A stretch of 40,983 nt of DNA, taken from sequence record SRR22947727_1410. The stretch is one strand, 5' to 3'. The stretch's first letter is position 1, and every line of letters begins with the position of its first letter. Below are positions 1 through 40,983 of the stretch, piece by piece. The notes below the pieces were generated by a model that saw nothing but the letters and a program-made list of their open reading frames with translations, made no database searches and was not told the DNA's origin. The translations under genes and the position numbers were made by a program.

Positions 1-1
1 G

Positions 2-826
2 CAGGCGCTTTATGACCGCCTTGATGAGCTGCCAGAGCTGCCCGCAAAATTTGGCTTTGCGATGGATACGGGGCGGCGGCCAGTTTTGCAGGGCTGTTCG
101 GCAGATATACGCCTTGAAACATCAAAAGATGGCCGCCTTTTATTGATCGAAGATGGCGCCGATTTTGGTCATAGCGTTTCACAAGACACCGCGATATCTG
201 CCCTGATTGCCTTGGCCCATATGTTTTCACAGGCTGTCCGTGGCGGTAACCCCAATACTCGGATGCGGAATCTACCATCGCCGCTGCAAAGCGCACAAGA
301 TGAATATGCTTATAAAAGACAGCTGTCTTTCGCGTCCCTTCCGCTTGGGAAAACGGCGCTTGGCTTTCATTTAGCACCTGCTTTTGGGCAAACTACATCG
401 CAAGATTTTACAGAGCTGTTGATACAATCTGACTGTGCATTTTTGCGCTTAACACCCTGGCGCGGGCTTTTATTGGAACGGGCGTCAAACCTAACAATAC
501 CGCCTGGTTTCATTAGCGATGAGCAGGACCCTAAGCGGCGTATTCAGGTTTGCCCTGGCGCACCGGCCTGTCAGAGCGCCAAAGGGAATACGCGCGGTTT
601 TGCGGCGCGAATGGCACCGCGTCTTGGCGCCAATTCTGAGTTGAATTCGAAAGATCTGCATATTTCAGGATGCGCAAAAGGTTGCGCAAAACCCCAAAAG
701 GCAGATCTAACCTTCGTGGCTCAAAACTGTGGCTTTGACGTGATTGTAAAGGGCCATGCCTGGGATAAGCCAATCATAACGGGCTTAGACCCAGATATTA
801 TTTTACAAAACTTGGATGGCTTTTAA
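2..826 (+). CDS. cobG: Precorrin-3B synthase, 5'-truncated by the window edge
   Basis: The frame is open from position 2 (LPAKFGFAMDTG). It has nitrite/sulfite-reductase-like motifs LRLTPWR, CPGAPAC and LHISGCAKGC, and lies directly before cobH. Confidence 0.85.
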   Translation, partial: QALYDRLDELPELPAKFGFAMDTGRRPVLQGCSADIRLETSKDGRLLLIEDGADFGHSVSQDTAISALIALAHMFSQAVRGGNPNTRMRNLPSPLQSAQDEYAYKRQLSFASLPLGKTALGFHLAPAFGQTTSQDFTELLIQSDCAFLRLTPWRGLLLERASNLTIPPGFISDEQDPKRRIQVCPGAPACQSAKGNTRGFAARMAPRLGANSELNSKDLHISGCAKGCAKPQKADLTFVAQNCGFDVIVKGHAWDKPIITGLDPDIILQNLDGF

Positions 827-1455
827 TGCCCTATGAATATGAAACTAACGGCGCTGCGATTTACGAACAATCTTTTCGGATGATCCGCGCTGAATCAGAC
901 TTAACGAATTTTAATGCTTTGGAAGAACAAGTGGCTGTGCGCATGATCCATGCCGCCGGTTTGGTCGATCTGGCAAAATATATCAAATTTTCGAATGGTT
1001 TTGTTACCAAGGCGCGCGCCGCATTAAACGCGGGTGCGCCTATTTTTTGCGATGCGCGCATGGTCTCTGAGGGGATCACCCGCGCCCGTTTGCCTGATGC
1101 AAACGAAATCATATGCACGCTGCATGATCCAAATATTTACGAATTAGCGGCCGATATGAACACCACCCGATCCGCGGCCGCTTTAGAATTTTGGCGCCCC
1201 CGATTGGCCGGATCAGTGGTGGCAATTGGCAACGCGCCAACTGCTTTATTTCACCTTTTGAATATGCTCGAAGATCCCACTTGCCCGCGCCCTGCGGCAA
1301 TTATCGGGTGCCCTGTAGGCTTTGTAGGAGCGGTGGAGAGTAAGGACGCCCTATGGCAAGCGCAACCCGCGCCCTGTTCGATTGTAGAGGGCCGCTTGGG
1401 GGGAAGCGCCATCACCGTTGCAGCTGTGAACGCAATCGCGAGCCGTAAAGAATGA
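826..1455 (+). CDS. cobH: Precorrin-8X methylmutase
   Basis: Motifs IYEQSFRMIRAE, RMIHA, TRSAAA, IGNAPTALF and PVGFVGA. Confidence 0.95.
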   Translation: MPYEYETNGAAIYEQSFRMIRAESDLTNFNALEEQVAVRMIHAAGLVDLAKYIKFSNGFVTKARAALNAGAPIFCDARMVSEGITRARLPDANEIICTLHDPNIYELAADMNTTRSAAALEFWRPRLAGSVVAIGNAPTALFHLLNMLEDPTCPRPAAIIGCPVGFVGAVESKDALWQAQPAPCSIVEGRLGGSAITVAAVNAIASRKE

Positions 1456-2180
1456 GCAGAGCAACGATCTACGGGATCGGGCTTGGCCCCGGCGATCCGG
1501 ATTTAATGAGTGTCAAAGCCGATAGATTGGTGCGGCGCATAAAAAACGTTGCTTTTTTTCGAAAAGCCGGGCGCAAAGGACACGCAAGAACGATCGTTGA
1601 GGGGCTATTGCCGATGGGCGCGATTGAGTTGCCGATGGAATATCCCGTGACCACAGAAATCTCTGTAACAGATCCACAATACAATGCGCTTCTGTCCCAG
1701 TTTTATGAAGATTGCACATCGAAAATAGCCTCATTATCCGAGCAAGGGCACGAGGTTGCGATCCTCTGCGAAGGAGATCCCTTTTTCTATGGATCCTTCA
1801 TGCATTTATACACTCGGCTGAAAGACACGCACCCTGTCGCGGTTATACCAGCCATCACAGGAATGTCGGGCGCTTGGACGGCCAGCGGAGCGCCGATCAC
1901 CTGGGGTGATGATGTTTTAACCGTTTTATTGGGCACTTTATCACTGGACGAGTTGCAAAAGCGCATGGCCAATAGCGATGCTTTGGTCATAATGAAGATC
2001 GGTCGTAATATCGAAAAAATTCGCCAAGCCCTGAAAGCGAGCGACCTCTACCAAAAGGCGTGGTTGGTCGAATTCGCCACGATGCCCCAGCAAACCGTTT
2101 ATAAACTTTCTGAATGCGAGGGCAGAATTACCCCTTATTTTTCGATTATTGTGGTCCATGGTCAGGGACGGCGGCCATGA
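1452..2180 (+). CDS. cobI: Precorrin-2 C20-methyltransferase
   Basis: Motifs GIGLGPGDPDLMSVKA, LCEGDPFFYGSFMHL and C-terminal PYFS; ATGA overlap with cobH. Confidence 0.95.
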   Translation: MSRATIYGIGLGPGDPDLMSVKADRLVRRIKNVAFFRKAGRKGHARTIVEGLLPMGAIELPMEYPVTTEISVTDPQYNALLSQFYEDCTSKIASLSEQGHEVAILCEGDPFFYGSFMHLYTRLKDTHPVAVIPAITGMSGAWTASGAPITWGDDVLTVLLGTLSLDELQKRMANSDALVIMKIGRNIEKIRQALKASDLYQKAWLVEFATMPQQTVYKLSECEGRITPYFSIIVVHGQGRRP

Positions 2181-2929
2181 GTGGAACATTGAAAATTATC
2201 GGATTGGGCCCTGGCAGCGCCGGCCTGATCACCCCCGATGTCAAAGACGCATTGGAAACCGCCACGGATGCAATCGGCTATTACCCCTATGTTGCCCGCG
2301 TGATCGAGCGGTCCGGATTAACCATTCATGGATCCGATAATCGCGTGGAATTGCAACGCGCAAAGCAAGCTCTTGAACTGGCCGGCGAAGGCAGACATGT
2401 CGTGGTTGTCTCGTCTGGCGATCCAGGCGTGTTTGCAATGGCCTCTGCGGTGTTTGAGGCCGTTGAAACCGGACCTTTAAGCTGGCGTGAGCTGGACATA
2501 TCCGTATTGCCTGGAATCACCGCAATGCTGGCGGCCGCTGCGCGGCTGGGGGCGCCTTTGGGACATGATTTCTGCGTCATAAACCTGAGTGACAACCTAA
2601 AGCCGTGGTCAATCATCGAAACGCGTTTGCGGTTAGCGGTGGAGGCGGATTTCGCCATGGCCTTTTACAATCCGCGGTCAAAAGCGCGCCCTGAAGGGTT
2701 TGAAAAAGCATTGGATTTGCTTAAGAGCGCTTGTGAAAAGGAGCGGTTGATCATGTTTGCGCGGGCGGTTAGCACGCCAGAGGAAAGCCTGCTCACCGTT
2801 GCGCTTAGCGACGCTACGCCCGATATGGCCGATATGCGAACGATGGTTTTGGTCGGTTCGCGCCAGACGCGTTTGATCCCGCGAGAAAACGCCGCGCCGA
2901 TTGTCTATACGCCCCGGAGCATGCGCTAA
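2177..2929 (+). CDS. cobJ: Precorrin-3B C17-methyltransferase
   Basis: Motifs GLGPG, VSSGDPGVFAMA, LGHDFCVINLSDNLKPW and YTPR. Start set at the ATG overlapping the cobI stop. Confidence 0.95.
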   Translation: MSGTLKIIGLGPGSAGLITPDVKDALETATDAIGYYPYVARVIERSGLTIHGSDNRVELQRAKQALELAGEGRHVVVVSSGDPGVFAMASAVFEAVETGPLSWRELDISVLPGITAMLAAAARLGAPLGHDFCVINLSDNLKPWSIIETRLRLAVEADFAMAFYNPRSKARPEGFEKALDLLKSACEKERLIMFARAVSTPEESLLTVALSDATPDMADMRTMVLVGSRQTRLIPRENAAPIVYTPRSMR

Positions 2930-3666
2930 TGCCCCGCAATCCAATCCATCGCTTCGGTGACCAAGAACGCCTCATCGCGGGGGAGCGACAAAATTGGGCG
3001 TTCAATCATAATTACCGGCAAGGAAAGCTGCCGCGCCGCTTCAATTTTAGCATAGGCGCCGCGCCCACCCGCATTTTTAGAAACAACCATCTCAACCTCA
3101 TGCTCGCGCATCAACGCAATATCCTGTTCTTTGCTAAAGGGTCCACGAGATACAATGATCGTGCTATCTGGCAGCGCCAAAGTCTGCGCGGGCGGGTCGA
3201 CAAGTCGCAACACATAGTGATGCTGCGATTGCGCGGCAAACAGATCAAGATGCATCCGCCCAATGGCAAGCATAATATTCTGCTTCTGAGCGGGCAAGGC
3301 GGACGCGGCCGCCGAAATATCGGGCACGCTATGCCAGCGGTCAGTTGTTTCGGGGCGCCAAGGAGGGCGCGTCAAAGCCAGCAGGGGAACCCCTGCTTTG
3401 GCGCAAGCAAGCACAGCGTTTTCGCTCATCTGCGTCGCAAAAGGATGTGTGGCATCGATCACATGCGTAATCTGTTCTTCCCGAAGATAGGCGAACAAGC
3501 CTTGGACGCCGCCAAACCCACCAATCCGCTTTTCAATTGGTTGGGCTTTGGGCCGCTCAACGCGCCCAGCGTAAGACAGGCACGCGCGATACCCTTTGGT
3601 TGCTACGGCTTGCGCGAGCTGACTGGCCTCAATCGTACCGGCCAAAATCAAAAGGTTTACGGTCAT
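2926..3666 (-). CDS. cobK: Precorrin-6A/cobalt-precorrin-6A reductase
   Basis: Motifs LLILAGTIEA, GGFGG, IDATHPFA, VSKNAGG and AKIEAAR. Start set at ATG 3666 (MTVNLL). Confidence 0.93.
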   Translation of the reverse strand: MTVNLLILAGTIEASQLAQAVATKGYRACLSYAGRVERPKAQPIEKRIGGFGGVQGLFAYLREEQITHVIDATHPFATQMSENAVLACAKAGVPLLALTRPPWRPETTDRWHSVPDISAAASALPAQKQNIMLAIGRMHLDLFAAQSQHHYVLRLVDPPAQTLALPDSTIIVSRGPFSKEQDIALMREHEVEMVVSKNAGGRGAYAKIEAARQLSLPVIMIERPILSLPRDEAFLVTEAMDWIAGH

Positions 3667-4864
3667 GGATAACGCTCCTTGGCTCACCATACTCGGTTGG
3701 GGCGAAGATGGTCCAGATGGGCTAACCGCCACAAGTGCAAAAATTTTGCAAGACGCAGAGATTATCGCTGGTGCCACTCGGCATTTAGACCTTTTACCGC
3801 CAGACTATAACGCTATGCGTTTCTGCTGGCCGGTGCCCTTCGCCGCGGGGCTAGCACCTTTCTTGGCTTTGCGGGGCAAAAAGGTTGTGCTTTTGGCGTC
3901 GGGCCATCCCTTTTGGTTTGGCGCAGGCACAAGTATCACGCAACATTTACAGCCCGAGGAATGGCGCGCCCTGCCCGGCCTGTCTTCATTTTCATTGGCG
4001 GCCGCAGCCTTGGGCTGGCCGCTTGAAACCACGCATTGCATGGGGTTGCACGCAGCGCCCCTTGAACGTTTACGCCCGCATTTGGGGGTTAATAAGCGCC
4101 TTCTGATCACGCTTAAAGATGGGGCGATGGCCCAAACGGTTGCGCAATATCTTTGCGCTGTTGGGTTTGATAAATCCGAGCTAACTGTGCTTGAGCGCCT
4201 GGGTGGACCGCATCAAAAAATCCGCTCGACCCGCGCAGATCGCTTTAACCTTGAAAAAATTGAACACCCTGCTCTGCTGGCGATCACGCCAAGCGATGGG
4301 CCGGCGCTTCCATTGGCAAATGGATGGCCAGATAGCGTCTTTTTCCATGATGGCCAAATCACCAAACGCCCGATACGCGCCTTAACGCTGTCTGCGCTTT
4401 GCCCAAAACCCGGCGATGTGCTGTGGGATCTCGGCGGTGGGTCCGGCTCAATTTCTTTGGAATGGCTGGCCAGTGATACAACGCTGACAGCCTTTTGTAT
4501 TGAACAAAACCCCGACCGCGTGAGCCGCATTAAAAAGAATGCGCAAGAATTGGGGCTAGACCGGTTGCACGTAATACAAGCACAAGCGCCAGAAACACTC
4601 CATGATTTACCGCTTCCCAATGCGGTTTTTATTGGCGGCGGTATCAGCGATGCCTTGTTACATACGCTGTGGCATATATTGCCTGCGGATACGCGTCTGG
4701 TGTGCAATGGCGTAACCTTAGAGGCAGAAGCCTTACTGATAAACTGGCAGTCAGAAAAAGGGGGTGAGCTTCTGCGGATCGAACTGTCCCATATGGCCCC
4801 GCTTGGTTCAAAACGCGGATGGAAAGCCAACTTTCCAATCTTGCAATGGAGCTGCACGTTATGA
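3665..4864 (+). CDS. cobL: Precorrin-6Y C5,15-methyltransferase (decarboxylating), CbiE-CbiT fusion
   Basis: N-terminal domain with LASGHPFWFGAG; C-terminal domain with GQITKRPIRA, LWDLGGGSGS and VFIGGG. Confidence 0.93.
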   Translation: MDNAPWLTILGWGEDGPDGLTATSAKILQDAEIIAGATRHLDLLPPDYNAMRFCWPVPFAAGLAPFLALRGKKVVLLASGHPFWFGAGTSITQHLQPEEWRALPGLSSFSLAAAALGWPLETTHCMGLHAAPLERLRPHLGVNKRLLITLKDGAMAQTVAQYLCAVGFDKSELTVLERLGGPHQKIRSTRADRFNLEKIEHPALLAITPSDGPALPLANGWPDSVFFHDGQITKRPIRALTLSALCPKPGDVLWDLGGGSGSISLEWLASDTTLTAFCIEQNPDRVSRIKKNAQELGLDRLHVIQAQAPETLHDLPLPNAVFIGGGISDALLHTLWHILPADTRLVCNGVTLEAEALLINWQSEKGGELLRIELSHMAPLGSKRGWKANFPILQWSCTL

Positions 4865-5241
4865 TCTTTGTTGGCCTTGGGTTTCGCAAAGCCGTAACTA
4901 CGAAAAGCTTTGAAAACCTGTTCCGTCAGGTTTTTAACCTGACGGAATTGCCGGGCCCAATAAAGGCGCTTGCCACGCTTGATACAAAAGCTTTAAATCC
5001 TGCATTGCAAGAATTTGCAGCGGCAAAAAAGGTCACACTCATTCCTGTGTCTTTGGAAAATCTACAGCGGCAAATAACGCCAACGCAATCACCCGCCGCA
5101 CAAGCCGCTTATGGCCTGGGTAGCATCGCCGAAGCCGCCGCGTTGGCCGCCGCAGGAGATGGATCATCATTAACCTTCAGGCGCTTGGTATCAAATGATA
5201 AAATGGCAACATGCGCCTTTGCGAAAGGATCTTTTAAATGA
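4861..5241 (+). CDS. cobE: Cobalamin biosynthesis protein, CobE/CbiG C-terminal family
   Basis: Motifs [20 protein letters not shown] and ATCAFA; ATGA overlaps with cobL and cobM. Confidence 0.8.
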
Positions 5242-6023
5242 CAGTGCACTTTATTGGCGCCGGTCCGGGAGCGGCAGATCTTTTAACGCTCCGCGGACGC
5301 GATTTGATCGCCAATTCACCGGTCTGCCTTTACGCGGGCTCGTTGGTGCCCGCCGAAATATTAGCGCATTGCGCCAGCACAGCGCGGATTGTGAACACAG
5401 CACCAATGGATCTTGATGCGATTATCGCCGAATGCCAGCGTGCTGAGGATGCTGGGCTTGATGTGGCGCGCCTGCATTCGGGCGATTTATCGATTTGGTC
5501 TGCTATGGGCGAACAAATCCGCCGTTTAAAAGCAGCCGATATTCCCTTTACAATCACCCCTGGCGTTCCATCCTTCGCCGCTGCTGCCGCGGCTTTAGAA
5601 GCCGAATTAACATTGCCTGAGATTAGTCAGTCAGTGGTACTGACCCGCACTTCGGGCCGCGCATCAACCATGCCCTCAGGGGAGAGTTTGGAAAACTTTG
5701 CGCGCAGTGGGGCCACTTTGGCGATACATTTATCAATCCACCAGCTTACTAAAGTGGTGACAGAGCTCACACCTTTTTACGGCGAGCATTGCCCGGTGGC
5801 GATCGTCTATCGCGCAAGCTGGCCTGATCAGGAAATCACGCGTTCAACCTTGTGCCGCGTGGCTGAAACGCTGTCAGAAGATATAAAACGGACCGCTCTC
5901 ATTCTTGTTGGGCCAGCTTTGGCCGCCGAGGATTTTGCGGAAAGCAGCCTTTATGCAAAGGATTATGATCGCCGCTTTCGCCCGCAAAGCGCGGAATCGC
6001 CTTTTTATGGAAGCGCTGATTGA
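5238..6023 (+). CDS. cobM: Precorrin-4 C11-methyltransferase
   Basis: Motifs [32 protein letters not shown] and YRASWPD. Confidence 0.96.
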
Positions 6024-7330
6024 TGCGCCCGAATGGTCTTTTAATTTCTGCACCCAGCTCAGGCACCGGCAAAACAACCGTTATGCTGGGGTTGCTCCGG
6101 GCATTTTCTGATCGCGGCCTTGCCGTTCAACCGTTTAAAAGTGGCCCCGATTATATCGATCCAGCTTTCCATTTTGCCGCTGCGCGCCGGGCATCGTTCA
6201 ACATTGACAGCTGGTCTATGAGCGCAGAGCTGATCGATGCGATCAGCCACCAGGCGTCTGGCGCGGAATTGATCATTGCAGAAGGCTCAATGGGGTTGTT
6301 TGACGGTGTGGCAACGCGGGGCGCTGAGGGGTATGGAAGCAGCGCCGAAACGGCCCAAAGATTGGGCTGGCCGGTTGTGTTGGTGATCGATGTTTCTGGG
6401 CAGGCCCAATCCGCTGCGGCAACCGCTTTCGGCTTTAAAACCTATGCGCCTGATCTCAATATTGCAGGGGTTATCTTAAACCGGGTTGCCAGCCCGCGCC
6501 ATGAACGTTTGGCAAGATTGGGTATGCAAAAAGCGGGAATTGAGGTGTTTGGATCGTTGCCAAGGCGCGGTGATCTTGCGCTTCCCGAGCGGCATCTAGG
6601 GCTTATTCAGGCCGTAGAGCATCCTGATTTGGAAACCGCGGTTGCTGGTTATGCGCAATTTTTAAAAGATCACGTGGATCTGGATGCGTTGTTTGCGGCC
6701 GCATCCGGATCTGCTGTTGCGCGGCCGGGGCGCTGGGCATCCCCGCCGGCCCAGAAAATTGCCATCGCGCGCGATGCTGCTTTTTCTTTCACCTATCCGC
6801 ATCTATTGGAAAGCTGGCGCGCGGCAGGTGCAAGCATTCTGCCGTTTTCGCCTTTATCTGATGAGCCTGTTCCACCCTCTGACTTGGTCATCTTACCCGG
6901 GGGGTATCCAGAGCTGCACGCGGGCAAGCTGGCTTCGGCACATAATTTTTGGAACAGTTTGCGGGCGCATGCGGCACAAAACCCCGTTCATGGCGAATGC
7001 GGCGGCTATATGGCGCTAGGAGAAGCCCTGATTGATAAGCAGGGTGTCTCGCATAAAATGGCAGGGTTGCTTGGTTTGGTAACCAGTTATGAAAAACGCA
7101 AATTTCATTTGGGCTATCGCCAAGCCCATCTATGCGCCCCCGCTTTGGGCTTTGCGAAAGGCACAAAATTGCGCGGTCATGAATTTCATTATTCAAGCAT
7201 TCTCAACCAACCCGACGCAGCATTGGCTGATGTGTTCGATGCCGATGGCAATTCAGTCGCCGAAACCGGCTCTTTTCGCGGATATGTCAGCGGGACCTTT
7301 TTCCATTTGATTGATGAGGCGCAAAAGTGA
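6023..7330 (+). CDS. cobB: Hydrogenobyrinate/cobyrinate a,c-diamide synthase
   Basis: P-loop SGTGKTT, FKSGPDYIDP, EGSMGLFDG, LPERHLGL, and a glutaminase domain with GECGG and GHEFHYS. Confidence 0.95.
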   Translation: MRPNGLLISAPSSGTGKTTVMLGLLRAFSDRGLAVQPFKSGPDYIDPAFHFAAARRASFNIDSWSMSAELIDAISHQASGAELIIAEGSMGLFDGVATRGAEGYGSSAETAQRLGWPVVLVIDVSGQAQSAAATAFGFKTYAPDLNIAGVILNRVASPRHERLARLGMQKAGIEVFGSLPRRGDLALPERHLGLIQAVEHPDLETAVAGYAQFLKDHVDLDALFAAASGSAVARPGRWASPPAQKIAIARDAAFSFTYPHLLESWRAAGASILPFSPLSDEPVPPSDLVILPGGYPELHAGKLASAHNFWNSLRAHAAQNPVHGECGGYMALGEALIDKQGVSHKMAGLLGLVTSYEKRKFHLGYRQAHLCAPALGFAKGTKLRGHEFHYSSILNQPDAALADVFDADGNSVAETGSFRGYVSGTFFHLIDEAQK

Positions 7331-8082
7331 CCGGATTTGTAAGCTTTGTTGGCTCTGGCCCTGGCGACCCCGCGCTTTTAACCTTGAAAGCCGTTGAGTG
7401 CCTAAAAACGGCGCAGGTTGTCTTATTCGACGATTTATCCTCTGGGCCAATTCTGAAATATGCCGGCGCAAAAACAGAATTGATTGGGGTGGGCAAACGC
7501 GCCGGCCGTCGTTCGCCTAAGCAGGATCACGTAAGTCGTTTATTGGTCGATTATGCTGGCCAAGGCTATCAAGTTGTACGTCTTAAATCAGGGGATCCAG
7601 GCGTTTTTGGCAGATTAGAGGAAGAAATTGAGGCTTTGCGCGCGGCGAATCTTCCGTTTGAAATTGTGCCAGGGGTAACCGCTGCAAGCGCGGCAGCCGC
7701 GGCGGCGGGCATTCCCCTCAGTCGACGTTTAACCGCCAGGCGCATTCAATTTGTGACGGGGCATGACGTTGCGGGCGCGCTGCCAGACGATCTGAATATC
7801 CCCGCCCTTACCGATCCGAATGCCACAACGGTGATTTATATGCCAAAGCGCACCTTTGCTTCTTTAGCTGAACTCTTGATCCAAAATGGCTTGCCGAAAA
7901 CCACTCCGGCTTTACTGGCGGAAAGCATTTCCACACCTGAGCAATATCTGCAGCGAACAACCGTGCTCACCTTGGCGCAGCAACTCTCAAAGGATATCTC
8001 AAGCGCGCCCGGGCTCATTTTGTATGGCGCCTTGGCTGAAACTTCGCTTCAAGATGTCGGGGTTGGTTGTGATCTGTCGTGA
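7327..8082 (+). CDS. cobA: Uroporphyrinogen-III C-methyltransferase
   Basis: Motifs VGSGPGDPALLTLKA, VVRLKSGDP, VPGVTA and FVTGH; GTG start overlapping the cobB stop. Confidence 0.93.
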   Translation: MTGFVSFVGSGPGDPALLTLKAVECLKTAQVVLFDDLSSGPILKYAGAKTELIGVGKRAGRRSPKQDHVSRLLVDYAGQGYQVVRLKSGDPGVFGRLEEEIEALRAANLPFEIVPGVTAASAAAAAAGIPLSRRLTARRIQFVTGHDVAGALPDDLNIPALTDPNATTVIYMPKRTFASLAELLIQNGLPKTTPALLAESISTPEQYLQRTTVLTLAQQLSKDISSAPGLILYGALAETSLQDVGVGCDLS

Positions 8083-8119
8083 TTTGTCTTGACCCAAGGG
8101 GTCAGCCTGCTTAACTGGC

Positions 8120-8315
8120 CGAGCAAAAGGTGCCAAAGCATACGCGATGGTGAAACGGGAAGCCAGTTCAACGCAAGTTTGCCCCGGCAAGCTTAAGCCA
8201 ATCTGGCGCTGCCCCCGCAACGGTAGGCAAAGAGGCTGTATCATAAGCCATTATGGCAATAAGCCATGAGAAGGCGATACAACCGGCGGTCTTTGCAAGC
8301 CCGGAGACCGGCCTA
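8120..8315 (+). ncRNA. Cobalamin riboswitch
   Basis: Ordered conserved blocks AGGTG (8128), AAACGGGAAGCCAG (8153), GCTGCCCCCGCAACGGT (8208-8224), GCCATT..GAGAAGGC and the B12 box AAGCCCGGAGACCGGCC (8297-8313), upstream of a CbiM-like gene. Ends are approximate. Confidence 0.92.
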
Positions 8316-8327
8316 ATGCGTTAACGC

Positions 8328-8354
8328 AGATCCCTGCAATGGGGGATCTTTTAT
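8328..8354 (+). terminator. Hairpin with short U tract, probable riboswitch expression platform
   Basis: AGATCCCT-gcaatg-GGGGATCT followed by TTTAT, just downstream of the B12 box. Confidence 0.5.
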
Positions 8355-8397
8355 ATTGGTTGATCACGGGGAAGTGATCTTTAACAAAGGAAAAGAC

Positions 8398-9072
8398 ATG
8401 CATATTGAACCAGGCCTTGTGAATGGGGTAAAAATTGCCCTGAGCTATGCAACCGCGGCCGGCGCAGCAACTTATGGTATTAAATTAACGCTAGAGGCAT
8501 TGCGCCAGTCTGGCGCCTTCAATTTGGCAGCGCGTGCTATTTTGGCAACGATTGCGACATTCGTCTTTTTCGAGATTTTGCCGCATTTTCCTGTCGGTGT
8601 ATCAGAAGTTCACTTCATTCTGGGCTCGACATTGTTCCTCATTTTTGGTGTGGCTCCTGCCGCATTTGGCTTGGCCGCTGGATTGCTGATCCAAGGGCTC
8701 TTTTTCGCCCCGATTGATTTACCACAATATTTTATGAATCTCACGTCGCTGTTGGTTCCTTTATTCGCCTTATCGGTGATTGCAAAAGCGGTGATTGCGC
8801 CAAATACGGCCTATGCCGACTTGAGCTACCGCCAAGCGCTTATGCTCTCGACCAGTTATCAAGCCGGCGTTGTTGGCTGGGTCGCTTTTTGGGTGTTTTA
8901 CGGCCAGGGGTTTGGCGCTGAAACCTTCGCAAGCGTTGGTCTGTTCGGCATGGCGTATATGAGCGTGATTATTTTGGAACCGGTTGTTGATCTCGCGGTA
9001 TTGGCGCTGGCAAAAATGATGCGCGATACTCCAGCGTCGGGTCTAATGCAGCCGCGCGTGTATTCTGCTTAA
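8398..9072 (+). CDS. CbiM-like membrane protein, probable cobalt uptake (ECF S-component type)
   Basis: N-terminal MHIEPG metal-binding type start, SEVHFILG and several hydrophobic segments. It has an AAAGGA RBS and sits behind the B12 riboswitch. Confidence 0.8.
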   Translation: MHIEPGLVNGVKIALSYATAAGAATYGIKLTLEALRQSGAFNLAARAILATIATFVFFEILPHFPVGVSEVHFILGSTLFLIFGVAPAAFGLAAGLLIQGLFFAPIDLPQYFMNLTSLLVPLFALSVIAKAVIAPNTAYADLSYRQALMLSTSYQAGVVGWVAFWVFYGQGFGAETFASVGLFGMAYMSVIILEPVVDLAVLALAKMMRDTPASGLMQPRVYSA

Positions 9073-9090
9073 ACTTTGAAACGAGACTTA

Positions 9091-9126
9091 AAGCGGCCTC
9101 ATTTTTTTATGGGGCCGTTTTATATT
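9091..9126 (+). terminator. Intrinsic terminator-like hairpin
   Basis: Stem AAGCGGCCTCAT / ATGGGGCCGTTT followed by T-rich bases, just after the CbiM-like stop. Confidence 0.55.
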
Positions 9127-9137
9127 GGGGCTACAAA

Positions 9138-9893
9138 ATGATTGATCTGTATTTCATCGGCATCGGGATGGGCAATCCAGATCATTTAACCAGACAGGCG
9201 ATTGCCGAACTTCAAACCGCTGATGTTATTCTAATCCCGCATAAAGGCGCCCAAAAATCTGATCTTGCCGATTTGCGCAAAACTATTTGTGAAAAATGTC
9301 TCGAGCCAATCCCGCCTTTGGTTTATTTTGATCTTCCCAAACGCGATTCCAAAACCAAAACCTATCTAGAGGGGGTTGTTGATTGGCACAGCGCGATCGC
9401 CAAAACTTGGCAGGATACGCTGCACAGAACGCTTCCAAATGGTGGCAAAGCGGCGCTTATGATCTGGGGTGACCCCTCTCTTTATGACAGCAGCTTGCGC
9501 ATTGCCCAAAGGTTAAACCCGCGCAAAGCAGCAATCCGCATCACTGTGGTTCCGGGATTGACATCAGTTCAACTGCTAACCGCGGCGCATGCCATTCCCC
9601 TTAATGCTTTAGGAGCAGCCGTCACCTATACAACGGGGCGCAATTTGGCAAATCACGGTTGGCCTGATAAATGTGAAAGCTTGGTTGTAATGCTGGATGG
9701 TCAAACCGCGTTTGATCGATTGGATCCAGACGCGTTTGAAATATGGTGGGGTGCATTTTTGGGCATGCCAGAGCAGATTTTAATCAGCGGCCGGCTTTCT
9801 TCGTGTTGCGAAGAGATAAAAACCACGCGCCAGCGCGCCCGTGAAACTCATGGCTGGATTATGGACACGTATCTATTAAGACCTGTTCCGTAA
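9138..9893 (+). CDS. cobF: Precorrin-6A synthase (deacetylating)
   Basis: Motifs IGIGMGNPDHLT, WGDPSLYDS, TTGR, WWGAFLG and HGWIMDTYLLR. Confidence 0.95.
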   Translation: MIDLYFIGIGMGNPDHLTRQAIAELQTADVILIPHKGAQKSDLADLRKTICEKCLEPIPPLVYFDLPKRDSKTKTYLEGVVDWHSAIAKTWQDTLHRTLPNGGKAALMIWGDPSLYDSSLRIAQRLNPRKAAIRITVVPGLTSVQLLTAAHAIPLNALGAAVTYTTGRNLANHGWPDKCESLVVMLDGQTAFDRLDPDAFEIWWGAFLGMPEQILISGRLSSCCEEIKTTRQRARETHGWIMDTYLLRPVP

Positions 9894-9896
9894 TTT

Positions 9897-10907
9897 TTAA
9901 GAGCTGCGCGCCTGCCTGCGTGCAAAATGATAAACGGTTGCGTGGTGATAAACATCGCCGGGCAAAAGCCAGGGGCTTGGATATTCGGGTCTATTGGGTG
10001 CGTCAGGCCAGGTTTGGGCCTCTAGGGCGATGCCAGCAAAGGCGCGATAAGGGTACCCAGCATGGCCCTTCGCAGAAAAATCAGACAATCCGCTGCCCGT
10101 GTAAATATGCACCCCTGGCTCCGTGCTTGCCATTTCCATATCAAGCGCATCGGTACTTAAGCGCGCTACAGTGGTTATCGGACGGCGCCGGTCATTCAGG
10201 CAATAATTGTGATCAATTTTAGCAAATGTTCCATTTTCGCACAGCGCTGAAAAATTCGAAAAATCATATTTTGAGCCCGCAACAGGGGTGGGCGCTTGGC
10301 TGGGAATGCCAGTCTCATCAACCGGAAGGTAACGCTTCGATAAAACCTGTAAGCGGTGCAGATCAATCTGCGGGCGGCCGTCGAGATTGAAATAGCTATG
10401 ATTGGTAAAATTGCATAAGCTCGCGGCATCGGAAGTGGCGGTAATATCGATCTTCAAATTTGACTGCGCCAACTGATACCGCACGTTCACCCGAAGCGTG
10501 CCAACAAACCCCATATGCCCATCCGGGATAATATCTTCCAATGTTACAAAATCGGACCCCGAGTCGATGATGGCCCATAATCGGCTCGAAGAGCCATCTG
10601 ATCCGCCGTGCAGGCAATGCAACCCATCTTGATTGGCATCCAAACGCTGATGATCCGTCGCGCCGTCTATTCTCGCCTTGGCAATCCGGTTTGCATACCG
10701 CCCGACAATGGCCCCGAGATAGGGCGGGTTGGTTAAGTAAGGTTGGAGGTTGGGAAAGCCCAGAACCAAAGAATGCGGAAGATCGTTACACCTCAAATCT
10801 TGTAAAACAGCACCATATGTTGAGATATTCGCCCGTAAATCATCCGAAACAAGAGAGATCAGGTGCACCACCCTGCCCTTCAGATCCGATCCCCAAGCCC
10901 TAATCAT
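9897..10907 (-). CDS. galM: Aldose 1-epimerase (galactose mutarotase)
   Basis: Motifs GAIVGRYANRI, LHGG, NFTNHSYFNL and IALEAQTWPDAPN. Confidence 0.9.
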   Translation of the reverse strand: MIRAWGSDLKGRVVHLISLVSDDLRANISTYGAVLQDLRCNDLPHSLVLGFPNLQPYLTNPPYLGAIVGRYANRIAKARIDGATDHQRLDANQDGLHCLHGGSDGSSSRLWAIIDSGSDFVTLEDIIPDGHMGFVGTLRVNVRYQLAQSNLKIDITATSDAASLCNFTNHSYFNLDGRPQIDLHRLQVLSKRYLPVDETGIPSQAPTPVAGSKYDFSNFSALCENGTFAKIDHNYCLNDRRRPITTVARLSTDALDMEMASTEPGVHIYTGSGLSDFSAKGHAGYPYRAFAGIALEAQTWPDAPNRPEYPSPWLLPGDVYHHATVYHFARRQARSS

Positions 10908-12829
10908 TCAAACGGGCTGAGCCGAAGAAAATCAGCAGGCTTTATCTGACCATGAATGGTCTCAACGGCCCTCGCGTTATGATTAAACCAAAACTCTTCA
11001 GCCCCCATAACGCGGCGGCGCACGCCCTCTGGCATTTTAATCGTTTTTATTCCTGCTTTTTGACATAGCGGTTCTAAAAACTCTATAAAACCGTCCTGAT
11101 CTAACCAAGACCCTAGGTAAACCAAATTGCCATCTTCCATCGCCACTGTATCGCCTGCTTTGCTCAAGAGAATGGGCGTAGCATGCCCTTCCAAAAGCTC
11201 TCTATAGCCTTTGATCGCGCCTGCGCCTGAAAGCGCGATGGGCATATCTGGACGGAGGGATTCGACAGCGCTCACCGTCACATCAAGGTGAGGGATATCA
11301 GGGGGCAAAGGCTGGGGGATTGTCATATGTGCATCGCGCGCAGCTGATCGAGGCCCAATCAGACTTACTCCGCTGTTTGATGCCAAAGCTTGCTTTAAAT
11401 CTGACGGCATATGCATCATTCCGGGCGCACAAACCATTTTATAATCTGAAAAATTTTGCACTTTACTGGAAATCAAATCGACCGAGACTCCCAACTTGCG
11501 CAGCGCACAATACAGATCGAAAACCAAGCCGAAATAACTAAGCGTTGCCCCATGCGGTTGAATGCTCCAAGCCGCATCTGCATCATAATCAAAAATAATC
11601 GCAAGCTCGGCCGATGCATGCGCAACATCTGGCGCATCCGCCAGCTCTGCTGCCACTCGCGCGGCTTCTTTTAAGGCCGGTGCAGCTTCCCCGTCGGGGC
11701 GCAACAGGCCGGCATGCATTTGCTCTTGGGCAAAGGGCACTTGCCGCCACCGAAAGAAACTGACCGCCTCGGCGCCATGGGCAAAAGCTTCCCATGTCCA
11801 AAACCGCACCATACCAGGCAACGGAACAGGGTTATATGGCGCCCAATTCACCGGCCCGGGCTGTTGTTCCATTACCCACCATCGGCCCTGCCCAACCGCT
11901 CGATATAGATCATGATGAAAGGCTTGAAAATCTGGATGGCCTTGTCGTGCAAAAGCTTTTTGCTCATCTACCGACGCACCCACACGATCTTCCAAAAACC
12001 CAAGCGGATAGCTATCCCAAGTCGCTATATCAAGATCCTCGCCGACTTTGAAATGATCAAAATCGGTTATCCGGCCCATAAAATTATGTGAAATAGGCGC
12101 TGATGAATGCTGCCGTATAATCTCGACCTGTTCTTTATTAAAGGCAACGACCTGCTCTGAACTATAGCGCCTAAACGCCAAAGAATGTGCCGGATTCGGC
12201 TCTGTAACCGTTAAGTTTGGCAGCTCTATCTCATCAAAATCAGCATAAGACATCGACCAGAACACGTTGCCCCAAGCCGCGTTCAACGCGTCTATATCCC
12301 CTGCATTAGAACCATCTGAGAAAATAGCGCGCAGCCAGTTGCGAAATCCGTCTTCCGCATTTTTTGAATAAGACAATGTGGTATCGTGGCAGCCATATTC
12401 ATTATCGGTTTGCCACGCCGCCACGACAGGGTTATTGCCATAGCGCTTGGCAAGCCGCCCCACGATATCGCGGCATTGCAGGCGATAGCCCAAATGGCTG
12501 AAACAATAATGCCTGCGAGAGCCAAACCTGCGCGGCTGCCCCTGCGCGTCTATAGCCAGCATATCCGGATATTTTTGAACCACCCATTTGGGCGGCGTAG
12601 CGGTTGGCGTGCCCAACACAACTTTCAACCCCGCCTGCCCTAAACATGCAATCGCTTCATCGAGCCAGTCAAATTCAAAACACCCCTCGCGCGGCTCTAG
12701 ATTGTGCCAGGCGAATTCACCAATGCGCACCCAGGTTAGCCCCGTTTCAACCATTTTTTTTGCATCGATTGGCCACCGGCTTTGCGGCCAATGTTCAGGA
12801 TAGTAACACGTTCCGAGGCTGCGCTTCAT
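10904..12829 (-). CDS. Beta-galactosidase, GH42
   Basis: Motifs LGTCYYPEHW, VRIGEFAW, LGTPTATPP, WQTDNEYGCH and VMEQQPGPVNW. Start set at MKRSLG. Confidence 0.93.
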   Translation of the reverse strand: MKRSLGTCYYPEHWPQSRWPIDAKKMVETGLTWVRIGEFAWHNLEPREGCFEFDWLDEAIACLGQAGLKVVLGTPTATPPKWVVQKYPDMLAIDAQGQPRRFGSRRHYCFSHLGYRLQCRDIVGRLAKRYGNNPVVAAWQTDNEYGCHDTTLSYSKNAEDGFRNWLRAIFSDGSNAGDIDALNAAWGNVFWSMSYADFDEIELPNLTVTEPNPAHSLAFRRYSSEQVVAFNKEQVEIIRQHSSAPISHNFMGRITDFDHFKVGEDLDIATWDSYPLGFLEDRVGASVDEQKAFARQGHPDFQAFHHDLYRAVGQGRWWVMEQQPGPVNWAPYNPVPLPGMVRFWTWEAFAHGAEAVSFFRWRQVPFAQEQMHAGLLRPDGEAAPALKEAARVAAELADAPDVAHASAELAIIFDYDADAAWSIQPHGATLSYFGLVFDLYCALRKLGVSVDLISSKVQNFSDYKMVCAPGMMHMPSDLKQALASNSGVSLIGPRSAARDAHMTIPQPLPPDIPHLDVTVSAVESLRPDMPIALSGAGAIKGYRELLEGHATPILLSKAGDTVAMEDGNLVYLGSWLDQDGFIEFLEPLCQKAGIKTIKMPEGVRRRVMGAEEFWFNHNARAVETIHGQIKPADFLRLSPFE

Positions 12830-12836
12830 ATTGCCC

Positions 12837-13679
12837 TCACAATAACACCTGATGTTCAGCTTGCCCTTTGACATCTACATCTTTTACGAAAAATGTTTGG
12901 CCCGCCTGCGGCTCATTCACTCCAATCGCTGCCGAGGTTACGAACAAGCTTGTTAAGGTTTCACCGCCAAAGGCAGGGCAGCTGCTTTGCGAAGCAGGGC
13001 ATTGAATATGATCCAAGTAAACCCCCTCGGGGCTATAGCGCGCCACGCGACCACTGCCCCATTGGGCATTCCACAAACATCCAGATTGGTCAACAACCGC
13101 GCCGTCCGGGTGTATATTATCCGCGCGCAAATCAATGAAAGGTTCAGGATCTCCGATCGGCCACCCGTCTTTCGCTGACAAACGCCAACGATGGATGATT
13201 TGCTGGCTGGTATCGGCAAAATAAGCCGCATCGCCATTAGGTGAAAAGCAAATCGCATTGGAAATTGTTATGTTAGAGATCAGTTTTCGCAGTTCACCTT
13301 TAAAATAGCGATAGATCGCCCCAGCGCCTGTCTGCGCGGCTTTTCCCATCGTACCAATCCAAAACCCTCCAAAGGGGTCAGCGCGGCCATCATTAGAACG
13401 GGTTTCCAGCTTTTCTTTTTCCAACGCAACAACAGTGTCCGTTTTACCCGTCGTTATATCCAAGATAAAAAGTTCGATTTCAGAGGCTATTAAGATTTGA
13501 TCAGCAGAGACCCAACCCGCGGCCGATACGCAGGTCTCAAAATTCCAATCGCGCAATTGATTGTCCTCTTTCATCAGCACGCGTTTGGACAAAATATCAA
13601 ACCAAAACAAAGACTGACGCTCAGGATGCCACAGAGGCCCTTCCCCCAAGATGCAGTTGGTCGTGTCGAACACGTTCAT
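12837..13679 (-). CDS. SMP-30/gluconolactonase family protein, probable galactono-lactonase
   Basis: Motifs LGEGPLW, RSNDGRADP, ISNAICFSP, PDGAVVD and CPAFGG. Confidence 0.88.
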   Translation of the reverse strand: MNVFDTTNCILGEGPLWHPERQSLFWFDILSKRVLMKEDNQLRDWNFETCVSAAGWVSADQILIASEIELFILDITTGKTDTVVALEKEKLETRSNDGRADPFGGFWIGTMGKAAQTGAGAIYRYFKGELRKLISNITISNAICFSPNGDAAYFADTSQQIIHRWRLSAKDGWPIGDPEPFIDLRADNIHPDGAVVDQSGCLWNAQWGSGRVARYSPEGVYLDHIQCPASQSSCPAFGGETLTSLFVTSAAIGVNEPQAGQTFFVKDVDVKGQAEHQVLL

Positions 13680-14284
13680 TGATCAAACACTGCATCATAA
13701 GCCGCCGTGATATCTTGGGCCTTGGCGCGCACATCCGCCACGGACATACCCGGTTTATAAAGCGATGATCCGATCCCAAACCCGGTTGCACCTGCGCCAA
13801 CCCAATCTGAAAAATTATCGGGCCCCACGCCGCCAACCGCGTAAATAGGGGTGGTTTTGGGCAAGACCGCACGCAACGCCTCAAGCCCTTTTGGCCCTAA
13901 TAGAAATGAAGGAAACAGTTTTAAACCATCCGCCCCATGCCGCAGCGCGGTGAAACATTCGGTCGCTGTAAAGCACCCAGGATAAGATAGCATATCGGCC
14001 TGTTTTGTAGCCTTAATCACGTCTGAATTGCAATCTGGAGACACAACCATTGAAGCGTTAATCGCCGCCAAATGGTCAACTTGTTCCACCTGTAAAACCG
14101 TTCCAGCGCCGATCACGGCCACATCGCAAAACGCATCGATAAGCCGTTCAATGCTTTCAAAAGGCGACGGTGAGTTGAGCGGAACCTCAATTTTATCGAT
14201 CCCCGCCTCAATAAGAACCTCTGCAATTGCGGGGGCTTCTTTGCTGGTGATCCCACGTAAAATCGCTATAATTTCACGTTGCAT
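13676..14284 (-). CDS. dgoA: 2-dehydro-3-deoxy-6-phosphogalactonate aldolase
   Basis: Motifs IIAILRG, IEVPLNSP, IGAGTV, LKLFP and YAVGGV; adjacent to dgoK. Confidence 0.93.
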   Translation of the reverse strand: MQREIIAILRGITSKEAPAIAEVLIEAGIDKIEVPLNSPSPFESIERLIDAFCDVAVIGAGTVLQVEQVDHLAAINASMVVSPDCNSDVIKATKQADMLSYPGCFTATECFTALRHGADGLKLFPSFLLGPKGLEALRAVLPKTTPIYAVGGVGPDNFSDWVGAGATGFGIGSSLYKPGMSVADVRAKAQDITAAYDAVFDQ

Positions 14285-15209
14285 TTATAGATCCTTGTAT
14301 CTGTTGGTAGGCTTTGGTTAAGCCTGCAAGAGTCATATCAACCGAGCGATGGCTTTGAGGCTGCACACCTTGGCTGATCAAGCCATCAATATAGGCCATA
14401 GATAACTCTTCAGCGCCGATAATCGCGATATCTTGGCCCAACCAATAGGGGCGTGCTGCCGACAGTTCGAGGCCAATTAAAAACCCAGATAAGCGCGATC
14501 TCGCAACCGCGCCCGATAGATTATTTAACAAAGTCTCTGCCCTTAGCCCAAATAATTTCGAGGCAATTGAGGCCGGTGCGCTGATCGCCGCATCCAGCGC
14601 CTCTAGAAATGCGCTTTTGTGCCAGCCTGAAGATGCGATTGAATGTTTCAAAACAGATGTCTGGCCAAGCAGTGAAAACATCTCACCTGTCATAAAGGTC
14701 TGGAAACTGACAATTTCTTCCGCGCTGATCCTCACCCATTTGGTATGCGTGCCCGGCAAGCACAGAACGCCATCAAAGCTTGGGTTTTGGTTGAGAAATC
14801 CGGCTATTTGCGTTTCTTCACCGCGCATCACATCGGCAGGACGCGCCTGTTTCACGCCTGGGAGTATGTAGAGAGAAAACCGTTCATCGCGGGTTTCTAT
14901 TTTTTGGGCGTCTTCTAATCCCGGCGCCGAACACGGCGCGGCAATATAAGGTGCCTCATGCCAGCCTTGTTTTGCCCCGATCATTCCGCAGGCTACAACC
15001 GAAATTACCTTATCTTGCGATAGGAAAGGCGCTGCCAAACGCGTGAAGCGCGCATAAAATTGATCCGAAGACAGTGCGGCCATTCCGCTATCATCGCAGG
15101 CCTCGGCCAAAATATGGCCCTGAGCATTCAGCAACCAGATCCTCAAATGGCTGGTTCCCCAATCCACGGCCAGCCAATCTGGCCCAATTGCCCGCTTATT
15201 TATATTCAT
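14274..15209 (-). CDS. dgoK: 2-dehydro-3-deoxygalactonokinase
   Basis: Motifs AVDWGTS, CGMIG, DVMRGEETQ, LPGTHTKW and TFMTGE. Confidence 0.94.
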   Translation of the reverse strand: MNINKRAIGPDWLAVDWGTSHLRIWLLNAQGHILAEACDDSGMAALSSDQFYARFTRLAAPFLSQDKVISVVACGMIGAKQGWHEAPYIAAPCSAPGLEDAQKIETRDERFSLYILPGVKQARPADVMRGEETQIAGFLNQNPSFDGVLCLPGTHTKWVRISAEEIVSFQTFMTGEMFSLLGQTSVLKHSIASSGWHKSAFLEALDAAISAPASIASKLFGLRAETLLNNLSGAVARSRLSGFLIGLELSAARPYWLGQDIAIIGAEELSMAYIDGLISQGVQPQSHRSVDMTLAGLTKAYQQIQGSINAT

Positions 15210-15976
15210 CCTGTTACAACCACGCCGCCATCCACGACAACGGCTTGCCCCGTGAGCATCCGACTGCTTTGCGACGCCAAAAATAAAGTTGCATCAACGA
15301 TATCTTTAGGTTGTAGTAAGTCGGGCAGGCATTGGCGCGCCAAATGCGCTTTCAACCCGTCATCCGTGACCCATAAATCCTTTTGCCGATCGGTCATAAC
15401 CCAGCCAGGCATCACAGCATTTACGCGAATTCTATCAGGTCCTAACTCGCGTGCTAGCGATCTGGTTAACCCGGTAATCGCCGCTTTTGTTGCGGCATAA
15501 ACAGGATAACCAGCATTCCCCATCATATAAGAAATTGAAGAGAAATTGATGATTGACCCACCGCCATTCGCGCGCATGGCCGGTGCAACTTCTTGCGCTG
15601 TGAAAAATTGCGGCCGTAAATTTACCGCAATATTTTGATCAAACTCATCCTGCGTGTAGCCATCAAGCGTATGACGTGTATCGTTGGCCGCATTATTAAC
15701 CAAAATTGAAATAGGCCCATGTTGCGCGGCAGCTTTTACAATCGCCGCCTTTAAGGATGTTAGATCCGTGATATCACAGGGTAAAAATAAAGGGGCGTTG
15801 TCATATTTTTTGGCAAGCTCTGCGGCAAAATGATCTGCATTTGATCTTTGAACAAAAGCAACTTTGGCACCTTGCGCCAAAAAGCCTTCGGTCAACGCAG
15901 CGCCAATTCCCGCCCCACCGCCCGTGATAAAGACCGAAGCACCCTGTAAATCGTGAAATGTAACGGTTTGTGTCAT
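15206..15976 (-). CDS. SDR oxidoreductase, probable aldose (galactose) 1-dehydrogenase
   Basis: Motifs TGGGAGIG, LVNNAANDTRH, YAATK and PGWVMTDRQ. The substrate is inferred from gene context. Confidence 0.8.
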   Translation of the reverse strand: MTQTVTFHDLQGASVFITGGGAGIGAALTEGFLAQGAKVAFVQRSNADHFAAELAKKYDNAPLFLPCDITDLTSLKAAIVKAAAQHGPISILVNNAANDTRHTLDGYTQDEFDQNIAVNLRPQFFTAQEVAPAMRANGGGSIINFSSISYMMGNAGYPVYAATKAAITGLTRSLARELGPDRIRVNAVMPGWVMTDRQKDLWVTDDGLKAHLARQCLPDLLQPKDIVDATLFLASQSSRMLTGQAVVVDGGVVVTG

Positions 15977-17331
15977 GCTGCCTCTTCTTTCTGAAGCCAT
16001 TTTGGCATCCAATCGCCATGCGCTGCCAATAAGGCATCCACAAGGGCTTTTATCTGGTCAAGGTCAAATTCTGCCGCGGCGCGCGGATCAAGCATTGCGG
16101 CATGATAAATATGATCTCGATTTTCTTCTAACAATGCTTGAACGGTCAAGTCTTGTACATTTAAATTTGTGCGCATCAAAGCAATGAATTGTGGTGGAAT
16201 ATCGGGCACGGAGCTTGGGTGAATGCCGTTCGCATCTACCAGGCAAGGCACTTCCACTGCAGCACCATCGGGCAATTGCGGAATAAACCCGTTATTGGCC
16301 AGATTGCCATAGATGATTGCCGTGTCACCGGTGCTAAGCGCGTTCATGATTTGGGCTGCATATTCGTGGCTTTGCTTAACCTCGATATGCGCAGCCTCAC
16401 GAAATGCCACAACTTGATCCTTCCATGCGTCAATTTGCTCTTCGCAGCGTTTGGGGTATTCATCGATCGGGATTTGAAATTTTTTCACTAAATCTGGACG
16501 ATGCGATTTTAAAAACCATGGCACATATTCTGCAAAATGTTCAGAGCTTTCGGTCACGAATAATCCAAAATGCTTCATCACCTCATAGCGAATAAAATTT
16601 GGACAGCGGGGATTGGCACCTGTGTGCGTTGGGAACCGGCCTTCCAGATAACCATCGCGTAAATCGGGGTAAAGATCAGCCCAAGATCCGTCGCTTTGCC
16701 GGCCTTCAAAGCTTAAGAAAAAAGCCATGTGATTAATGCCGCCAGCGCGGTAGCGAATATCAGCAATATCGCGCCCCAAATCACGCGCCAGCTCTTCTGC
16801 TGTGCCTTGCACCGAATGACACAGCCCCACCTGCTTAATCATCGGATAACGCGCGCTGATCGCCCAAGTGTTGATCGCCATAGGGTTTACATATTGCAAC
16901 ATCACCGCGTCGGGGCATAGCGCCAGCATGTCTTCGCAAATTGACCAAAGATGCGGCACTGTTCGTATCCCGCGCATGATCCCGCCTATTCCCAGCGTAT
17001 CACCGATGGTTTGATCAAGTCCAAAGGATTTTGGGATTTCAAAGTCGGTTACTGTACAGGGTTCAAAGCCTCCGATCTGAAAACAAACAACCACAAAATC
17101 CGCCCCATCCAACGCCTCGCGTTGTGACAAATGAGTGGTGATTTTAGAATCTGCCTTCAAGCTTAGGATTAATTTTTGCGCCACCAACTGACTTTCCAAT
17201 AGACGCGTCTCATCAATATCCATAAGCGCAATATGCGCATTTTTCAGCGCCGGGTAATGCAAAACATCCCCCAGAATATTTTTCATAAAAATCGTAGACC
17301 CTGCACCAATAAAACATATTTTCTTAGCCAT
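15973..17331 (-). CDS. melA: NAD+-dependent alpha-galactosidase, GH4
   Basis: Motifs IGAGSTIF, QTIGDTLGIGGIMRG, YVNPM, GLCHSVQGT, GINH and VTESSEHFAEY. Confidence 0.9.
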   Translation of the reverse strand: MAKKICFIGAGSTIFMKNILGDVLHYPALKNAHIALMDIDETRLLESQLVAQKLILSLKADSKITTHLSQREALDGADFVVVCFQIGGFEPCTVTDFEIPKSFGLDQTIGDTLGIGGIMRGIRTVPHLWSICEDMLALCPDAVMLQYVNPMAINTWAISARYPMIKQVGLCHSVQGTAEELARDLGRDIADIRYRAGGINHMAFFLSFEGRQSDGSWADLYPDLRDGYLEGRFPTHTGANPRCPNFIRYEVMKHFGLFVTESSEHFAEYVPWFLKSHRPDLVKKFQIPIDEYPKRCEEQIDAWKDQVVAFREAAHIEVKQSHEYAAQIMNALSTGDTAIIYGNLANNGFIPQLPDGAAVEVPCLVDANGIHPSSVPDIPPQFIALMRTNLNVQDLTVQALLEENRDHIYHAAMLDPRAAAEFDLDQIKALVDALLAAHGDWMPKWLQKEEAA

Positions 17332-17346
17332 TTCCCGCGCTCTTTC

Positions 17347-18195
17347 CTATTTTACCGCCCCAAGTGTTAACCCCGCAATAAAATGCTTTTGCATGAAAAA
17401 AAACATTGCAACAGGTGGAACTGCCGCCAACAAAGACGCGGCTGAGACAAGCTGCCAATTGCTGACAAATTGACCATTGAGCGCGCGCACCCCTGCGGTG
17501 ATTGGCTTGACTTGTTCCCCTTGTGACAGAACATTTGCCCAGAAGAAATCATTCCAAACAAAGGTAAAAATCAAAACTGCCAATGCTGCAATAGCCGGGC
17601 GCACCAAGGGCACGATGATATACCAAAAAATACGCCATTCTGCGACGCCTTCCACGCGCGCGCTTTCAATCAAATCAAAAGGCAATGCCTTAATAAAATT
17701 GCGCATGAACAAAGTGCAAAACCCAGTTTGGAACGCCGCGTGAAAAAGGAATTGGCCGGCAATCGTATTATAAAGCCCCGTTTGCACCGACATGTCGCGC
17801 ACAGGAACCATTAAAATCTGAAACGGCACAAAGTTTCCGGCCACAAAAAGGAAAAATAGCGGCAATGCCAGACGAAATCGATAAATAGCCAACGCATAAC
17901 CTGCCAAACAGGCCAGAGCGATCGAGATCGCGACAGCTGGTAACGTGATCAGAAAGCTGTTAAAAAAGTATTTCACAGCCTCCGTTTGCATAAAGACTGC
18001 GGTATAATTTTCGACGAATTTGAATTCGCTTGGCCATCCAAACACATTGCCCGTATTGATGTCTTTTGCACCTCGAACCGAGGTTAAAAACACGGCTAGA
18101 AGTGGCAAAATCCAGATAAACAACGCAATCGGAAGAAAGAGAGAATAGGCAACCTGTTTTGGCTTGCTTGCCTGCTGTATCGCACGAGGAAACAT
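17347..18195 (-). CDS. Carbohydrate ABC transporter permease
   Basis: EAA-loop-like LIESARVEG, WNDFFWA and C-terminal FIAGLTLGAVK. Confidence 0.92.
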   Translation of the reverse strand: MFPRAIQQASKPKQVAYSLFLPIALFIWILPLLAVFLTSVRGAKDINTGNVFGWPSEFKFVENYTAVFMQTEAVKYFFNSFLITLPAVAISIALACLAGYALAIYRFRLALPLFFLFVAGNFVPFQILMVPVRDMSVQTGLYNTIAGQFLFHAAFQTGFCTLFMRNFIKALPFDLIESARVEGVAEWRIFWYIIVPLVRPAIAALAVLIFTFVWNDFFWANVLSQGEQVKPITAGVRALNGQFVSNWQLVSAASLLAAVPPVAMFFFMQKHFIAGLTLGAVK

Positions 18196-19176
18196 TTAAC
18201 CGCCCCGTCTTTCATCTTGATACATACGCCACAGAAAGTAGCTGATAAATACCATCATGATCGCAAATAAAACGGTTGCAACCGCGGAGCCATAGCCATA
18301 GCGCTCACCATATTCGCTGATCGCCACTTCATACATATAATGCGATAGCACATTGGTCATGCCATAGGGGCCACCCTGTGTCATAATAGCGATCATATCA
18401 AACGAGCGCAAAGCCCCAATCACCGTGACGGCAACCGCGATAAACGTTGCCGGGCGTAATTGTGGCAGAACTACATACCATAACATACGCCAGCCTTTCG
18501 CACCATCTAAACGACCCGCCTCAATTTGATCTGCGGCCACATTGTTCAGACCCGTTAGGTATAAAATCACGCAATAGGCGATTTGCGGCCACAGACCAGC
18601 AAAAATAATCCCATAGGTTGCCCAATCTGGGCTTGATAAAATATCAGGAACGGGGCGTGCACATTTTACCGTTTTATTGCCAATAAAATTGACCGTTTCC
18701 TCGCAGAAGATAAATTGCCATATCTTCGCAACGACTCCAAAATCAGGGTTGTAAAACCACCCAAAAATCAAACCAACCACGACTTGACTGATGACAAATG
18801 GAAAGAAGAACATTGATTTGTAAAATCGAATGCCCGTCACGGTCTGGTTTAAAAATATTGCGATAAACAGCCCAAGCGGCACCGCCAGCATATACAGGAA
18901 CAGCCAAAGAAAATTATTTTTAATGGAGATCCAAAAATTTGGGTCTACCCAAAGCTTACGATAATTTTCCAAGCCGATATATTGAGCTGTCGACTTACCT
19001 TCCGCGTTATAGAGCCCATTCCATTCAAAAAGTGAAAGCTGCAGCGATTGGAAAATTGGAATAATCACGTAGACGGAAAAAAACATAAACGCCGGAATTA
19101 AGAAAACAAGCGGCGCAAGGCTAAGCTTGTTGATGCGAAACCATCCTGCCGTTTTGTTTCGATATTCTGTCTGCAT
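18196..19176 (-). CDS. Carbohydrate ABC transporter permease
   Basis: Motifs IGLENY, IEAGRLDGA, LPQLRP and MTQGGP. Confidence 0.92.
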   Translation of the reverse strand: MQTEYRNKTAGWFRINKLSLAPLVFLIPAFMFFSVYVIIPIFQSLQLSLFEWNGLYNAEGKSTAQYIGLENYRKLWVDPNFWISIKNNFLWLFLYMLAVPLGLFIAIFLNQTVTGIRFYKSMFFFPFVISQVVVGLIFGWFYNPDFGVVAKIWQFIFCEETVNFIGNKTVKCARPVPDILSSPDWATYGIIFAGLWPQIAYCVILYLTGLNNVAADQIEAGRLDGAKGWRMLWYVVLPQLRPATFIAVAVTVIGALRSFDMIAIMTQGGPYGMTNVLSHYMYEVAISEYGERYGYGSAVATVLFAIMMVFISYFLWRMYQDERRGG

Positions 19177-19194
19177 ATCCCGCCTAACTTGCGC

Positions 19195-19220
19195 GCGGGG
19201 CGCTAATCAGCACGCCCCGC
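19195..19220 (-). other. Intercistronic stem-loop after the binding-protein gene
   Basis: Perfect 8-bp stem GCGGGGCG-N10-CGCCCCGC, in a position typical of mRNA-stabilising hairpins in ABC operons. Confidence 0.5.
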
Positions 19221-19232
19221 ACAATTTTATTT

Positions 19233-20465
19233 TCACTTATAAACGTCAGCTTGAACAGCATCCAAACGCTCTAGGATCGCGTCAAGCTTACTGGGATCGA
19301 GCATGAATTCCTGAAAGCCTTTCATCCCTTCAGAGGCCATAGCCGCAGGTGCATCCCGATCATAAAACTGGGCTAAACCAGCTGCATTTGAAACAACGGC
19401 AAACCCTTCTTGGATAAATTTGTCATCTCCAACCGAAGCTTTGGAATTAGGCGGCAATTGATGAATAGCCTTATTCCAGTTGGTTTGTGTATTTGGGTGG
19501 GCGATAAAAGCTAGGAATTTGCGGGCACCTTCTTTATTTTTTGCACCAGCAGGTATGAAGAACGCATCCGCGGGCGCTTCTTCTGCCATCGGCAGACCCG
19601 CTGTAATTTCTGGAAATTGGAAATAATCAATTTGATCATTTGTTAGTCCGGCTTCCTTCATTGCACCAACGGCGAAGTTCCCCATAACATACATGGCTGC
19701 ATCGCCATTGGCGAAAGCCGCAATGCCATCCTGCCATGACATAGAAGCGTGATTGTCTACAAATGAGCAACGCTCTAACATCTCTTTCCAATTGGCAAAA
19801 GTGGCACGAATGCGCGCATCCGTGTATTTGATTTCTCCGGCAGTCAACGCATTATGCACATCATACCCGTTTGTGCGCAGATTTAAATAATCAAAGACGC
19901 CCGCAGCAGTCCAAAGATATTTGGTGCCGATGGTGAACGGCGTTACTCCGACACCCTTCAAAGCATCGCAGTTTGACAAAAGCTCATTCCACGTTTTTGG
20001 CTCTGACAGGCCGAGCTTGTCATAAATATCTTTACGGTAGTAAACTCCCCACTGATAATAAGAATAAGGAACGCCCCAAATTTTTCCATTTCGCGTCATG
20101 GTTGGCTGTATGGCTGCCATATCTTGATCCAAATTGTTCGCCGCCCAAAGATCATCAATTGGCTCAAATAAGCCGGCATCTACAAATGGTCCCATGCGAT
20201 TTCCAGGATACCAAGACGTGACATCTGGCGGGTTAGCGCTCAAAAAATTACGAATTGCGGACTTGTGCGCCTCTTTGTCATTATTATTTGCAATTACGTT
20301 AAGATCTGGATTTTCTAACTGAAATGCGGCAACGGCATCTTCAAAAGCTTTCTTCTTATCGGGGTTGAGGTCGTCAAAGTTAATAACAAGATCAGCTCCC
20401 AGGACAGTTGTGGCGAACAAAGTCGAGATGACAAGCGAGCCTATACTGGATTTTAAAATTTGCAT
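19233..20465 (-). CDS. Carbohydrate ABC transporter substrate-binding protein
   Basis: Signal peptide, VPYSYYQWGVYYRKD, YVMGNF and QFYDRD. Confidence 0.92.
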   Translation of the reverse strand: MQILKSSIGSLVISTLFATTVLGADLVINFDDLNPDKKKAFEDAVAAFQLENPDLNVIANNNDKEAHKSAIRNFLSANPPDVTSWYPGNRMGPFVDAGLFEPIDDLWAANNLDQDMAAIQPTMTRNGKIWGVPYSYYQWGVYYRKDIYDKLGLSEPKTWNELLSNCDALKGVGVTPFTIGTKYLWTAAGVFDYLNLRTNGYDVHNALTAGEIKYTDARIRATFANWKEMLERCSFVDNHASMSWQDGIAAFANGDAAMYVMGNFAVGAMKEAGLTNDQIDYFQFPEITAGLPMAEEAPADAFFIPAGAKNKEGARKFLAFIAHPNTQTNWNKAIHQLPPNSKASVGDDKFIQEGFAVVSNAAGLAQFYDRDAPAAMASEGMKGFQEFMLDPSKLDAILERLDAVQADVYK

Positions 20466-20485
20466 TATTTTCTCCCATTTTACGC

Positions 20486-20561
20486 GTTGACAATTTGTTT
20501 CATATATTGAAACTTGCTTTCAACTATTGGAACTCTGCTGGGTAGAAAGACAATTGTCAAC
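20486..20561. promoter_or_regulatory. Overlapping divergent promoters with two candidate IclR operator palindromes
   Basis: TTGACA on + (20487-20492) and on - (20560-20555), flanking the palindromes GTTTCA-tatat-TGAAAC (20497-20513) and CTTTCA-actat-TGGAAC (20517-20533). Confidence 0.6.
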
Positions 20562-20585
20562 AACTCGATAAGAGAAATTTAACGA

Positions 20586-21377
20586 ATGAAACACTTAACA
20601 GACTCAGTAAAACCTTTAGATGGAACGGTCGGCAAAGCGTTGGTGATGCTTGATCTTGTTGCAAGCTTTGAACGGCCAGTTCGGTTTTCTGAAATCCTTT
20701 CCAAAAGCGCCTATCCCAAAGCCACCGTATATCGGCTATTACAAACGCTCTCAAACCAATCAATGCTGGATTATAATGCGCAAACTGCGACTTATATTCC
20801 TGGAATTCGTTTGGTGCGCCTCGCCCATTCGGCATGGCGGCAAAGCGCCCTTGCGCCCATTGCACGCCCGATTTTAGACGATTTGGCAGATGCCTTGGGT
20901 GAAACCCTGCATCTTGCGCAAATGGATGATGGACACGTGCTTTATGTTGATAAGCGCAACGCGGAAAAACCGGTTGAGATGTTCAGCTCAGCGGGCAAAA
21001 CAGGCCCTGGCTATTGTACAGGTGTTGGCAAGGCCCTATTGGCGTTTATGCCCGAAAAAGAACAAGCAAGAGCATTAATGCGCCAATCTTTCCACAAGTA
21101 TACAGCCGCCACTTTAGCCGATTTGCCGGCCCTTAAAGCGGAACTCTTAGAGATCGCATCTATCGGAATGGCCTTTGATCGCGAAGAGCATGAGCCTGGA
21201 ATCATTTGCGTGGCAGTGCCGATTTTGAACGGTCTTAACCACGCAATAGGAGCCCTGTCGCTCACATCAACCACTTCCCATCATTCTCTTTCAAGCATCG
21301 AACGTTTCGCGCCAAAACTTCAAGAGGCTGCCAGAAAAATTTCTGACGCCGCTAAAAATTGGCAATTCCCAACTTAA
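20586..21377 (+). CDS. IclR family transcriptional regulator
   Basis: HTH PKATVYRLLQTL, GETLHLA, YCTGVGKALLA and DREEHEPGIICVAVPI. Confidence 0.93.
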   Translation: MKHLTDSVKPLDGTVGKALVMLDLVASFERPVRFSEILSKSAYPKATVYRLLQTLSNQSMLDYNAQTATYIPGIRLVRLAHSAWRQSALAPIARPILDDLADALGETLHLAQMDDGHVLYVDKRNAEKPVEMFSSAGKTGPGYCTGVGKALLAFMPEKEQARALMRQSFHKYTAATLADLPALKAELLEIASIGMAFDREEHEPGIICVAVPILNGLNHAIGALSLTSTTSHHSLSSIERFAPKLQEAARKISDAAKNWQFPT

Positions 21378-21387
21378 AGGAAATCTT

Positions 21388-22449
21388 ATGTCTCGGGTAG
21401 CTTTAACCAATGTCAAAAAACAATACGGTGATTTAGAGGTTATTCATGGCATAGATTTATCAATCGATGAGGGGGAGTTTTGCGTTTTCGTTGGCCCCTC
21501 AGGTTGTGGGAAATCGACTTTGCTGCGAATGATTGCGGGGCTTGAAGAAACCACAGCTGGTCAGATTGCTATCGGAGATCGCGATGTCACCAAAAGCGAT
21601 CCAGCCGCGCGCGGCGTTGCTATGGTATTTCAAAGTTACGCGCTTTACCCTCATATGACAGTCGCTGAAAATATGGGGTTTGGGTTAAAGATGACCGGTC
21701 ACCCAAAGGCGGAAATCACGGCAAAAGTCGCCGAAGCCAGCAGAATTCTAAAGCTGAATGATTACTTGGATCGAAAACCCAAAGCATTGTCGGGCGGTCA
21801 GCGGCAACGCGTGGCGATTGGGCGGGCCATCGTGCGCGGCCCTGAAGTGTTTTTATTTGACGAACCTTTGTCAAATCTCGACGCCGAATTGCGCGTTGAT
21901 ATGCGCGTGGAAATCGCGCGATTACATAAAGAAATTGGGGCCACGATGATCTATGTGACGCATGATCAAGTCGAGGCTATGACCTTAGCGGATAAAATCG
22001 TTGTGTTGCGTGCGGGTGTTATCGAACAAGTGGGCGCCCCCATGGCGCTTTACCACGATCCAGCAAATAAATTTGTTGCTGGCTTTATCGGCTCTCCGGC
22101 AATGAATTTTTTAAAAGGCCGCGTCGAAAACAACAAAATTTTTCTATCCGCCATCTCGTCAGCCCCGATTGAGCCTGACGTGGCTTTGCCATCTAATTTG
22201 CGCGAAATTCTTGTTGGCATTCGCCCGCAAAATCTATCTATTGACGAAGCCGGAAATGGCCTGTCTGTCAACGTGCATGAGCGGCTAGGAGGTGTGAATT
22301 ACAGCTATTTAATGGCACCAACGGGCGAACGTATTATTGTTGAAAGCAAGGGGGATGTTGCCCTGCCCATGGGCAGCGATGTTGCCGTTCACTTTGACCC
22401 CAATCAGCTTTTGTTCTTTGATCCAAAAACTGAGCAACGGCTAAAGTAA
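21388..22449 (+). CDS. Carbohydrate ABC transporter ATP-binding protein (MalK/UgpC type)
   Basis: Walker A GPSGCGKST, LSGGQRQR, FLFDEPLSNLD and VTHDQVEAM. Confidence 0.95.
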   Translation: MSRVALTNVKKQYGDLEVIHGIDLSIDEGEFCVFVGPSGCGKSTLLRMIAGLEETTAGQIAIGDRDVTKSDPAARGVAMVFQSYALYPHMTVAENMGFGLKMTGHPKAEITAKVAEASRILKLNDYLDRKPKALSGGQRQRVAIGRAIVRGPEVFLFDEPLSNLDAELRVDMRVEIARLHKEIGATMIYVTHDQVEAMTLADKIVVLRAGVIEQVGAPMALYHDPANKFVAGFIGSPAMNFLKGRVENNKIFLSAISSAPIEPDVALPSNLREILVGIRPQNLSIDEAGNGLSVNVHERLGGVNYSYLMAPTGERIIVESKGDVALPMGSDVAVHFDPNQLLFFDPKTEQRLK

Positions 22450-22537
22450 CATTTAACGCTTACCCCAAAACTCACCAATGTGCCGTATTTAGCTTTTTAA
22501 TCGCTCTTGTCGGAATACGACCCCCAAAAGGTTGCTT

Positions 22538-23488
22538 TTACTTGGCCAAACGCGCCAAACGCGCGGCGCGCAAGCGTTGAAAATCATCTCCTGCATGATA
22601 GGAAGAGCGGGTTAAAGGGGTTGCTGAAACCATTAAAAACCCTTTGCCATAAGCCGCTTTTTCATAGGCTACAAATTCATCCGGGTGCACAAATCGATCC
22701 ACCGCATGATGTTTTGGCGTGGGTTGCAGATATTGCCCAATGGTCAAAAAATCCACATCCGCGGCGCGCAAATCATCCATCACTTGCGAAACAGATTGTC
22801 GATTTTCTCCAAGCCCAACCATGATGCCGGATTTTGTAAACATCGAAGGATCAAGTTCTTTGACCCGTTGCAAAAGCCTCAAAGAATGAAAATAGCGTGC
22901 GCCGGGGCGTACTTCTGGGTACAATCCGGGCACGGTTTCCAAATTGTGATTAAACACATCCGGGCGTGCAGCCACCACCAGCTCAAGCACGGCCGGGTCA
23001 CATTTTAAAAAGTCGGGCGTCAGAATTTCAATCGTGGTTTCAGGGCTTTTGCGCCGGATCGCGCGAATGGTTTGCGCAAAATGTTCCGCCCCGCCATCTT
23101 CCACATCATCGCGATCAACCGATGTAATCACCACATGGTTCAACCCCAATTTAAAGACGGCATCCGCAACTCTGCCTGGCTCAAACACATCTAAAGCTTC
23201 CGGAGGCTTTCCCGTGGCAATATTGCAAAAGCTGCAGGCGCGCGTGCACACTTCGCCCATAATCATCATGGTAGCGTGGCCTTGGCTCCAACATTCGCCA
23301 ACATTTGGGCAGCCTGCTTCTTCGCATACCGTTACCAAATTATGCTCGCGCATAATATCGCGCGTAGCCTTATAGCCTTCGGAGACCGGTGCCTTCACCC
23401 TAATCCAATCGGGTTTTTTGGGCTGCCGGTTGTCTGGCTTATGAGCTTTTTCTGGATGCCGGTCTTGAGGCAGTTTTAGATCACGCAC
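22538..23488 (-). CDS. lipA: Lipoyl synthase
   Basis: Motifs [12 protein letters not shown], radical [11 protein letters not shown] and RSSYHA. Confidence 0.97.
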
Positions 23489-23638
23489 TGGTATTCACCC
23501 TCTTGTTTTATGCAACATAGCAGAACTGGCGCAAGCTCCAAGGGGCGCTTACGCATTTCCGCTATGATCTGGATGAAACACTTTGCCACAGCTCAAACTG
23601 GACGCGCGCTGCATTTTTAAAACAGAAACAGGTAAATA

Positions 23639-24223
23639 TTAACCTATGCGACCATTCTCAACGCCAATATGGCTTTCATAATAACGCTTTAGCCGCTGCA
23701 AAGCGATGCGCAAGACGACTTTACCCGAACGCGCCGACCAGCCTAAAGATTGCTCACTCAGCTCAAGACCGTCTAGATAACAACAGCAGCGTAGCGAAAT
23801 ATCTGATAATTCGGGCCCGAGGTCGCGCAAGGTGGCCGCCACCCGTTCAATCAGCAGTTGTTGCCTTTCATTGCCCCCTGAAAGCACAGTACCGGATGCG
23901 CAGCGCAACCAATCCTCACGGGTAAAACCGTCGGGGCGCACGGTCTGTGCAATTTCAAAATCATCATGAAACCGGTTGCCTGCATCCACCAATGCGCGCG
24001 TTAAAAAATATGAACCATCTTTATTGCGGCGTCTAGCCAACGTCATCAACGGAGTTTCCGGTGATCCTTTGAAAACGGGTTCTGTTTCGAGCGCGGGATT
24101 GGGGCGCGGCTGAAAGGCTTGAGGCGCTTCGGCGCATTCGGTTTGAGCCTGCAGATTTGATGCTAAAACATAACGCGATAAGCGACCTGCGGAAACACAA
24201 TGCAGCGTTCCGTTTGCGATCAT
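23639..24223 (-). CDS. gafA: C-terminal part of a GafA-like gene transfer agent activator (DUF6456 type)
   Basis: Motifs PLMTLARRRNKDG and LRCCCYLDGLE..GWSARSGKVVLRIALQRL, in the lipA-guaA interval known for gafA. Confidence 0.75.
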   Translation of the reverse strand: MIANGTLHCVSAGRLSRYVLASNLQAQTECAEAPQAFQPRPNPALETEPVFKGSPETPLMTLARRRNKDGSYFLTRALVDAGNRFHDDFEIAQTVRPDGFTREDWLRCASGTVLSGGNERQQLLIERVAATLRDLGPELSDISLRCCCYLDGLELSEQSLGWSARSGKVVLRIALQRLKRYYESHIGVENGRIG

Positions 24224-24636
24224 TGACTGCGCGCGCGCGGCACAAGCCCTAATTTCTGAGGTGCGTATTCTGATGAAATCAAGAATATACCAGCCATTTC
24301 AACGTTTTCGGACATCACTAAAACCGCATTTTTTGGTTCTAAAAGGTGCATCACATCCTTATTAAGACTTTGACCCGGCTGGCAGGAAGGCGCAGGATCA
24401 GCCCCCTCGCCCCGCGATGATTTTAACTGAGCCAGTGCGGCTTTTACTTGCGGATCACTCTGCAAGGCTTCGATGCGCCTTATCTGCCTTAAAATTGTAG
24501 AAGCATGACCAGCAGATTTCCGCGCCAGCGCGCGAATGGACAAACCCAGGTGAACATGTGCATCATAATGAAACGCGGCTTTGTCCAGCCAAATTTGGCT
24601 TAATTTACCCCCGCTCGCAGGATGTTTATTGGACAT
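24220..24636 (-). CDS. gafA: N-terminal part of the GafA-like protein (HTH region), out of frame with the C-terminal part; may be a frameshifted pseudogene
   Basis: Motif GLSIRALARKSAGHASTILRQIRRIE; the frame ends just after a (GC)5G run at 24229-24239. Confidence 0.65.
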   Translation of the reverse strand: MSNKHPASGGKLSQIWLDKAAFHYDAHVHLGLSIRALARKSAGHASTILRQIRRIEALQSDPQVKAALAQLKSSRGEGADPAPSCQPGQSLNKDVMHLLEPKNAVLVMSENVEMAGIFLISSEYAPQKLGLVPRARSQ

Positions 24637-24702
24637 TTTTCACAATCCGAAAAATTTAATTAAAATCCTAAGCAACAAAAATATCACTTTAAAGTTGCAC
24701 TT

Positions 24703-24718
24703 GTTAAAGACTTCTTAA
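24703..24718 (-). promoter_or_regulatory. CtrA binding site
   Basis: The minus strand reads TTAA-GAAGTCT-TTAAC, the full TTAA-N7-TTAAC consensus, about 70 bp upstream of the gafA-like start. Confidence 0.7.
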
Positions 24719-24854
24719 AAGCGTCAACGAGCCGAGTTTGTGGCAAAATAATAAAGGCTTTCCCCATACAGAGAACGGGGAAGCAGGGTTTAATTAAGAC
24801 ATTACCGCCAGCTTTCTGATCTTAATTAAGATTAAAATCTAGGCAGCAGCGGAT

Positions 24855-25142
24855 ATGACATTCCACTTACACAGCGTCAAACGGCCAAAAATACTGATCA
24901 ATGCAGCGAATCTGGGCCTTGAAACCTACAACCGGGCCGCATGCTTGAGCTCATTTTTTGCGCTAAGCATGCACCAACATCCCGCACAGATTTTAAGATC
25001 CTTGATCGATAAAGAGGGCCAGTTAAACAAGATGCGCCTGCAGCAGCATGTTCAGTATAACATAGCCTTGCACGTTACTGTTCTAACGGCCTTGATTGCC
25101 GAAACAAAAGAAATTGAAAGGGCCGACAAGCAACCTATTTAA
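24855..25142 (+). CDS. Small DUF6477-type protein (GafB-like), divergent from gafA
   Basis: Motifs KRPKILINAA and YNIALHVTVLTALIAE; its position matches the usual gafA partner gene. Confidence 0.7.
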   Translation: MTFHLHSVKRPKILINAANLGLETYNRAACLSSFFALSMHQHPAQILRSLIDKEGQLNKMRLQQHVQYNIALHVTVLTALIAETKEIERADKQPI

Positions 25143-26683
25143 ACGAAACTGTCCGGCATTTCTGATTTACGCTTCACTACAAACGCCTCCAAAGCTTGCT
25201 TTACCGCGATGTCCATTTCGGGTTCTCGGTAATTGTTCAACAGGGTCGCCACACGCGTTGAGGCCAGCTGCATCGTATCTTTGGCACCTTCTTCTTCCCA
25301 TGTTTCGAACGGCTTATAGTCAAAGGCTTCGCTGCGCCAGAAAGATTCCTTAAAGTTTCGCTGCGTATGCGCGCATCCAAGGTAATGACCACCAGGGCCC
25401 ACTTCCCGGATTGCGTCTAACGCTTGCGCGTCTTCGTCAATTTGCACGCCCCGCGCCAAATGATGCAACACGCCCAATTGATCTGCATCCATTACAAATT
25501 TCTCAAAAGACGATACCAGCCCCCCTTCTAACCAGCCGCAGGAATGGAGCATAAAATTCACCCCACCCATCAAGGCCGCGTTTAACGTATTTGAGGTTTC
25601 ATAAGCCGCTTGAGCATCGGGCAGTTTAGACCCGCAGAGCCCCCCGCCGGAGCGGAAAGGCAAGCCAAGGCGCCGCGCCAATTGCCCTGCCCCGTAAAGG
25701 ATATGGCTGGCCTCTGGGGTTCCAAAGGTGGGAGCGCCAGAATTCATGTCAATTGAGGCCACAAAAGCGCCAAAAATCACCGGAGCTCCGGGCTTAAGCA
25801 GCTGAGAATACGCAATACCCGCCAAGACTTCAGCCAAGACCTGCGTCAAGGTTCCCGCCACCGAAACCGGTGCCATCGCGCCGCCAACAATAAAGGGCGA
25901 AATAATGCAGGCTTGATTGTTGCGCGCATAAACCTCTAACGCACCCATCATTACATCATCAAATGTCATCGGAGAATTGATGTTGATCAAGGATGTCATC
26001 ACCGTATTGTTCTGCACAAACTCATCGCCAAAAAGGATGCTGCACATATCCACGCTATCTTGCGCGCGGCTGGGCTCGGTGACCGACCCCATGAACGGTT
26101 TATCCGATAGCGTCATATGCGCCAGAAGCATATCTAAATGGCGTTTGTTCACGGGAATATCGGTCGGCTCGCACAGCGTTCCCCCCGAGTGATGCAACCA
26201 TTTGGACATATAGCCAAGCTTTACAAATTTCTTAAAGTCATCAATCGTTGCATAGCGGCGACCACCTTCTAAGTCGCGCACAAAAGGCGGCCCGTAAACT
26301 GGCGCGCAGACCAAAGACTTACCTCCAATCTCAACATTGCGTTCAGCATTCCGAGCATGTTGGGTGAACCGGTTTGGAGCCGTGGCGCATAGTTTTTTTG
26401 CCAAACCACGCGGGATCCGCACCCGCTCTTCTTCTACGCTCGCCCCCGCCGCTCGCCAGCGCTCTAGGGCGGCAGGATTGTTAACAAAGTTTACCCCTAC
26501 CTCTTCCAGCATAAGCTCGGCATTGGCTTCAATAATTTCCAAAGCCTCTTCGCTCAACAGGTCGAAATTCGGGATATTGCGTTCAATATATTTTGCAGTC
26601 TCGATCTTGATGGAGGTGCGCTCTGCGCGGCGGGCTGCTCCCCCGCCTCCTCGCGAACGCCGACCTGTAGAGAGTTCCGCCAT
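25139..26683 (-). CDS. Trimethylamine methyltransferase (MttB) family protein, non-pyrrolysine
   Basis: Motifs APVYGPPFV, EPTDIP, GAPTFGTPE, SKLPDAQAAYE and GPGGHYLG; no in-frame TAG. Start set at MAELSTGRR. Confidence 0.9.
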   Translation of the reverse strand: MAELSTGRRSRGGGGAARRAERTSIKIETAKYIERNIPNFDLLSEEALEIIEANAELMLEEVGVNFVNNPAALERWRAAGASVEEERVRIPRGLAKKLCATAPNRFTQHARNAERNVEIGGKSLVCAPVYGPPFVRDLEGGRRYATIDDFKKFVKLGYMSKWLHHSGGTLCEPTDIPVNKRHLDMLLAHMTLSDKPFMGSVTEPSRAQDSVDMCSILFGDEFVQNNTVMTSLININSPMTFDDVMMGALEVYARNNQACIISPFIVGGAMAPVSVAGTLTQVLAEVLAGIAYSQLLKPGAPVIFGAFVASIDMNSGAPTFGTPEASHILYGAGQLARRLGLPFRSGGGLCGSKLPDAQAAYETSNTLNAALMGGVNFMLHSCGWLEGGLVSSFEKFVMDADQLGVLHHLARGVQIDEDAQALDAIREVGPGGHYLGCAHTQRNFKESFWRSEAFDYKPFETWEEEGAKDTMQLASTRVATLLNNYREPEMDIAVKQALEAFVVKRKSEMPDSFV

Positions 26684-26885
26684 GCTTTGACCTTTCTTGA
26701 AACTGCAAACACTAAGTATTTCCGCGTATGATCTATGTTGCATCCCAATTCTGCCTTCGCCAAATAACGGCTCTTAAGCATTAAAAGCGACATGGGGATT
26801 GCTTTCTTCCTTCAAACCGACATTTGACCTGTTTTCAGCACCGCGACCACTTGCACCTGACGGCGTGGCGTTTTACCAGTCACAA

Positions 26886-28448
26886 ATGGAACACCAGCAT
26901 CACGAACGCCTGTTAATCATCGACTTTGGCAGTCAGGTAACGCAATTGATTGCCCGCCGCTTGCGCGAGTTAAACGTCTATTGTGAAATTCACCCATATC
27001 AAAATATCTCAGACGCCTTTTTAAGTGCCTTTGCACCGCGTGCCGTGATATTTTCTGGGGGGCCAGCCTCGGTCTTTGATGCGGGGGCTCCGCGTCCACC
27101 ACTTTCTGTCTATGAGCTTGGAGTGCCCATTTTGGGAATATGTTATGGCCAGCAGGTTATGATGGATATGTTGGGTGGTAGGGTCGAGCGCGGTCATAAA
27201 ACGGCAGAATTTGGCCGCGCCTATGTGTCTCAAACAGGCGATGAGCTGGATCTATTACAGGGATGGTTTGCGCAAGAGCGCGAGCAAGTCTGGATGTCGC
27301 ATGGGGATCATGTCAGCGCGATCGCTCCGGGGTTTAGCGTCTATGGAACCTCGCCAAACGCGCCATTTGCGATCACCGCAAATCTCGAGAAACAATTTTA
27401 TGCGGTCCAGTTTCACCCAGAGGTACACCATACGCCAAACGGCGCTATGCTTTATGAAAATTTTGTAAAAATTGCTGGGTTTTCAGGCGATTGGACGATG
27501 GGCGCATATCGCGAACAAGCCTTGGAGGCGATCAGAAAGCAAGTTGGCGACAAAAAAGTGATTTGCGGATTATCTGGGGGTGTCGACAGTTCGGTGGCTG
27601 CCGTTTTGATCCATGAGGCGATTGGCGATCAGCTCACCTGCGTGTTCGTAGACCACGGCTTGCTGCGAAAAGAGGAAGCCACGGAGGTGGTTGCGATGTT
27701 TCGGGATCACTACAACATGCCCTTCATCCACGCCCAAGAATCCGAGCTGTTTCTTGGCGCCTTAGACGGGCAATCCGACCCTGAAACCAAGCGTAAAATC
27801 ATTGGCGGCTTGTTTATCGACGTGTTTCAAAAATATGCAGATCAAATTGAGGGCGCAGAATTTTTAGCACAGGGCACGCTTTATCCGGATGTGATCGAAT
27901 CTGTATCCTTTAGCGGTGGCCCATCGGTGACGATAAAATCACATCATAATGTTGGCGGACTTCCCGAGAAAATGGGCTTGAAACTTGTGGAACCGCTGAG
28001 AGAGCTATTTAAGGATGAGGTGCGCGCCCTGGGCCGCGAACTTGGATTGCCCGACAGCTTTATCGGGCGGCATCCCTTCCCAGGGCCCGGCCTGGCCATT
28101 CGCTGCCCTGGTGAGATCACCCGCGCTAAACTGGATATTCTAAGGGAAGCTGACGCGGTCTATATTGATCAAATTCGCAAACACGGCCTATATGATCACA
28201 TCTGGCAGGCCTTCGTGGCGATTTTGCCAGTGCGCACGGTTGGCGTGATGGGGGATGGACGCACCTATGATTATGCCTGCGCGCTGCGTGCTGTCACCTC
28301 GGTGGATGGTATGACGGCCGATTATTATCCATTTTCTCATGAGTTTCTGGGCGAAACCGCAACGCGAATTATCAATGAGGTCGAAGGCATCAATCGGGTG
28401 ACCTATGATATCACATCAAAGCCACCAGGAACGATTGAGTGGGAATGA
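26886..28448 (+). CDS. guaA: GMP synthase (glutamine-hydrolysing)
   Basis: Motifs [33 protein letters not shown] and C-terminal KPPGTIEWE. Confidence 0.98.
28428..28448 (+). repeat. att direct repeat copy 1 (3' end of guaA)
   Basis: GGAACGATTGAGTGGGAATGA; 19/21 identical to copies 2 and 3, with the last 15 nt identical. Confidence 0.92.
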
Positions 28449-28628
28449 AGATAGCATCTTAAGTATCTGTTATTATTATATATTATTAATTTACGCTAAT
28501 AAAATCCAAGAACTAAGTAACTGTTTTTAAATAAGAAATAATATTAACTTGCAAACTTTTATACAAAATAATAGCACTATTACATTTCATAGATTAGGGA
28601 TGAATTTAAGAGTGAGGAGCATCATGAA

Positions 28629-29339
28629 ATGAAGACAGTTTTTATTACAGGAACCAATAAAGGATTAGGACTTGAGTTTACAAAGCAGTACTTAAATGAA
28701 GGCTGGAACGTAATTGCTACTTGCCGTTCACCTACTACGGCTACAGATTTATTATCGCTTAGCAAGAAGCATCCAAATAGCCTGACAATTTTGAGCATGG
28801 ATTTAACAAACGAGGCGTCGATTGAACAAATTAGCGAAGAAATTAAAGAACGCCCCATCGATATATTTATAAGTAATGCCGGAACAGCAACAGGTTATAC
28901 ATCTGGAGCGAATTTAAATGATTTTGGAAATGTTCAATCTGAGCCATGGGTAAATATTTTCCGCACAAATTGCGTTGCACCTTTGCTTTTAGCACAGGTT
29001 GTTCACCCAAATATTTTATTGGGCTCAGACAAGAAATTAATTTTCATCACGTCTAAGCCAGCTTCCATAACTGAGAATACGGGCGGCGCACTTTATATGA
29101 ACCGCTCAAGCAGAACGGCGCTTAACCAAGTAATAAAATCACTGTCTATAGATTTATACGAAGAAGGAATCGCTGTTGCATCAGTTAGTCCAGGTTGGGT
29201 GAAAACAGACTCTGGCGGTGACGGTGCTTTAATCGATGCTGAGACTAGTGTGAGCGGTATTAAAAAGGTGATTGAAGAACTTGATATGAGCCAAACAGCT
29301 CTGTACTGCGATTACAAGGGTGAAGCAATCTCTTGGTGA
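28629..29339 (+). CDS. SDR family oxidoreductase (CsgA/C-factor-like) with atypical active-site motif
   Basis: Motifs TGTNKGLG, ISNAG and SPGWVKTD; NRSSR occupies the YxxxK position. It has a GAGGAG RBS. Confidence 0.88.
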   Translation: MKTVFITGTNKGLGLEFTKQYLNEGWNVIATCRSPTTATDLLSLSKKHPNSLTILSMDLTNEASIEQISEEIKERPIDIFISNAGTATGYTSGANLNDFGNVQSEPWVNIFRTNCVAPLLLAQVVHPNILLGSDKKLIFITSKPASITENTGGALYMNRSSRTALNQVIKSLSIDLYEEGIAVASVSPGWVKTDSGGDGALIDAETSVSGIKKVIEELDMSQTALYCDYKGEAISW

Positions 29340-29343
29340 GTAC

Positions 29344-29376
29344 GTTAAAAGTTTTCGTTTACTTAAAACTTTTAAC
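29344..29376. terminator. 12-bp inverted repeat after the cassette 1 gene
   Basis: GTTAAAAGTTTT-N9-AAAACTTTTAAC. It is AT-rich, so a terminator role is uncertain. The right arm recurs at 30725-30736 in cassette 2. Confidence 0.4.
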
Positions 29377-29461
29377 TCTCAATCTTGCACAGAATGTAAG
29401 ATGAGTGAACTTAACCGCTTGTTATTATTGGATTGTAATAGTTGCAGGCTTCACCTTAAAC

Positions 29462-29489
29462 TTGCATAATGTTGCATAATGTTGCATAA
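29462..29489 (+). repeat. 10-bp tandem repeat, about 2.8 copies of TTGCATAATG
   Basis: TTGCATAATG TTGCATAATG TTGCATAA, read directly from the sequence. Confidence 0.85.
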
Positions 29490-29539
29490 ACCTTACATAG
29501 TCTCAAAATATTATAATAATATCAATAACTTACATCATC

Positions 29540-29560
29540 GGCACTATTGAGTGGGAATGA
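29540..29560 (+). repeat. att direct repeat copy 2
   Basis: GGCACTATTGAGTGGGAATGA, which also encodes GTIEWE-stop. Confidence 0.92.
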
Positions 29561-29650
29561 CCCAAGATTTTAAGTCATTGTTTTTATTATATTAATTTTA
29601 GTTTAGCTGAGCCCTGGGAAAAGCTAAGCCTATGGTAATAATAGAAAATT

Positions 29651-29679
29651 TTGACAAAAATTTTAAAAAGTTACATAGT
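29651..29679 (+). promoter_or_regulatory. Candidate sigma70 promoter inside cassette 2
   Basis: TTGACA-N17-CATAGT. The AT-rich context lowers its specificity. Confidence 0.4.
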
Positions 29680-29841
29680 TTAGACACTACTAAAAATAAT
29701 AGTGCAAACTTTCAGTATATGTTAACGTTGAATTGTTACAGAACAAGTCCATGAATTGCATTACTAGGCCAATAGTATTATTTTAATTGATTATAAAAAT
29801 TTTTTCTATTTAAATGATCTCACTCTGATAGGAACTTAACT

Positions 29842-30657
29842 ATGAAGCTTGTTTTCAAGATATTAACCGTTGCACTTTCACTAACAGTGTTTGGAGTGGC
29901 ACAATCTGCGGCAGATGAAAACAAAGATAAAAAGTTAAAACAGCTAGAGGCCTTGCTCCAAACCTACATTCAAGAAAACATTTCACTTACACAAAAAGTT
30001 AACACGCTAGAGCAAAAAATCAGAGCAGCAGCAAATTTATTAAATACATCCTTAGAAAAAACGCTGGTCGACAAACCAGAGAGTCAATCATTAGGAACAG
30101 AACAAAAAACCAATGATACTCCTGTCAATTTGTCTTCAGAACAAAAATGTAAACTCGATTTGGCAAACTGTAGAAAATTTGATTTGTGCAAAACTGCGAC
30201 ATTCAGGCTAAATGGGAAAACGCAATGGAAAGTCGATCGCTACAAAATTTTTGTTGATGAGGCTAAACGAAGAGGATTTAGTTGCGGAGTAAAAACAACG
30301 AACAATGCATCTAAGAAAAAGATTTCTGTACCTACACCTGAACCAACTACAGAAAAGAAACTCAGATTTGAATGGGACAACTCATGTAAAAGTCCAGCAC
30401 GGTTGAGTAGTGCAAAAGGCTTGCTGTGGCATGGAATGACGTCTCCCGTGAGACCTGGTGTTTCGTACGATATTCAAGTTCAAGGAACGATCCAAAGTAA
30501 AAATATGAGCATAACCATCGAGAACTCAAAAATCATTATGTATCAGATTGTTACGAATACTTATGGAAATAAATACAGAGTAACCCAGAAAATTGTGTCA
30601 AAAGGTGGTGCTGGCGTCATCCAAGACAAAACATATACTTTAATAGAATGTAATTAA
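29842..30657 (+). CDS. Hypothetical exported protein with a coiled coil and a Cys-rich module
   Basis: 271 aa ORF with a Sec-type signal peptide (..AQSAA), a heptad-rich segment and CKLDLANC..LC..EAKRRGFSCGV. Confidence 0.8.
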   Translation: MKLVFKILTVALSLTVFGVAQSAADENKDKKLKQLEALLQTYIQENISLTQKVNTLEQKIRAAANLLNTSLEKTLVDKPESQSLGTEQKTNDTPVNLSSEQKCKLDLANCRKFDLCKTATFRLNGKTQWKVDRYKIFVDEAKRRGFSCGVKTTNNASKKKISVPTPEPTTEKKLRFEWDNSCKSPARLSSAKGLLWHGMTSPVRPGVSYDIQVQGTIQSKNMSITIENSKIIMYQIVTNTYGNKYRVTQKIVSKGGAGVIQDKTYTLIECN

Positions 30658-30881
30658 GGCAGTTTGCCTGATTATATATTTGATTTAAGCACAATACAGC
30701 TCAGGGTTTATTTTTCAGAAAGTAAAAACTTTTAACTTATTTAGTATGCAGCTTGGACATTATTAAGTTCATGATATCCTTCAACTTAAACGGTTAATTA
30801 CACCTTTGCCTTTGAGATAAAAGTTACTTAAATGTTACATATCTCAAAAATAGAAGCGCAAAATCAATAATTTACAACATA

Positions 30882-30902
30882 GGCACTATTGAGTGGGAAT
30901 GA
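30882..30902 (+). repeat. att direct repeat copy 3
   Basis: GGCACTATTGAGTGGGAATGA, identical to copy 2. Confidence 0.92.
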
Positions 30903-31261
30903 GCGCGGCGGTGGTCAACACCGATACGGCTGAATATTATATCTGGCGCGATGGCTTTTATGGTTGGCAACTTGTCAGGTTTGAACAACTAAGCGTCATT
31001 TAGGAGCGCATATCCCCCAGCACCGCTGAAAGGCGACATCACCATGCGGGTGCGGAACAGTTCTTTTACGTTGCGTCTGGTGTTCCGTCGATGGAACTTG
31101 ATGGGGAGATCTCCGCTCTTCATTTGCAGCAAGGCATCCATGTGAGCGCGAGCGCCTAACACCAGATCACCAACCGGCCTCGGTCTGATCTGCTGTTCAC
31201 CGTCACCTCGACCCCGCCACGTCACGTCACGTCACGTCACGTTGACAGGGTGATGATGTAA
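30899..31261 (+). pseudogene. Cupin-domain protein pseudogene
   Basis: Manual translation gives MSAAVVNTDTAEYYIWRDGFYGWQLVRFEQLSVI*ERISPSTAERRHHHAGAEQFFYVASG..QQGIHVSASA*HQITN..FTVTSTPPRH..DRVMM*. Cupin motifs are retained, with in-frame stops at 31001 (TAG) and 31157 (TAA). Confidence 0.8.
31218..31242 (+). repeat. (CACGT)5 microsatellite
   Basis: Five perfect copies read directly from the sequence. Confidence 0.9.
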
Positions 31262-31663
31262 AATACCAGTCCCTTAAGCCTGCTGGGTTAAAAAATTATA
31301 AGAGAGAAACCAGGTAAATATTAGGCTTATTTTAAGAAACCAGTTATCCCTCACCGGCAACTGGGTTTTGAGGAAATGTCCTGTGATGGCCATTTGCATA
31401 ATCGGGACGAACTTGGGGCTTGGGGCTTAGGTTGCATTTAACCAGACAGTATCTGATTGTAACCATGCTTCGCTGGCGTCCCGGTAACGGACGCATTGCC
31501 ACAAGCACAAATGCATGGCAATGCTGATTGGCTCTTAGTCACTCTAAAGCGCTTATAATCAATATCTTGTAGTTCAGTTTATGGCAGGGAATGACTATTC
31601 GCTGACAATATGCTTTGACTACTGCTGTTACCTAAATACAGAAACCTCAGAAGTAAAAATAAA

Positions 31664-32158
31664 ATGGACTTGTTGGATGTAGCGTTAATCTTTTCTATCT
31701 TATCCTGCAGTTTAGTAGGCGGATTCATTTTCACATATGCAATTGTTGTGATGCCTGGTTTATCCAGCCTTAGTGACAAAGATTTTTTAAGAGCGTTTCA
31801 GGTGACGGACGCTATAATACAAGACAACCAGCCGCTATTCATTTTCACTTGGGTAGGGTCTATGGTGGCAATGTTTATGATGATTGTCGTTTCATCTGTA
31901 CGTGTTGAACTAGCAGAAGCATGGCCAATTGTTCTAATCAGTGTTGCATATCTGGTGGGGGTGCAAGGCATAACTGAGGCATTCCATATTCCCTTAAACA
32001 ACCATATACAAAACCTTATAATCGAAGATTTGAATGATGAAACCTTGGCTGATGAACGCTTGAAATTTGAAGCAAAGTGGAATTTCTTTAATTACATTCG
32101 AACAGGAATAGCCCTTTCTGTCAGCTTTTTACTGCTCATAATATTAAGTTTACGCTAA
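31664..32158 (+). CDS. DUF1772/anthrone oxygenase-like membrane protein
   Basis: Motifs GFIFTYAIVVMPGL, HIPLNN and R..FE.KWN..N.IRT; four hydrophobic segments; AT-rich. Confidence 0.8.
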   Translation: MDLLDVALIFSILSCSLVGGFIFTYAIVVMPGLSSLSDKDFLRAFQVTDAIIQDNQPLFIFTWVGSMVAMFMMIVVSSVRVELAEAWPIVLISVAYLVGVQGITEAFHIPLNNHIQNLIIEDLNDETLADERLKFEAKWNFFNYIRTGIALSVSFLLLIILSLR

Positions 32159-32324
32159 CCAAATTTCTGTTAAGTTTATGATATTTATAAAAATATAAGA
32201 TCTAAGCGAAGGGATTTTAGCAGTTTCAGACTGATCAGAACGTACGATTTCACAGACGTTCCATTCGCCTATCCCAAAGCCAATAGATTTTGCGAAAGCA
32301 TTATGCTTGAGCACGCAAGGGGGG

Positions 32325-33071
32325 CTAGGCGGTGGTGCCACCATCAATGATAAACGATTGCCCTGTCGCGTAAGCACCATCATCAGATAACAGATAGAGA
32401 ATTAACTTTGCGATCTCATCAGGTTGACCCAATCGTTTCATGGGTTGGCGGTCCACGAACCAAGCCCGGGCCTTACTTTCATCGCCCAACTCTTCGGCCA
32501 AACTGGCTATTCTTTTTTTCAATGAGGCGCTTTCGATCGTTCCGGGACAAATCGCATTTGCCCGCACATTATCGGCCATATAATCCACGGCAACGGATTT
32601 TGTCAGCCCGATCACCGCGGCCTTTGACGCGCTATAGGCAGCGCGATAGGCAAACCCTTTCACGGATGAGGCCAAAGACGCCATATTCACAACGGACCCT
32701 CCGCCTGCCAAAATCATTTTTGGCAGGGCGGCGCGCAACACATAAAACATACTATCAACGTTGATTTGAAAAGATCTTTGCCAATCTTCATCGCTTAAAT
32801 CGGTCAGACGTCCATGATGCACCCAACCTGCCATATTAACAATCCCGTCAAATGGCTGTTGAGATGCAAAAAAACGAGTTACCGAATCTTGATCCGTCAC
32901 ATCAAGAACAGCGACGGCGCAGCCTGTTTTATTTAAAGGCAAAAGCCCTTCGTCAGATTTATCAGTAGCAAGAACCTGAGCCCCCGCGCGCGCCGAAAGC
33001 AAAGCAACGGCGGCGCCCATACCCGCGCCTGCACCGCTTACAAAAATCCTTTTACCCACCAAATCTATCAT
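32325..33071 (-). CDS. SDR family oxidoreductase (BDH2/2-keto-3-deoxy-fuconate dehydrogenase-like)
   Basis: Motifs SGAGAGMG, AGWVHHG, YSASKAAVIGLTKSVAVD, NAICPGTI and RQPMKRLG. Confidence 0.85.
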   Translation of the reverse strand: MIDLVGKRIFVSGAGAGMGAAVALLSARAGAQVLATDKSDEGLLPLNKTGCAVAVLDVTDQDSVTRFFASQQPFDGIVNMAGWVHHGRLTDLSDEDWQRSFQINVDSMFYVLRAALPKMILAGGGSVVNMASLASSVKGFAYRAAYSASKAAVIGLTKSVAVDYMADNVRANAICPGTIESASLKKRIASLAEELGDESKARAWFVDRQPMKRLGQPDEIAKLILYLLSDDGAYATGQSFIIDGGTTA

Positions 33072-33209
33072 GATTCCCTCGCATTGCCGCCAGTTTCCAG
33101 CCCCGCCAATACCACAGCCAAAAAGGCGTCTTCAGCCCGAACAGCTAGCGGCCCAAGAAGACTGGGAAAACCTCAGTCAAAAGGCGCGAAAAGGCGGTTT
33201 CACGCCGCA

Positions 33210-33986
33210 TTATCTTCCTTCAAAACGCGCGGTTCGTTTTTCCAGAAAGGCCACAACGCCTTCTTTGAAATCACGGCTATTTCCGCATTCTTTTTGAAGC
33301 TTTGCCTCTAAAGCCAGTTGCGCCTCTAAATTATTCTCGGATGAGGCACGCAGCGCAGTTTTCAAATGAGAATAAGCCAAAGTTGGCCCTTTGGCCAAAT
33401 ATTCCGCCCGCGCGCGCCAGGTGGCTTCAAACGCGTCATCTGCAACCGATTCCCAGATCAAACCCCATTCATCCGCCTGCTCTGCAGATATTTTTTCGGC
33501 AAACAACGCCGCTCCCATGGCTTTGGCAAGACCCATTGTGCGCGGCATTAGGTAGGTTCCGCCCGCGTCAGGAATGAGACCAATTTTTGTAAAGGCCTGC
33601 ATGAAATAGGAAGATTTCGAGGCAATCACCACGTCCGACGCCAAGGCAAGATTTGCACCTGCGCCCGCCGCGGCCCCGTTCAAGGCAGTTATTGTGGGAA
33701 TCCTACATTCGATTATTGCGCGCAGCATCGGTTCGTATTCATCCCTAAGCGTGCGCTCTAAGTCCAGTTGCGCGGCGTTCGCCCGATCACCCAAATCTTG
33801 CCCCGAACAAAACGCTTTTCCGCGCCCAGTCAATACGATCACCCGCGCCTGTGGGGCCAAACGCTTATACGCATCGGTGATTTCGGCGCGCATTTGGGTG
33901 TTCAGCGCGTTCATCACCTCGGGACGGTTCATAGAAACACAAGCAACCTCAGAGGACAGATGAACCTCAATCGTGTCATAATTCAT
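33210..33986 (-). CDS. Enoyl-CoA hydratase/isomerase (PaaG-like)
   Basis: Motifs NRPEVMNAL, AFCSGQDL, AAGAGANLAL and IGLIPDAGGT. Confidence 0.9.
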   Translation of the reverse strand: MNYDTIEVHLSSEVACVSMNRPEVMNALNTQMRAEITDAYKRLAPQARVIVLTGRGKAFCSGQDLGDRANAAQLDLERTLRDEYEPMLRAIIECRIPTITALNGAAAGAGANLALASDVVIASKSSYFMQAFTKIGLIPDAGGTYLMPRTMGLAKAMGAALFAEKISAEQADEWGLIWESVADDAFEATWRARAEYLAKGPTLAYSHLKTALRASSENNLEAQLALEAKLQKECGNSRDFKEGVVAFLEKRTARFEGR

Positions 33987-34035
33987 AAAAATGCCCCCTC
34001 TCTGGGTAAGTGAAAATTACCACCGCCATTTTAGT

Positions 34036-34509
34036 TCACTCCAAATTGGTTCGTTCTAAAATTTTATCTAAACGCTCTTTTTCATCCACGCTTAATGCCT
34101 TGGATGCCGCGCCGTTCACTTGTGCTTGGCGGCTCCTAATATAGGCAAAAGCGATCAACAAGGCGAGCAAAAGCATTACCGGGCCCGCAACCCATAAAAT
34201 CACGTTAGAGCCTTTGGTTTGGGGGCGCAGCAAAGCAAATTCCCCATAACGCGTAACCACAAAATCCAGCACTTCTTCGTTACTTTCGCCCAAAACCAAG
34301 CGTTCCCGCACCAACAGCCGCAAATCGCGCGCCAAAGACGCGTTGCTTTCGTCAATGCTTTCATTCTGGCACACCAAACACCTTAAATCTTTCGAAATAA
34401 CTCGCGCGCGCGCCTCTAGGGTCGGGTCGGCCAAAATTTCATCAGGCTCAACCGCATAGGCGTATCCGATCCAAAGCGAAAACGCCAAAAGCATATAAAG
34501 CAGCCTCAT
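34036..34509 (-). CDS. ccmH: Cytochrome c biogenesis protein CcmH/CycL
   Basis: Motifs LRCLVCQNESIDESNA and RYGEF. Confidence 0.93.
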   Translation of the reverse strand: MRLLYMLLAFSLWIGYAYAVEPDEILADPTLEARARVISKDLRCLVCQNESIDESNASLARDLRLLVRERLVLGESNEEVLDFVVTRYGEFALLRPQTKGSNVILWVAGPVMLLLALLIAFAYIRSRQAQVNGAASKALSVDEKERLDKILERTNLE

Positions 34510-36479
34510 TCGGCCGGAGCATTTACGGTTGAAACTGGCGTTTTACGGCGCGCCCCGGCGGCCACGCGAAAACGGCGATCCGTTAAGCTAAGCCCGCCGC
34601 CAAGGGCCATCAATAAAGCACCGGCCCAGATCCAATTGGTCAGGGGCTTGATATAAGTGCGCAGCGTCCACGCCCCATTTTCTTGCTGGTCTCCAAGCAC
34701 CAAATACACATCGCGCAAGAAGCGATAGTCAATCGCGGCTTCGGTTGTTGGCATATTGGCAACCGGGTAAAAGCGCTTTTCAGGATGCATCTTGGTGATA
34801 AACCGCCCCTTATGTTCCAGCGCCACATCTCCCCTAACGGCGCGATAATTCGGCCCATTCACATTGCTGACATCTTGTAATGTAAACGTATAGGCTCCAA
34901 CCGACCATGTTTCACCTGGCGCCACGATGCGGATGTCTTCTTGCTGCCAAACCATAAGCCCAGCCACAGCAAACATCGTTACCCCCAGCCCGCTATGGGC
35001 GACCGATTTGCCCCAATCCGAGCGCGGTAAACGCAACAGCCGGCTATAATCGCGGTCTTTTCCAAGGCGGGATAAAAGATCAGTGATTGCGCCCCCGACC
35101 ATCCACGCCCCCAGAAACAACCCAATTGGCCCCTGCAATGACTTGCCGGTTTGCAACGCCCAGATCAAACCTGCAGCGGCCAGGGCCAAACCAAATACGG
35201 GCAAAAGCCGTTTGACAGGGCGCATTACAACGCCCCGCTTCCAAGGAATCATTGCACCAATCGGCATCGCGATGCCCAAAGCGATCATGAAAGGAGTGAA
35301 CGCCAAGTTGAAAAACGGGGGTCCAACACTGAGTTTTCGATCAAACATCATCTCTGCCAAGAGCGGCCAGATCGTGCCGACAAACACAACCAAGGCCGAA
35401 ACGGCCAATAATATATTGTTCAATACCAAGGCTGTTTCACGGCTGACCATGGAAAATGCACCTCGCGCTTGCATGGCCGATGCGCGCGCGGCAAATAAGG
35501 TTAAAGCCCCGCCGATGAAAATCGCCAAAATAATCAGGATAAACACACCCCGCTCGGGGTCATTTGCAAAAGCATGCACCGATGTCAAAACGCCAGAGCG
35601 GACAATAAACGTACCAATTAGAGAAAATCCGAACGCGAGAATGGCCAAAAGAATGGTCCAGCTTTTCAAACTTTCACGCTTTTCCACCACAATCGCAGAA
35701 TGCAATAAGGCAGCGGCCAGAAGCCATGGCATAAAAGAGGCATTTTCAACTGGATCCCAAAACCAAAAGCCCCCCCAGCCCAATTCATAATAGGCCCACC
35801 AACTGCCCAAAGCGATGCCAATGGTCAGGAAAATCCAAGCGGCCAATGTCCACGGGCGCACCCAACGCGCCCAAGCGGCATCCACGCGCCCCTCAAGCAA
35901 CGCCGCAACCGCGAAAGAAAACGCCATACTCAAACCGACATAGCCCAAATATAAAAACGGCGGATGAAACGCTAATCCGGGATCTTGCAGCAATGGGTTC
36001 AAATCTTGCCCATCAAACGGCGGCACCACCAAACGCAAAAATGGATTTGACGTGAGCAAAATAAACGCAAGAAATGCCACGCTAATCGCGCCCTGAACGG
36101 CCAAGACCCGCGCCCGAAAGCTTTGTGTGAGATTGTTTCCAAACCAGCCCGCGCAAGCACCAAACAAGGCAAGAATAAGCACCCATAACAGCATTGAGCC
36201 TTCGTGGTTCCCCCAGACACCGCTAATCTTGTAGATCATCGGCTTCAACGAATGGGAATTCAGCGCCACCAAGCGCACCGTGAAATCAGAGGTGATGAAT
36301 GCGTGCATCAGAGCCAAAAAGGATCCTAGAATAAGAAAAAAATGGGCCGAAGCAGCGGGGGCGGCCAGCGCCATCAAGGCAGCGCGGCCCGTCATTGCGC
36401 CGATTAAAGGCACAACGCACTGAATACACGCAACAAAAAACGCTAGGGTCAGTGCAAAATGTCCAAGCTCACTTATCAT
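34506..36479 (-). CDS. ccmF: Heme lyase CcmF
   Basis: Motifs WGNHEGSMLLW, HPPFLYLGYVG, WAYYELGWGGFWFWDPVENAS and SVHAFA. Confidence 0.97.
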   Translation of the reverse strand: MISELGHFALTLAFFVACIQCVVPLIGAMTGRAALMALAAPAASAHFFLILGSFLALMHAFITSDFTVRLVALNSHSLKPMIYKISGVWGNHEGSMLLWVLILALFGACAGWFGNNLTQSFRARVLAVQGAISVAFLAFILLTSNPFLRLVVPPFDGQDLNPLLQDPGLAFHPPFLYLGYVGLSMAFSFAVAALLEGRVDAAWARWVRPWTLAAWIFLTIGIALGSWWAYYELGWGGFWFWDPVENASFMPWLLAAALLHSAIVVEKRESLKSWTILLAILAFGFSLIGTFIVRSGVLTSVHAFANDPERGVFILIILAIFIGGALTLFAARASAMQARGAFSMVSRETALVLNNILLAVSALVVFVGTIWPLLAEMMFDRKLSVGPPFFNLAFTPFMIALGIAMPIGAMIPWKRGVVMRPVKRLLPVFGLALAAAGLIWALQTGKSLQGPIGLFLGAWMVGGAITDLLSRLGKDRDYSRLLRLPRSDWGKSVAHSGLGVTMFAVAGLMVWQQEDIRIVAPGETWSVGAYTFTLQDVSNVNGPNYRAVRGDVALEHKGRFITKMHPEKRFYPVANMPTTEAAIDYRFLRDVYLVLGDQQENGAWTLRTYIKPLTNWIWAGALLMALGGGLSLTDRRFRVAAGARRKTPVSTVNAPAE

Positions 36480-36949
36480 AGTGCCTCTTATAAACCTGTC
36501 TCATCGGACTGACCATCTAAAAATCCAGCATCCTCATTCATGGTCAATCATCATTTTTCAAAAGATACCGACGTCACTTCACTTTGTTCTAAATCTTAAA
36601 ACAGACGCTTAACTGTCAGAAAAATAGAGCAAACCTTTTGTAAAGCAATCTGTTTCTATGCAGTATAAAAAAGCTTTTTGGGAAAGATTATCTTTTGTTG
36701 CTTAAAGGCAGGTCTAAATAAATTGTAGCCCAAGATAATGCCGCCTGGTATCAGCCAATGCGGAAATTCACCAAACCGACGGTCAAATTCCAAGATCCAA
36801 ATAGTTCAGCAGATGCAGCGGTTGAAGCTTTCGTTTTTAACCGGTTCACACCAGCCCCGTTTGTCTTTATTGGGAACTGTTTTGAATATGAAACTTCTTT
36901 GCAACAAAGTTTCTGAAAAAACCAGAAACAGCGCCGACCTATCACAAGA

Positions 36950-37393
36950 TCAATCCGAAGTTTCTTGATAGACACCCTGCTCTTTCAAGGCATCTACAAC
37001 TTCTTTTGGCATGTAGTTTTCGTCATGTTTAGCTAAAATTTCAGCGGCTTGAAAGACATTATCAATGTATTTTCCTGTGCCGATCATTCCCTGGTTTTCA
37101 TCAAATAAATCCGGTAAAACGCCTTCATAGGTAACGGGCACGATAGCGGCGCCATCAGTTACGTTAAAACTAATCACAGAGCCGACCCCGCGTTGCAATG
37201 ATCCTTCCTCAACCAAGCCACCGATGCGGAAGGTTTCGCTGGCATCTGGCGGATCCGCCAAAACTTCACTGGGGGATTTGAAGAAATTGATACCATCGCG
37301 CATGGCATAGCCGATCAAAGCTGTTGCAAGCGCAAGCGCCAAAAAAGAAATAATAATAATCTGAATACGCCGCGTCTTCTTCAAGCTTTTCAT
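36950..37393 (-). CDS. ccmE: Heme chaperone CcmE
   Basis: Motifs RIGGLV, LPDLFDE and LAKHDENYMP. Confidence 0.96.
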   Translation of the reverse strand: MKSLKKTRRIQIIIISFLALALATALIGYAMRDGINFFKSPSEVLADPPDASETFRIGGLVEEGSLQRGVGSVISFNVTDGAAIVPVTYEGVLPDLFDENQGMIGTGKYIDNVFQAAEILAKHDENYMPKEVVDALKEQGVYQETSD

Positions 37394-37408
37394 AAATTCA
37401 ACCTGTAT

Positions 37409-38437
37409 CTAGGGAAACAGCGGTACGTGCATCAAGCCGGCTGTTTCTTCCAAACCCAACATCAGATTGGCATTTTGAACGGCCTGCCCGCTGCTGCCTT
37501 TGGTAAGATTGTCTAACGCCGCAATAACAATGCTGCGGCCTTCAATCCGATCCCCTGACACGCCAATATGCACGAAATTTGATCCACGCACATCATGCGT
37601 GCTGGGCGTTTGCCCAAAGTCTAACATCTGAATGAAGGGTTCATTTTCATAACTTTCCTTTAAACTTTGGAACACATTTTCAGCAGAGCCTTTTACATAG
37701 GCCGTGGCAAGAATACCCCGATTTACAGGCATCAAATGCGGGGTGAATTGAATGTGTACGGGCCGACCAGCCAATTCCGAAAACTCCTGATCAAACTCCC
37801 CCAGATGACGGTGCGTGCCGCCAACCGCATAAGCATTATACCCCTCTGACAACTCAGCATGCAGCAGGTTTTGTTTTAGCGCGCGCCCAGCCCCCGAAAC
37901 GGCGCATTTCATATCCAAAATTATATCATCAAGATCGATCACGCGGTCTTTAATCAGAGGCCGTAAAATATATTGCCCCGTCGCCGCGTTGCATCCGGTT
38001 CCAGCCACCAAGCGCGCGGTGCGGATATCTGCGCGATAAAACTCAGTCAAACCATACACCGCATCTGGCTGTAAATCAGGTGCAAGATGTTTACTATTAT
38101 ACCATTGCTCATACGCCTGCGGATCGCGCAATCTAAAATCTGCGCTAAGATCAATCACTTTCAAAAAGGCTGGCAGCTTTGCGATCACATCTTGCGAGGT
38201 CTGGTGCGGCAAAGCGCAAAAGCATAAATCGATCCCTTGAAAATCAACTTTGTCGATTGTCACCAAGTTAGGTAAATCAAGATGGCGCAGATGCGGAAAG
38301 ACCTGACGCATTGATTGCCCGGCCTTGCTATTGGCCACAAGGGCTTTAATCTCAAGATTAGGATGCGAGGCGATCAATCTGATCAGCTCTGCTCCGGTGT
38401 AGCCTGAAGCCCCAATTATGGCGATTTTATATATCAT
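37409..38437 (-). CDS. argC: N-acetyl-gamma-glutamyl-phosphate reductase
   Basis: Motifs [28 protein letters not shown] and [14 protein letters not shown]. Confidence 0.96.
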
Positions 38438-38471
38438 ATCCGCTCCTCATTAGCGCCAACGCTTGGTCAGC

Positions 38472-39284
38472 TCAAGCGGCTTCAAAAATTATTTTCCGCC
38501 TTAAAAACTGCGTCGCTCGATCTGAAACAAGGCCAGGTTCACCCGTGGTTAAAAATTTTGTTTCCGATCCATGGCCCAATTTATCGGGATGACGATACAG
38601 ATAATCCTGCAGGCTCTCCGCCACCAGCTCAGCTTGTGAATATACTGTCACATTTTCGCCGAGTGCATTTTGGAAAATTGTATCCATCAAAGGATAATGC
38701 GTGCAGCCCAAAATCGCGGCATCCGGGGTGGGCATTTTGCGCATCAAGGCTTGAACATGGCTGCGCACCAGCGCCTCGGCAAGGATCAGATCGCCATCTT
38801 CAATCGCATCAACAACGCCGCCACAAGATTGCGCCTCTACGTCGACACCAATCGCTCGAAAGGCCAATTCGCGCTGGAAGGCCCGGCTTGCGACCGTGGC
38901 CGGCGTTGCAAACAGCGCGACATTTTTAACCGTAACCTGTCGAGGAGGCGAATTATCCCCCCATTGACGCTCAGTCAAAGCCTCAATCAAAGGCACAAAA
39001 ACCCCTAAAACGCGCTTATGTTCGGGCAACCCGGCCTCTTGCATACGCCTAAGCGCCGCGGCTGAGGCCGTATTGCAGGCCAAGATGACCAAATCACAGC
39101 CCTCTTGCCAGAGCCTTTCAACCGCGCGCGTTGTCAAATTGTAAACATCCTCGGCATCGCGCACCCCGTAAGGCGCCATCGCATTATCACCCATATAGAC
39201 CAAGGGAAGCGCGGGAAGTTTCTTGCGGATTGCATCCAACACGGTAAGACCACCCAGACCGGAATCAAATATGCCTATTGCCAT
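38472..39284 (-). CDS. murI: Glutamate racemase
   Basis: Motifs [17 protein letters not shown] and LGCTHYP. Confidence 0.95.
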
Positions 39285-39298
39285 CCTTTTCGCTCCCC

Positions 39299-40177
39299 TT
39301 AGGCTTTATGCCGCGTTTCAAATTCAAAGCCATAGTCATAAGATCGAAGCGGCGTTGGAGAAAGCTCATAGGTTTTTTTACGCAAAAAATCCATCATCGC
39401 CCGCGAATCTGTAGAAAATTCTGTTAAATCCTCTTGGGTGATTGGATCGCCCACCACAACGCGCACCGGCGTATCGATGCGTTTTTTAAACTCTTTTATC
39501 AAAAGGCCCATTCGAAGCGTGTTGTGTAAATGGCTTGCAAGCTGAAACATCCTGCTGGTTTGGCCTTCGAAATATACAGGTAGCACAGTCGCATTAGACT
39601 TGCTGATCATGCGCGCTGTAAACGATCTCCAGCCCGGATCCATGGGCTGCGCGAAAGGCGTTGCGGCTGTCGAAACCGTACCACCGGGAAAAACACCAAT
39701 TGCGCCCCCGTCTGCAAGATACGCTAAAGCGTTTTTTCGAGTGGCCAGATTTTCACGAACAGCATCCTTTGTTTCATCAAAGGAAATCGGCAAAACAACG
39801 CGTTGCAAATCTGCCGACTTTCGAAATACCGTATTCGCCAAAATACGAAAATCTCCCCGGACCGACGATAAAATATGCCCCATCATCAAACCGTCTAAAA
39901 TCCCGTAAGGATGATTTGCGATCATAATCAGTGGGCCGGATGTCGGGATTTTCGATAAATCTCCGGCGACAATATCCAAACTCAAACCATATCGTTCAAC
40001 CATCACCTGCCAAAAATCACGCCCATTCGCGACTTCCTGTTCATATCCGCGCGCGCGCTTTATCAAGCGAAGTCGTCCGGTGGTATTTTCCATCAATTTA
40101 ATAACAGTTTTACCGGCTTTTGTTTGCGCGGAATACGAATAACTGATGTCGCGGGCGATGCGCGGAAGCTTTAGCAA
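39299..40177 (-). CDS. Lysophospholipid acyltransferase family protein
   Basis: NHPYGILD (HxxxxD) and VFPGG. The start is uncertain; TTG 40177 follows a GGAAGG RBS, and the ORF extends to 40210. Confidence 0.85.
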
Positions 40178-40237
40178 AGAAAACACCTTCCATTTACAGG
40201 CATGGATCAAAGTTAAAACAAAGCGAAGCAGACCTGT

Positions 40238-40983
40238 TTATTCTGCCGCCTGCGTGAACGTGGGCGGAGAATTGCGTAAAACGTCAAGCAATTCAAGGCG
40301 CCGCTTTTCGGCTTTTTCATAATTTGAGAACTTTACCGGGCCAAAGCCACGAATTTGCAAAGGCAATTCAGCCAGTTCTTGAAGGGCCGCCGTATCAACC
40401 GGCCCACCCGAAAAGGCGAACGCGGCCAAATCAGCTTCATATTGTTTTATCAACTCTCGCTCCATCCTGCGCTCATCACTATAGCCAAACACATCAAAAG
40501 GGGTTGCCCGTAAAAATTTGAAGCGGGCCAAAACACCAAAGGCTTTTTCAATCCAAGCGCCAAATTGCCGCTTCAACGGACGCCCATCAGGGCCTAATTT
40601 GCTGAGCAAGGGCGGCGCGAGATGATAGGTAATCTGGTCAATATTTTCAAATTGCTCTGCGGCCTTGGCGCGGGTCAGCCGGTGCAGGCGCGCAACTTCA
40701 TATTCATCCTTATAAGCCAAAAGCTTGTGATAGGCTTTGGCGACCAGTTCTTTCAATTCAGGGTTTTCGATTTTCGAGACCAATGCCAAATAGCGCTTTC
40801 GCAACCGGCGGCCTTGATAGGCTTTCAAATGATCCGCGCGGATGGCGATTTTTTCATCCAATGTTTGCGGCAATTTGATCAAACTCGGGGCCAAGAGTTT
40901 CTGCGCTTCGCTCAAGTGTAACACCGCCCATCTGCCCAGCTCAAATGCATACAGGTTTTTTTCCACAGCAGCCCCGTTGAGCT
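40238..40983 (-). CDS. Indolepyruvate ferredoxin oxidoreductase family protein, C-terminal part
   Basis: Motifs KLLAYKDEYEVARL, YHLAPP, LRATPFDVFG and IRGFGPVK; the frame runs off the window edge. Confidence 0.88.
   Translation of the reverse strand, partial: LNGAAVEKNLYAFELGRWAVLHLSEAQKLLAPSLIKLPQTLDEKIAIRADHLKAYQGRRLRKRYLALVSKIENPELKELVAKAYHKLLAYKDEYEVARLHRLTRAKAAEQFENIDQITYHLAPPLLSKLGPDGRPLKRQFGAWIEKAFGVLARFKFLRATPFDVFGYSDERRMERELIKQYEADLAAFAFSGGPVDTAALQELAELPLQIRGFGPVKFSNYEKAEKRRLELLDVLRNSPPTFTQAAE

Follow-up and report, generated by a model that had tools for sequence, protein, structure and literature searches.

Two small single-gene units behind guaA, the GMP synthase gene, of a marine alphaproteobacterium are quite probably non-autonomous, att-flanked integrative cassettes that are served by a helper integrase. 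They stand in a stretch of 40,983 nucleotides which we refer to as the 41-kb window. Each cassette would correspond to an attP-like site that was opened at its core by integration and carries one cargo gene. A left arm comes first, then the gene, which points the same way as guaA, then a right arm of ~130-230 bp; this right arm combines 8-9-mer repeats, in pairs or larger numbers and spaced by one helical turn, with an ATCAAT box whose distance to the core is fixed. A tyrosine integrase would insert such a unit by recombining within TGAGTGGGA at the guaA stop, regenerating the ...TIEWE-stop ending of guaA. This enzyme would be encoded neither by the cassettes nor by the window, and its most likely supplier would be a 411-aa guaA-specific integrase family carried on islands at the same site. 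The cassettes might either recombine alone as small circles or travel joined to an island which later departs without them; the identity of the acting integrase, its action in trans and the circular intermediate are the parts of this model that we infer.

The guaA locus and its two inserted units

The features of the locus are as follows.
26799..28448, + strand: guaA (GMP synthase); Pfam GMP_synt_C 8.2e-41, GATase 1.6e-36
28434..28448, + strand: core copy 1, attL-type, host left side then cassette 1 left arm; from sequence and empty-site comparison
28449..28628, + strand: cassette 1 left arm; left-arm profile match 28437-28532, E 8.6e-14
28629..29339, + strand: cassette 1 cargo, short-chain dehydrogenase/reductase (SDR), 236 aa; PF00106 E 1.4e-27
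29340..29545, + strand: cassette 1 right arm, class B; class-B profile match 29430-29559, E 1.7e-29
29546..29560, + strand: core copy 2, cassette 1/cassette 2 junction; from sequence and 15-mer count
29561..29841, + strand: cassette 2 left arm; left-arm profile match 29549-29646, E 8.8e-10
29842..30657, + strand: cassette 2 cargo, a protein of 271 aa; unmatched above cut-off in Pfam and NCBIfam
30658..30887, + strand: cassette 2 right arm, class B; class-B profile match 30790-30901, E 2.3e-20
30888..30902, + strand: core copy 3, attR-type, cassette left side then host flank GCGCGGCGGTGG; from sequence and empty-site comparison

The window guaA is 100% identical over 1650 nt to that of the nearest genome, G001, and its true start may be an ATG ~29 codons inside the ORF listed above. 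The attachment core is the last 15 nt of the gene. The guaA 3' end, GGAACGATTGAGTGGGAATGA (28428-28448), recurs as GGCACTATTGAGTGGGAATGA at 29540-29560 and 30882-30902; copies 2 and 3 are identical to each other and agree with the guaA copy at 19 of 21 positions, and all three encode G-T-I-E-W-E-stop. Our repeat search placed these copies 1112 and 1342 bp apart, and the 15-mer ATTGAGTGGGAATGA was found three times in the window at no more than one mismatch, against 0.00 expected from 100 shuffles. The insert between guaA and its usual downstream flank amounts to 2454 bp. GC content is 0.27-0.42 over 28350-30900 (0.36 for the 1112-bp unit and 0.33 for the 1342-bp unit) compared with ~0.47-0.56 on either side, and each unit holds one large + strand ORF co-oriented with guaA. 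A sequence-only reading of this DNA had proposed that recurring guaA ends bound two AT-rich, one-gene units of these lengths, and repeats, GC content and ORFs all confirm it. Promoter-like sites were not above chance (10 found, 9.2 expected).

The units also resemble each other over 26 nt of their left arms (81%) and 83 nt of their right arms (76%), a likeness that the earlier reading had not mentioned. The left arm of cassette 1 contains a TTAAGTATCTGTTATTATT motif and one arm-motif copy, CTTGCAAAC, at 28548-28556, while its right arm carries four 9-mers of the form (C/G)TT(G/A)CATA(A/G) with a spacing of 10-11 nt at 29461-29500, and one metagenome contig shows a 10-nt copy-number variant at 29462. 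The corresponding elements of cassette 2 are TTTTAAGTCATTGTTTTTATT and one arm-motif copy, GTTACATAG, at 29670-29678 on the left, and GTTACTTAA and GTTACATAT, 11 nt apart at 30823-30842, on the right. ATCAAT lies 21 nt ahead of TGAGTGGGA in both right arms. The SDR of cassette 1 also matches NCBIfam PRK08177 at 6.6e-48, which is under that family's cut-off. The cassette 2 protein has a hydrophobic N-terminus that looks like a putative signal peptide and is essentially an orphan, since a search of 5.8 billion proteins gave two at E ≤ 0.001, the query itself and a single partial homologue that is 73% identical across 49% of the query length.

In G001 guaA is joined directly to the flank with a 22-nt overlap, which is the exact empty site; each unit is thus a discrete insertion whose breakpoints fall within the core, as had been proposed. 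The host flank beyond core copy 3 continues as in G001 at 98% identity, and no cassette DNA was found elsewhere in that genome (best match E 0.048). The empty-site junction, that is, the last letters of guaA followed by the sequence from 30881 onward, was also present in contigs of all four metagenome runs examined, so that the empty site called for by the sequence-only reading exists both in a genome and in natural populations. Across the four runs the depth of empty-site contigs was 126-694 and that of cassette 2 was 2-8, with cassette 1 intermediate. Other left arms follow position 28448 in four contigs of run X1 and five of run X4, and a conspecific metagenome contig (L046), whose GuaA protein is 100% identical to that of the window and whose flank is the same GCGCGGCGGTGG, carries a 10.7-kb integrase island at the site. 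No circle back-joint was listed among the contigs of the four runs, and assembled contigs cannot show rare forms.

We searched for tyrosine recombinases in the window with a phmmer panel of 11 sequences (10 from G001 plus the integrase of the congener G002) against the 134 ORFs, taken from stop to stop, that reach 80 aa, and none matched at E ≤ 1; nor did the guaA-specific integrase match the window by tblastn. The earlier claim that the 41 kb hold no integrase thus stands for tyrosine recombinases. The two units themselves contain no integrase fragment by either search and no island gene remnants. The earlier proposal that they are non-autonomous cassettes mobilised in trans is therefore borne out as to the lack of a tyrosine recombinase in the units, while the assembled contigs gave no circle junction in its favour.

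Arm classes and cassettes in other genomes

Comparison of 16 cassette right arms (class B) with 31 island right arms (class A) revealed that the cassette arm, with its paired 8-9-mers, is distinct from the island arm. ATCAAT lies exactly 21 nt ahead of TGAGTGGGA in 13 of the 16 class-B arms and occurs in 0 of the 31 island arms; in 21 of the latter the motif has the opposite orientation, as ATTGAT, at 29 nt. The motif TTRCAYA is present in all 31 island arms but in only half of the cassette arms (8/16), and one profile matches the left arms of both classes. Co-occurrence and motif likeness suggest that the class-B arm may be tied to the 411-aa integrase family. L063 has an integrase with a class-B arm and no class-A arm was found there, so some cassettes may be fused to, or derived from, islands.

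When 401 genomes of the family were scanned for the pattern, 8 matched, with 0 control matches. Class-B units of 119-2998 bp stand right after guaA in four other genera of the family (G122, G223, G262 and G412), so that orphan cassettes were found in four genomes of the family and the integrase in one. The arrays consist of 2-5 units with one gene each, co-oriented with guaA, and their cargoes are numerous, diverse and unrelated. We found no panel integrase within ~8 kb of the arrays in these four genomes, no genome-wide match to the island integrase at E ≤ 1e-20 in G122, G223 and G262, and no resident integrase gene adjoining the site in the window, G001 or any of the four.

The complete, one-contig genome of G002 has the same guaA-to-cassette 1 junction as the window. 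Its order is guaA, an SDR cassette (1009/1077 identical to cassette 1), an integrase island with a class-A right arm (9422-9557), a 1.1-kb FMN_bind_2 cassette with a class-B arm and a 456-bp unit; the right core of the island is decayed (ACTGAATGGAG), and at 118 aa the FMN_bind_2 ORF falls short of the 168 positions of its profile. L052, L115, L061 and L067 likewise have an island and a cassette in tandem. Cassette 1 of the window is 1077/1102 (97.7%) identical to that of L052 and 582/587 identical to that of L115, yet the last 222 nt of guaA agree between window and L052 at just 175 positions (78.8%), and cassette 1 has therefore moved horizontally. The same cassette thus recurs in different hosts and at different array positions: in G002 it stands between guaA and the island, in L052 and L115 beyond the island as seen from guaA. 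Given this pattern, the idea that the newest cassette sits by guaA with older ones pushed outward cannot be read from the order. Cargo of these cassettes was not found inside a large integrase island, which would have made them deletion remnants in the earlier reading; rather it lies beside islands, separately bounded and with the other arm type.

A guaA-specific integrase and the competing explanations

The 411-aa tyrosine integrase family resides on 5-11 kb islands at the guaA site in the congener G002, the conspecific L046 and marine Pseudomonadota broadly. PF00589 is its sole family match, with DUF6538 below threshold, and the islands comprise the integrase, a small second tyrosine recombinase, DUF6626, cargo and DUF6641. 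Metagenome loci were counted as informative when 250 nt or more precede the integrase gene; of 51 such loci, 37 have a guaA end upstream (at 163-167 nt in 36 loci and 557 nt in one), with GuaA proteins that are 48-100% identical to that of the window, 6 follow the right arm of another island and 8 have neither. With G002, these loci provide the guaA-targeting integrase in relatives that the sequence-only reading had hoped to find. At the island junctions examined, attL reads host...TGAGTGGGA followed by GTAG or ATAG, and right ends adjoining non-element DNA read element...TGAGTGGGA followed by ATGA, so the crossover falls inside this 9-mer. The guaA site also serves two or more other integrase families (29-35% identical), which have arm repeats of their own, and the true partner of the cassettes could be one of these.

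A rather unlikely account is that the units arose site-specifically but reached this strain by homologous recombination of a guaA-to-flank segment from a conspecific, perhaps through transformation or a gene transfer agent, and are now fixed, immobile scars. The flanks, 98-100% identical to G001, and the absence of an integrase from the window agree with this, and the mosaic guaA of G412 (last 97 residues 91.8% identical to the window's, the rest 72.8%) would fit recombination tracts entering guaA at the locus. However, the same cassette in hosts with 78.8% identical guaA ends and the intactness of all three window cores are left unexplained, and the account covers the last step only, which makes it compatible with a helper integrase.

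It is less likely still that the units are integrase islands after internal deletion (strict CIMEs), immobile or moved with a neighbour. This is the default published for integrase-less att-flanked units, as far as the cited part of PMC5704250 goes, and the decayed core and short FMN_bind_2 ORF of G002, the L063 integrase joined to a class-B arm and truncated integrase fragments in L118 and L097 are all in its favour. Against it, the orientation and spacing of ATCAAT in the cassette right arms are absent from every island arm, and independent deletions would not yield such a common architecture; furthermore, cassette 1 keeps its ends unchanged in four contexts, and the cargoes are many and unrelated without an integrase fragment in the window's units.

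A true integron-like platform, with a fixed capture site, dedicated cassettes added newest-first and no mobile helper, would seem very improbable. Co-oriented single-gene arrays with diverse cargo and a conserved cassette-specific arm are reminiscent of one, but no integrase resides by the site in the six genomes named above (counting the window), no IntI was found, the order is not newest-first throughout, and the integrase, where present, rides an inserted polymorphic element. Finally, that the array is a repeat-driven chimera of metagenome or draft assembly is hardly credible: the units do end in a common 15-21-nt repeat where short-read assemblers break, and many metagenome contigs end at the core, but an X1 contig covers 30 letters of guaA and continues into cassette 1 (28419-28623), two further runs have contigs that join cassette 2 to the flank (by just 12-14 letters past the core, short of the 31-letter rule), and the complete genome of G002 has the same guaA-to-cassette 1 junction.

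Returning to helper-dependent cassettes, we tentatively raise a further possibility, which we hold at somewhat less than even: class-B units may be evolved, cross-class minimal "hitcher" cassettes with their own attP design, forming an integron-like gene pool for free-living marine bacteria whose recombinase sits on a transient helper island. If so, a widespread marine guaA-specific integrase family would be exploited by cassettes, and the pool would hold envelope-modifying enzymes, small metabolic enzymes and orphan secreted proteins. Gene exchange would come at low cost, in reversible, enzyme-less units of 0.5-3 kb behind an essential conserved gene, and such units could enter hosts of different classes. 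This would also account for fine-scale strain differences in natural populations, where the empty site and cassettes 1 and 2 differ in depth.

Relation to known mobile elements

The arrangement had been thought possibly undescribed, but in the parts of the sources cited here the concept is covered by GIsul2/CR2-sul2 (PMC9376610), CIME accretion (PMC5704250) and tycheposon stacking (10.1101/2020.12.28.424599), and the cassettes are small relatives of a helper-dependent type of mobile element that was known before. The principle itself is known from resistance islands such as GIsul2/CR2-sul2; the value of the present case lies in its minimal form, dedicated arm architecture and ecological reach. 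According to the cited part of PMC9376610, GIsul2 is a guaA-targeting island of Beta- and Gammaproteobacteria whose integrase acts on the integrase-less CR2-sul2 unit at the guaA core GAGTGGGA, both excising and integrating it, tandem units recreate perfect cores, and the integrase-less unit is more prevalent than the island. Our units resemble this system in target and core (three cores in the window), in the pairing of an integrase island with an integrase-less att-bounded unit and in the commoner integrase-less form (here four genomes against one). Unlike CR2-sul2, they are 0.1-3 kb long with mostly one gene, lack an ISCR/rcr2 transposase and resistance genes and have their own conserved arm architecture, and their hosts are marine Alpha- and Gammaproteobacteria. 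A tblastn search of 72,556 plasmids with the 411-aa integrase gave four weak alphaproteobacterial matches (22-28% identity) and none on enterobacterial or Acinetobacter plasmids, so no close kinship to a plasmid-borne GIsul2 integrase emerged from this search.

CIMEs are described in the cited part of PMC5704250 as att-flanked decayed ICEs or IMEs without integration or transfer genes that accrete with ICEs and IMEs. Our units are likewise flanked by attL and attR, lack integrase and transfer genes and stand in tandem with elements that recognise the same site, the 3' end of a conserved gene. The decay origin of CIMEs was not found here; rather the arm, which differs from 31 island arms and is conserved over 16, recurs with many cargoes, which points to a maintained lineage of minimal elements and not to random decay.

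The tycheposons of Prochlorococcus, as the cited part of their description has it (bioRxiv 10.1101/2020.12.28.424599), insert into tRNA or tmRNA genes and bring an integrase and a replication module of their own. They too are marine cargo elements with tyrosine recombinases, in which repeated integration at one site pushes earlier elements inward and leaves partial targets, whereas our target is guaA, which has 0 occurrences in the main text of that paper, and our units lack an integrase. PIMEs are ~20 kb, encode an integrase and oriT and need a conjugative plasmid, according to the cited part of bioRxiv 10.64898/2026.01.12.698999, the main text of which contains neither "tandem" nor "cassette". 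Like our units they are non-autonomous, helper-dependent and integrated beside guaA, but our Pfam search of 20 island ORFs, 10 each from the G002 island region and L046, detected no Rep, relaxase or AlpA, and so none of the alpA/excisionase, replication and relaxase modules of GIsul2/PIME islands.

Integrons, finally, have in common with these arrays small, mostly single-gene, co-oriented and functionally diverse cassettes at one site, and a tyrosine recombinase. No intI was found by the array, either in the 41-kb window or within ~8 kb in four other array genomes, and no attI or attC was identified; instead, the cassettes are bounded by copies of the guaA end and have long AT-rich arms. The site here is the end of an essential gene, ~180-280 bp lie ahead of each cargo gene, and the integrase would be carried on a mobile helper.

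Two AT-rich units behind guaA and the empty site

The 3' end of guaA is followed in the window by two tandem units, cassette 1 and cassette 2, with these features:

26799-28448, + strand: guaA, ending in GGAACGATTGAGTGGGAATGA
28548-28556: left-arm repeat copy of cassette 1, CTTGCAAAC
28629-29339, + strand: unit 1 gene, SDR
29540-29560 and 30882-30902: 21-mer GGCACTATTGAGTGGGAATGA, two repeats of the guaA end
29670-29678: left-arm repeat copy of cassette 2, GTTACATAG
29842-30657, + strand: unit 2 gene, 271-aa protein with a hydrophobic N-terminus

The guaA end and both of its repeats encode GTIEWE-stop, and the window has three copies of the 15-nt core of this end, ATTGAGTGGGAATGA, where 100 shuffles give an expectation of 0.00. 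Successive cores lie 1112 and 1342 bp apart, each unit holds a single + strand gene, and GC is 0.27-0.42 between the outer cores versus ~0.5 outside. The two units have arms in common, 26 nt on the left (81%) and 83 nt on the right (76%), and the left arm of each contains one copy of the 8-9-mer variant particular to that cassette. The right arm of cassette 1 carries four 10-nt repeats (29461-29500) of variable copy number: 10 nt at 29462 are missing from one metagenome contig, and the cassette 1 arms of G002, a congener, and of the metagenome locus L052 have one repeat fewer. The cassette 2 protein is an orphan, as the homologue search returned only itself and one partial homologue; its sole Pfam match, TcpS, scored 20.6 bits, below the cut-off of 28, and was disregarded. 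The whole window yielded no tyrosine recombinase, and the promoter/terminator scan gave promoters at chance level (10 found versus 9.2 expected).

The sequence-only reading had predicted that a guaA with an empty site should exist, and we found one in the nearest genome, G001, whose guaA is 100% and flank 98% identical to those of the window and in which guaA and flank meet through a single core. No cassette DNA was found elsewhere in G001. We also mapped contigs from four marine metagenome runs, each of a different study, to the locus. All four runs yielded a contig with the last letters of guaA immediately before position 30881 (depths 126-694). Summed depths, which add up contigs and do not measure copy number, were ~200-2600 for the guaA and flank bins, ~5-435 for cassette 1 and ~2-8 for cassette 2. 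Various AT-rich continuations follow the guaA stop (four contigs in run X1, five in X4), and no contig of the four runs bridged the junction of cassettes 1 and 2 by at least 31 letters. Nor did a circle-type joint appear in these runs, which, consisting of assembled contigs, have no bearing on circles. On another metagenome contig, L046, whose guaA protein matches that of the window at 100% identity and whose downstream flank is the same, a 10.7-kb island occupies the site in place of the cassettes. The units in the window are thus precise, polymorphic insertions, real and well bounded.

A further AT-rich stretch at 31500-32300 (GC 0.34-0.40), with a gene for an Anthrone_oxy/DUF1772 membrane protein, was rejected as another cassette; with 100% conservation in G001 and 84% in G002, it is no recent insertion. 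Beyond the array, the host flank also has a short tandem CACGT run, CACGTCACGTCACGTCACGTCACGT, at 31206-31249, which the contig mapping skipped as a repeat.

A guaA-specific integrase and its islands

In G002, which belongs to the genus of the window (guaA 1527/1650 identical), guaA is followed by an SDR cassette (1009/1077 identical to that of the window), an integrase island, a 1.1-kb FMN_bind_2 cassette, a 456-bp unit and the flank. The island opens with a 411-aa tyrosine integrase that is rare in the family, being matched in 2 of 301 genomes at E<=1e-20 (G002 itself and, elsewhere in G001, a 27%-identical paralogue). The protein collection holds 1693 relatives at E<=1e-10. Many of them reach at least 80% identity, and the sources named include Luminiphilus, Thiosulfativibrio and Magnetovibrionaceae. 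A metagenome scan gave 564 relatives, and among the best 80 loci of these 564 there were 51 with at least 250 nt ahead of the integrase gene. A guaA end lies upstream in 37 of the 51; for 36 of these the distance is 163-167 nt, for the remaining one 557 nt, and the guaA proteins at these loci are 48-100% identical to that of the window. Another six of the 51 come after the right arm of another island and therefore form tandems; the remaining eight have neither upstream. At the junctions examined, the left end of the islands reads host TGAGTGGGA followed by GTAG or ATAG of the element, and where a right end borders on non-element DNA, it reads element TGAGTGGGA and then ATGA, so that exchange takes place inside this 9-mer. 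The new stop codon comes from the inserted element.

The island backbone consists of the integrase, a second tyrosine recombinase of 190-210 aa on the opposite strand, DUF6626, variable cargo and DUF6641. Pfam revealed neither Rep nor a relaxase nor AlpA in the islands. A minimal integrase element of ~2.1 kb (L049:85-2131) has, besides the integrase, two small ORFs of 98 and 118 aa; it carries a class-A right arm and lacks further cargo. In viral_contigs, neither the core-plus-left-arm pattern nor the integrase protein gave a match.

A family of integrase-less cassettes and its spread

Profiles built from the element arms distinguished two kinds of right arm. Class A is the closing arm of the integrase islands, with ATTGAT 29 nt before TGAGTGGGA in 21 of 31 arms and TTRCAYA in all 31, whereas class B closes the integrase-less units and has the box inverted (ATCAAT); in 13 of 16 arms its distance to the following TGAGTGGGA is exactly 21 nt. 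None of the 31 class-A arms has the class-B box and none of the 16 class-B arms the class-A box. A single left-arm profile fits both classes. Upstream of ATCAAT, class-B arms carry two to four direct 8-9-mers at 10-11 nt spacing, with a cassette-specific sequence. The integrase-less cassettes form a family in their own right. Class-B units number two in the window and two, plus a divergent mini-unit, in G002; they are also present at five metagenome loci (L052, L061, L063, L066, L067) and in four further genera of the family (G122, G223, G262, G412), where units of 119-2998 bp directly follow guaA. Our integrase panel had no match within ~8 kb of the arrays in these four genomes, and the island integrase had none genome-wide at E<=1e-20 in G122, G223 and G262. 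Two more genomes gave pattern matches in the family scan: G258 has no arm by profile, and the G391 match sits on a 2.2-kb contig.

By Pfam, the cargoes comprise SDR, FMN_bind_2, AT3+SGNH acyltransferase, a Wzz-like protein, sulfotransferase, GNAT, DUF6552, a TPR protein and a methyltransferase, with others lacking a family. Fourteen units have an ORF of 60 aa or longer, and in 13 of them the largest ORF is co-oriented with guaA; the likely gene of the exception is a degraded GNAT on the + strand.

Cassette 1 of the window and that of L052 are 97.7% identical (1077/1102), against 78.8% (175/222) for the guaA ends, and 582 of 587 positions agree with the metagenome locus L115. The position of this cassette relative to the island varies: in G002 it lies between guaA and the island, in L052 and L115 beyond the island. 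The GNAT cassette directly follows guaA in G122 and has a degraded copy deep in the L067 array, and the DUF6552 cassette is found in G223, G262 and L097. Judged from these comparisons, the cassettes are discrete units that have moved between hosts.

The guaA of G412 (L128, G412:C2:257000-275000) is a mosaic relative to that of the window, 72.8% identical over residues 30-455 and 91.8% over the last 97 residues, with slight overlap; the att-proximal end may have been exchanged along with the elements. Two units at this locus have identical sequence after the core, which suggests duplication. In the metagenomic array L067, a 1970-bp unit between two guaA-type ends (L067:131-2100) contains guaA 3' fragments (residues ~393-430 and 466-549) and a 367-aa ORF; part of the guaA of an earlier host seems to have travelled with this element.

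A genome_contigs scan with the strict right-arm pattern gave three matches, and two were examined. One (L023) is a native Oscillospiraceae guaA end and was rejected. The other, on a Flavobacterium MAG contig (L021:5419-5443), agrees exactly over 26 nt with the right-arm end of cassette 2 and its core; it lies between the end of a putative histidine-kinase gene and the start of a putative response-regulator gene, far from any guaA. Such a match is not expected by chance in 596 Gb; with the frames read by eye, it falls within a two-component operon and was likewise rejected as a cassette.

Probable helper-dependent insertion and known systems

We consider it probable that the units are helper-dependent cassettes, inserted by the family of the 411-aa integrase or by a close one. 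The rival explanations weighed were that they are decay remnants, that they arrived by homologous recombination, that the locus is a true integron-like platform, and that the array is an assembly artefact. Under helper-dependent insertion, cassettes would be mobile either in the form of small circles or while attached to an island that departs later; the independent circle of ~1 kb is the least supported step. The same guaA site is also occupied by two further integrase families, with 35% and 29% identity to the 411-aa enzyme. Their arm repeats are quite different: one has CAACAAACTAACAACAAACT in its left and right arm alike, the other a tandem of six GACTTAGTAAC copies:

L086:90-470 and 6180-6400; L050:9360-9720: elements of the other integrase families at the guaA site

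The pairing of the cassettes with a particular enzyme is therefore one that we infer.

Among the matches listed for full-text main texts, there was no paper on such marine guaA arrays. The closest system is GIsul2 with its CR2-sul2 unit, which has the same core. There the island integrase has been proven experimentally to excise and integrate an integrase-less, att-bounded unit; tandem units have been described, and the unit occurs more widely than the island (PMC9376610). The general idea is already covered by CIMEs and accretion (PMC5704250) and by tycheposon stacking; PIMEs have the integration site in common with the cassettes but differ in make-up. Mechanistically, the arrays are a small, dedicated version of established helper-dependent integrative units and are not categorically new.
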